A stretch of DNA of 64,000 nt from Octopus bimaculoides (GCF_001194135.2 NC_068991.1:52903580-52967579); one strand, 5' to 3'; shown: positions 1 to 64,000, numbered from the stretch's first letter. The notes: generated by a model from the sequence alone, not told the origin. Made by a program: numbers and translations.

Positions 1-984
1 AGAAAGTCGATTGGGCTAGTTAACCATTGATTTAATTATGTGGAGATTATATTATATAATTCTCCACTTAATTATAAATATATATATATATTATATCATC
101 ATCATTTAACGTTTGCCTTCCATGCTGGCATGGGTGATACACACACACACACACACACAAATGTATATGCGTGCATGCACAATCAGCTGGAATACTGAGA
201 GATTTAAGATGCTGCAAACATCACAAGTTGGTCAATTAAATGCAAGTCTTTAATCTGTTCATTCTGAACATAAAGTACAGAAATTCATAGCTGTAACTAT
301 GGTTCTGGGATTTTGCAGGAATGTATTGACAATGATTCAGTTAAATGTGTTTATTTAAACACAACTGAAAATTGCAAACAACATTCATGTTAAACAGCAT
401 GCAAACAACATTCATGGCTTACATATAGGCCAAAGGTTGAGCGCAATGTGAAGAAGGTGCAATTCAACAACCACCACACCTCATGTATGAAACTATTACT
501 GACATATGACACCCAACAAGAGTATTTGCAACTTGTTTACAATTAACATTTACTAGTTGGGCGAGATACAACACACTTGTTCTACTGGTTGTCTTACATT
601 CTTTATAATACATGACTTAATTAGTAGAAATGAGGCCATAAGTTAGCAGGAGTGGTAGAATTATATAGGAATAAATACCTGATACTATTTAGTTTTATCC
701 CAGTACATCAAGTATAGGTAAAATACATAGCATATCACTTAAACATAATCTGACTAAAATTCACCAGTAATTTCATTTTCTCTTTCATTATCATATAATT
801 TATATGAATTTTCTTTTGAAATAATTTCATGATTTATTCCATGTCATATACTGTACTCTTTGTACTACATATTGTGTTTCAGAATGATATAGGCGTAATC
901 ATTGTTTTAATCACATAGTTTGAGTGAGCTTCCAGAGAAATTACCATAAAAATTAAATTGCATATCTTCAATTCTAATAATTAG

Positions 985-1410
985 TCTATCCTTTTCTATG
1001 ATTCAGAGACATGGAGAAAGATTAAAAAGAAATTGCAGAAGATACAAACTTGTCTGAGAAGTATTCTTCAAATAAGATAGCCAGATAAGGATAACAAATG
1101 AAGGGCTGTGGAAGAAGAGGGGCAAGTGCCAGTGGGGGAACAAATTCTGAAGAGCAAGAGAAGATGGATAGGTCACTCATTAAGGAAACCAACATCCTAC
1201 ATTATACGTCAAGCCCTGACCTGGAAGCCATAAAAGGAGTTAGCAGCAGCAGAAGAGAGGGCATCTTAAAAACAGATGAAGGCAGGATACTGAGGCAGTG
1301 CTAAAAAAAGAAGGGATCCAACTGGGAAGAAATAGGAAAGACGGCCCAGAGTCAAGAACAGTAGAGAAAAGTCATCAACAGCCAATGGTCGATAGGGAGA
1401 GAAGGGCTTA
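985..1410 (+). mobile_element. RTE-clade LINE 3' remnant
   Basis: Degenerate RT C-terminus recognisable despite stops and frameshifts (CLRSILQIR, WIGH.LRK, IRQALTW, AQSQEQ). Confidence 0.75.
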
Positions 1411-1986
1411 AATAACATTTTTTGTTTTATCTTTCACTTCTTTTGGTCATCAAATCGCAGCCATGCTGGGGCATCAGCTTGAAGAATTTTTAGGTGACTG
1501 AATTGACCCAAGTACTTTTTTTTTAAGCCTAATACTTATTCTATCGGTCTCTTTTGCTGAAATGCTAGATTATGGGGGGTATAAACACACCAACACTGGT
1601 TGCCAAGTAGTGTTGAGGGACAAACACAAACACACACACACACACATATATGATGGGCTTCTTTTGTTTCTGTGAACCAAATCCACTCACAAGGCTTTGG
1701 TTGGCCCGAGGCTACAGTAGGAGACACTTACTTAAGGTACCATACAGTGGGACTGAACCTGGAATCATGTGGTTAAGAAGTAAATTTCTTACCATGCAAC
1801 CATTTTTGTGCCTAGTAGTAAATAATATCGTGTAATGCCTGCTACAAGCAAGCAGTTGTCTATGCACTACATTCTGATATCAGAGTTTCCTTTTATCTAT
1901 TTTTCCAGATTTGATAATTATTGGAGAGTATCGGAAACAATTCAGTTGAGTATATCCTTCTCCAACAAATCTCATTGTAGGGGACA

Positions 1987-2165
1987 TCAAACTGAAGTGC
2001 TGAGTTCCGGTTCTTTCATTTTCCAGTAAATACACATCACATACAAAAACAATCTGTTTGTGTTGGAGACCTCTCTTAAATCATAAATTTTAATGTAATG
2101 TTTCCATTTTAAATTTCCAGATGGTTCCTTTTCTTCTCTGCAAGCATAAATATGATACACTTTGG
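1987..2165 (-). CDS. Possible next or terminal exon of the minus-strand gene (SKVYHIYACREEKEPSGNLKWKHYIKIY...)
   Basis: CTAAT...CATCATAG| acceptor gives a phase-1 join to the 2924 donor. An alternative long frame (RGLQHKQIVFVCDV...) also exists here, so this is uncertain. Confidence 0.35.
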
Positions 2166-2314
2166 CTATGATGATTAGTTTAGCCATTTAATTATTTAAT
2201 CATTGCAAAAAATTTTGAATTAAGGTAAATTTTTTTTCTATTCAAGCAGAGTAGCTAGTTAGAAAATCTCTATAAGAGATGAAAGTAGTAACTATACTGA
2301 GAATTAATGTTATT

Positions 2315-2864
2315 TATCACCACATCAATATGGCTGTTCCATAGGAATCAACATTATTACTGTTTTGAACTCCAGGAGGTACCTCCTCCAGCTGGTTATT
2401 GATGTAATCTGCGTCCGATATATGCTGCAAACAGGGAAGCAAACCCCTACATCTTCTAGCAGACGACAGGATCACTAGAACATACGGTTTTGGGCTATTT
2501 GTGCCCATCCTCAGTAGTGAACACCCATCTGTTAGAGATAGCAGTAATTTACTCCAGCTAGCAATATATAGAAAAATAAGCAACAATCAGTCACTGATTT
2601 TGCAACATGCAAAGCAGCTAAGTAAGAAAACCTCTAAAAGAGCAAATTACTGCTATCTCTAGCGGATGGGTGTTCACCACTGAGAATGGACACAAGTAGT
2701 GCGAAACCATATGGTCTGGTAACCCCATCAGGGATTCACTTCCCCGTTTGCAAAATATATCAGGTGCAGATTGCATTGATAACCAGCTGGAGGAGGCTCC
2801 TCTCAGGGTTAAAAACTGCAGTAATGTTGATTTCTACAGGACAGCCATATTGATGTGGCAATAA
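2315..2864. repeat. Foldback element with about 230-bp inverted arms and about 85-nt spacer
   Basis: CCACATCAATATGGCTGT (2320) pairs with ACAGCCATATTGATGTGG (2841); pairing continues with mismatches to 2554/2638. Confidence 0.85.
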
Positions 2865-2923
2865 TCATTACTTTTTTCTATTCATTTTTGTAATATCACA
2901 GACAGAGCTAAGATTAAACTTAC

Positions 2924-3008
2924 AATTTCTAACAGTCATATTCGATGGAAAGGCATCTTCAGCAAGATATCCCCATTTTGTTAGATCATTTCTGGCTTCT
3001 GTTAAAAT
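2924..3008 (-). CDS. Internal exon of the same unidentified gene (ILTEARNDLTKWGYLAEDAFPSNMTVRN)
   Basis: 85 nt, TTTTTATCATTTAAG| acceptor and perfect |GTAAGT donor. Starts in phase 0, compatible with the 11062 donor. Confidence 0.72.
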
Positions 3009-3179
3009 CTTAAATGATAAAAATACAGAAATACTGTTAATGCACAACTCAAATGTTACCAAATTATATAAAATTACCTAACACTTCTCTTATCATCATC
3101 ATCATTATCACCATAATTTTTTAACATCCACTTATTCTATGCTAACATGGATTGGATGGAATATAAATATCTGTTACCG

Positions 3180-3830
3180 GCAACAATTTTAACTTGACAA
3201 TCAGTATAAAGAAGACCAAAGTAGTGCACCAGCCAGTTCCAGGATGCACTAAACCCAACATCTTCATCAACTGACAACAAGTGAATGCAGCAGACAAGAT
3301 CACTTACTCAGCAAGAATGTGTGAAACAGGAGAGGTATCAATCCTAAGAGTGTACTGAAGCATGATTCTCACCAACAGCTCAATGGTTGCGAAGACAATC
3401 TTCCACTGATTTACAAGGAAGTTAAAATACTTCCATGCCACAGACCTCAAACAGGAGGATGGTATTTTTGACATAGAAGTACTTTTTCATTCTTGATTAC
3501 CCAGCATTCACAAAATCCTGATGCAATCACAGCTGCATTGAGCAGATAACATAGTCCTTATGTCATGTCAGCTTCTAAAGAAACTGTTTAAGGGCAATCT
3601 CTAGAATGATAAATGCTCCCAAGGAGGCCAGAAAAGGTGCTACAAAGACACATTGAAAGCCTCACTGAAGGCCTTCAACATATAAAGAATGGGAGCAAAC
3701 AGTATTGGATAGAAGAGAATGGTGTGCAGCAGTCAGCAAACGCTTTGAGATTTGAAAGGCTAATTGAGTGACTGTTGTCAAGCAACACAGACAGACCAGA
3801 AAAAATAACCCCATTAGTCTGTGCATTCAC
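3180..3830 (+). mobile_element. RTE-BovB-like LINE remnant
   Basis: LTISIKKTKVVHQP and GGQKRCYKDTLKASLKAFN motifs with many stops. Confidence 0.7.
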
Positions 3831-4162
3831 AAGTCTGTATCCCTTGGTGCAGAAGTGTCTCAGTGAGATGACAAGTGATATCTTGCAAGATAAATCCTGT
3901 TTTGCTCAGTTTCTAATACAGCATGTTGTTAGTGACTATAGGTTTTAGCCCTTAAGCAGGAATGGCAAATGGCAGATTTCATTGCAAGGTTAGAAACAGT
4001 TGTCTACATATATTTAATACTTGATGAGACTCTTCTGCACCAAGTGATGCACCACAACCAGTTGTACAGTATCTCATCCATGTGGGTCAATGCAAGATGG
4101 GTTGAAACAATTGTTATGAGCAATAAAGTTTCTTGTATATTCCATTTTCCATCTCTATCATT

Positions 4163-4194
<32 letters not shown>

Positions 4195-4635
4195 NNNNNN
4201 NNNNNNNNNNNNNNNNNNNNNNNNNNNNNNNNNNNNNNNNNNNNNNNNNNNNNNNNNNNNNNNNNNNNNNNNNNNNNNNNNNNNNNNNNNNNNNNNNNNN
4301 NNNNNNNNNNNNNNNNNNNNNNNNNNNNNNNNNNNNNNNNNNNNNNNNNNNNNNNNNNNNNNNNNNNNNNNNNNNNNNNNNNNNNNNNNNNNNNNNNNNN
4401 NNNNNNNNNNNNNNNNNNNNNNNNNNNNNNNNNNNNNNNNNNNNNNNNNNNNNNNNNNNNNNNNNNNNNNNNNNNNNNNNNNNNNNNNNNNNNNNNNNNN
4501 NNNNNNNNNNNNNNNNNNNNNNNNNNNNNNNNNNNNNNNNNNNNNNNNNNNNNNNNNNNNNNNNNNNNNNNNNNNNNNNNNNNNNNNNNNNNNNNNNNTT
4601 GTAAAGTTGAATATATATATATCTATATATATATA

Positions 4636-6815
4636 ATGAACAAGCAAGAAAAAACAACAACGCGAGGACGTGGAATAAGTACAGTGTTATTGGATGCTCA
4701 GGAAAGGAAAGAAATGAAAGAGGATTTCACATTTCGAGCGGAGCTCTTCATCAGAAATATAGAAAAAGTCCAAAGAAGGGAAGACGAAGAAAATCGCCAA
4801 CAATACACACGCAGTCACATATTGAAATGACCGGAAGGGAATGGGTGAAGAAAAAGTTCTAAGACAGGAGGGTGCAAGAGGAGGTATGTGTGGGTATGTG
4901 CGTGCACGCAGGTCTGTGTGGGTATGTGCGTGCACGCAGGTCTGTGTGTGTGTGTGTGTATATATAGGTGTGGTGTGTGTATATAGGTGTGTGTGTCTGT
5001 GTGTGTGTAGGGTTGTGTGGGTTAGGTATCTGTGCATTCCTGTGTGTGCGTTCGTGTACGTGTGTGTGCACATGGGTGTATGCGGGTGGGTGTGTATGTA
5101 TGTGTATGCATATGTGTGTGAACGTGTACATGTGCATGTGTGTATGTGTATGGAAGTATGTGTGTGTATATGTGCATGTATATGTGTATGTGTGCATGGG
5201 TGCGTGTATTTTTTCATGTGTGTGGATATGTGTGCATGTGTGCGTGTATATAGAAATAAAAATTATAATAAATTAAGGTTGAAAGAGGATAAAGAAGTTA
5301 ATACAATACAAAATAGCGCAATTAAAAACAAAAAGTGAGAAATGAAATAAGGTTGCTTTGTTGCAGGAGGTGTAGAGGCAGACAATAGGAGGAGGGGGTT
5401 GTGTTTAGTCCGAAGAGGATAGTTGTTTGTAGATTAAAAATATAACGCTGTTCCAGGCGGAGCTGTGTGTTGATCTGTGGTGTAGAGCAAGGCCAAAGAC
5501 AGAGATGTAAGAGGGGGAGTGGTTGGCCAAGCAGAAGTGACAGGCGATGGGGTGTTTGAACGTAGCCAAACATCCCTTAGATGTTCGGTGAACCGGTCGG
5601 CCAGTTGGCAGCCCATCTGACCTATGTATAGTTTACCAGAGAGGCTGCATCTAATATAGTATATGAAGCTAGAAGAGGTGCAAGGGAAGGAATTTGTGAT
5701 ACAAAGAGTGTGCTGATTGGAACCAGTGAGAGAAGTAGTGTTGGCGATGAAGAGGCAGGTGTGACAGTGGGATCTGGAGCATGGGAAGGATCCGGGTGGG
5801 GCTGGGGGGAAGAGAAGGTGCTATGGATCAGAAGATTGCATAGGTTCCAGGTGCATTTAAAGGAGGACAAGAGTGGGTTGGAGAAAATGGGGTGGGTGGT
5901 GGGATCGAGCTGGAGACAAAGGAAAGCCCGTAGGCTCCTCTGACGAAGGAGTAGGGTGGAGGGGTAGAAAAGGAGGGGAAAGGGGGTGTGGAGAAGGAGA
6001 GAGGGCGGTGGTGTGATAGATTTGACAAGCACAGACAAGGGCGGTTTGGACAAGGGTTGATGGGTATCCTCAATGCATGAACAGGTGGGCAAGGTACTGG
6101 GACTAAGTTTCAAAATCCTGGTCCTGGTTGCACAAGCGTCGGAGGCAGAGGAACTGGGAGTAGGGGATGGCCTGTTTAGTGTGGAAGGGATGGGAGGAGG
6201 AGGAGTTGAGGTAAAGGTTGGAATCTATGGGTTTGAAGAAGGTGGAGGCAGTGAGAGAGTGGGAGGTGTGGTCAATGGTAAGAGTGATATCAAGGAAGTT
6301 AACCGAGGTGTTAGAGATAGTAGAAGTGAATTGGAGAGAAGAGTGGACGTTAGAGAGGAAAGTGATGAAGTGGCAGAGTTGTTCACGGGAGAGGGCGGTG
6401 GCACCTATACAGTCATCTATGTAGCTCTGGGGTCGGCCCGGATAATTGGGAAAATACTTGGGCCTCAATGTGACCAACAAAGAGGTTGGTGAAATTGGGG
6501 CCCATTCTCGTTCCCATCACGACCCCAGACACTGTTGGTAGGTTTCCCCGGCAAACTTAAAGCAGTTGAGAGTGAGGATGAGCTCTGCCAAGCGAAGAAG
6601 GGTGGAGGTGCTGGGTGTGGGGTCAGGGAGACGGTCAAGGAAGTATTGGAGGGCTAAGAGACCATTGTTGTGGGGAATCACTGTGTATAGGGATTGTTTT
6701 TATGTGGCACTAGCATTGGTGAGGTTGCCAAGTAAATTGCAACTGGAACGGTATAGTATTAAAGGAGATGATTTATGCCAGGAGATGAAAGGTTAAAGAA
6801 TGACAGAGGAATGCA
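4636..6815 (-). mobile_element. Penelope-like retroelement, 5'-truncated and frameshifted: RT, GIY-YIG endonuclease, 3' terminal repeat
   Basis: Minus-strand SLYTVIPH, MGTRMGPNFTNLFVG, YIDD, VNFLDITL, YLNSSSSHP, IPYSQFLCLRRLC (RT); LADRFTEHLRD and RLEQRYIFNLQT...GLN (GIY-YIG). Confidence 0.92.
4722..4760 (-). ncRNA. Decayed hammerhead motif in the Penelope terminus
   Basis: AUUU-CUGAUGA-A-GAGC-ucc-GCUC-GAAAU-GUG-AAAU. The cleavage triplet has become GUG, which is not an NUH site. Confidence 0.6.
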
Positions 6816-8549
6816 AAGTTGACACCACTGACATCAGCAGACATCTGCAGTTGAATATGACAGATGAATCAAACTAATCATTTTCACTGACTGACATATC
6901 TTTCCATGATAGAACTTCTTTCTATTCCCTTTTCTATTCATCTCGGTAACAGTTAGCCTTCTCTCTCTTCCAAGCATACACATATCATGTGCTCTTTCCT
7001 CACTTTTCATATAAAAGTTTAAAACACAGATGCTTTTATCTTCAATTTTCATTTGTTAAATTTTATTTTGAGTCACCTTCTGTGAGAGCTTTTTAGTTCT
7101 TCTTCATCATGTTAGAGTCCACTTTTGCATTTTCTATATTTGCACAGGTCAATTACAAAGGTAGGGCCCTTCCTGCCACCAACCTTCACCTATTTCCAAG
7201 CAAGGTAATATTTTCCCATGACCAGAAATTGGAAATGAATGCAGAATATTGAAAATGAATGACACTGTTGGTGCAACAAGGAGACTCAAATCTCAATTAT
7301 TGTGTAGTATGAAGACAAGGATACACACACACACACACACACACACACATGCATGCACGCGCATGTACGCACACACATTCACTCACACACGTATACACAC
7401 ATACACACACACATACATACACACATCACAGTCTTCTTTAATCTTCCATAAACCAAATCCACTCGCAAGGCTTTGTTCAACACTTCCTGCAATAGCTCCA
7501 TATCTATTTCTCAATCATGACTGCTGCATTTCTTCTATTCATAAAAAATACACATCATCTTGACACTCAAATTCTAATAATCCTTCATCCACTTTGGAAC
7601 AGCCAATTCTCTAAAGAGCCAAAATTCAACTTATAGACTGAATTTCCTCTTCACTTAAAAAATATATCAGCTCTAAACAGCTGCTAACACTTCAAATAAG
7701 TCCACTTCACACTGAAGTACTGCTTACATAAGACACCAAGACATTCTAAATTCCCTTAAACATTGTACATAGTAAATGTTTAAAGGAATTTAGTGACACA
7801 TTAAAGAGTACTCAGTACACTCTATGGAGTGGTTGGCATTAGGAAGGGCATCTAGTTGTAGAGATCAAGTGAAAACAGACGGGAGCCTGGTGCAGCTATC
7901 TGGTTTACCAGTTCCAGTCAAACCGTTTAACCCATACCATGATCTTTGGAGAAAGTCAGAAGCAGACGGAAGAAAGAATTGAAAGCGTCTTTAATAAAAG
8001 CTGATGAGTTGAGGGGTTTTGTCTTGCAAGTTACTTGATGACCTCACAAGTGCCAGTGCCAATGTAAAAAAAAAAAACATCCAATATACTCTGTGAAGTG
8101 ACTGGTATTACAAAAAGCATTCGACCATAGAAACCATGACAAAGACGACATCAACCATGATGCAGTTCTCTGGCCCAACAAATCCTGTTGAGCTGTCCAG
8201 CCCATGCCAGCATGGAAAGCATACATTATATGGTGATGATAATGATGGTTGTGGTGGTTGTGGTGATGCTGCTGCAGATGATGATGGTGGGGATGGGGAT
8301 GATGATGACAGTGGCGACACTGGTGCATGCTGGTGACAAAGTTTCCTTTCCATGTGTGTATCATAAGAATATTTGACCAGAATACCTGTCGAATATTTAC
8401 TTTTTCATTATATTGAATGAATCAGATTTTTATTTCATTATAGTTTCCTTAGACTAATGGATCCCATTTGAAGCAAGATCTCTAGTGAATCTAGTTCTCA
8501 GACCTTGCTAGTTCCAAAAGTTGTACACAATATCTAACAAGTATTTGTC

Positions 8550-8772
8550 TTATTAAACCCTGATAACTCTGTCAGATGTAATCCTTATTTATTCCTTTTG
8601 TTTTGAATTAATCATGCATTATCTCATAGCTACAAGATTTTGATAATGTGATTGTTTATTTTTAGAATGACACTGCAGGGTAGGTTAGAAAGAGCAGATC
8701 TTGTTGGGTTTCAACATAACACAGACAGAATATTTGGGCCAGATATGGCCAGTTTAAATGTTAAAGGGTTAA
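8550..8772. mobile_element. piggyBac-like MITE (CCC...GGG, TTAA); relatives at about 42310-42535 and 63735-63930
   Basis: AAAGGGTTAA end at about 8770; TTAACCCTTT start at about 63736; 42310-42535 is reverse-homologous to this copy. Confidence 0.55.
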
Positions 8773-9177
8773 AAGCATAATGAGAATGATAGGTCATAAA
8801 TGAGCTGATGGAGAGGGTTATAAGCTTTCATAATTCTGGATGTATGCCCATAAACAGGGATACGTTGAATAACTAACAAGAAAATTTAGCTCAGTGACAA
8901 CACAGAAATATTTTTAAATATTCATTGTGGATCTTCAGTCCAGTCAGTCATAAATCCTAAATCTACCAATCAAATTTGTATTTCTATCTTTTACCTTTTA
9001 CCCTTTTACTTGTTACAGTCACTTGACTGGTCATGCTGGGGCACTGCCTTGAAGAATTTTAGTTTAACATGTTGAATCCTAGTATGTTTTATTTTTATGT
9101 CTGGTACTTACTCTATTCCATTTTTTTTTTCTGAACCATTAAGTAGGAATATAAACAAACCAACACTGATTGTCAAG

Positions 9178-9231
<54 letters not shown>

Positions 9232-9554
9232 NNNNNNNNNNNNNNNNNNNNNNNNNNNNNNNNNNNNNNNNNNNNNNNNNNNNNNNNNNNNNNNNNNNNN
9301 NNNNNNNNNNNNNNNNNNNNNNNNNNNNNNNNNNNNNNNNNNNNNNNNNNNNNNTATATATATATATATATATATATATCATCATCATCATCGTTTAATG
9401 TCCGCTTTCCATGCTAGCATGGGTTGGACGATTTGACTGAGGACTGGTGAAACCAGATGGCTACACCAGGCTCCAATCTGATTTGGCAGGGTTTCTACAG
9501 ATATATATATATATATATATAACATGATTACACACACAGATATATTATCATCAT

Positions 9555-9886
9555 CATCATCATTTAATGTCTGTTTTCCATGCTGGCAAGGGTTGGACTG
9601 TTTAACAGGAGCTGGCTAGGTAGATGACTGCACCAGCCATCACTATCTGTTTCAGCAGGGTTTTTACAGCTGGTTGCCCTTCCTGACACCAACCACCTTA
9701 CAGAGAGGACTGGATGCTTTTTACATGGCACCAACATTAGCAGGGTCACCAAGTCACTTATAACACAAAGATCCTTTGAGAGGGGGTGCATTGAAGGAGG
9801 TTGCTTTGTGCCAGGTGATGACAGGTTAGAGTGTAACATTGGGACAGAAACAGGTGTTTTGCTGTAGAGGAGATAACAGAGTTACC

Positions 9887-9917
<31 letters not shown>

Positions 9918-10600
9918 ATCAAGAAGGAGAGAGTGGAAGAGAACAAGAAGATGAGAGTGCAAGACAGAGTGAGAGAGATGGTGACGAAGTGTCAGGGCAT
10001 ACCCTCAAGGTATGGAGATGAAAATATAAATGCGATGGTAGAGTATTGCCAAGAATACATGAAAAGGGAGTAGGACTTCACATGAATGCAAAGAGCAGAA
10101 GTGGGTGGGATGCAGTGACTGGTGAAACCTGAATATATAGAGGAGGTGGAGGACAACAGGATAACAATGATACAGTGAGCAGGGCGGTGAGAACAGGATT
10201 GGAAAGCAGGAGATAAGCATAAGCATAGTGCATGAAAATGAGAAAATGTGAGGAACAGAAGAGGAGATGTAGTTTGGTTTGTTGGGGTAGGGTGTATGAA
10301 AAAATTTATTATTACATATGGGTGGAACACCCAGTTTCAGGTCTTTTCAAGATCCTCATATTGCCATTGGTCCATTGTCATCTCCATGAAGTCCAACATC
10401 CTGAGATCGGTCATCACTATTTCATCCCATGTCTTCCTAGGTCTCCCTTGTCTACTAGTGCCATCCACTTTAAGCAATCAGCACTTCTTAAAACTGTCTT
10501 CATTCATATGATTCACATGTCCAAACCAATGTAGTCTTCTCCATTGCTGCATTCAGAGCCCATGTCTCATTACCATGGAGTATAGCCATTCATACACAAA
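9555..10600 (-). mobile_element. RTE LINE 3' remnant with (CAT)n tail
   Basis: RRLHWFGHV and GRPRKTWDE on the minus strand near 10340-10560; RTE-type tail at 9555-9760. Confidence 0.7.
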
Positions 10601-11061
10601 CATCATACAATTTGCCTTTCACTCAGAGTCATTTTGTTGCCAAAAGAAGTAATAGTCCTCTGAACTTTCTCCATCTTATTCTTATTCTAGCAATAATATT
10701 TTCAGAACATCCTCCACCACTGCTGGCTGATTGGCAGACTGGATAGATGGAAGGCTGGATGGATGGATGGACGAATGTATAGTTTCCATCTACCAAATTC
10801 ATTCACAAGACATTAGTTGTCCCATGTCTACTGTAGAAGATAACATGCCCAAGGTGCTGCACAGTGGGATTGAACCTGACAGTACATGACTGCAATGTAA
10901 GCTTTTTAACTATACAGCTATAACTGTGCTTATTAAGGACATAAGAAACAAAGCAGATATCAATTGTTTTAAATAGCAAATATTTTGGTTTCTACACTAA
11001 TTAGATTGGTTTAGAAAGTGAGACAATAAGTCAAGAATTACAAAAGTTTATGATTGATTAC

Positions 11062-11180
11062 CTTGAAAATTTCTTCCAATGTACTTTTGGTAAACTTGTA
11101 TTGATTAACTGTATTCATCTGTAACAGGTGGTTTATAGCTTCTTTTTGTAGACTGCGTTGATAACGGAATAACTTTTGAT
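11062..11180 (-). CDS. Internal exon of an unidentified minus-strand gene ((D)QKLFRYQRSLQKEAINHLLQMNTVNQYKFTKSTLEEIFK)
   Basis: 119 nt, TAAATAG| acceptor and AAG|GTAATC donor, open frame, phase 1 to phase 0, non-repetitive sequence. Confidence 0.7.
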
Positions 11181-11705
11181 CTATTTAATCATTAAGGAAT
11201 AATTTTGAAACAACATCACCAAAATGAAAAAAAAAAAAGGATTTTCACAATATTTACAATCAAAACTGTGTTGACAAGAATAGAAAATGATCTGTTAGCA
11301 AGAATCAGAATAACAAAAACCTGAAGAAATAAGTCTATGCCAACACATACACACAGACATACGTATACACATGACAGGTAAAGGCATGGCTCCATAATTG
11401 AGAAGTTGCATTGAAACCATGTTGTTTCAGGCACAGTCCCCACTTATGCAAGTTTCATCCACTATATCAGTAGGCCAACCAATGCTTTGTGAGAGGATTG
11501 GATAGACAGGAATTGCTTCCCATTCTGACATTTTTTTGTATGTTGGACAACATGCTCCGCTTCATAGACCACAGCTTCTGTGTGGAATTGATCATTCATT
11601 GAGCACTTAAGAATCAAAAAGAGGTGCAATGTTATAACAATAAACAGCTATATCTATAAGCGGTACAAAATCAAAAGGAAGTTACTACAACAGTCTTGAT
11701 CATAC

Positions 11706-11773
11706 CTGTATGGAAGTAGACAGTGCAAGCTTTCTTTGGCAGAAGGTGAGTCATTCTAAAAAATTCATTCAAC
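11706..11773 (-). CDS. Candidate exon of the same gene (LNEFFRMTHLLPKKACTVYFHT); 5' boundary uncertain (11773, 11805 or 11810)
   Basis: CAG|GTATGA donor in phase 1 joins the 11180 exon to form GAT (Asp). Several possible AG acceptors. Confidence 0.5.
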
Positions 11774-12784
11774 CTGAACACTCCCAAAAAGCAAAATTTT
11801 GGATACTGCCCTCATGAATGGAAATATGTTTCGGTAATGTGATCATGTCCTTTTTTGGACTAGAAACCAACATATACACATAAACACAGCTTACACACTT
11901 CAGTCAAAGTGAAAACCAAACCATGAGAAACAACTCTTCTTTTTCACCCAGAAAAATGTTTAAAATTCTTTTCACTATGTTCCATTTCTTTTTACCAACA
12001 CTGAGCCACTCATTAGAAGCTATGTACTTCCATCCAGTATGTTTGAAGTCATCAAGATTGCTTTATTACAATAGTTAGTGCAAAATCAACAGGAAAATTC
12101 TGAGCAGTTATATATCATATAGATAGCAAAGTAAAAAGGTTAGTTCATTCCCGAGTCATATAGACTCATAGAGCTGGTTTCCTGGTTTCCATGGCATATA
12201 TATTCCCCACATGAACAGGATGCCAGCCTGTTGCAGAAATACTCGTTTTTGCCAGCTGAGTGGTCTGGAGCAATGTGAAATGAAGTGTTTTGCTTAAGAA
12301 CACAACGCATTGCCTGGTCCAGATTTTAAATGACAATAATGAAGATACAGAGTGAGTCAAGGGTCAAGAGTTTACATTTAATTTATGCAGATCACCTTGA
12401 TCATGTGTTCTACAGTTTTTGGACATGTTGAGGTCCCTTGGTTACTGGAGATAAGGTCAGACAATTGTCAGGCTGACAAAGACTATTGAGGCTGAATGTC
12501 CTCTTATCTCCAGACAATAAGCCTGTCCTTTTCCTTAATGACATGTCAACCTTGGAGAATTTTTGTTTCTTTTGATTATCTTCCCTCCTCAAGTGGAGCT
12601 GACCTTAACTGCCATTTGGCAATTATGACACACCCTCTAGATGTGGAGATGATTTCAAGAAATAAAGAATATGCTGTACAGTATTTGATATATCTGTATC
12701 TATCTACATTGTTTGAATACATGCCACTGGCTACCCTGAATTATTTCTCTTAGCTCATATGCATTTAATACACATATATGCACA

Positions 12785-13660
12785 CAAACATATATACATA
12801 CATAGCATGAGGTGTTCAGGATTGCAGTGTATCAGAGAGAATAGAAATGTTGTGGGTGAGAAATATGTCTGTATGGATAATGGCATACTTACACTTCGCA
12901 ATTCAGAGAAGGAAGATGCTTGGCAGTGCCACTATGAAAGGTCGCTAAATGTGGAGAACGCATAGGAGAAGGAGAGAATCTTTGAAATATAGAACCAACT
13001 GAGAGACCAACTATCAGAGTTGACAGCAGTATAATAAATAAGGCAATTCAAAATATAATGACAGGGAAATCTCCTGGACCATCAGGAATCACTGCGGAGT
13101 AGGATACCAATGTGACCTAACCAGTAGGAAGGGTGTCTGTCCTCAATGTGTGGTAGCCATAATAAGAGCAGATTGAAAAAAGTTCAGGGAGCCATTACCT
13201 ATCCTAGCAGCAAAGAGCTTCTCTTTCAAAGTCATGAGCAGACTGCATGATGCTTATGCATGAAGTGTACTGCTGCATAGTAGTGAGATGCAGGCTTTAA
13301 ATATGAAGGTCCAATGAAGACTAGAAAAAAATGAGGTAGCATGCTTTGCTGGATATAGCACAGGAATGACAAGGTATAAATGAACTGAGACAAAATGATT
13401 ATAAGGGGAATCAGATGTATTGTGTAAGAAAGGAGACTGAGATGATATCAATATGTGATGCAAAGGGAGGATGGCAGATGCACAAGAGTGCCAAGCACTT
13501 AATGTGAATAGTACATGTGGAAGAAGGAAACTGGGGATACTTTACAATAATGTGGTGAAAAATGATCTCAAAATACTAAACCTGATGAAGAGGACAGGGG
13601 CTGTATCAGCAGGCAAACACAGTGCTGCAGAAGACATAAACCCTTGTGCAAGCTAGGCAA
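12785..13660 (+). mobile_element. RTE LINE remnant, internally deleted
   Basis: AWQCHYERSLNVENA and GKSPGPSGITAE motifs, then degenerate RT C-terminal segments. Confidence 0.7.
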
Positions 13661-14199
13661 AACGCTGATTAGAATAGTGGGTAGTGAGTGTACAACCACT
13701 TACCTATCCCCTTGCATCTCTCCATCTCTTCTCCTACCCACTGCATACTATGCCCACCATCACTGACAGAAAAACAATCTGTGCAGACTGAATATCCCCT
13801 TCCTTTGTTCTTCAGAACCACTCAAGCAAATCTTTACCTACCCTTCCTAATTTATCTGTCATCATACTTTCTTTTTCTTTACATTTTTGGGCTGTTCCTT
13901 GAGGATATGCTCTGGTCTCATCATTGTCATGTCTCTTTTCTACAACACTTTATCCACCCACATATAATTTATAGTAGCACTGAATCACCTGCTGCTCAAA
14001 CCACTCTACCAGCCTCTTCACTCTGTGACTATCTCATTCTACTCTTTTCTTTTCCCTAACACTGTCAGTCTAGTATCTACCTTCTCAAAGCACTAAACCC
14101 ATTCCTCCCATCACACATTAACTTTTCAAGACCTCACCAAATGTCACCACTCTCTCTCCTATTCTCCTCCTCTCTTGTGAGGTAGATAATAAGGAAGCT

Positions 14200-14880
14200 C
14201 CACAAGCGCTGGTGCATGTTAAAGACATGGTCTTCCAATCCATCAGATCCTACTGAACTGTTCATGTGTGTGTTCCACATCCTGAGCTGGCTGATGATCA
14301 AAAGGACCAATTTTATAAGGTCCTTTTGCAGTCTACCTCAATGATGAATGATAGTAATGTTCTTATTGTGGCTCATGACTTCAACAGACACATTAAGCAT
14401 CACTCCAATGGATTTCATGGTGTATATTGAGGTTACAGCTTTAGCTCAAGAAATGAGAAGGGAGTAAGGCTACTGGTGTTCTGTGATGTGAATGATTTGA
14501 TAATCTGCAACATTAATTTCAAGAAACCAACCAGCCACCTAATCATCTACCAATCTAGTAGGCACACAAGCCAGATTGGCTACATTCTCACAAGAAATCA
14601 GGATAGACAGACACTTGTAAATGCAAAGTCTTCTCCAAGTGAAGAATGTACATGACATAAGTTAGAGGTTAGTGACTTCAGACTTAGAGCTGGAACAACT
14701 CAGAAAAACAAGCCAGTAGCCAGTCTGGAAAAGAAAAATATAAAAACCTGAAGACCCAGCAAATTGAGAAATTTAGAGACATTCTAATTTAAGCTTTTAG
14801 CAAAAAGGAGGAGTTAGAGGTGTATAGCAGACAACTGTGTAAAAAGGTAACCTGCATGAAACATGTGCAAAGGAGATATA
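14200..14880 (+). mobile_element. RTE LINE apurinic endonuclease remnant
   Basis: DFNRHI, RNEKGVRLLVFC, NINFKKPTSHLI motifs. Confidence 0.72.
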
Positions 14881-15719
14881 TATATAGGCACAAGGCCTGA
14901 AATTTAGGGAAGGGGATTATCAATTACATCAACCCCAGTACACAGCTGGTACTTATTTTATCGACCTTGGCAGCATTTGAACTCAGAATGTGAAGACAGA
15001 TGAAATGCCACTAAGCATTTCACCTGGCATGCTAACAATTCTGCTAGATTGCCACCTTAAAATACACAGTAATAATACAAGGGTAATGGATGTCGAAATT
15101 ATGTGAAAACTAAGTTAGATACGATCCTTTGGTTATGTTAACTTAAAAGGTAGAGCAAATGTCAGCATAAAAGATACATGGAGGTGCAAAGCGTAGTGGT
15201 TTGGATATTCAGCCCATGACATTAAGGTTGTGAGTTCGATTCCCAGCAGAGCACTGTATCTTTGAGCAAGGTACTTTATTTCATGTTGCTCCAGTCCACT
15301 TAGCTGGCGAAAATATGTAGTAAGTGCCTGTATTTCAAAGGGCCAGCCATGTCATATTCTGTGTCATACTGAATCTCCCTAAGAACTATGTTAAGGGCAT
15401 GCATGTTTGTAGAGTGCTCAGCCCACATGCATGTTAATTTCATGAGCAGGCCGTTCAGTTGATCGGATCAACTGACATCCTTGTTGTCATAACCAACAGA
15501 GTACCCATATCAAAGATACATTCACTATGAACATTTGAAGTTAATAGCAATTAATGGAAAGTATCCGTAGCAGATGAGGTGGGGGGATCCAAATAGGGTC
15601 AATTTCAGATGCTGGTCTTTTCTTATGAGACGCTGCAACAAGACCAACACATGTGGTCACATAAGACAATCATCCAACCTTTGATAGAACAAGAGAACGG
15701 ATGTTAATATATTGATGAT

Positions 15720-16145
15720 AGTAAGGGGGAGAATTGGCAGATTCATTAACATGCAGGACAAAATGCTTAGTGGTATTTCATCCATCTTAACGTTCTGAGT
15801 TCAAAAGCTGCCAAGTTCAACTTGCCTTTCATCTTTTTGGGGTCGATAAAATAAGTACCAATTGAGTACTGACTTATCCCTCACCCCGACATCGCTGGCC
15901 TTCTGCCAAAATTTGGAACCAATATATTGATGATAGTAAGGCAGTGAGCTTGCAGAATTATTACCACACTGGACAAAATGCTTAGCGGCATTTTGTCCAC
16001 CTTCACATTCTGAATTCAAATTCTGCTGAGATCTACTTTGCCTTTCATCCTTTCAAGGTCGATAAAATAAGTACTAGTGGATATAATCAGTTGAATCCTT
16101 CTTCCCAAAACTGTAGGTCTTCTGCCAAAATTTGAAACCAACATA
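15720..16145 (+). mobile_element. Tandem pair of SINE family C
   Basis: GGTGAGCTGGCAGAAT...GCCTTTCATCCTTT..GGGTCGATAAAATAAGTACC...AAAATTTGAAACCAA. Other copies about 14900-15060 (-), 17660-18050, 38085-38300, 46535-46770, 52985-53140 (-), 61770-62050. Confidence 0.85.
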
Positions 16146-17340
16146 TTGATGATAGTCATAATTAAATTAACAATTAAGGACAATAAGTCAATATATCTAA
16201 AATCTAGGTTTAAGATACACTAAATATCTTTTACTCGTTTCAATAACTGAACAGCAGCCTGGCTGTACTCGAACAAATCGAGCCTAATATGTATTTTTTG
16301 TTTGTTTTTTAAAGTCTGGTACTTATTTTATCGGTCAATTTTCGATGAAGTGCTAAGTTACGAGAATATAAACAAACCGACGTCGGTTTGTGGGAGACGA
16401 ACATAAAGACACACACATGCATGACAGGATTCCTCAGTTTCCGTCTACGAAATTCACTCACTACACATTGGTCACTCCAGGGTTATAGGAGACGCTTGCC
16501 CACGGTGCCGTGCAGAGAGAGAGAGTAAGAGAGAGAGAGTGTGAGAGAGAGAGTGTGAGAGAGAGAGAGAGAGAGAGAGTGCCACTTACACATACATGCA
16601 AAAAAATATATACATGACAACACACTTTCACTCTCTCTTTCAGCCACTCACGTCCATTTCATAAACACGTACATACATTTTTCACTTTCTCGAAGAGTAA
16701 AGAAATAAAAAATTTTACGGAAATTAACGAACAAGATCATATGTGATTGATAAGTTTGTTGCTAGTAACGAAGGAATACCATAAATAATACTAAACGAAA
16801 TAACACAAGTGATTGCTTAACACAGCAGAGAGACTAAGACAAAATAGAACGGAAGAAGCCTCATACAGGTCTTTCTAATTTTTAGAAATAGCAGCCAATT
16901 TCTCTCCAATTATACTTTCCAGTGTGAACGTAGATAAACTTACGGATCACCGTCCTTATACACTTAAAAAGCCATTATGGTCATAGCAGAAATACATTTA
17001 CTCATCGGTTGACTCGATCAGGGTTAGTTTGAGGCTAAACAACATCAAAGATAAGAGAAACATTATATTTATATATAAACCGGTAAGATAAACGAAGCGA
17101 ATTAACCGAATAAAATTATTTGTGAACTCGGATAACAAAGTTAATGATTTCATATTAGATATAATCAGAATTTATCCCATTACGTGTTACTAATTTCTAA
17201 TAAGAACATAAAATATTGCCGAGCACATTTCAATAACATCCCTGGTGTTTATTTATCTCGTAAAGCAATGTTTTTTTTCCAGGCGGCATTTAAATTGCGA
17301 AGGGGGACATAACTAAACATCACAACACGTTAACCGACAC

Positions 17341-17600
17341 TTAACTATTTCTTCGTGACTTAACACGAAGCATGCTGCTTATAAACAAAATTCTGTTAAA
17401 AATTACACGAACTAAACATTCAAGGATACAAGTAGCAATATTTTTTTCTTCATTATTCTTGAAATCATCAGCGGAAGATCCTGAATCTTTAGCCTGTCCC
17501 AGTAAAATCATGTTTAGTAAAAGATACACATTATAAAATATCCAGTTGTGTACCACCATTGTCACTGTTTTCACCGGAAGTGGCATGGACTTCTATGAAA
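17341..17600 (-). promoter_or_regulatory. Candidate promoter and first exon of the minus-strand gene
   Basis: ETS-type CCGGAAGT motif at about 17574-17581. Downstream ATG opens a signal-peptide-like MVVHNWIFYNVYLLLNMILLGQA. Possible donor CGT|GTAATT. Lies just outside the CpG-poor left region. Confidence 0.3.
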
Positions 17601-18919
17601 CGTGTGCTTTTAAGAATCTCTCTCTCTCTCTTTATCTTTCTATCTATCTATCTGCCACATTCTTCCGGCTTTTCGTTCTGAGTTCAATCCTCACCGAGGT
17701 TACAGTTTCCTGTAATCCTTTCAGATTTGAAAAAATAAGTACCAGTCAAGTTCTGGAGTCGAGACGAACGACTATCTCCTCCCCTAAATTTCAGGCATGT
17801 GCCTATAGTAGAAAGCATTTTGAAAAAAAAGTGCGAGCTAGCAGAATCGTTACTACGTCTAATAAAATACTTAGAGGCATTTCGTTCGTCTTTATGTGCT
17901 GAGTTCAAATAACGCCGAGCTCGACTTTGCCTTCCATCCTTTCGAAATTGATAAAATAAGTACCAGTCGAGAACTGGGGTTGATGTATTCGAATTACGCC
18001 CTCCCCCAAAATAGCTGGCCTTGGTGCCAAAATTTGAAACCATTATTATCATTTCGTGGCCACCAAGAATAGATTAAAAAAAACAACTTCTGACGTTATG
18101 TAAACATCTAATCTTACAAGAATTAGTCTGTGACGATATGACCAATGTATACTCCGTTTGTTGTTTTAGCCAGGCTCATTCCTGATGGAGGAAATTTTTT
18201 AGAATGCTGTCATCACCTGTCAGAACTGTCCCTCTAATTTTATTCACAACTTTTCACAATTCCTTTACTCCTGTCTTCCGAAGCGAAACGTTTGTTTGCC
18301 TTACATCCTGTAGTAATCCAGCAACCTTTTTTATTAGTTAATAGATAAGAAATTTCTAAACGTCATCTTCCACAACAATACTGTGTTATGAATAAAGACA
18401 ATTTGAATTGAATGTGACAAGCGTGTGTGGGAAAGACTTCGTTTTGTACCCCACTCCCATTAAATTTTTCTTTAATATTACACGTGGTAGGAAGTTAATT
18501 ACCGACCATGTCTTATAATAATAATGATGAGAAAGTCATAAAAATTCATTTCTATTTTAAAAAACTTCATTTCTGTATTATGTATATTCATGTCCCAATT
18601 TATCTAACGTTAAAGCCTACATTGCCTAACACTATGAAATTTGCCGAACCTGGGGATATGAATATACGTAATACAGAAATGAAGTTTTTTTTAATAGAAA
18701 TTCTTAATTTTTATGACTTTCTCATCATTATCATTATAAGATATGGTAGGAAATCAATTTTCCACCATTCTTTTATTTGTTTCAGTCATTTGACTGTGGC
18801 CATGCTGGAGCACTGCCTTTAGTCGAACAAATCGACCCCCAGAACTTATTCTTTGTAAGCCTAGTACTTATTCTATCGGTTCCTTTTGCCGAACCGCTAA
18901 TGTTTTATATATATATAGT

Positions 18920-19770
18920 CAATTTCAACATGAAGAAGCAAGAAAAATCACGAAAAAACAACGCGAGGACGTGGAATAAGTACAGTGTTATTGGACGCTC
19001 AGGATAGGAAAGAAAAGAAAGAGGATTTAACGTTTCGATCGGAGATCTTCGTCAGAAATATAGGGAAAGAAAATCACAAACGATGCACAGACGGTCACAT
19101 ATTGGAACGACTGGAAAGGAAAGGGTGGAGAAAAAGTTCTTTTCAAAGACAGGAGAGTGCAAGAGAAGGAGGTGTGTGTGTATGTAGTTGTGGCTGCTTA
19201 TGTATGTGTGTGGTTGAACATAATATCGTTAAGGTCATGGCTGTCTGTTGTGTGTCTACCTACACATGTGCGTAGGAGAATGGTCAGTAGAAAGGTATTG
19301 GTAGTTTGAAGTATGTGTTTTGTTTCCAGTGCGCGTGTGTATGTATGTGTGTGTACGTGTGGGTATGTATGGATGTGTGTACGTGTGGGTTTGTGTGTGC
19401 GCGCGTGAGGTTGTGTCTGTGGAGTAATTATACTTTACTTTGTGTGTGTGCTTGTACGTGCGTGTGTGTGTACATGTATGTATAATTGTGTGCGTCTATG
19501 TATGAGTGTGTGCTGTGTGTGTATGGGAGGTATGTGTGGGTTCATCTGCGTGGGTACATGTGTGTGTGGATTTGTGTGTTTGTGCATGTATGTGTGAACG
19601 AGGGGTTTGTATGGGTATAGGTGCGTTTTTTTGCGCGGGTGTGTATGCGTGTATGCGTGGGATTGTGAGTGTTATGTATGTGTGCGTTCATATGCGTGTG
19701 TGTGTATGTGTTGCGTATGTGTATGTGTGTGCATGCGTGTATGTATATATTGTGTGTATGTGGGGTGGGG
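18920..19770 (-). mobile_element. Second copy of the same Penelope 3' terminal region, non-coding
   Basis: 18920-19170 is closely similar to 4636-4875 (ACAACGCGAGGACGTGGAATAAGTACAGTGTTATTGGA...), followed by the same TG-rich tract. Confidence 0.85.
19022..19060 (-). ncRNA. Minimal type I hammerhead ribozyme motif in a Penelope terminus
   Basis: Minus strand AUUU-CUGACGA-A-GAUC-ucc-GAUC-GAAAC-GUU-AAAU: core motifs, 4-bp stem II, palindromic ACGU stem III, 4-bp stem I. Confidence 0.75.
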
Positions 19771-20289
19771 TGGGGGTGATGAAATTTTGAAATGCCGATT
19801 TTTGCCAATTTTTTTTTCAGATTCGTAATCTCCGTACCCGAAAACGGGGGTTTCTATTAAAAAAAAAATTTTTAATAAGAAATAAAGCGGGTGGAGGGTA
19901 CGAAAGGAAGTCTTGCCTTAAAGAGCAAACCAATGCTTAAGTTAAAATTTAATGACATCCACATCTCCAAGTTGGAAAATTTTTATTCCATTCTTCTTTT
20001 TAATCATCGGCGAACACAAGCTACGAAATCGTATCTAATCTCGAATAAAACTGACATCAACGAAAGTTGTTTAGAGTTATCTTACTTGAAAACTCATCAC
20101 CATGGTTGAATATAAATGTGACTGAATTTAGTGTTGCCTGAAGTACTGAAATGACATTTAGTAGGGGGTCTTGATTTATACTAATACACGCACACATACA
20201 TCCTCATGGATGATGGTGGCTTAACAAGCCGATACTTCGTAATCATCAACAATATTCTTGTTTAAGAATAATAGATATATAAACAAGAT

Positions 20290-20357
20290 TAGAAATATTA
20301 ATATAGTTTCAAAAATAGAAATATTAATATAGTTTCAAAAATAGAAATATTAATATT
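20290..20357. repeat. 26-bp tandem repeat, about 2.6 copies
   Basis: TAGAAATATTAATATAGTTTCAAAAA repeated. Confidence 0.85.
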
Positions 20358-20396
20358 TCTAAGTCTCTCTAAAGGAGACTACGGCAGCGGTACTGG

Positions 20397-20619
20397 ATAT
20401 TGACAGTTATTGCCAAGCTAACATGGCAGTCCAGAAAAATAAGGACTAATGCTTCCGTTGATTAGCTCGAAGAGGCCATCGCCTCTAGCTAGCTATGTGA
20501 CACACGAACCTGTGTCCATTATAACCTTCGAACAGGGGAGGTCAGCCGCTTCCTCTTGGAGCTAATCAACGTCTTATTTTTCTGGTCTGCAATGTTAGCT
20601 TGGCAATAACTATTAATAT
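20397..20619. repeat. Small foldback/MITE with about 70-bp arms
   Basis: AGTTATTGCCAAGCTAACAT / ATGTTAGCTTGGCAATAACT. Confidence 0.8.
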
Positions 20620-21116
20620 AAACAAGATTAATAGATATATAAATATGATCCAGGGATCCGAATGTAGGAAGTTTGTAAGCTTCAAGCAATAGGAGGAAGT
20701 ATAGAGAAAACAATATACAATAAGATACAATAACAATTTGTTATCACCAAGAGTTATGTGTATATATATATATATATATATATTTCCCCATTTCGAAGTT
20801 GCAAAGAAATTCAATAAAGTGATAGTTTCTATACAGTTCACTGTTAAGAAGTTAGGAGCTAGTTTGTTTTTTTTTCCATTCGCAAAATATGCATTTTTTT
20901 AAAAGGAAGTAATAAATCTGAAAATTGGCTATAATAATGTAGCTTTCCAGTCTCATTGATTTGCAGGTATGATGTTGAGAAAAAAAAATTGGAGAAAAAA
21001 GTTGCAGAGGTTTAAAAGTCGAAAAGTCACACCAATTTGAACTTCTAATTTGTCTCTTGAGGTCTCAGTGTGAGACTTGGAGTCAACTTGTACAAATACA
21101 AAACAAAAGTATATAC

Positions 21117-21169
<53 letters not shown>

Positions 21170-21172
<3 letters not shown>

Positions 21173-21790
21173 TTTAATCAAGGCAGCAAGTATTGTTGCA
21201 GCAGAAAATGAGGGTGTTGATGTCAAGAAAAAGAAATGTAATGGGAGTGACAAAAGAAAAGACCCATGGTGGAAAAAATGAATACAGGCAGTGTTAGATA
21301 TGCTATCGAAGGAAATTTCTGTGTTAGACCGAGAAGAGAAAGAGGAGCTTAAAAGCGAACAAAAATACAGGGCGCTGAAAAGGAAGTATAATATTGAAAG
21401 AAAGGGCCTGAAAGTGGTAATAGAAGAACTGAAACAGCGCCTCGTTGCAAGGAAAGCAAAGATGGTAAGATATGAAGGGTTACCACCAGAATAGGTTATT
21501 CAGAGTAGATCAGAAGAGATTCTATAAAGAAATAAATGGAGAGTGTACAGATGAAAAGGTGATACCAGATAACAATGAAAGTCAATGGTTTTGGAGTGAC
21601 CTCTGAAGCAAAGACAAAGAGCACAAGAAGGTTGCTGAATGGTTGCAAGAACTGAAACAAACAGTAGTTTGTCCAAAACAGACAGAACTAGTCATTTCAG
21701 TAAGGGAAGTGCAGGAAATCAGCAAAAAAAAAAAAATGATTTCGAGGCCAACTCTGCAATTCTGCGAAGATTACTGAGGGAGCAACATCC
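21170..21790 (+). mobile_element. R4/Dong-like non-LTR retrotransposon fragment following (TAA)n
   Basis: DPWWK, KYNIERKGLKVVIEELKQRL, NRLFRVDQKRFY, FWSDL motifs, broken by stops and frameshifts. Confidence 0.72.
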
Positions 21791-24700
21791 ACCCTGCTGT
21801 ACGAGCGACAATGAGATGATGTAAGGAATACGAGGTTAGGCTATCACTTGTAGATTATGTACATAGATATAATTAGGGAGAGGGTGTACGTTGAAATCTT
21901 TTTATCGTTATTCAGTTGATGTAGATTTTTTTTTTTTTGGTATGTATATGTAGAGGAGGGGAAGCGTGCCTTGTGCATGGAATGATCGTGGGACCAGAGG
22001 GACATATGATGTTATGAGATGAGATAGCAGGTGAGGTAAGGAAGAAGCAGGTGTCACCAGCGAGTGTCAATTGGATGAGCATTGAACTAGCGGGGGAATG
22101 TTCTCAACTTGTCGTAAAGCTGTTTTTATTCCTTTTGTGGTGTAACATGGTATCTCTATTTCCTACTGTTTGTAGTGACGTCATATGGCGCCAAAAAGGC
22201 ATAGTCGCCATTACTCCATCTTTAACCACGCATGCGTGGATTTCGACATCCAAGCGTTCCCGCTTCTATTCTCACTCTTACCACGCCAGACAGCGAACAA
22301 GCAAGACGGTCTAAAACAAGCTCTCATTGAGTGTGAAAGAAGGAAGTTGTCTCTCCAACGATTCATCTCTAGGGACAGTACATCTACATTCAGGCTATAT
22401 ATTTTCCACCATAAATAAATATTGTTGTTGATCAGTTTGGAGTTCTGCGTTCTGTTCACTTCTAATTTAATATAGGAAAGTCAGGTGTACATCTAATGAT
22501 GTATAACCCACTTTCCTAAATGTTAAAGTAAGAACGAATAGTTTTCCCCTTTGATCACCTAATACCCATCACAAAATCTTTGGCGGTAAAGTCGACATAA
22601 ATTCGACCCAAAATAGTAGCACAGAAGCAAAATCATTTTCATATCCTGAAGATGATATCAGCGACACCATTTTAGTAACTATTGTTCTCAGTAAATCAGG
22701 TACGTTTATGTAGGTGGTTGCTGTGTGTGATTATATGCCTAACATTCCCTTTCCTCTACTCTCACCGCTATCATATTCCCTCTGATATACATACCTCTCT
22801 CTTTCTCACTCTATAACACCTTTAAGTTCGTTAACGAGAAATGTTTTTGAGTACGGACATAAAAGCTCCTATGCTTTCATGTCAGCTACGGCCTAGCGAT
22901 TCCAACTTCCAACAACAGTTTTATGGGATCGTATCAAGCTGTGCCGATATAACGTAGAATAAATATAGTGATAATAATAATGATCCATGGATGGAATGTA
23001 TAAATATACTAGCTAACCTTGGGCCGTCAAAAATAACGGCTAATTGTAGTATTTTATATATGAATAAGGTACATAATAATCACACATACAAACATTCACA
23101 TTCTTCCCTTGTACATGCACACACATATACTCAAACAGAGTTGAAAGCAGTTTAACTTTTCTTTTCAGCGTTGAACATTCACCATCCCATTTCCATTGCA
23201 CACACACACACACACACACACATACTCACACACATTCACATACCTCCCTTTTACATACTCACACATATACTCACACTGAGTTGAAACGCTGATTTTTTTC
23301 ACCCCTTCCTTTCTCTATTACTATTACTTTCTCTCACTCTCTCTCAGTCAGGGCTATTACTCTCACTACTTCTCCTTCACTAAACTACTATTTTCTTCTC
23401 TCCCTTCACTGATACATTTTCCCCATTGTACGCCGGTTTGGTTATTTATAAAGATACCCGAAAAAAACCGCATACCTCGGTAACCCGTGGTCCGATTTTC
23501 GCAAAACTTGTTTTATTCCGTTTGTACTCACATGAGCATCCGATTCCTGATCTCTCCTGCTTCTGTCTCTTCCCCTCTGTCTCACCAGACTCTCAGCCCT
23601 TGCTTTATCAGTTTCATCGATCTTGGATAAATATTTCGTAAAGGACCCGTTCGTACNNNNNNNNNNNNNNNNNNNNNNNNNNNNNNNNNNNNNNNNNNNN
23701 NNNNNNNNNNNNNNNNNNNNNNNNNNNNNNNNNNNNNNNNNNNNNNNNNNNNNNNNNNNNNNNNNNNNNNNNNNNNNNNNNNNNNNNNNNNNNNNNNNNN
23801 NNNNNNNNNNNNNNNNNNNNNNNNNNNNNNNNNNNNNNNNNNNNNNNNNNNNNNNNNNNNNNNNNNNNNNNNNNNNNNNNNNNNNNNNNNNNNNNNNNNN
23901 NNNNNNNNNNNNNNNNNNNNNNNNNNNNNNNNNNNNNNNNNNNNNNNNNNNNNNNNNNNNNNNNNNNNNNNNNNNNNNNNNNNNNNNNNNNNNNNNNNNN
24001 NNNNNNNNNNNNNNNNNNNNNNNNNNNNNNNNNNNNNNNNNNNNNNNNNNNNNNNNNNNNNNNNNNNNNNNNNNNNNNNNNNNNNNNNNNNNNNNNNNNN
24101 NNNNNNNNNNNNNNNNNNNNNNNNNNNNNNNNNNNNNNNNNNNNNNNNNNNNNNNNNNNNNNNNNNNNNNNNNNNNNNNNNNNNNNNNNNNNNNNNNNNN
24201 ATCTTAAGTAATTGTTACGTGGTAGCAGGGTATGCTAGAAATAGCAGCCAAATCTTTGGAGGTGAGATACGTTGAACACACTTGAAAAAACCTATAGAAA
24301 AAAATTATTTCACACCGAGGTTACAAACGGGTCTTTTAAGAATATTTACTGTATTTTAAAAGTCATTTTCAATTAAAAATATTTTTTAAATATGCAAAAA
24401 AAAAAATGTTTATAATGGTATTCACTTGAAAATAATTTTTAAAAAATTAAAATATTGTCTGTTTAAAGAAAGCTAAAATATAAATACTTACTGTACAAAC
24501 AACTTACATTTTTGAAATCACATTCACTTTAAAATATTTCTAAATGATTAAAATACTGTGTTTAACAAAAGCGAAAATAGAAACATTTACTGTAAAAACA
24601 ACTCGTATTTTTTCGCTGGCAAGTTAAAGTCACTAAAAAACATCGCATCCATGACGTCAACACACATACAGAATACACACACATATAATGAATGTCATGG

Positions 24701-25562
24701 CGTGTCAATCAACACAAACACACGTCCGCTGTCTGTGACATATGCACACATATAACGTGTCTAATCGAAAGGTTAGAGTTTCTTCCCTTCCAGGGTCAAG
24801 TTACTTTCGGAGTATTTTCCCATTAGGCACCCCACCGCATATCTCAAGAACCAGTGGTCTGATTTATGCGAAACTCGCTTTCACATTTCAGGGGTACTTT
24901 ACTTTCAAAGTATTTTCCCCTTATGCGCCAGTTTGGCTGTGTAACATTCAAAGCAAACAAACAAGATTGAAGTTCATTTTTAATAGTATATATATATATA
25001 TTAAAAATGGTGAAGACTGGTTTATGGGATTACCTTAGGTTTCCCGTACATAAAAGGAAACTTAAGGTAATCCCATAAACTGGCCTTCCCATTTTTAATA
25101 TATATTGCTCTACATCTTAGAGTGTGCTTCTTCTTTCGGGTTAATGTTCTTTACAAACGATATACATCTTGATAATACTAAAACTCTAAAGATATTTGTG
25201 TGTACTCCAAATATCTCAGTAATGCAGTACAAATTTTTGTGATATTTGGGACTCTATTTATTAAGGAAAATGATTAAACACAATTTTTGTTCATTATTTC
25301 TTGACGAAAAAAAAAATATATATATATATATCGCATCCATGACGTCAACATACATACAGAATAATACACACACATATAATGAACGTCATGGCATGTCAAT
25401 CAGCACAAATACACGTCCGCTATCTGTGACATATACACACACATAGTCCTCGTGTTCTCTAAGGAAAAAAGTCGACTTTTTGACGTACACAATATTTTAA
25501 TCATTTAAAAATATGTTTAACTGAATGTAATTTTAAAAATGTAAGTTGATTGTACAGTAAGT

Positions 25563-25733
25563 GGCGGAGGTAAAGAATACGTACACTACCCGTTTTCGGC
25601 GTAACAAAACTCTAATCCTAACCCTAACCCTAATCCAAACCCTAAACCATAACCCTAAATCCTAATCCTAACACTAACTCTAAACCCTAACCCTAGCCCT
25701 AAACACTGAGTGTACGTATTCTTTACTTTCGCC
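25563..25733. mobile_element. 171-bp MITE with 8-bp TSD CAGTAAGT, filled with degenerate (CCCTAA)n
   Basis: TIR GGCGGAGGTAAAGAATACGTACACT / AGTGTACGTATTCTTTACTTTCGCC. TSD at 25555-25562 and 25734-25741. Confidence 0.9.
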
Positions 25734-25803
25734 CAGTAAGTATTTATACCTTAGATTTCTTTAAACAGACAATATTTTAATGTTTTAAAAATTATTTTCG
25801 AGT

Positions 25804-26353
25804 GGCGATCTTTCGCTTATCATCCGGAGTTCGTTAATTTCCGTAACATTTTATTTATTTATTTACTTTTGTTTTAAAGTGAAAGAGAGGAGAAAGTGAA
25901 AGAGAGGAGAAAGTGAAAGAGAGGAGAAAGTGAAAGATGTATGTACGTGTATATGAAATGGACGCGTGTGTGAGAAAGAGAGAGGGAGAGAGAGAGAGAG
26001 AGAAAGAGAGGGAAAGAGAGAGTGCGCGAAGGGGTGTGTTATCATGTATCCGTACATACATCAATACATATGCGTACATCTTTTTTGTATGTACGTGTGC
26101 ATGTGTGTATGAGAGAGAGTGAGTGATTGAACGTGTGTGCTCTCATGTATGTATAAGTCATACTCTCTCTCTCCCTATCTATCTCTCTCTCACACATACA
26201 AACGTTCATTTCATATACACGTTCATACATCTTTCACTTTCTCCTCCTTTTCACTTTAAAGCAAAAGTAAATAAAAAAAAAAATTTACAGAAATAAACGA
26301 ACAAAACCAGCTGATGCGGATGACAGTTCTTAGAGTCAAAGCGAAAGATCGCC
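25804..26353. mobile_element. 550-bp foldback element with GGCGATCTTTCGCT termini
   Basis: Inverted arms 25804-25990 and 26160-26353. No TSD seen. A related arm occurs at about 16660-16740. Confidence 0.75.
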
Positions 26354-26851
26354 CTAAAAGGAATACCATTACAAAACATTTTTCGAGTGCATTCAACGTA
26401 TCGCAGCTCCAAAGATTTGGCTGCGATTTCTAGCATGCCCTGATCCCACGTATCAGCTACTTGCGATGAAGGACCCGAAATACCTGTTACATGGTAGCAG
26501 GGTGTACAAGAAATAGCAGCCAAATCCTTCCTTTTCTGGGGAAAGGAGCCGTTTACGCGTGATTTCGCTATTTCGGTGTCACATTCGCCGAAAGCATGTG
26601 AAATAACCCGGTAAAGGAAAAAACCCCACGAAATAAAACTCTGCTGGGAAACTCAGACTTTCCAGGTGCCCCAACGGGGTAGTCTAGTCTAGTCTAGTCT
26701 AGTATATATANNNNNNNNNNNNNNNNNNNNNNNNNNNNNNNNNNNNNNNNNNAAAGATTGCCTTAAGATACATAGCGTATTTTATTAATATGCCTGTTCA
26801 AGTATTATAGCATGAAACTATTAGTAGCTCTTTTGGTTGTGTATTGAATTT

Positions 26852-26906
<55 letters not shown>

Positions 26907-29479
26907 TATCCGAAATATATAGTATTATATATCCATCACAGCAGATCTTACCAATTGGCTAATCTTACCAATCGGAAATTGCGGAAAAAGATATTAATTC
27001 GCACATTCACACATTGCAAATATAATCTGTAGGTGGAACAGTAAAATTATTCAAAACTTTACTCAAATTTAAAATGTGACAGTTTTTGTTATCAGCATCC
27101 CAATGGTAGAGCATTGTATCTTTGTCAGAAACCAATTTCTTCCTTACAAGAGGATATCAAATAATTAAAAGTAAAAGATAACACACAAACACACACACGA
27201 ATGCATACATACATATACATTTGCATATGGTGGTTATTTCCTATAAAAAAATAAATAACAAGTTTCAAGGATACAGATAAACTCAAAAGGTTGATTTTTA
27301 TTGGATGTGTTTTGAGTGCAGCTGTCCACTCCTTTGAACTATAAAAATCAAGTTTGGAGGAGCATTGCAAACGACATCCATTTTCCAAGTTAATGACGGT
27401 CTAACCGGATATTATATTAGTTTTAAGAGAACTACCAACTTCCAAATGGCAGCAACCAATGGTGAAACTGAATTCACTAGTGTCTAGGAGACACGCCTAA
27501 AGAAAACGGAAGAGGATGTCAAAGAAGAGTTTTAGGAAAGAATCCATTCATGTATTTGACGCAACACATCCATCTTATCATTTAACGAAATAAAATTACA
27601 CAAGGAAACTATTGGAGCTCTCTTAACATTCTCTGAATAGCCTCGGTTTCTAACATTATGTAGAACGTGACGTTTGTCCAGGTTGAAAGTATCTTCTTTG
27701 TCAGTTAGGAAACTGATATTTTAAGACTAACTTTTTCACTCTCTCATCATTGCTATTGATTTAATTAAAGACTGCTTCAGCAATATTCCCATCCATATCA
27801 TAATAAAAGCCCCCCCACCCCGCTTACTGCTATAGTCTCTTGTGTATGCTTCAATATTTAGACCAAAACAATATCATCACACCTTTTAATACTGAGCTGC
27901 CTGCATAACAAAGATTATCTTCTTGAATTAATTCGTACTTCGATCTTATTACAACTTACAATCAACCAAATGGAATTATTGGTTGTTGATGGTACTTGTA
28001 ATTGACGAACTACCATCTATTTGATTGCAATTTTTTGGTTAAACCCGATGGAGATTATTAGTTAAGGTTAAACCTTTCCATGATTTAATTTGAAGATAGG
28101 CAGCAAGATGATAATATTAAGCTTTTAAACACGCGCACACGCGATTACATAGAAGGCTCTACAATCAATAATGGGAATTTCTAATGTAAGGGGGAAATCA
28201 TATGTATATATATATACATATGTATATATATATATANNNNNNNNNNNNNNNNNNNNNNNNNNNNNNNNNNNNNNNNNNNNNNNNNNNNNNNNNNNNNNNN
28301 NNNNNNNNNNNNNNNNNNNNNNNNNNNNNNNNNNNNNNNNNNNNNNNNNNNNNNNNNNNNNNNNNNNNNNNNNNNNNNNNNNNNNNNNNNNNNNNNNNNN
28401 NNNNNNNNNNNNNNNNNNNNNNNNNNNNNNNNNNNNNNNNNNNNNNNNNNNNNNNNNNNNNNNNNNNNNNNNNNNNNNNNNNNNNNNNNNNNNNNNNNNN
28501 NNNNNNNNNNNNNNNNNNNNNNNNNNNNNNNNNNNNNNNNNNNNNNNNNNNNNNNNNNNNNNNNNNNNNNNNNNNNNNNNNNNNNNNNNNNNNNNNNNNN
28601 NNNNNNNNNNNNNNNNNNNNNNNNNNNNNNNNNNNNNNNNNNNNNNNNNNNNNNNNNNNNNNNNNNNNNNNNNNNNNNNNNNNNNNNNNNNNNNNNNNNN
28701 NNNNNNNNNNNNNNNNNNNNNNNNNNNNNNNNNNNNNNNNNNNNNNNNNNNNNNNNNNNNNNNNNNNNNNNNNNNNNNNNNNNNNNNNNNNNNNNNNNNN
28801 NNNNNNNNNNNNNNNNNNNNNNNNNNNNNNNNNNNNNNNNNNNNNNNNNNNNNNNNNNNNNNNNNNNNNNNNNNNNNNNNNNNNNNNNNNNNNNNNNNNN
28901 NNNNNNNNNNNNNNNNNNNNNNNNNNNNNNNNNNNNNNNNNNNNNNNNNNNNNNNNNNNNNNNNNNNNNNNNNNNNNNNNNNNNNNNNNNNNNNNNNNNN
29001 NNNNNNNNNNNNNNNNNNNNNNNNNNNNNNNNNNNNNNNNNNNNNNNNNNNNNNNNNNNNNNNNNNNNNNNNNNNNNNNNNNNNNNNNNNNNNNNNNNNN
29101 NNNNNNNNNNNNNNNNNNNNNNNNNNNNNNNNNNNNNNNNNNNNNNNNNNNNNNNNNNNNNNNNNNNNNNNNNNNNNNNNNNNNNNNNNNNNNNNNNNNN
29201 NNNNNNNNNNNNATATATATATATATATATATATACACATACATATACGTACGTATATACGCACGTACATTAATACATATATACATACACATGCAGACAA
29301 ACATACATAAATACATACATACATACATGCATGCATGTGTTTGTGCGTCTGTGTGTGTCTGCGTGTGCGTTTGCGTGCGCTCTTGTATGTATATGTAATT
29401 GTTTTTACTAGTTTCAGCTCGAGAGCTGCAGCCATACTGGGGCACCGCCGTTAGCTTTGCTACGCTTTCTCTAACCTCC

Positions 29480-30190
29480 TCTGATATGTGGAATTTGGTG
29501 AATGAGTGAGTTTGATATTGCTGCTCTCATTTGAGTTTCTTATCGCGTGGTAGGTTCAACCGGAACTCTTGACTGGAGGAGATCCAGTTTTGCTTTGAAG
29601 ACACTTACATTCACCGCATGTAGGTCTCTCGGAATTTGTGGAAGAATATTCAAGGCGTGTGGGCCCTTGAAACCCAAGCTGTTGCAGTATCTGGTCCTGT
29701 AGCCTGATGGCAATATTGGGGATTTTGGTACTATGCAGTGGCGCCCCGTTCTGCTGTTCGTGTAACTTACAATGCAAAAGTTTGCTACAAGTTCTTGGAT
29801 TTTTCAGATGTGCATCACTCCAAATCTTTCCACTTTCGTTCTAGTGAGTAGAGTCTTAATTTTTTCTCCCATTAGCAGGTATGTTACATTGAGACGATCT
29901 TCTTCGTGTAGCTTCGAGTTCCGTTAACTTTACACTGTGATGACGATAGTTAGGAGCAGTAATCTAAACGGCTGAGGACAAGTGTCCTCCAGAAGACAAT
30001 CATGGTATCCTGTTCTCTCGTTCTGAATGTTCTAAGGATCCATCCGGCCAGCTGTCTGCATTTTATTGCCAACTTTCTAATATGCACCTGGAAAGATACA
30101 TCATTACTCATGTCAATGCCCAACTCGCACATTGATTTTGATTCAGAGATTGCAATCCTTCCTGGGGCAATTTATTTTGTCTGCTTCTCA
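29480..30190 (-). mobile_element. CR1-like LINE 3' remnant
   Basis: LGIDMS, GWILRTFRTRE, LVLSRLDYCS motifs. Confidence 0.8.
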
Positions 30191-31743
30191 TTGAACCTGC
30201 GTGATGGTGTGATGTGATGTGATGTGGTGTTGTGTGATATGGTGGTGTGTGGTGTGATGGTGTTGGGTGGTGGGGAGGTGAGAGTGGGGAAATCAAGGGT
30301 GGATCAGGCTGAGGGTGAAGGTAGAGATGGGGTATGTGGGTAGGCAGAGGGTGGGGTATATGGGAGTGGGTGTAAGGGATGGGAAGGTGGGTTTGGAATG
30401 TGTAGGGGTGGGTGGGGTTNNNNNNNNNNNNNNNNNNNNNNNNNNNNNNNNNNNNNNNNNNNNNNNNNNNNNNNNNNNNNNNNNNNNNNNNNNNNNNNNN
30501 NNNNNNNNNNNNNNNNNNNNNNNNNNNNNNNNNNNNNNNNNNNNNNNNNNNNNNNNNNNNNNNNNNNNNNNNNNNNNNNNNNNNNNNNNNNNNNNNNNNN
30601 NNNNNNNNNNNNNNNNNNNNNNNNNNNNNNNNNNNNNNNNNNNNNNNNNNNNNNNNNNNNNNNNNNNNNNNNNNNNNNNNNNNNNNNNNNNNNNNNNNNN
30701 NNNNNNNNNNNNNNNNNNNNNNNNNNNNNNNNNNNNNNNNNNNNNNNNNNNNNNNNNNNNNNNNNNNNNNNNNNNNNNNNNNNNNNNNNNNNNNNNNNNN
30801 NNNNNNNNNNNNNNNNNNNNNNNNNNNNNNNNNNNNNNNNNNNNNNNNNNNNNNNNNNNNNNNNNNNNNNNNNNNNNNNNNNNNNNNNNNNNNNNNNNNN
30901 NNNNNNNNNNNNNNNNNNNNNNNNNNNNNNNNNNNNNCCTTTTTATTTAAACGTGTCACACGGTCGAACACAAAATATTATATCAAAGATGATATACATA
31001 AAATATGTTATACTACGATAACATAGATGACCAGTAATGAAAGACCACAACCGTATAAGATGAATAACAGAGACATTTATTATGGCGTTAAAGATGTATG
31101 TGTATGTGAGAGTGTGAATGCGACATATAAGAACATAATCAAAGACAGGCCGTCGTACAAAGAAAAGTATGTATGTGAGTGATACATGTATGTGTATGTG
31201 AGTTATTACAGCAGATAGAAAGAGAGTCAATAACACGTGAGCATTTATACCAGTTCTTTGAATACACAATTGGAAGAGTCTGTATGTGAAAGGAGTTGAG
31301 GCTGTGTGTGAATACCCAATTATTAATACACAAGTGTTTTTTCATTGCATGGTAATTACACTACTGAATGTAATAAATGGAGGTTATTTTACCCTTTTTT
31401 TTGTTTTTATTTACATATATTTTTTATATGTATTTTTGCCTAATTTGTTGTTCATGTTATCGGTTATCCATTAACCAACCATAACAAAGTCATGGCCTTT
31501 CAAAACAATAGATGACCAATTAGATTACGGGACTGACCAAAACCCCCTCCCCACTTCCCGCAGGATTTCAGTTACACGATAAACAAAAAGTAACGGAAAA
31601 TAATAAAGTATCTTTATTAATACCCGGAAATTTATTACTTTTAGTATCGACTAATATCACAGGTATTAATATAAACTCTAACCCACTTATTGTGGACCGT
31701 TACCCCAAGCCCTCAATAGAAAACATATCGGATGTTTATATGC

Positions 31744-31775
<32 letters not shown>

Positions 31776-32204
31776 TTGTGTATAATTATTATAATTATAT
31801 AAAAAGAAAAATACGAACTACTACAGTAACCATCCCTTCTCAACACTGGAAATATGTATGTACCTATGGGTATGTATGTACGTAAATATACATATGTGTG
31901 TGTGTGTGTGTATGTGTATGTGTGTGTATGCATTCCTCATTTATATACCTTTTCATTCCTACATAACCTCAATAATCTTAAGATATATTGATTATTTAAA
32001 TTCCACTATTATTTCTCTTTTGATAATTTCACTTTCCTCTGTTTTTACTTTATCTAATAAGAATAATATAATACACCTAATAATAATAATAACTGGTTCC
32101 TTTGTATGCATATACATATAAATGTATAAATAAGTATTTATGTATATGTAAAAGTGTGTATATATGTATGTATTTATATCTATAACTTAACCTTATGAAC
32201 TTTC

Positions 32205-32331
32205 TAATCTCGCTGACGAAGCCCAGAGGCACTCTCAAGTACCTTAATCTTATCTACCAAATACTTCAGTTCACTGAAGGATGGAAGTAAAGTGGGGTAC
32301 TATGGCCTCTTGGTTGAAACAGCTGTAAGAT
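32205..32331 (+). ncRNA. Hammerhead-like motif with a long stem II
   Basis: CUGACGA at 32213, GAAAC at 32316, palindromic ACAGCUGU stem III with a GUA triplet. Stem II AGCCCAGAGGC/GCCUCUUGGUU plus AGUACC/GGUACU. Stem I imperfect. Confidence 0.55.
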
Positions 32332-33009
32332 ATTATTCTACTTTCTATGCTCTACGTTATATATTTTAATAATTACTTGTATTTTTATATTTTATATATT
32401 ATATATGTAAAGCATATGTTATACATGTATGTATATTATTATAATTTTTTTTTTAATAAATAAAGACGTAATATAATGTCTTAAAGTTGATGAATACCAC
32501 CTCTTGATCCCCTTCATTTTCTTATTGCTGTGTATATATATATATATATATTGCCTTTTGCTAAGTCCTTCATGTCAAGCACCGAGAGGCGGTTCTGCCC
32601 TGGGGATATAGAGGTAATTTTGGAGACGCTCACACACACTTTTTCTTTCTATCTGTACGTGTATATTTCTACATGTGCTGCGCGCCTGTTTACCTCGAGC
32701 GTCACAAAGAACTGTCGCTAAAGCAAGTTGAATGCTCTGTCATCCGCGCCAAATCAATAGCGCCCAAACAGCTGTGCATAATCAACTCATTCCGATCATC
32801 ATCAACTATTCCAAAGGCAAGACATGTTCAAGAGAAAAGAAAGTCTAAGGTACAAAAGGAATGGATCACGTAATAAAGTTACTGAAAGAGTCATAAATAT
32901 AACTAATTAAGAAAAGTATTAGCCAAGAAACCTAATTCAAATTTATGTCAGGACAGGATACCACCACAAAACACCTTTTTTGTGGCACATATACAAAAGT
33001 AGTACTAAC

Positions 33010-33430
33010 TACAAGGAAGCCTCTGTAGATAGCTTTCACTGACCACTTGGAAAAGGCTTTTGACAGAATTTCACGTTCTGAAGTGTGGTGGTTGCCAAGA
33101 AAACTGATTAAAAAAAAGTGACTTGTGAGAGTTGTACAACCAATGTACAAAGGAGCTGTTAGCAAGGCGAGAGTTCGGCGAATAATTTTATCGAGCAGAT
33201 TGGTGTATTTCAGATTTTAGCTCTCGATCTATTTGTTTATAATAGTCGTCATCGCCGCCGCCACCACCACCGTCGTCGTCATTGTCATCATCATTATCAT
33301 CGTCATCGTCATCATCACCATCAAGAAGTTTGAAACCGGTTTCCATGGGAATATTTGTACACAGATGCCATGGCTTTGATAGCTGAATCTGTAGATGTTG
33401 AGGGAAAATTCCGTGAAAGAGACAGAGTAC
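33010..33430 (+). mobile_element. RTE LINE RT remnant
   Basis: LEKAFDRISRSEVWW and VVQPMYKGAVSK motifs. Confidence 0.7.
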
Positions 33431-34039
33431 AAGTGTACCGAGACAAATTTGATGTAAGAAGAATCAGCAGCAGTGAACTGGAGAGAAGAGTACGCAGACC
33501 GTCTTCTCTGGTTATCTGATAAGGCCGTTTATCGAACAATGCCATCGCATTGGATCCGTCCGTGTTCAAATCCCCTTACAATCACTCGTTCAATATTGCT
33601 AACCATTACCGTCACTCTCAAACCATTACCCATTGTCATTGCTATCCATCACTCTATCTCAAATTTCTCTCTCTTTCTCACCGATCATTCACTTTCATCA
33701 TTTCCACTACTCCTATCACCTCTCTCTCTCTCTCTCTGTTTTTGCTCTATAACACTACAAAGAAAGCTATAATCCTCTGGTGCTGGAGAAGGAGCGAACG
33801 GAAATAGCATGAAGCAAACAGGACTCTTTAGTCTTGCTGGGGATGACAACTTCTTTAGTTTTACACTCTGTAAAACGATTGATAAGGAGAGCATCCGGCT
33901 ATAGAAACTTTGCCAAAAATGACATAGTCAACGACTCGTCTTGGAGGTCAGTAACTCAAAATAAGAACTGACCTGGAACGTGACGACCTACCCAAATCAT
34001 GACATCATGGAAAACTGAACGTAAATTGCTGCTGTTGAC

Positions 34040-34070
<31 letters not shown>

Positions 34071-34201
34071 GTGACAGACTGCCAAAATACTTCTTACTTC
34101 TTGCAAAAAATACCGTACTTTAATTCCAGGAAATCCCTTTTCTTTACAAACACACTTTGTTTACGTTTAGCTTGATGAAGTAGATCTATAATTAAAAGCT
34201 T

Positions 34202-34674
34202 GGCACTATCATGGTATTAGCTGTCAGAATTGAAAGTAGAACTGACAAGGAACGTTACTGCTGGTTTGAGTTGATTCTTTGGCTACTGACTAGCCGGAGC
34301 TATCTATCTGTCTGTCTATCTCACTATCTCTCTCTCTATATCTATCTATCTATCTATCTATCTATCACTCGTTCACCTCTGTGTCCGTAGAATTTATCAA
34401 ATTAGAAAACGCAAATTTAATATAAAAATATATTTTCTGAAATTGCAAATTATTTAAAATATAAAAATATAATTTTCAACAGAGAGAATTTATCAAAATA
34501 GAAAACAAATGAAGTTTGAAGTTTAAAAATAATAGGATCGACCACTCACGACTAGCTAGCGCGGACGCGCGACTGCGCGTTCGGGACCACTCTGCTTTAG
34601 TAGTACCCTTATACTCTGTGTGTTTTCAAACGCATGGATATAGGTGTCAAATTTGTTCCAATAACTTTCGAGTG

Positions 34675-34707
<33 letters not shown>

Positions 34708-34853
34708 CAGAGAGAGACAGACAGACAGATAGCTCGCTCCGGCCAGTCATGGTATTAGCTGTCAGTAGCCAAAGAATCAACTCAAACCAGCAGTAACGTT
34801 CCTTGTCAGATTTTTCTACTTTCACTTCTGACAGCTAATACCATGACAGTGCC
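34202..34853. mobile_element. Non-autonomous TIR element (MITE) with GGCAC termini and 8-bp TSD AAAAGCTT
   Basis: Arms of roughly 90-150 nt. AAAAGCTT at 34194-34201 and 34854-34861. Near-identical second copy at 57666-58080. Confidence 0.9.
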
Positions 34854-35152
34854 AAAAGCTTTCTAGTCCTGACCCTATATCCATCTTTTTTAAAACATAG
34901 TATAACTAGGACTACATTATCTAACGTTTCCTTCTTATTAATACAGCAATGTGTTGATCTGATGGAGAGCTAACAACTATATCTGCGAAGCACGCAACAA
35001 GATAGTCTTTTCTCGTTACTTCGTGTCACCGCCTCGTTTTCATTGCAGGTCAACTTGTGTTGATTTCACACTAACATGTCCTAATGCATCTTGATGCATT
35101 TTAATTTGTTCTGCTTGATATATCGAACATAGTTCGAGCTGTGTTTATCACA

Positions 35153-35350
35153 ATGTGCCTGAAAGTCTGTCTGTTGTGTTCCACTGGTTGGTTTTCATTG
35201 CTTCCACTATCCTGTTTACCACTTTTGCTATTTTATGGTCTCGCATGTGGTGTGGATACCATTCTTCGAATGTCACTCCTTTTGTCATTGGTCTGTGTCC
35301 TGGGGCATTATATTTCAATTAATTGGATTTTTCTTCAACCATTTGGAGAG
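35153..35350 (+). CDS. First coding exon of an Ice2/SERINC-superfamily multi-pass membrane protein
   Basis: ATG at 35153 opens MCLKVCLLCSTGWFSLLPLSCLPLLLFYGLACGVDTILRMSLLLSLVCVLGHYISINWIFLQPFGE and ends at a canonical GAG|GTATGT donor (phase 0). It resembles the yeast Ice2p N-terminus as I recall it (RICAACFYLLFTLLSIP...GGLECGL). Possible UTR acceptor TTTTCATTGCAG| at 35048. Other frames here are also largely open, so the frame rests on motif similarity and phase match. Confidence 0.7.
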
Positions 35351-38300
35351 GTATGTATTCGATGTTGCCCCGTCCTTACAATCCAGTTCTTAAATTATTA
35401 CTATCAAATTTAAGAACTTCAAAATTCCCCGCCAAGTTTATTGTTAACAACACTAACATTCCATAAAATTGTTCTTTCGTTATTATTGTATACTTTCATT
35501 CTTCAAAGCGTAATTGAAATATTGCCGGTTTCTTATTTATTAGTTGCTAATAATGTGCGATGGAAAAAAAATTAAAAAACAATCTTTACCGGAAAGATTA
35601 ACTTACGAATGAATAAGTGATTATTTTCGGAGATGAATCTGAAGTAGTGGGTTGGATACCAATCAGAAATTTATTAAAATATTGCCGCTGTGATTGATTA
35701 TTTTTAAAGTTAATATCTGACATTAAATATTCTTTAACTTAACTTTAACAATAAACATTAGTGATTTAAAAATAAGTAACCAACATGCGAAAGTATTCAG
35801 TAATGAAAGTACAATATATGATGAGAATGTAGTGTGCGATAGTGGCAAAAAAGCCAACGAATAAATTATTTTAGCCAAAGACCACAGTTTAAAAAACAAA
35901 AAAATACCGCAGCTCCATTCATGTTTACATAAAGAAAGTGGATTTTTATTTTATGTTTTCGATAAAAAGAAATTTGCTGACCCCCCACTTCTTAAACTGT
36001 GATATACTTCTGACAAATTTTGAACAATAAAATGATAAGCAGATATCTAGATATTGAAGGCTGTAAAACATATACTCGAAAAACATATTCAATTATTATT
36101 CCTCGACATGGTTGTGTAATAAAGTTCGGTTCCACTGCGTAATAATTCGGAGAAGCTTCTTCTTCATATATATATATATATAATACTATCCAATAATACT
36201 ATCCATATCACGTCCTCACTTTGTTGTTTTTTTGTTTTTTTGTTATTGTGTTTTTGAACTATATATATATATATATATATATATATNNNNNNNNNNNNNN
36301 NNNNNNNNNNNNNNNNNNNNNNNNNNNNNNNNNNNNNNNNNNNNNNNNNNNNNNNNNNNNNNNNNNNNNNNNNNNNNNNATATATGTATGTGTGTGTGTG
36401 TATGTATGTATGTGTATTTGTGTGTCTGTTTGTCCCCCCACCATCGCTTGACAACCGAAGCTGGTGTGTTTACGTCCCCGTAACTTAGCGGTTCGGCAAA
36501 AAGAGACCGATATAATAAGTACTAGGCTTATAAAGAATAAGTCCTGGGGTCGATTTTCTCGCCTAAAGGCTGTCCTCCAGCATGGCCGCAGTCAAATGAC
36601 TGAAACAAGTAAAAGAGATACCCCTGGTTAAATTACTTTGCTTTTATTGACCAGAGACAGAGTTAGTTAGCATAGGCGTAGTTGTGTGGTTAAGAAGTTT
36701 ACCTCCTAACCATGTGGTTTGGGGTTCAATCCTATTGCATGACACTGTGTTCTGTTATAGCCCTTGGCTGAATAAAGCTTTGTGAGTGGATTTGGAAGAC
36801 CAAAAGAAGTTTGTTGTGTGTGTGTGTATTTCTACAATATATATGTGTTGGTTGGCACTCCGTCGCTTACGACGTTGAGGGTTCCAGTTGATCCAATCAA
36901 CGGATTAGCCTGCTCGTGAAATTAACGTGCAAGTGGCTGAGCACTCCACAGACACGTGTACCCTTAACGTAGTTCTCGGGGATATTCAACGTGACACAGT
37001 GTGACAAAGCTGACCCTTTGAATTACAAGTACAACAGAAACAAAGAGTGAGAGAAAGTTGTGGTGAAAGAGTACAGCAGGGTTCACCACCATCCCCTGCC
37101 GGAGCCTCGTGGAGCTTTAGGTATTTTCGCTCAATAAACACTCACAACGCCCGGTCTGGGAATCGAAACCACGATCCTATGACCACGAGTCCATTGCGCC
37201 TCCACACAACATATATATACACACACACACACACACTCACATAAATATATATGTATATGGGGTAGTAGTGTCTGCATTTTCTTGTTTTGGCATGCAATAG
37301 TTGAGAGTGGCCCCAAGGAGAAATTTTTACCTTACTTAGACAGAAGTAAGGTTTGGTGACAGGTAGAGCTTCAACTATAGAAAATCTGCCTCGAGTTTTT
37401 GTTAATCCTATTGACCTCAGCTTACTTTCTAGTCAGTTACTTATGGATATTTATTTATTGAACTGCAAAGTAGCAGGGCATAAACACAGAAATGCTCTTT
37501 TTCAAGAGGTGTCAATGTAAAGACATGGAAACGTAGCCACACCTGTGGGGTTTAGGAGCTTGCTTTGCGACCATGTAGTTTTGGGTTCAGTCCCACTGCG
37601 CAGCATCTTGAGTAAGTACCTTGTATCATAGCCATAGGTTGACCAATGCCGTGAGTGAATTTGGTAGATGGAAACTATGTGAAAACCTGTCATATGTTTA
37701 AATATGTTTTGGTGTTTGTGTTTGTTCCCTCCACTGCTTGACCACTGATTGGTTTGTGTACATCCCTTTAACTTTGTGATTCAGCAAAACAAACTGATGG
37801 AGTAAGAACCAGACTTTAAAAAAATAAGTACTGAGTTCAATTTGTTTGACTAAACCCTTCATGTGGGTGCCCCAGCATGGCTGCAGTCTTATGACTGAAA
37901 CAAATAAAAGATAGAAGATATACATAAATACACATTCATCTGTACACACACACACAATTTTGACATAGTTTTACTTCTCTGATAAGATGACTGGAATATT
38001 TAGGCATAAAATTCTTAATTTTGGTGAGATATTTGTGCTATGTTTAAGACTTAGGAGTAATATTATTAACTCTACTATTGCAGTGACCTGGCAGAATTGT
38101 TAGCATTCTGAGTAAAATGCTTAGTGGCATTTTGTCTGTCTTTACATTCTGAGTTCAAATTTCGTCAGGACCAACTTTACCTTTCATCCTTTTGGAGTTG
38201 ATAAAATAAGTACCAGTTGAGTACTGGAGTGGATGTAATCAACCAGCCTCTTCCCTCAAAATTGCTGGCCTTGTGCCAAAATTTGAAACCAATATTATTA

Positions 38301-39438
38301 ATTCTACTAACATAACTGATATACCAATACAGTAGATAGTTTTCAGACAATGTACCAATAGAATAGTGAAGGCGCATGGCTTAATAATGAAGGTATTCAG
38401 CTCACAATTGTAAGGTCATGAGTTCAATTTCCGCTGACGTATTGTGTCCTTGAGCAAGACACTGCATTCCACATTGCTCCAGTCCACTCAGCTGGCAAAA
38501 ATGAGTAGTACTTGTATTTTAAAGGGCCAACCTTGTCACACTCTGTGTCATGCTAAATCTCCCTGAGAACTACATTAAGAGTATACATATCTGTGGAGAG
38601 CTCAGCCACTTGCACGTTAATTTCACAAGTAGGCTGTTCCATTGATCAGATCAACCGAAACCCTTGTCGTAACCAACAGGCTGCCACCAATAGAATATAC
38701 ACTAAAATACGGTAGACAGCTTTTAGAAAATCCAGGTATAACTTATTTCTAATGATGAATACTGCCTAAAATAATTTTTAAAATTTGATAAATACAATAA
38801 ACATTTTCATTACTAAATTAGCATTTGGAAGATAAATCAACAACAAATTCTTACAGTAAATTATAATGGAATGTTTTAATTTAGACATGCTTTAAAACAA
38901 ACAGCATTGTATGATAGAATCAGAGGAAGATAGATAGCAAAATGATGAATCGATGAATACATTTAAACTTGTTTTGTTGTAAAGAATGTTCTTTATTGTC
39001 CAGACTTGCCCAAGAATACTTTTCATTTATTTCATTTTTGTATTGTGGTTTGCAAGATTCTTGATGTGATCCCATGTGTTGAAATATATTTTGTTGTATC
39101 TCGAGAAGGTCATTATGCCAATAATAAACACATGCACTGGTTGGATGTATAGTAAGAAGTTTGATTCCAAACTGCATGGTTCTGGGTTCAATCCTACGTT
39201 GGGCAAGTGACTTCTACTGTAGCCTTGAGTCAATCAAAACTTTATGAGTGGATTTGGTTGACATAAACTGAAAGAGGTTCATTGTATGTGTGTGTTTTGC
39301 CTTCAGAATCACTTCTGGTGGTCCAGCATGGTCACAGTCTAATGACTGAAACAAGTAAAAGATAAAAGATAATTACCATTTAACTAATTAACTAATCGAT
39401 TGTTTGATTATTTATCATTTAATCAATCAATCATTTAG

Positions 39439-39502
39439 GTTTGTCAAAGTCCTTTTATTGCCATTTGCAAACCTCATCAATGGCATGCTCTCGTTACTCC
39501 AG
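39439..39502 (+). other. Candidate 64-nt internal exon of the Ice2-like gene (FVKVLLLPFANLINGMLSLLQ)
   Basis: ACTAAT branch-like motifs about 45 nt upstream, acceptor TCATTTAG|, donor CAG|GTCAAT. Ends in phase 0 matching 39776, but starts in phase 2, which does not match the 35350 donor in the main frame. Confidence 0.35.
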
Positions 39503-39775
39503 GTCAATTTCTCATGTAGAGCCTCAAACAGATGTTACTCTATTGGAAATAAAACTACTACAATTTTTAAAATTAACTCAAATATGTTTGAGTATATTTG
39601 GTGGTTTTACTTTGTAATGGAAGTAAACTGTAACTTGGGTTCATGAACTATCTTATAACTACTAAAATAATATAAAATGTAATGCTTAGCTATGTTAATT
39701 AAGACATAGTTATTTATTGTTGTAAGATACCTGTTTTCCAGTTATTTATATATTTATTGTTGTTTTCTTATTTAG

Positions 39776-40711
39776 GTTGGATTATTTATTCTGCTGTGGG
39801 CTCTCCCTGTGAAACTCGTCCCTTATTCAGTGGTATATGTCTATGGCTTTGTGCTGCAGGTATTTGAACCTATCATGTTATTCCAAGAAGTTCTCTTTGT
39901 TCTTCTCCTAGCAACACAACTTTCCAATTACATAAATGATTTGGCTGAAGAAGATGATGATGATAACCTGTACATATATCAAATTATATTTGCTATATTT
40001 TCTATTCTAAACTATGGTTTATCCTGTTATATTGTGTTAATATCTTTTAACAGCAACACCTGGCTTCTTTATGTGATATTATTTCTAACAGTCTTCAACC
40101 ATGTTCTCATGTGGTCATTAGGAACTGGACAGATGTGGGAAACTGCTTTTACTTTCATGTTGACCATGTTTATACTTTTACTCATGAACATAGAGAACAA
40201 CTTAACTGAAAATATAGAATTACCTGTTCTATCCTGTTTTGATTCTAAACACACTTTGATAGAATTTGTGAGCAGTGTTTGGCTACTAAACTCTGAGAAA
40301 CTATCCAACTTTCTAAAGTTGATTGGTAGTTTTTTAAGTCCTATTTTTGTTGGCACTATTTTCCTCCGGCTCTTTTCTGTCAATTGCTTCAATTATCAGA
40401 AAACTGTTTCAATGTTTTTTGAAAACGAAGACAAAGATGATGATGTTTTATTAGAAGAAAGTAGTCCGTCCATTTTAAGTTGCTCAGGTTTACAACCAAC
40501 TCTTGTTTGTAAATTGGGCACAGTTTTTGTTGTTACACAACTTATGATTAGACAATTTTATCTTTTTATTGGAAATGGCTTAATTACTCAGCAAGAATGG
40601 ATAAAAAATTGGTTGCCTGATAATATATTAATTGGAAGAGTAACTCAGATGTTTTTGGTGAATATTTTCTTTCAGCATTCAATTTACAGACGATGGTCAG
40701 ATAATTCTTAA
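39776..40711 (+). CDS. Large terminal coding exon of the Ice2/SERINC-superfamily protein (311 aa + stop)
   Basis: Acceptor TTTTCTTATTTAG| at 39775, phase 0, in frame with track ORF 39809-40711. Several hydrophobic helices. Motifs YGFVLQVFEPIMLFQEVLFVLL (Ice2 WQFVLTKSTPFFTLSEGFFTIL), acidic loop then LNYGLSCYIVL (SERINC LNYLLSLVAIV), LGTGQMWETAFTF (Ice2 SQKGSVIESSLFF), FLSPIFVGTIFLRL (Ice2 VSPAIVINLCFRV). Longest clean non-repeat ORF in the window. Confidence 0.88.
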   Translation, partial: VGLFILLWALPVKLVPYSVVYVYGFVLQVFEPIMLFQEVLFVLLLATQLSNYINDLAEEDDDDNLYIYQIIFAIFSILNYGLSCYIVLISFNSNTWLLYVILFLTVFNHVLMWSLGTGQMWETAFTFMLTMFILLLMNIENNLTENIELPVLSCFDSKHTLIEFVSSVWLLNSEKLSNFLKLIGSFLSPIFVGTIFLRLFSVNCFNYQKTVSMFFENEDKDDDVLLEESSPSILSCSGLQPTLVCKLGTVFVVTQLMIRQFYLFIGNGLITQQEWIKNWLPDNILIGRVTQMFLVNIFFQHSIYRRWSDNS

Positions 40712-41069
40712 ATAATCATTATTTTGGAGACTATTCTAGTTTTCACATAACAACAAACATTGTTTACATAATTGATATATTTCTTTATGAAATCCAAAAT
40801 CAAGTAATGGAATCATTGTTTCTGATTTCTGCTGAAAATATTTTAGAAATATTAAGGATCCCAACTCCAAAAGAGAAATAATCCATGTTGACAATATTCA
40901 CACTTCGCCTTAATTCTTTTCTATTTTTCATATCCATCTTTATGAATTTCAACAGTTCCTTTTAAAACAAAGACTTATTCATGTTCTTTGACACAAATAC
41001 TGGCACATTTAAGATAATTAAATTTCTTATAAGGACATATTTACTCAGAAAACTATTGAAAACTATTGC

Positions 41070-41340
41070 TCCTACATCAGGAATGGTGTTGCTGTTCATT
41101 GGAAAATACTCCTAAATATAGAATGATACTGATATTCTGCTACTCATATTTTATGCTGTTTCCACATTTAGGATGGTACTACTTGTAAGTGGAATACTTT
41201 CCTACTTCTGGGACAGTATTGCTGTTCAATGGAATATTCCCCTAAATCTAAGACAATACTTCTGTTCAATGAAATACTGCTCTCATATCAGGGACTGTGT
41301 CATTACTCAATGGAATATTTTCCTAAATCTGGCATGGTGC
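41070..41340. repeat. Degenerate 40-41-bp minisatellite downstream of the Ice2-like stop codon
   Basis: Recurring GCTGTTCAATGGAATATT..CCTAAATC units; unit length is not a multiple of 3. Confidence 0.6.
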
Positions 41341-43770
41341 TGCTACTCAAGAAAGAACACTACTCCTTACTTCTGTGATGATGCTGTTATTCACATCATT
41401 ACCTCTCATCTTGTACGACTTAAAATTCGAAAGAGTTGTTGGTCTCTGCACTTTTGCTAATCCCAAGATTTCTAAAAATTCTTAAACTGATGCTTCTAAC
41501 CTGATAGGATACCAATGAAACAGCTGAGAAACTGAAAATCCATACAAGATCACCAGTTATAAACAGCATGAGGAAGAATGTAGGGCTGAGATAAAGAAAC
41601 CCAAAGGATATATCAGCCACTAATCCCATGTATGCTGATTGTAGTACAATTTCTGCTGACATAAGAAAAACTAAGAGAGCTTCACAGTTTGGTCTTTGTA
41701 TCAGTGATGATAATAACTAAAGTACTTTAGATCAGTATCACATTCAATGTAATAAAATTGGAACAAATTGCAGCATTTAAACATCTTGGATTGTATACAG
41801 AAGAAAACAATTGCTGCATCATTAGATATCAGAAACGGAAGTAACTTAACATCTTGGGTCTCTGAGCTACTTCATCAGTGCTGGGAAAAGACACAAAATA
41901 TCTCATTACACCAAAATCTAAATTTATCAACTGTCTCTATTCTCTAAGTTATTGTATGATATTGATTCATTAGAATCACTCCAAAATGATTTAAATATAT
42001 TAAAAGCCTTTTAAATGATTTGCTTTTGCTGAATACTTGGAGAATCACAAAGGAACCAGTTTTTGAGTGATCACATTTAATGAACTTGATTTTGCCAGCT
42101 GGCTATTTCTGAATTTGGTGTAGCCATGGAATAACCTCAGATGAATCATTTAAGGTTGTTATGCAACCTGCTTACATGTCTTCAACCTCAAAAGAACACT
42201 GTAAAGACCTTGATGAAAATTATCTGTAGAGAGTCCGGAGAAACTGAAGATTACTATTAATGATGTTGGTAAACATGGTAAAAAATTATCTATGGAAAAT
42301 TGGTACCATACTAACCCTGTATATTTTAAACATGCCATATACAGCCCAAATCTTTAATCTGTTTTATGTTCAAACCAGCCACATCTGGTCTCTTACACCT
42401 ACTCTACAATGTCATTTTAAAAACAAACAATTATATCTTTGAAGTTTCAAAGCTATGGAGATAATGCATGATTAATTCAAAATAATATGAATAAATAAGC
42501 ATTACATTTGACATTATTCTAAATGCTAAAGGGTGAAGGGAGATAGATTAGAAGGAAACACCCTAAAAACCTCTCTCTGTCTAAAGTTTACAGGATAATT
42601 ATAATGATCAATCCACCTTGATAACTTATTTAACTTAATAAGTTTCTTCCCAAAGTTCTTCTACTTATAACAAGATATATTTCTCTAAACAATGTTTGAA
42701 TGAGCAAAGCTAATCAATTATGTAATTATAATAGTAACTGTAAATAAATAATAGCATACTCGATGTGGTAAGCCAAGAAATTTTTTAGCTGAACTTAAAC
42801 CTTGAATGATGACAACAATCATTTTCTAAATGCCTAGTTCTCAAAAAATACAAGGGGCAGAGAAAACACCTAGATTTTAATTAAATATTAATCACCACAA
42901 AAGTATAATTTTAACTATTACTTGGCATACTACATGAAGTATCTTAGTTGTTATTTCAAGGTTTTCATGCAACAGGCATTCCTGGGTAATTTTTCCCAGT
43001 CACATGTATATATTTATAGCATTCACATGTGGTGTTATTAAATTATTCATAACCTGAGCTCTGGTAACTGAGAGCTATTTCAAGTAAATTTGCATCTGCC
43101 TATCAAATACATTCAGAGTTACAAGGTCTGCATGTACATATGCAACATTATAACATTTTCTTTTCTTGAATTTTTATTATACAATGATGAAATAAAAAAT
43201 TATTTTTATAAGAATTTGTCCTGTTATATTTTTAATTTGTAACCTTGAGTTTTAAAATATAATGTTGAGATTGAACATGTGAATTTGTCAATAAAAGACA
43301 AAAATGCCATACAACTTTTCTATTATTTTCTGATAGAAATTTACCTCCTGCTAAAAAGGTTTTTTTTTATATATATTACTGACATGTTAACCAACCTTGC
43401 CATGTGAGAAAGGCATGAATAGCCTCCAAGTATATAGGATCTACCTGTTCATATCCAACTTTATTATGCACTTTTTCTTTAATTTAATTTAATTTAATTT
43501 TCATTACACAATGATAAATAGTAGTAGTATGGCATTGAAGATGATATAATATTTCTGTGTAGACTATATTGCAATTCTCTGATCATCTTCAGCTGATACA
43601 CACACACACAGGCAGATAGGTGCTGGCAATGTTATGAGGTTAAGAAACTTGCTTCCCAACCATGTGGTCTTCATTTCTGTCTCACTGTGTGACACCTTGG
43701 CAAGTGTCTTCTATTATAGCCTTGGGCTTTGCAAGTGAATTTGACAGACAAGAACTGGAAGATGTCTATC

Positions 43771-43804
<34 letters not shown>

Positions 43805-44334
43805 TTGTGTATACCTTTACCTGGACATCATGTGATGGCTGTAAATGAGCATCATTGTCATATAAGTTAGCTTGTTCATTTTCAGTCTTCCATGAGAAAA
43901 TATTACCTTGCTTAGAAACAGATGAAGATTGGTGAGAGGAAGGGCATCCAGCTGTGGAAAATATGCCTCAACAAATTCTGTCTGACCCATGCAAGCATTG
44001 AAAAATGGATGTTAAATGATGATATATACATATATATATTTTCTATCTTTTACTTCTTTCAGTCATTGGATTGTGGACATATAGGGGCACTGTCACAAAG
44101 AGTTTTAGTCAAATTGACCCCAGTTCATATTCTTAGGCTAGTACTTATTCTATAAGTCTCTTATGCCAAACTGCTAAGTTACAGGTATGTAAAGAAACCA
44201 ACTTCAGTTGTTAAATGATGGGGGGGGGGGGAGAAATACAATGTGTGCACACATACCCACACATGAGACAAGCTTCTTTCAGTTTCTATCTACCAAATCC
44301 ACTCAAGGTTTTGATTGGACAGGAAAAGGTAATT

Positions 44335-45315
44335 AAAATTCATTAAAATGACAGATCTATTGGACTTTCAAAGAGGTCAAATTGTTGGTGCTTGTATGAC
44401 AGGCACTAGCGTAACAAAAACACCCGAAATGTTTGGTGTATCAAGAACTACTGTCTCGAAAGTAATGACAGCCTTTGAGAAAGAAGGGGAAAAAACCTCC
44501 TCGAAACAAAACTCCGGAAGAAAACCAAAACTTTCAGACAGGGACTGTCGGACTCTTACGAGAATTGTTAGAAAGAATCACAAAATTACTGCAGAGCTTA
44601 ATAATCACCTTGAGAACCCAATTTCNNNNNNNNNNNNNNNNNNNNNNNNNNNNNNNNNNNNNNNNNNNNNNNNNNNNNNNNNNNNNNNNNNNNNNNNNNN
44701 NNNNNNNNNNNNNNNNNNNNNNNNNNNNNNNNNNNNNNNNNNNNNNNNNNNNNNNNNNNNNNNNNNNNNNNNNNNNNNNNNNNNNNNNNNNNNNNNNNNN
44801 NNNNNNNNNNNNNNNNNNNNNNNNNNNNNNNNNNNNNNNNNNNNNNNNNNNNNNNNNNNNNNNNNNNNNNNNNNNNNNNNNNNNNNNNNNNNNNNNNNNN
44901 NNNNNNNNNNNNNNNNNNNNNNNNNNNNNNNNNNNNNTGTATCTTGGAAATCCGCCGGCCCAATGGTTTCCCTTCATGGCAGAATTAATAGTCAGGACTA
45001 TTTAAGCATTTTATCTGATCAAATTCATCCTATGGTGCGGAAACGCAGTCTTTCAGTATGATAATGCACTAACTCCCACAGCTAAAATTGTTACTGAATG
45101 GCATGAGGAACAGTCTAGTGAAGTTGAACATCTTATCTGGCCACCACAGTCCCCAGATCTTGGTGCATTTTAGAAAAACAAGTAAGGAGTCGATATCATC
45201 CACCATCATCACTACAAGAACTGGACACTGTTTTAGCTGAAGAATGGACAAAAATTCCTTTGGAAACAATTCAAACTTTGTACGAATCTTGAACTCAGAA
45301 TGCAAGGGACTGGAG
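44335..45315 (+). mobile_element. Tc1/mariner transposase pseudogene spanning a gap
   Basis: FQRGQIVGA, SGRKPKL, YLSILSDQIHP, WPPQSPDL, EEWTKIPLETIQTL with frameshifts. Confidence 0.88.
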
Positions 45316-47710
45316 CAAATATCACAAGACATCCAGTCCAATAATCTGAAAGTTCCATCATTCCCCTGCCTTTGTTTTTTTATTGACCCTGAAAAGGATG
45401 TAAAGCAAAATTGACCTTGGCAGAATTTGAACTCAGAATGCAAAAGTTTGAAACGATGACTGGAGAATAATTTATCCAACATGTTAATGATTCTGCTAAA
45501 TCATCACTGGCTTCAAATGGATACTGTTTTTATGAGAGATGCGACTGACTCAGATGTGGGGTATATGTTTGTTTGGACAGAAGATTCTTTTTTTTTTTTA
45601 TATTTTACATGAAAGGAGATACATCATGATGATGATCATCATCATTTAGCATCTGTTTTCTATGCTGGCATGGGTTAGACAATTTGACTTGAACTGGTAA
45701 GCTGGAGAGCTGCACCAGGCTCCAGTCTGTTACGGCTTGGTTTCTATGGCTGGACGCTCTTCCTAATATCAACCGCTCCACAGAGTGTACAAAGTGCCTT
45801 TTATGCTTCCCCGGCACTTGTGCCTTTAATGTGTCACTGGCATAGGTGCCTTTTACATGTCACTGGCACAGGTGCCTTCTATATATCACCAGCACGGGTG
45901 CCTTTTATGTGTAACCAGCACTGGCCACGACTACAATTTCAACTCAAAATGTCTTCTCAAGCACAACAAATTGCCATCAGTCTTGGCCACTTGTCATTGC
46001 CTCTGTAAGACACAACATCTGAAGATCATATTTCACCACCTTACTCCTAGTCTTCCTTCCAGATAAATTTGGTTTGTTGACTTTTTTTGTGGTAAATAAC
46101 AAACTAGAGTAATTTGATGATTAACAGGAGCGAAAGAAAAATTCTGTTTTATGAGCTAAAAATATGGCAGAATTGAATTTTTGGCATCAGTATTTTTATT
46201 TTTAAGATCCTAAGGGTCCTCATACGATATTGATAAAACATTGAAGTAATATTAGTTGGTACTATATCACCACCATCTTTATCTCTTTTCCAGCTACTCT
46301 CAACCACCCTCACATAATGCTGGGTAGCCATATATCTTATTTATAGATACAAGAAATCCACGCTTGTCCCTCTTTCATATTTTAGCCTTTCTATTCTTGA
46401 CATAAATCACCTCCCCCTCTCTCAAATACACCCACTCATTTGAGGGGGATTTTACTTTTCCTTTTTTTTCTTTGTCTTGCAAGTTATTTGGTAACCTCAC
46501 TACTACTCAATAAACAATGTAAAATAGTTGGCAGTAGGAAGGCGGTGAGCTGACAGAATCATTAGCAAGCTGGACAAAATGCTGCAAAGCATTTCTTCCA
46601 GTTTTACATTCTGAGTTGAAATTCCATTCCATTTTCTACTGAGGTTGACTTTGCTTTTCATCCTGTTGGAGTCAATAAAATAAGTACCAGTTGAGTACTG
46701 GGGTTGGTGTAATCGACTAGCCCTTCCTCCAAATTTCAGGCCCATGCATCTATACTAGAAAGGATTAGGAAGAGTATTCAGCCATAGAAACCATGGCAAA
46801 ACAAACAGTGGAGCTCAACACAGCCCTCCATTTAGTTGGGTCCTCTTAAACCCATACCAACATGAAAAATGGATGATAAATGATAATGATGACGATGATG
46901 ACAACAATGATGATGATGAACATAATAGGCTGAAAGATAGATGCTTGTGTAGTGATGTATGTGTAAGTGGAGAAATAGGTTACATGGTAGTGTCTGTCCA
47001 TAGTTGGATTTCATTAAAACTAAAAATACAGGCAGGCAAAAAGTCATGCACATATATACACGGATTAGATGTGTGTATATACACAGTATATAGGCATGCA
47101 TATTTTTAGTACTAACAATGTCCATCTGTATGAAGTTACCACTACTCCTACTCTCTCTTCTGTTTGTACACACCCACTGCATACATCTAACTTTCAACCC
47201 AACTCTCTATCTTTCTCATAGCACCCTCCTCCAGAATAAAAGCTATTACACTAATATTACTATATTTACCACTTGATGCAGTCACCCTATTGACCTTCAG
47301 ACAAGAAATACTTAAGCTAAAATATTCCAATCTACCACACTCTAAAGTCCATCTCCAAAAATAGGGGTTTTATTTTGTTTACTCTTATTATTCAGCTAAT
47401 TACATTTCTTGGCCATTTCCTTAGAAATATTGGCTGATAATCAAAATTTGTGAACAAAAATAACTCTATTGTCCAAACTAACACACACATGTACACACAA
47501 CACACACACACACACACACAAATATCATCAGCATTAAAAAAAAATAAATAAAAGTAACACATGCACATACCCTCAGAAAAAAAATCACCCACACAAACCA
47601 AACACTCTAAGCTGAACCCACAACTTACAAATACAATATTTATTTCCCTCAAATCTTGACTAATACAAAGATTCTTATCTGGGATAAAAATGAAAAAAAA
47701 CACCCTATGA

Positions 47711-48107
47711 GGCGCGGGAGTGGCTGTGTGGTAAGTAGCTTGCTTACCAACCACATGGTTCCGGGTTCAGTCCCACTGCGTGGCACCTTGGGCAAGTGTC
47801 TTCTACTATAGCTTCGGGCTGACCAAAGCCTTGTGAGTGGATTTGGTAGACGGAAACTGAAAGAAGCCCGTCGTATATATATGTGTGTGTGTGTGTATGT
47901 TTGTGTGTCTGTGTTTGTCCCCCCAACATTGCTTGACAACCGATGCTGGTGTGTTTACGTCCCCATAACTTAGCGGTTCGGCAAAAGAGACCGATAGAAT
48001 AAGTACTAGGCTTCCAAAGAATAAGTCTTGGGGTCGATTTGCTCGACTAAAGGCGGTGCTCCAGCATGGCCACAGTCAAATGACTGAAACAGGTAAAAGA
48101 GTAAAGA
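47711..48107 (+). mobile_element. tRNA-derived SINE, family A, with internal microsatellite
   Basis: tRNA-like head GTGGCTGTGTGGTAAG...GGTTCAGTCCC, (TA/TG)n middle, GACTGAAAC(A)GTAAAAGA tail. Other copies about 1428-1812 (-), 16270-16510 (-), 36400-36830, 37560-37920, 39130-39370, 43610-43800, 44040-44310 (-), 48440-48720. Confidence 0.88.
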
Positions 48108-48720
48108 GAGGCATTGAAGCTTTCAACTCTTCCAATTTTTCTGCTTACAAATGACAAATGTCATGGATATATATGTAACATATGTTATAATTATAAACAG
48201 GGAAAATTTTAGCCATTTCTCTGCAGACTGTAAAAATGATGAACAACCTTAATCGATTTTAAAACTTTATTGGGTTCTCTTCAGAGGTGTTTACATCATT
48301 CTTACAGTCTCTAGAGAAACAAGCAGCCAAACTGTTTATGTACTCAACAAATGCTGTAGTTACTCTATGGAGGAATCCTTAATTTGCATACTGAAAGTGT
48401 TTAACACTCTTTAAATACCAGTGGATATATATATATATATTTATGGGTATGTTGTAAGAAGCTTGCTTCCTGGCCACAAGATTCTGTGTGTGTGTGTCTG
48501 TGTTTGTCCCTCACTACTGCTTGACAACTGGTGTTGGTGTGTTTATGTCCCTGTGACCTAGTGGTTTGGCAAATGAGACCAATAGAATAAGTACCACGCT
48601 TAATAAAAAATAAATACTGAGGTCAATTTGTTTGACTAAAAACTCTTCAAGACAATTCTTCAACCCTAACCCAAACCCTAACCCTGCATGGTCACAGTCT
48701 AATGACTGAAACAAGTAAAA

Positions 48721-49620
48721 CAGGGATTGGCAACTTCTTTGCCTCCATGGGCTGGATTGAGTATTAATGATGGATAGCGGGCCAGACGAAGGCCTTAAAA
48801 GAATAATTATGGAAAATTACACAAGCTAAAATTTAATCACGAGTGTTGACTATACTTAAAAAATAATTTGTATTAACCACAGATGAATGTAGTAATGGTA
48901 AAGCATCATTTATTCAATCTAAGACATCATTGAAATCATTTGTTTAAAAAAAAATTGTAAAAATACATAGCCAAAAAAATAATGGGAAACTTGATGTTTT
49001 TTGTTCCTTGAAAGCTTCTCAATATTAAGGCTTCAAACTTGTTGATGCCAAGTGCAACATATTATCAAGATGATTATCAGTTAATCTTGTTCTGAAATTG
49101 TTCTTAGTTTGCTTCAATTTGGAAAATAATTGCTCAGACTGATAAGTGCTTCCAAACAAAGATGCCATCATTTTTGCATGATTCACTAAGTTGGTATACT
49201 TTCCATTTGGAAAAAATATATTTTGTATAGAAGTTAATCAATGAAACATCTTTAGAATGAAATTTAGATCTCAATAAGTTGTCACACTGCATATCAATCA
49301 ATTCCATTCGAAAACATTCTGATACTGTTTCCACCTCCACATGAAATGGTGCAACAAACAATTTAAACTGATATGCATGCAGATGAAAGTCAGCAAAACA
49401 TGATGCAAATTCATTTCTCAAATCCTGGATTGTATTCACAAATAGCTCTGAATCCTTTGGTTTCCTTCCTTGAAATGATGCAAAATGCACATAATTTTAA
49501 TTTCGAAGTTGATATTCCCACAACTGTAGCTCTTTTTCAAAGGCAACAAAATGGTTATACATTTCATTTATGAGCTGAATTTTACCTTGAAGTTGTAAAT
49601 CTAAGTTATTTAAATGAAAA
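48721..49620 (-). mobile_element. hAT (SPIN/GTF2IRD2-like) transposase 3' remnant with one terminus
   Basis: MELIDMQCD, SLFGSTYQSEQLFSKLK, RTRLTDNHL dimerisation-domain motifs; CAGGGATTGGCAAC terminus at 48721. Confidence 0.85.
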
Positions 49621-49828
49621 TTCAAATAAAATTGATCAGAGGTCATGAGAAGATCTCTGGGGCTTTTTTTTTTTTGCGATCCTGAAATAGATACTACATC
49701 ATTTGTAGTATTTATTCTGTATGCAATATCACTTTAGCAGCTTTGCAGACAAAGTATTTGTAAGTGGTTTAAAGACTTCCACTTTGTTGGCTTTGCTCTT
49801 TGTTCCTTGCATATAGAGCTTATTTTTT

Positions 49829-50217
49829 GTGGAGGCGCAATGGCCGAGTGGTTAGGGCAGTGGACTCACGGTCATAGGATCGCGGTTTCGATTCCCAGAC
49901 CGGGTGTTGTGAGTGTTTATTGAGTGAAAACACCTAAAGCTCCACGAGGCTCCGGCAGGGGATGGTGGCGATCCCTGCTGTACTCTTCCACCACAACTTT
50001 CTCTCACTCTTACTTCCTGTTTCTGTTGTGCCTGTAATTCAAAGGGTCAGCCTTGTCACACTGTGTCACACTGAATATCCCCGAGAACTACGTTAAGGGT
50101 ACATGTGTCTATGGAGTGCTCAGCCGCTTGCACGTTAATTTCATGAGCAGGCTGTTCCATTGATCGAATCAACTGGAACCCTCGATGTCGTAAGCGACGG
50201 AGTGCCAACAACAACAA
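49829..50217 (+). mobile_element. tRNA-derived SINE, family B, full length with TSD
   Basis: A box TGGCCGAGTGG, B box GGTTTCGATTCCC, (CAA)n tail, TSD ATAGAGCTTATTTT / ATAGAACTTATTTA. Other copies about 15180-15505, 36853-37205 (-), 38370-38690, 59362-59712, 59713-59898 (-). Confidence 0.9.
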
Positions 50218-50439
50218 TAGAACTTATTTAAACTGTAATACAAGTAAATGAATGGAAATCAGTGAGTGTGTTAAATTAATAAGGTACTAAAAGAGAATGA
50301 CTCTCCCCAGACACAATACAATTCAGAAGTCTGAAAGGAAAATTTCAAAAGAGAACACCAATAATGTTAGTGTGTTGCCATAAAAAAATTTCATAGATTT
50401 TTACACAGTAGAAGTTTTTGACCGTGGACTGATCGTTGT

Positions 50440-50585
50440 CTGTTATTATTGATATATGGGTCGAAGAAAGGAATCCCTACCCATACTGTTAGTAGGTAGG
50501 TTGCAACGCTGGAGTACTGTATTATTAAACTATGATTTTAAGATGGAGTATATACGATCCAAGAAATTAGGACATGATGACGCTC
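50440..50585 (+). mobile_element. Ty3/Gypsy RNase H fragment
   Basis: RLQRWSTVLLNYDFKMEYIRSKKLGHDD. Confidence 0.7.
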
Positions 50586-50599
50586 GAAAGTCATGTGTA

Positions 50600-50895
50600 A
50601 GGACTTTCGAGCGAGATCATTGCCAGTGCCCCTGGACTGGCTCCTGTGCAGGTGGTACATAAAATACACCATTTTGAGCGTGGCCGTTGCCAGTACCCCC
50701 TGACTGGCCTTCGTGCCGGTGGCACGTAAAAGCACCCACTACACTCTCGGAGTGGTTGGCGTTAGGAAGGGCATCCAGCTGTAGAAACTCTGCCAAATCA
50801 GATTGGAGCCTGGTGTAGCCATCTGGTTCACCAGTCCTCAGTCAAATCGTCCAACCCATGCTAGCATGGAAAGCGGACGTTAAACGATGATGATG
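50600..50895 (+). mobile_element. Young RTE-type 3' tail element ending in (GAT)n
   Basis: Near-identical to 60580-60845 and, reverse-complemented, to 9379-9498. Confidence 0.8.
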
Positions 50896-51211
50896 TTACT
50901 TACCTCCCTTTTGTTCACAGATAACTATTTAAGATTGTTACTGCAAACATTGTGGATGTTTTGCATTTGACTAAGCACAATGAAAAAGTTGTCTATCTTA
51001 GATTATTGAAAATAGAATATCCTTGTTGTGTCGTTTAACCCTGTTATGCTATATAAATTCAGATAAATACTTGACAGGATGTTACTACTTATACTGTAAT
51101 GGTTTCACATCATCTTTGTCTATGGTGGCCATAGTCTCTCCACATTTTATAGTGACTTCTCTCAGTAGGTCAAGAAAGTTGTTGATTAATTGTGTGATAG
51201 TTGTATTCTTC

Positions 51212-51607
51212 CAGAGGCGCAATGGCCTAATGGTTAGGGCAGCGGACTTGCGGTCATAGGATTGCAGTTTCAATTCTCAGACCGGGCGTTGTGAGTGTTT
51301 ATTGAGTGAAAACACCTAAAACTCCATGAGGCTCCGGCAGGGGATGGTGGCGAACCCTGCTGTACTCTTTCACCACAACTTTCTCTCACTCTTAATTCCT
51401 GTTTCTGTTGTGCCTGTAATTCAAAGGGTCAGCCTTTCACACTCTGTGTCATGCTGAATCTCCCCGAGAACTACGTTAAGGGTACACGTGTCTGTGGAGT
51501 GCTCAGCCACTTGCACGTTAATTTCACGAGCAGGCTGTTCCGTTGATCGGATCAACTGGAACCCTCGACGTTGTAAACGACAGAGTGCCAACAACAACAA
51601 CAACAAC
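51212..51607 (+). mobile_element. tRNA-derived SINE, family B, full length with TSD
   Basis: TSD AGTTGTATTCTTCCA / AGCTGTATTCTTCCA. Confidence 0.9.
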
Positions 51608-53469
51608 AGCTGTATTCTTCCAATTGAAAATTACTGTATACTACTCAACTATCAGAGTATGGTGACACTTGGCAAGACAACCTGGAATTAAAGAACAAAC
51701 TTTCTTCATTTCTTTTCTTGGCCTGTGATGAAATTCCATATTCAGAAACAATTCCAGCATTTCAAACATCTACATCTCTCATAACACATATCCAACATGA
51801 GTCTTCTCCTAAAGACCCCTTTTGTCTATCTTTACCCTTGCTCATCAAGTTGTATTAGGTTTCATAAGTGTGAGTTGGTTTAACAAAAATGATACACCCT
51901 CTCAACTGCTGCCATTTATCATTTATTCATCAGAAATAACCAAATGATTGCATCCTTTGCCCAGAAATAAAAGAAATAAAGTATTTAGTTCAATCTTAAT
52001 CAGAAATTTTTGGAAAATGCTCTGTTTCTAAGCACCACTTCTTTTCTGTAGCCTTTGTGTGAATGTTTCAAAATCCATCTTGTAAAAATACTTGGATGGC
52101 AATAATATATTTTAAAGAAAAACATAAAAGCATCAAGTTACGGATCTTAGTTTGGTGGAATTCACAAAATGTAATGTTAACATTATTGGGGAACCTTAAA
52201 ATTTGAATTAATTAGGGGAAAAAAAAATATTAATGAACTTGTAGTCATTATAAAAAACACTAGAACCATGTTTGGGTTAAACCCAATGATGTATATTAAA
52301 AGCCTCAAGTTGAAATCTTTTTACTGTATGTCACGATCTTCATTTAGGAGTGTTTCATGCATCCGCTGACTATCTATCAAAAATGTTTGAATTTTTTATA
52401 TTGGGAACACACAAATGGTTTTCTTTCTCTCAACATTAAGACAGATAGCCTGTTAAAGCTTATATAGATCAATTAATGGCAGAGAAAACCTTTTTTCTTT
52501 TTGTTAAACTTAAAATGACTAATTTTATGAAGCAAGACAAAATATGCAATAATCATGTGCAAGTTATTCAATGTACATCTCTCAAAACTTATCTGAAGAT
52601 CATCGCAAAAAATATGCACTATTAAGAAAGTTATAAGGAAATTATAAGTGGAGTGAGTTGTGCTGTATGTAAAGATATGTAGCTTTGCCCAGTTTGTCAG
52701 AGATGTGGAAAGTGAGTTTTTTTTATTAAAATTAAATCGCTTAATTTACAGGTTTTAGCATTTGAAATGAAGCGTTTGTTGTCAACAGAATTTGAAAAAC
52801 TGTTAGGTTTTATTTTGAGTCTACAATGATTGAATCTTCTGTCTTAGAAGAGAATAGAAAAGTGATACTTAATGACCAAAATTATGGAACATTTAAAAGA
52901 ATGAATACATAGCTGAAAAGCAATTTGTTGTCATCCATAGATTAAGTCACTTGTTTTCAAACTGGCAATTTGCCCCTTAACCCAAATAATGGTTTCAAAT
53001 TTTTGCACAAGGCCAGTACTTTCAGGGTGGGGTAAGTTGATTACATTGACCCCAGTGTTCAGCTGGTACCTATTTTATCGACCCTGAAAAGACAGACGAA
53101 ATGCCTGGCATGCTAACAATTCTGCCAGCTCACCACCTTCACTCAATCCAAATATTAAAGAAAATTTTGCACCTCCTCCATTTTATTAAAGAAAAGATAA
53201 TAAAATTTGTACGTATGTAACTTTTCTTCACTCACCATTGTGTTCACCATGCCTGTCTTTGTTGCTGGTGAAAATGTCGAAATTTTATTATTATTGTTTT
53301 AAAAAAATTTCCACAAATTGTGGAATTTGTTGTGAAATATGACATAAATTAGAAGAAAAAAAGAAAAAATTAAATTAGAAAAATGGATGAAACAGAGAAC
53401 ACAATTGAAAAAATTACAAAACAATAAACACAAAAAAAAACCAGAAGGAAAACAAAAACAATTCACCAC

Positions 53470-55090
53470 CTTAGTGTAGGCCAAAGTAGGTCACCCTGTT
53501 GGACTCCTAAGGCAGAGGTGATGATTTGGTCACCAAAAGAGAGGTAGGAGGGCTCCTGATAAGCCTGCCATGCAAAGCAGTAGAGTTGTGGGATCCTCCC
53601 TCTTACTGAGCTGAAGACAGTATCATGGCTGACGGAGTTGAATGCATTGTTGAGGTCAAGTTTGAGGATGACCTTGGGTGGCAAGGAGGGCAAGTTGGCA
53701 TAGGCTCTGGTAGCATGGGCAGCAGCTTCACATCCCAATTTGGTGCTCACTCCTAGCTGGGTGGGGCAAAAATTCCTCCTCCAATAGGTTAGAGACCGAT
53801 TGTAAACACACCTTTGCAGTAAGACAGTGAAGGGTGCAGCCAACTGCAATGTGGTGCAGGTCTCCATTGGGTTTAGTGAGCCTGAATAATTTTGCACTGA
53901 AGAACAGTGGGCAGATATAGGGGAGAACGTTCACTGAGGAAAACTGGATCACAAACTGAGTCAAATTCCCCAAGAGCTCAAGTCCAGCATCACCGGCCAA
54001 TAAGGAGATACCATCCTTGAGGTGTTGAAGCTGAAGGCTGTCAATTCCTGCACCTGAACCAGCAGAGAAGGATGAAATCGCCTTTCTAATGTTATCAAAA
54101 GTGAAGACCAGTCTCAAGTATTCTGGGGGATCAGGCCAGTTTAGCTGATTATCTGGGGGTGCTGATGGGTGCTGCTCTTTCAGACGTTTAAGAGACTCAG
54201 AGTTACACAGAGGGAGGATAGAGAAGAGAGGAGACGGACAACCCCTTTTATGTCAAATTTGCTGAATTTGGTATTGACTGCATACTTGAGGTTTATCAGT
54301 TGCCTGTTAGTAGGAACTGTGCTCGATGTTAAATTGAGGTGAGAAGTGGTTGGGGTCGACTCAAATAACTGGAATTGTTGCTTGAGAGAGGATGTAAGGT
54401 AGCCTGATTTCACATCATGCATGTGGAGAGAGATGAGAGGTAACAGAAACAGTTTCTGCTAGTTGGGCGTATTGTTGGATAAACATACGTTTTTCAACAA
54501 GCTGAAGAGTGCATGAGCAAAGCTATTCTGAGCTCCCTTAGGGATCTGGTTAATGAGCTTTTATTTGGATAAACCCTGGAGGATTGCAGCAAAGTCCTCA
54601 GTAGTAAGCTGGTTGTTGCAGTGTGGGGCATCTCCACAGAGTGCATTGGATATGAAATGGCACTGACTGTAGGTCCTGTATGGAAGCCTTTCGGCTTGAG
54701 CCTTGGTGACGCGGACACAACTTCTGTGGTAATTTTGGTGGCACAGATGACAATTAATTGTTTATAGGTATTGGCTAGTGCGAGCACAGAGAGCAGTCAG
54801 GTAGTGAGCTAATATTGACCGACAGTAGAGTGCCAGCATAGGAACTCAGTCGAGGAAGTGAATTAACAGAGGAGGCAGGGCAAGCAGTATTGGTTCCAAC
54901 GGTGGACTAAAACGGATGTCGGGTGGTGCGGGGGAGGGAGGGTTAAAAGTTGTAGGAGTGGTGGGGTTGGCAGGGCTAATTCTGTTCGGAACCTGTGGTG
55001 GAGAGAGGTTAGCTTCTCTCGAGCATACCGAAGTTGGTGGAGAATGATAGGTCAAAGGTTGATCTAGTGACAAGTAGCAATTTGTAAGTC
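53470..55090 (-). mobile_element. CRE/SLACS-clade-like non-LTR retrotransposon remnant
   Basis: SFSAGSGAGID...QHLKD, HIAVGCTLHCLTAK, QLGVSTKLGCEAAAHATR, LKLDLNNAFNS, GVQQGD. Frameshifted and truncated in the RT. Confidence 0.8.
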
Positions 55091-55899
55091 TCTTCTTCGA
55101 TCCTCATAGCTTCTTCCCCCATGGAAAGCCCTGTTTTAAACAATACACAAGTAGCTTGCTATAAATGTTACATTATACAGTATAAATATAAATTCGCTTG
55201 AATATACCATTCGTATGTTGAATGCAACGACATAGAAAGAAATTATTGAACTTTACAGAGTTTGTACTTCTGAGAAGATTGCCAATATTAATTGTACAAC
55301 GTACCATTTTCAAATTTCCTAAGCATTTGCCACCAGTATTTATTAGCTTTCAGAAAAATGCATTATGTATCTATTTATTACATAAGTTTAATATAGAACT
55401 ACTTTGATTTGTAAATTAACCTTACGACCATCATGACAGAAGAGCACTGGTCAAAGCCGCTCCCCATCGTATACCAGTACAATATTTCCTTTATCTAAAA
55501 TTATCATTGCAATTTAAAACCCTTACTACCATAATAATATTTGTTTTGTGAAAAACTTCCTCCCTTCCCCCGTCTTTTTTTTTTTTGCCAAAAACTCACC
55601 TTTTCGGTTACGGAGATTCCAGAAAATTGCCAAAAATTGGAATTTTGAAATTTGTTGCCCCCCCCCTNNNNNNNNNNNNNNNNNNNNNNNNNNNNNNNNN
55701 NNNNNNNNNNNNNNNNNNNNNNNNNNNNNNNNNNNNNNNNNNNNNNNNNNNNNNNNNNNNNNNNNNNNNNNNNNNNNNNNNNNNNNNNNNNNNNNNNNNN
55801 NNNNNNNNNNNNNNNNNNNNNNNNNNNNNNNNNNNNNNNNNNNNNNNNNNNNNNNNNNNNNNNNNNNNNNNACCAAAACACCACCCCTAGTAGAAAAAG

Positions 55900-56145
55900 T
55901 TTTGAAAATTTTTTTCAGAATCATAATCTCCGTATTTTTCCGCATATTTTGAAAAAAAAAAAAATTGTGAAAACAGTTGAAAATGAATTTGACGGGGGAA
56001 GGGTAATTTCAAAATGTCGATTTTTGCCAATTTTTTTTTGCAGATTCGTATTCTCCGTAGCCGAAAACGGGGGTTTGTGTAGAAAAAAAATTAAATAGAA
56101 AAAGGGGTGTTTTTTTTTTGGGGGGGGGGTACAAAAGGGAGTCTT
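55900..56145. repeat. Unclassified dispersed repeat, possibly Helitron/Helentron-derived; copies at about 19780-19920, 55540-55660, 57240-57320
   Basis: Shared GATTTTTGCCAATTTTTTTT.CAGATTCGTA.TCTCCGTA.CCGAAAACGGGGGTTT block. Confidence 0.55.
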
Positions 56146-57665
56146 GCCTTGTTTATTTTGCTGGAATCCTATCAATATTGTTATCATTTTTTAAAAATGT
56201 TTGCGAAGCTGTAAAAAAATGTTCATGCTTGAGAAAGCGAAACGTTACTTTACACAATACGACAAAGTATAGTGGTGAACTATTAAGGCTGTTTCATCAT
56301 TAATTGTGAAATGTTTACGTTGTTACATCAGTTCTCAATACCGGATATAACCATGTGACGTCGAAAAAAAATTTCAGACCGCTCTAATTTGTTTCCAGTA
56401 ACTCATCTCCTTCAACTACAACAATAATAATATACTATCACAATTAATAATTTCTACTAGATGTATGAAAAATTTTACAATCTACTCCTTTTTAATTAGA
56501 AATTAGCCGAAGATGGTCTTTATCGTTGTTTACATCATATTATTTAACTTTGGGGAGACTGAAGCTGATTGTTTACTTCCGTGTCCAAAATATCACAATG
56601 TAAGTACTTTAACTCTTTTAATTCATTGTTACAATCCTATTCTTTATTATTAAACTACTTTAATAATTAAATTAATCAACTAGTTAAATTATTAGGTGGA
56701 ATAACAAATATATGTTTAATAGAAAGTCATTGTTTTGAAGAAGGAAGTATGTATATTTTGTGATTTTCACCTTTTTCACACTTATTGTGGAACAATATCA
56801 TTTCAAAATCGAATCTAATCGTTTCTTCTGATAATTATTGTTTATGAAGTGTTTTACGAACAAGGAAAATACGCAAGCCATTCTTTTTCTTAGGTTATTA
56901 ACTACTCGAAAGTTAAATTAAGAAAGGTTTGAACTAATGGCGTAAGCAGTCAACAGGTTTCATATTCAGTTACAATGATCATTTTAAGCAGCTTTCCGAG
57001 TAGTGTGTGTGTGTATCAGTGTGAATGAGTTTATTTCCGACTTCTTTTTGCCCAAAATTTCTTCGGATTTGTATGTTTCAATATATATGATTTTGCCCCA
57101 AAATCACGTTTTCAAAATTTTAATTTCTCAGTTCCCCATCCTAATTTCGTAATTTTTAACTTTTTTTCGAATTGTTTTTTTGGTAGAGATGGACTATATG
57201 TAATCTGAACCTTTCCCCCGCCTTATTTATTATTATTTTTTTTTACGGAATCCGACGTTTTAGGCTATGGAGATTCCGATTCTGAAAAAAAAAATTTTTT
57301 TAAATTTCAATTCCCCCCCCCCACCAAGCAGGCTATTTACATGCTAGAAATAACAGCNNNNNNNNNNNNNNNNNNNNNNNNNNNNNNNNNNNNNNNNNNN
57401 NNNNNNNNNNNNNNNNNNNNNNNNNNNNNNNNNNNNNNNNNNNNNNNNNNNNNNNNNNNNNNNNNNNNNNNNNNNNNNNNNNNNNNNNNNNNNNNNNNNN
57501 NNNNNNNNNNNNNNNNNNNNNNNNNNNNNNNNNNNNNNNNNNNNNNNNNNNNNNNNNNNNNNNNNNNNNNNNNNNNNNNNNNNNNNNNNNNNNNNNNNNN
57601 NNNNNNNNNNNNNNNNNNNNNNNNNNNNNNNNNNNNNNNNNNNNNNNNNNNNNNNNNNNNNNNNN

Positions 57666-58080
57666 GAAAATTTAATATAAAAATATATTTTCTGAAATTG
57701 CAAATTATTTAAAATATAATTTTCAACAGAGAGAATTTATCAAAATAGAAAACATATGAAGTTTAAAGTTTAAAAATAATAGGATCGACCACTCACGACT
57801 AGCTAGCGCGGACGCGCGACTGCGCGTTCGGGACCACTCTGCTTTAGTAGTACCCTTATACTCTGTGTGTTTTCAAACGCATGGATATAGGTGTCAAATT
57901 TGTTCCAATAACTTTCGAGTGATAGATAGAGAGAGAGAGATAGATACACAGACAGACAGATAGCTCGCTCCGGCCAGTCATGGTATTAGCTGTCAGTAGC
58001 CAAAGAATCAACTCAAACCAGCAGTAACGTTCCTTGTCAGTTCTACTTTCAATTCTGACAGCTAATACCATGACAGTGCC
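57666..58080. mobile_element. Second copy of the GGCAC MITE, left end lost in a gap
   Basis: Almost identical to about 34410-34853. Confidence 0.9.
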
Positions 58081-58254
58081 AAAAAAACTTCCTTTCAAGT
58101 TTATATGGAAGATCAGGTTTTTAAATGCGCTCATCACAAACACGAATTACAAAATAAAAATGTCTCATTTCAACTAAGTTGAGCTGTTTTTCTTTGCGCA
58201 TGCACACAGCATAACAATTCAAGGCATTCTCTTAATTCGTAATGAAGTTTTTAC

Positions 58255-59145
58255 CTAGTCTGTGTGTGTGTGTGTGTGTGTGTGCAAAAAAAATTTTTTT
58301 TTACGTACCTTTCTTAATTTCAAAATAAGCAAAGCTTGAACAATACTTCCAAAATTGTACTTCAGCCATGACTGTTAAGTCCCCAAGAAGTAACTCTGTG
58401 CGGATATTTGTAGAGGTGACAGTGCAAGAGAAACATTATGAAAAAGCACACATAAATATGGTATTAAAATAAGTTATCTTTACAGACCATGTTGCAATTA
58501 TCTATGTGATTGATAGTAAAGTGTCTATAAAATGAAATTAAATCCAGGATTCGTCACAAATCGATCAAGTTAGTGAAGTTTTAACATTTTGTGACAACAT
58601 AGTGTCTCCATACATTCTAATGAAAAAGTGAAAGAAAGATATAATGTCACTCTCTCTTTGGAAGAGAAGTTAGTTTTTGACATTTGCACGCCTCAACTTT
58701 TTTTCCCCCTAAAAATTTCTTCAGATTCCTGTTTTCAATATCGGAGATTAGGATTTTGCCCCCCCCCCCCTCAAACACGTTCTCCCGCTTTGACTGCTTC
58801 TGGTTTTCTCTGCTTTTCTATCAACACCAAAATTAATTTCTCTTCCTAAGAGAGAATGGCATTATCTCTTTCTTTAATTGTTTCATTAGAATGTATGGAG
58901 ACACTAAGTTGTCACAAAAATGTTAAAACTTTACCAGCTTAATCTCTGACTAAACCTGGATTTAATTTCATTTTATACACACTTTGCTATCAATTATATA
59001 GATAATTGAAAACATGGCCTGTAAAGATGACTTATTTTAATACAATATTTACGTGTACATATTTTGAAAGCATTGTTCAAGTTTTTCTTATTTTGGAATT
59101 GAGAAAGGTATGTAAAAATAGCTTCCTTTGCACACACACACACAC
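58255..59145. repeat. Large foldback element bounded by (GT)n and (CA)n
   Basis: GACAACATAGTGTCTCCATACATTCTAATGAAA / TTTCATTAGAATGTATGGAGACACTAAGTTGTC plus further paired blocks outward. Confidence 0.8.
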
Positions 59146-60349
59146 TCTCTCTCTCTCTCTCTCTCTCTCTCTAGGTAAAACTTCCGTACGAATTATGCTA
59201 TTTCTTGCTGTTTGCACGTGCAAAATTACAGTTCTGATCTTTTGGCGGGGTTCTGATCGAAACACATGCTCAAAACCCCTCATAACTTCCATAATTTTAA
59301 GAATTTTCACAAATTTGTTCCAATTCTGTCATCTGCATAATGGAGTTAGTATGATTATCTAATGTGGAGTCGCGATGGCCGAGTGGTTAGGGCAGCAGAC
59401 TCGCGGTAATAGGATCGCGGTTTCGATTCCCAGACCGGGCGTTGTGAGTGTTTATTGAGCGAAAACACCTAAAGTTCCACGAGGCTCCGGCAGGGGATGG
59501 TGGCGAACCCTGCTGTACTCTTTCGCCACAACTTTCTCTCACTCTTTGTTTCTGTTGTGCCTGTAATTCAAAGGGTCAGCCTTGTTATACTGTCACGCTG
59601 AATATCCCCGAGAACTACGTTAAGGGTACACGTGTGTGTGGAGTGCTCAGCCACTTGCACGTTAATTTCACGAGCAGGCTGTTCCGTTGATCGAATCAAC
59701 TGGAACCCTCGACAGGAACAGGAAGAAAGGGTGAGAGAAAGAGTACAGCAGGGTTCACCACCATCCCCTGCCAGAGCCTCGTGGAGCTTTAGGTGTTTTC
59801 GCTCAATAAACACTCACAACACCCGGTCTGGGAATCGAAACCGCGATTCTATGACTGTGAGTCCGCTGCCCTAACCACTGGGCCATTGCGCCTCCACTAA
59901 GCGTATTCTATACAGAAAATATCTGATTCTCTGCTATAAACTATATATATTTATACACACACACACATATAAACATAACTTTTACACACACACACACACA
60001 CACATGTATATCATCATCATCATTTAGCATCATGTACCATGCTGGCATTTGATGGGATCTTTAGAGTCCCAAGAATGCATTGTGCTATTTTGGCATTATG
60101 TCTATGGCTGGATGTCCTCCCTAATGCCAACCATTTTACAGTGTGTACTGAGTGCTTTTCTCATGCCACCAACACTAGTGAGGTCACCATGTAGCTGATA
60201 AATCTACTAAATCTGAGGTGGTTGCAGCAGTGGGGGTGTCTTTATGCTTGGTGGGTATTAAGACATGAGCAATAGACTTGGAGTAGTGCTGGTTCTTGTC
60301 GTAGGGGAGCTCCATGGCTTGTTACATTTAGAATGAACCAGTGGTATTA

Positions 60350-60848
60350 TCTGAGTAGATAACCTGTTGAGGCAAGTGAATCGGAATCGAAATCGAATTA
60401 AATTCGACGACTGGCACCCATACCAACGTCATCTCCTTCATTGGACATGAAACTCAGGTTGCGGAGACCTGTTGGGGCAAGCGAAAGCGAAATTGTGATG
60501 GCACCTGTGCCCAGCGTCGACTTTCTGGCACTTGTGCCAGCGGCATAAGTAAGGACTTTCGAGCGAGATCGTTGTCAGTGTCCCTGGACTGGCTCTTGTG
60601 CGGGTGGCACGTAAAATACACCATTTTGAGCGTGGCCGTTGCCAGTACCGCCTGACTGGCCTTTGTGCCGGTGGCACGTAAAAGCACCCACTACACTCTC
60701 GGAGTGGTTGGCGTTAGGAAGGGCATCCAGCTGTAGAAACTCTGCCAAATCAGATTGGAGCCTGGTGTAGCCATCTGGTTCACCAGTCCTCAGTCAAATC
60801 GTCCAACCCATGCTAGCATGGAAAGCGGACGTTAAACGACGATGATGA
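60350..60848 (+). mobile_element. Longer copy of the young RTE-type tail element
   Basis: Shares about 250 nt almost identically with 50640-50895. Confidence 0.8.
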
Positions 60849-61134
60849 TAACCAGTGGTGATGAGGTTTCCAGGTGGCTCTTCAAGGTACGAGGTGAGTA
60901 GTAGTGAATAGAGACAGATGTGTGTGTTCTTGTTTTGATATTGTATGATAGTTGTAAATGAGTGTCATTCATTTCCAATATTCTGCAAAAACATGTTTAG
61001 AAACAGGTGAGGATTGGTGACAGGAAGAGCATCCAACTGTAGAAAATCTGCCTCAGTAAACTCTGATCAACCCATGCAAGCACAGATAAGTAGATAATAA
61101 AATGGCAGCAACGATGATGATGATGATGTTGATT

Positions 61135-61760
61135 ATTATTATTATTATTGTTCAGTAGTTTTATTTTTATAACGTGCTTTCACTTCACTACCGAGCGCAG
61201 CTCTGTGCGCCTTGGGTATGTGCTGTGGTTTGCTGTGGTGCTCTTATGTTTACTGTATTGAAAGTGTTTTGCGTAGAATGTGTGCAGTACCCAGTAGTGC
61301 AATTTTCTGTATGTTATATATATTTGTAAGTCCTGGTGTTTTTGTTATGTATTTGTCTGAATATTATTTTATTATACCTAAGGCACCTACTATGATAGGA
61401 ATTGTTTCTGTTTTTAGATTCCACATTCGAGTTATCTCTATTTCCAGGTCTTTGTATTTTGAAAGTTTTTCCATTTCTTTTAGAGAAACGTTGTCATCTG
61501 CTGGTATTGATACATCAATTAGAAAGCATTTTTTTTCTTCATGATCTTTGACAACTATATCTGGTCTATTTGTCTTAATTTCTCTATCTGTGTGTATTGG
61601 CATATCCCAGAGTATGGTTGCTTTCTCGTTTTCTGTGACCTTTTCTGGCGTGTGTTTATACCATCTTTTTTCTGTTGTTATTCCATAGTGTTGGCATAGC
61701 TTCCAGTGTATATAGGTCCCAGCTCTGTCGTGTCTGTGAATATATTCCTATTATTATTAT
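61135..61760 (-). mobile_element. R4/Dong-like element 3' end with restriction-like endonuclease
   Basis: NRPDIVV...LIDVSIP...EKLSKYKDL...PIIVGALG (PD-D/ExK). (TAA)n at both ends. Confidence 0.85.
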
Positions 61761-62448
61761 TATTATTAAGCAAATTCAGCTGAGGTCGACTTTGCCTTTC
61801 ATCTTTGCAGGGTCAATAAAGTAAGTTCCAGTGAAACCCTGGGGTTGATGTAATCGACTAGTCCCCTCCCCCAAAATTTGAGGCCTTGTACTTCCAGTAG
61901 AAATTATTTAGGCAAATTCCGCCGCGGTCGACTCTGCCTTTCATCCTTTCTGGGTCGGTAAAATATGTACCAGTTGAACACTGGGGTCAATGTATTTGAC
62001 TCATCCCCACCTCCCCCAAGCTGCCCTTGTGACAAAAATTTGAAATAATAATTATTATTATTAGATTCAAATTACGACAAACGTAAACAAACAAACGAAG
62101 TTTGCTTTTAGAAGCGTTGAGATGTCTTAGAAAGTTAAAGTGATTTTAAATTCTCAATCGCAGAATAATGCTAATAATATAGCTTGAACAGGATAAACTA
62201 CCCCTATTATTATTAGGTATAACACTTGTCTGCTGTTTTTTATGATCTTCATTAAAATTTCCCTTGTTTTTTTTCTTTTCTTTATCAACAGAATTTTGAT
62301 TGTAATTTCTACAATTCTAGTAAGTAGAACATCTTTGACAGTTTCTTTATTTTCTTTTATTAAACATTTCTTTTATTTTCTTTAAAAATATATTTGCATC
62401 TAAAATCTTAAATAATTTGCATAATAATCTTCTGTACACACATCTATG

Positions 62449-62485
<37 letters not shown>

Positions 62486-62499
62486 GAATGTTTATTAGT

Positions 62500-62950
62500 T
62501 CCAGTTTTGACCCTGATCAAATAGATCTATGATGTAAGATGTCTATGGTTTGAACATTCTATCTTTCTGTTTGCCCATGGCTACATTCCAAAATGTGTCC
62601 TTTCTGTTTTAAGGTCATAGAATACAATTAGAAAGGGATATAACTGTTATTTCTAGCAGATGGAGCAACTGTATAGAAGTTTCTGCAATGAAGGTTTTAT
62701 ACCCAGTTAAGCTATTTCCTGACACTGACTCCTACTATAGATTTTCAAACCAGTGAAGAAGCTTTTAAGTCATGGATAGAAATAGCAGCTAAATCTCCCT
62801 CAACTCACACCTTGTTTTTTATAAAGAAGAAAGGTTACATTTGACAAAGTAATTTTAAATACATTAACATCTAGAAGAAAGACTTGATAGCCACAACTGA
62901 AATTTCTTTGATCATAAATCTGCTTGGTAAAGGCTGATCTGGAGATAATA
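62500..62950. repeat. Diverged foldback/MITE of the AATAGCAGCTAAATC family
   Basis: Imperfect inverted arms; motif related to 24220-24270 and 26490-26530. Confidence 0.5.
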
Positions 62951-64000
62951 CTAACTGCCAAAGCCAACATACAGTACAATTGATTGAGTAAGATTATCTC
63001 ATTTAATTTCTATTTCTTGCTGTAAAGCAATTTAAGTGTGTGGTTATAGGAAACCATTTGTAAGTAGTGTGTTGGATAAAAATAAATTTACTTATATGTT
63101 CTGCTTAAATCTATGGAAGCAGGCATGTTTAGAAAATTTACTTCATAACTATATGACATTTTGGGTAAATGTCTTCTATTGTAGCTTCAAAGTGATGAAT
63201 ATGAATGGAATTTCATTGGCAGAAACTTTGCTGAAGCCTGTTGTATATGTTTGTGCGGATGAATTGTAAATAAATTGACATGGATACATTTAACAACCAT
63301 ATATATTTAGCTTTACCATGCAAATACACTCCATGGTTATCCACATACATGTATCTTACATGTATGGATGATTACAGTGCATTAGAGCAAATTAATCATT
63401 AAGGAGCATGTAGCCTTTTTCCGTCTAAATATGGTTGATTGATTGATCTATCATGTTGCTGTCAGCTTAGATGCCGAGTCTCCTTGGGGGTAGGCTCTGT
63501 CTCTCTAATTTATTCTTTTCATTCAAGAATTTCTGATAATAACACTTCCATGCCTCTTTCTCTTCAGTATTTGTAAGGACAACTGCTCAGTTATGGTTCC
63601 TGATAGACTCTGTAAAGTGGTTAGCATTAGAAAGGACATCTGGTCATAGAAACCATGCCAAAGCAGATAGTAGAGCTTGGTGCAGTCTTGTGACCTATCA
63701 AACCATCCAGTCCATGCCAACTAGGAAAACAGATATTAACCCTTTTGATATCAACCTGCCTGAAACCGCCTCTGGCTCTGTAGTACAAATGTCTTGTTTT
63801 CAAAAGTTCTGAATTAAAATCTTTTGCCAAACCTTAGTCACAATTTATGTTCCTAACACTAGCTTAATGATAACTAAGTTATTTTACTAAATTCTTTGTT
63901 ATATTTAAAATTAATTGAAGGAGACACAGAACATCCACTAGCATAACTAGAGTGTGTGCTTTTCAGGGCAGCCCTTCCTTTTGCTGCCCCTGGACCCCAC

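What the first reader, a model, noticed from the sequence alone, without database searches (positions are those of the whole stretch)
35153..40711. Cephalopod homologue of fungal Ice2p (SERINC superfamily)
Seen: a phase-0 join of 35153-35350 to 39776-40711 gives about 377 aa that is hydrophobic throughout. From memory it matches yeast Ice2p in order along its length (K-V-C..C...FSLL, G-L-x-C-G, FVL...P....E..F, G.G...E...F, SP.+V...R) and also has a SERINC-like acidic loop followed by LNYGLS. Established: Ice2 is studied as a fungal ER protein linked to ER membrane biogenesis and Nem1-Spo7/Pah1 (lipin) control, and is structurally related to SERINCs. Inference: this invertebrate keeps an Ice2-like branch with no characterised animal function, perhaps an ER lipid regulator or scramblase. 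It may belong to an already noticed invertebrate Ice2/SERINC-intermediate group, so novelty must be checked.
Basis: partly seen in the sequence, partly recalled or inferred. Interest (0 to 1): 0.75.

Follow-up and report, generated by a model that had tools for sequence, protein, structure and literature searches.

The report
Octopus Ice2-like/SERINC-superfamily membrane protein gene
This is a real, already annotated two-exon octopus gene for a ten-helix membrane protein that belongs to an invertebrate family published in 2021 as lying between fungal Ice2 and SERINC, so it is a correct call but not a new discovery, and its function is still untested.

Summary
Joining 35153-35350 to 39776-40711 (GT/AG, phase 0) gives a 377-aa protein identical to RefSeq XP_014775941.1, "uncharacterized protein LOC106873208 isoform X1" of Octopus bimaculoides. 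The N gap (36287-36379) lies inside the intron and does not touch the reading frame. Three other cephalopods have gap-free proteins across the junction, and two octopods keep the intron at the same codon.

The protein belongs to a small invertebrate family. Four of my hits carry accessions listed in Alli-Balogun & Levine (2021) as their "intermediate ICE2-like family". Their octopus entry (XP_029642825.1) is a paralog of this gene (31% identity), about 3.35 Mb away.

Three independent tests point weakly but consistently to SERINC:
- Family consensus against Pfam Serinc: E 3.5e-5, 23.3 bits (cut-off 24).
- hhalign against SERINC3 and fly SERINC: P 3.3e-4; controls score 22.5 or less against 37.9.
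- AlphaFold model (pLDDT 78): the only credible PDB match is human SERINC3 (probability 0.99, TM 0.44-0.51).

Pfam ICE2 is never hit. Verdict: a new member (a second cephalopod paralog) of a known, uncharacterised family. SERINC-superfamily membership is supported, direct Ice2 orthology was not shown here, and the function is inferred only. Interest is low to moderate.

The parts
35153..35350 (+). Coding exon 1 of LOC106873208 isoform X1 (codons 1-66: Met-Cys N-terminus and roughly the first three predicted TM helices)
   Evidence: ATG at 35153, GTATGT donor at 35351. Exact match to XP_014775941.1. tblastn 100% identity.
35351..39775 (+). Intron (4,425 nt, phase 0) holding the assembly gap 36287-36379, which is flanked by AT and TG microsatellites
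   Evidence: The intron is at the same codon in O. sinensis and Argonauta.
39776..40711 (+). Coding exon 2 (codons 67-377 plus the TAA stop): the end of predicted helix 3 and helices 4-10, with both acidic loops
   Evidence: TTTAG acceptor before 39776 and stop at 40709-40711. tblastn 100% identity.
29772..29843 (+). Alternative first coding exon (24 codons) of the predicted isoform X2 (XP_052827766.1, 335 aa). It replaces residues 1-66 and so removes the first two to three TM helices.
   Evidence: BLASTP of X1 against X2. tblastn hit at 29772-29849. ATG at 29772 and GTGAGT donor at 29844. The called gene span of 10,940 bp equals 29772-40711.
39947..39964 (+). Acidic loop 1 (EEDDDD, residues 124-129) between predicted helices 4 and 5. 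The E/D run is conserved across the family.
   Evidence: Alignments. hhalign places it on the SERINC3 'MEEGN' loop. Coordinates.
40424..40492 (+). Acidic, low-confidence (pLDDT<50) loop 2 (residues 283-305) between predicted helices 8 and 9. This is the position of the long loop after TMH8 in SERINCs.
   Evidence: AF2 model: segment 283-305 has pLDDT<50. An acidic run is present in all family members. A long loop after TMH8 in SERINC is mentioned in the 2021 paper's figure legend.
40193..40195 (+). Codon of Glu206, invariant in all 36 aligned family members, at the end of predicted helix 7
40367..40369 (+). Codon of Arg264, invariant in the 36-sequence alignment, within predicted helix 8

Best explanation
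Window 35153-40711 holds the two coding exons of Octopus bimaculoides LOC106873208. The gene encodes a 377-aa integral membrane protein with about ten transmembrane helices.

It is a member of the invertebrate 'intermediate ICE2-like' family of the SERINC superfamily described by Alli-Balogun & Levine in 2021. More precisely, it is the less diverged of two cephalopod paralogs. The other paralog, not this one, is the one in their list.

Shown here: the gene model, family membership, conservation and a SERINC-like fold.

Inferred: the protein works as SERINCs are thought to. That is, it is an endomembrane protein whose helical bundles, joined by long tilted helices (here 83-125 and 255-284), expose a lipid-facing groove that binds or flips phospholipids. 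By homology to SERINC topology, its two acidic loops (124-129 and 283-305) would face the cytosol and serve as regulatory or sorting elements. Whether it also restrains the lipin phosphatase complex as yeast Ice2 does is open.
For: - Gene model: exact identity to XP_014775941.1, and GT/AG splice sites.
- Conserved intron position and dN/dS of about 0.10 against Argonauta.
- An intron-less 1.6-kb contig encodes the full ORF in another cephalopod.
- Family: the cephalopod profile finds 31 representatives among 1.84 billion proteins. All named ones are uncharacterised proteins of molluscs, annelids, brachiopods, echinoderms, hemichordates, amphioxus or corals.
- Direct BLASTP to paper-listed members: Mizuhopecten E 3.9e-30 over residues 17-375, the octopus paralog XP_029642825.1 E 7e-42, Acanthaster 5e-13, Capitella 4e-11. 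The published list was read.
- SERINC link, test 1: the family consensus hits Pfam Serinc as top family at E 3.5e-5 and 23.3 bits. Five reversed or shuffled controls give no hit.
- SERINC link, test 2: hhalign against SERINC3 plus Drosophila TMS1d gives P 3.3e-4 over 171 columns. Reversed and 20 shuffled controls score 22.5 or less, against 37.9 for the real alignment.
- SERINC link, test 3: the AF2 model has pLDDT 77.8 and pTM 0.74. Its only credible PDB match is 7RU6_A human SERINC3, with probability 0.99, TM 0.44/0.51 and 403 columns. All other hits have TM of 0.19 or less.
Against: - Each SERINC test is individually sub-threshold: Pfam 23.3 bits against a 24-bit cut-off, and only with a consensus, never with the real protein; hhalign probability 38%; Foldseek E 0.15 with rmsd 8.5 A.
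- One of the three consensus sequences (deuterostome plus coral) gave no Serinc hit.
- The profile of 26 members found no PDB sequence at E<=10.
- No functional, localisation or octopus expression data exist.
- dN/dS between O. bimaculoides and O. sinensis is 0.54, based on few changes.
- The helix arrangement and loop orientation are read from DSSP strings and by analogy. Model coordinates could not be inspected.
Confidence: 0.85

Rival explanations
1. It is a functional animal counterpart of yeast Ice2. It would be an ER membrane protein that binds and inhibits the CTDNEP1-NEP1R1 (Nem1-Spo7) phosphatase complex, keeping lipin phosphorylated and inactive and so favouring phospholipid synthesis and ER membrane growth.
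For: The 2021 study reports that the invertebrate family shares a branch with Ice2 and that PSI-BLAST from it reaches Ice2 at iteration 2, before it reaches SERINCs. Ice2's role as inhibitor of Nem1-Spo7 is established in yeast, and that complex and lipin are conserved in animals.
Against: Pfam ICE2 gave no hit at E<=10 for the protein, 35 relatives or three consensus sequences, whereas Serinc was the top hit. The part of Ice2 that contacts Nem1-Spo7 is not mapped, so no motif could be tested. The family is absent from the vertebrates that retain CTDNEP1-NEP1R1, so it cannot be a general regulator. Papagiannidis et al. name SERINCs, not this family, as candidate orthologs and call that untested.
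Confidence: 0.15
2. It is simply a divergent canonical SERINC (Pfam Serinc family member) of octopus.
For: Serinc is the best Pfam family for the family consensus, and SERINC3 is the best structural match.
Against: The real protein and all 35 relatives fail the Serinc model; the best single-member E-value is 0.13, in 1 of 26. The protein is 377 aa, against 472 and 464 matched residues in SERINC3 and fly SERINC. The strongly conserved SERINC motifs seen between human and fly (for example DFAHS, SGLLQSS, MMTLTNWY) are absent. The 2021 analysis places the family on a separate branch.
Confidence: 0.04
3. The SERINC resemblance is convergent, or an artefact of hydrophobic composition. On this view the family is an unrelated ten-helix membrane protein family of unknown fold class.
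For: All three SERINC signals are below conventional significance. Helical membrane proteins are prone to spurious low-level matches.
Against: Three methods with different inputs pick the same family, and the two sequence-based matches fall in the same region (family positions ~43-273 against the SERINC core). Reversed and shuffled controls do not reproduce the signal. Foldseek's next-best hits are far worse (TM of 0.19 or less). Published iterated searches link the families independently.
Confidence: 0.06
4. The open reading frame is a decaying pseudogene or an annotation artefact rather than a working gene.
For: dN/dS is 0.54 between O. bimaculoides and O. sinensis. No assembled O. bimaculoides transcript contig carrying the exact protein was found. 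The gene is nested in another gene's intron.
Against: The ORF is intact and full length in four octopod species and in a more distant cephalopod, with dN/dS of about 0.10 to Argonauta and conserved splice sites. The related cephalopod's protein cluster is seen on more than 100 short contigs that look like transcripts. Family-wide invariant residues (E206, R264) are retained.
Confidence: 0.03

Closest known systems
'Intermediate ICE2-like family' of Alli-Balogun & Levine 2021 (Proteins 89:1240; bioRxiv 10.1101/2021.01.08.425964), e.g. Mizuhopecten XP_021373130.1, Acanthaster XP_022104596.1, Capitella ELT98757.1, 'Octopus vulgaris' (now O. sinensis) XP_029642825.1
   Same: Full-length pairwise similarity (E 3.9e-30 to the scallop protein, 7e-42 to the octopus entry); similar length (about 340-400 aa); no Pfam domain; invertebrate distribution; about ten predicted helices; an acidic run after helix 4 and another after helix 8.
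   Different: The window's gene is not the octopus gene in the published list. It is a second cephalopod paralog (31% identity), about 3.35 Mb away on the same chromosome. It is the copy closer to other molluscs (106-112 bits against 57-69 bits).
SERINC proteins (Pfam PF03348; structures 7RU6 human SERINC3, 6SP2 Drosophila TMS1d)
   Same: Best and only credible structural match (probability 0.99, TM 0.44-0.51 over the whole length). Co-linear profile match over the central helices, including the acidic loop followed by a Y-x-LS helix. Ten helices with a long loop after helix 8.
   Different: About 10-15% identity. Native sequences do not reach the Serinc HMM threshold. The protein is about 90-100 residues shorter and lacks the hallmark SERINC motifs conserved from fly to human. 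No evidence bears on serine incorporation, scrambling or antiviral activity.
Fungal Ice2 (Pfam PF08426; S. cerevisiae Ice2p, inhibitor of Nem1-Spo7)
   Same: According to the 2021 paper, it shares a branch with the invertebrate family and has ten TM helices.
   Different: No detectable match to the Pfam ICE2 model here. Yeast Ice2p is 491 aa with two inserts that the paper removed for its alignment (residues 96-137 and 274-371) and calls budding-yeast-specific. Function is known only for the fungal protein.

Membership tests
Intermediate ICE2-like family (Alli-Balogun & Levine 2021) | Mutual detectability by sequence search with the listed members (the authors' own criterion: all sequences identify each other) | tested here: met
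   The cephalopod profile hits listed accessions: XP_021373130.1 at E 1.9e-37, XP_022104596.1 at 2.5e-17, ELT98757.1 at 1.7e-14, and the cluster holding XP_022780854.1 at 2.6e-11. Pairwise BLASTP E-values run from 3.9e-30 to 4e-11, and 7e-42 to the listed octopus paralog. The list was read.
Intermediate ICE2-like family (Alli-Balogun & Levine 2021) | No previously known domain (no Pfam family above threshold) | tested here: met
   There were 0 Pfam families at E<=10 for the protein and only noise for 35 relatives. Precomputed Pfam columns were empty.
Intermediate ICE2-like family (Alli-Balogun & Levine 2021) | Profiles of the family reach Ice2 and then SERINC on iteration | tested here: inconclusive
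   SERINC was reached weakly. Ice2 was not reached.
SERINC superfamily (fold level) | Ten-helix fold superposable on solved SERINC structures | tested here: met
   The AF2 model has pLDDT 77.8 and about ten long helices. Foldseek's top hit is 7RU6_A with probability 0.99, TM 0.44/0.51 and 403 columns; the next hit has TM 0.19. The E-value of 0.15 means the match is remote.
SERINC superfamily (fold level) | Co-linear profile-profile similarity to SERINC above controls | tested here: met
   hhalign gives P 3.3e-4 and score 37.9 over 171 columns, at probability 38%. The reversed control scores 14.9 and 20 shuffles score 22.5 or less. The SERINC profile had only two sequences.
Pfam Serinc (PF03348) | Score at or above the gathering threshold (24 bits) for the protein | tested here: not met
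   The native protein gives no hit. The best native relative scores E 0.13. The consensus scores 23.3 bits.
Pfam ICE2 (PF08426) / fungal Ice2 | Match to the ICE2 profile | tested here: not met
   There was no ICE2 hit at E<=10 for the protein, 35 relatives or 3 consensus sequences. HMMER's filters may hide hits above about E 0.1.
   No Ice2 sequence could be retrieved.
Pfam ICE2 (PF08426) / fungal Ice2 | Binding and inhibition of the Nem1-Spo7 / CTDNEP1-NEP1R1 phosphatase complex; ER localisation | not testable with these tools
   This needs experiments. The yeast data are in PMC8591542.

The most novel reading that the evidence does not exclude
The invertebrate Ice2-like family, including this octopus gene, is the missing animal counterpart of yeast Ice2. 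It would be a membrane-embedded brake on the CTDNEP1-NEP1R1 lipin phosphatase complex that tunes ER membrane production. Vertebrates would have lost it, and cephalopods duplicated it, possibly in connection with their very membrane-rich tissues.
Probability: 0.12. Interest if true: 0.6.

Novelty: new member of a known kind. Interest (0 to 1): 0.25.

Why it matters
The practical value is modest. An "uncharacterized protein" in octopus genomes can now be labelled as an Ice2-like/SERINC-superfamily member. Cephalopods turn out to carry two paralogs, only one of which was in the published family list.

The family itself is an unexplored animal branch of a superfamily that includes HIV restriction factors (SERINC3/5) and a yeast regulator of ER membrane biogenesis (Ice2). 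Any functional assay on it would show which activity is ancestral: lipid binding or scrambling, or control of the lipin phosphatase. But the family's existence and its relationships were published in 2021, so the finding confirms existing knowledge and extends it only by the second paralog.

Tried and rejected
- Direct hmmscan of the protein against Pfam at E<=10 and phmmer against PDB sequences found nothing useful.
- A profile of 26 members against PDB sequences gave 0 hits.
- The first AlphaFold run, with six cephalopod sequences, gave pLDDT 38 and was discarded.
They returned only 6-7 proteins and no ICE2- or Serinc-annotated borderline hits. A true iterated search towards Ice2 was therefore not possible.
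- I looked for the paralog in the window. It is absent; it only cross-matches exon 2 at 31% identity.
- I looked for an O. bimaculoides transcript contig encoding the exact protein. Only the genome record was found.
The probe was not used in any test.
- I decided not to type yeast Ice2p from memory, because no tool could then have replaced it with a verified sequence.
- The pseudogene, canonical-SERINC and composition-artefact readings were considered and judged unlikely (see the rival explanations).


Full report

Yes, to the base. Window 35153-35350 begins with ATG and is followed by GTATGT. Window 39776-40711 is preceded by TTTAG and ends in TAA. The phase-0 join gives 377 aa with GRAVY +0.77. 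An exact-sequence look-up shows this is XP_014775941.1, [quoted passage not shown]. So the window is O. bimaculoides chromosome CM046611.1, near 52.9 Mb.

The scan program's warning about the N run at 36287-36379 is answered as follows:
- The gap lies in the 4,425-nt intron, between AT and TG microsatellites, so it cannot affect the frame.
- No exon is hidden in it. The O. vulgaris and O. sinensis (377 aa) and Argonauta hians (372 aa) proteins, and a 379-aa protein from another cephalopod, all align through the junction without a gap.
- That last protein is encoded by an uninterrupted ORF on a 1,621-nt contig assembled from a sequencing run. This looks like a transcript.
- In O. sinensis and Argonauta the intron sits after the same codon 66, with the same GTATGT donor (introns of 4,612 and 1,238 nt).
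- dN/dS is about 0.10 between Octopus and Argonauta (dS is near saturation, so this is rough). It is 0.54 between the two Octopus species, from few substitutions.

RefSeq also predicts an isoform X2 (335 aa). Its alternative first coding exon is at 29772-29843 (GTGAGT donor) and it would lack residues 1-66. The called gene span of 10,940 bp equals 29772-40711.

**2. What family is it?**

The native protein matches no Pfam family at E<=10 and no PDB sequence. A profile of the cephalopod orthologs, searched exhaustively against 1.84 billion representatives, finds only 31 proteins at E<=1e-3, mostly 340-395 aa. Every one that carries a name is an "uncharacterized" or "hypothetical" protein. They come from:
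- molluscs (Physella, Mizuhopecten, Argopecten, Pecten, Babylonia, Bulinus; later Mytilus and Gigantopelta);
- annelids (Capitella, Owenia) and a brachiopod (Lingula);
- echinoderms (Acanthaster, Antedon, Holothuria; later Patiria and Asterias);
- hemichordates (Ptychodera, Glandiceps), amphioxus, and corals (Stylophora, Montipora).

No vertebrate protein appeared.

**3. Is it already known?**

Yes, as a family. [quoted passage not shown] It links Ice2 and SERINCs in iterated searches.

Their Supplementary Table 4 lists Acanthaster XP_022104596.1, Capitella ELT98757.1, Mizuhopecten XP_021373130.1 and Stylophora XP_022780854.1. The first three carry the same accessions as my hits P0014, P0018 and P0007. 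The fourth, P0056, is a member of the cluster of my hit P0022. Pairwise BLASTP of the window's protein gives E 3.9e-30 over residues 17-375 to the scallop entry, 5e-13 to Acanthaster and 4e-11 to Capitella.

The table also lists "Octopus vulgaris XP_029642825.1". That accession is LOC115217313 of O. sinensis (400 aa, P0051). It is not the ortholog of the window's gene, which is LOC115217570, XP_029643170.1. The two octopus proteins are 31% identical (E 7e-42).

In O. bimaculoides the second gene (LOC106874476) lies at 49.58 Mb of the same chromosome, about 3.35 Mb from the window's gene. It is not in the window. In an unbootstrapped NJ tree the two cephalopod lineages are sisters, which suggests a cephalopod duplication. 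The window's copy is the one closer to other molluscs (106-112 bits against 57-69 bits).

A text search found no later paper that characterises the animal family.

**4. Independent tests of the SERINC/Ice2 relationship**

(a) Pfam.
- None of 36 native family members reaches ICE2 or Serinc. One of 26 touches Serinc at E 0.13, among noise.
- HMM consensus sequences do better. The non-cephalopod consensus has Serinc as its top family at E 3.5e-5 and 23.3 bits (cut-off 24), with residues 88-273 on model positions 141-319 of 434. The whole-family consensus gives E 9.3e-4. A deuterostome-plus-coral consensus gives nothing.
- Two reversed and three window-shuffled consensus controls give no Serinc hit and nothing below E 0.5.
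- ICE2 never appears.

(b) Profile-profile comparison.
- I obtained real human SERINC3 and Drosophila TMS1d sequences from the PDB alignments and aligned them.
- hhalign of the 36-sequence family alignment against them gives P 3.3e-4, score 37.9 and probability 38% over 171 columns (family 43-218, SERINC3 93-290).
- The alignment puts the family's acidic loop and the following "..SILNYGLS" helix on SERINC3 "[24 protein letters not shown]", and "EGIISDAAF" on "SGLLQSSLIT".
- The reversed control scores 14.9, and 20 column shuffles score at most 22.5.

(c) Structure.
- With six sequences AlphaFold failed (pLDDT 38).
- With 36 sequences it gave pLDDT 77.8 and pTM 0.74. The long helices are at about 14-32, 34-57, 59-75, 83-125, 128-156, 161-181, 186-209, 255-284, 309-331 and 352-376. 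The acidic segment 283-305 is disordered.
- Foldseek against 350,542 PDB chains returns human SERINC3 (7RU6_A) first, with probability 0.99, TM 0.44 (query) / 0.51 (target), 403 alignment columns and E 0.15. Every other hit has TM of 0.19 or less and probability of 0.12 or less.

Each of the three signals is weak, but they come from different methods and agree. The two sequence-based matches also fall in the same central region. Together with the published iterated searches, I regard SERINC-superfamily membership as well supported. A specific Ice2 relationship is supported only by the literature.

**5. How it probably works**

Shown: it is a conserved, intact, ten-helix membrane protein with a SERINC-like fold. 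It has two acidic loops, after helices 4 and 8, and family-invariant Glu206 and Arg264. Gly33, Ser41, Pro82, Tyr89, Glu104, Gly184, Phe317, Gln321 and Gln357 are nearly invariant.

Inferred: as in SERINCs, the helices pack into subdomains bridged by long tilted helices and expose a lipid-facing cleft. That arrangement and the scramblase reports for SERINC3/5 are from my own knowledge of the SERINC structural papers; the scramblase-like activity of SERINC5 is also mentioned in the abstract listed. By homology with SERINC topology the two acidic loops would be cytosolic. I therefore favour a lipid-binding or lipid-flipping endomembrane protein. An Ice2-type role as inhibitor of the lipin phosphatase complex is possible but has no direct support here.

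**6. Verdict**

The family was published in 2021 and the gene is annotated in RefSeq. What this analysis adds:
- The window's gene is a second cephalopod paralog, not the one listed in the paper.
- It is the less diverged copy.
- The SERINC-like fold can be recovered independently.
- Native sequences match neither Pfam model.

Interest is low to moderate.

Noticed in passing
window 29772-40711 (whole gene) and beyond; L001, L004, L005: The gene lies inside a longer minus-strand gene whose 227-aa product hits Pfam PF15002 (ERK-JNK_inhib). The same nesting is seen in O. sinensis, and in Argonauta the two genes are adjacent. I did not locate the host gene's exons in the window.
   Followed up: partly
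window 29772-29843 (+): Alternative first coding exon of the predicted isoform X2 (335 aa). It would remove residues 1-66, including the conserved Met-Cys N-terminus and the first two to three TM helices, so it may be a minor or non-functional transcript.
   Followed up: partly
window 44348-45061 (+): An ORF interrupted by the N gap 44626-44937. Its N-terminus gives sub-threshold helix-turn-helix hits (HTH_28 E 8.7e-5, plus HTH_29 and HTH_32). My reading is a Tc1/mariner-type transposase remnant.
   Followed up: partly
window 29950-30132 (-): A 60-aa ORF (..RKLAIKCRQLAGWILRTF..LSRLDYCS) that from memory resembles the C-terminal tail of LINE-type reverse transcriptases. It has no Pfam hit at E<=0.01.
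   Followed up: partly
window 4195-4598, 9232-9354, 23657-24200, 26711-26752, 28237-29212, 30420-30937, 36287-36379, 44626-44937, 55668-55871, 57358-57665: There are ten assembly gaps in the 64-kb window. The one in the finding is flanked by (AT)n and (TG/TA)n microsatellites.
   Followed up: yes
L003 3001-3681 (O. bimaculoides CM046611.1, about 49.58 Mb): The paralog LOC106874476 is annotated in O. bimaculoides as a single-exon product of only 226 aa. Its O. sinensis counterpart is 400 aa, so the O. bimaculoides model is probably truncated at the 5' end.
   Followed up: no
window 35153-35158 (codons 1-2) and alignments A3/A4: Nearly all family members, from corals to cephalopods, start with Met-Cys, often followed by further cysteines. 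This recalls the cysteine-rich N-terminus of SERINCs and suggests possible lipid modification.
   Followed up: no
CDS 35153-35350 + 39776-40711 compared with L004: dN/dS between O. bimaculoides and O. sinensis is 0.54 (dN 0.025, dS 0.046), against about 0.10 to Argonauta. This may be sampling noise or recent relaxation of constraint.
   Followed up: partly
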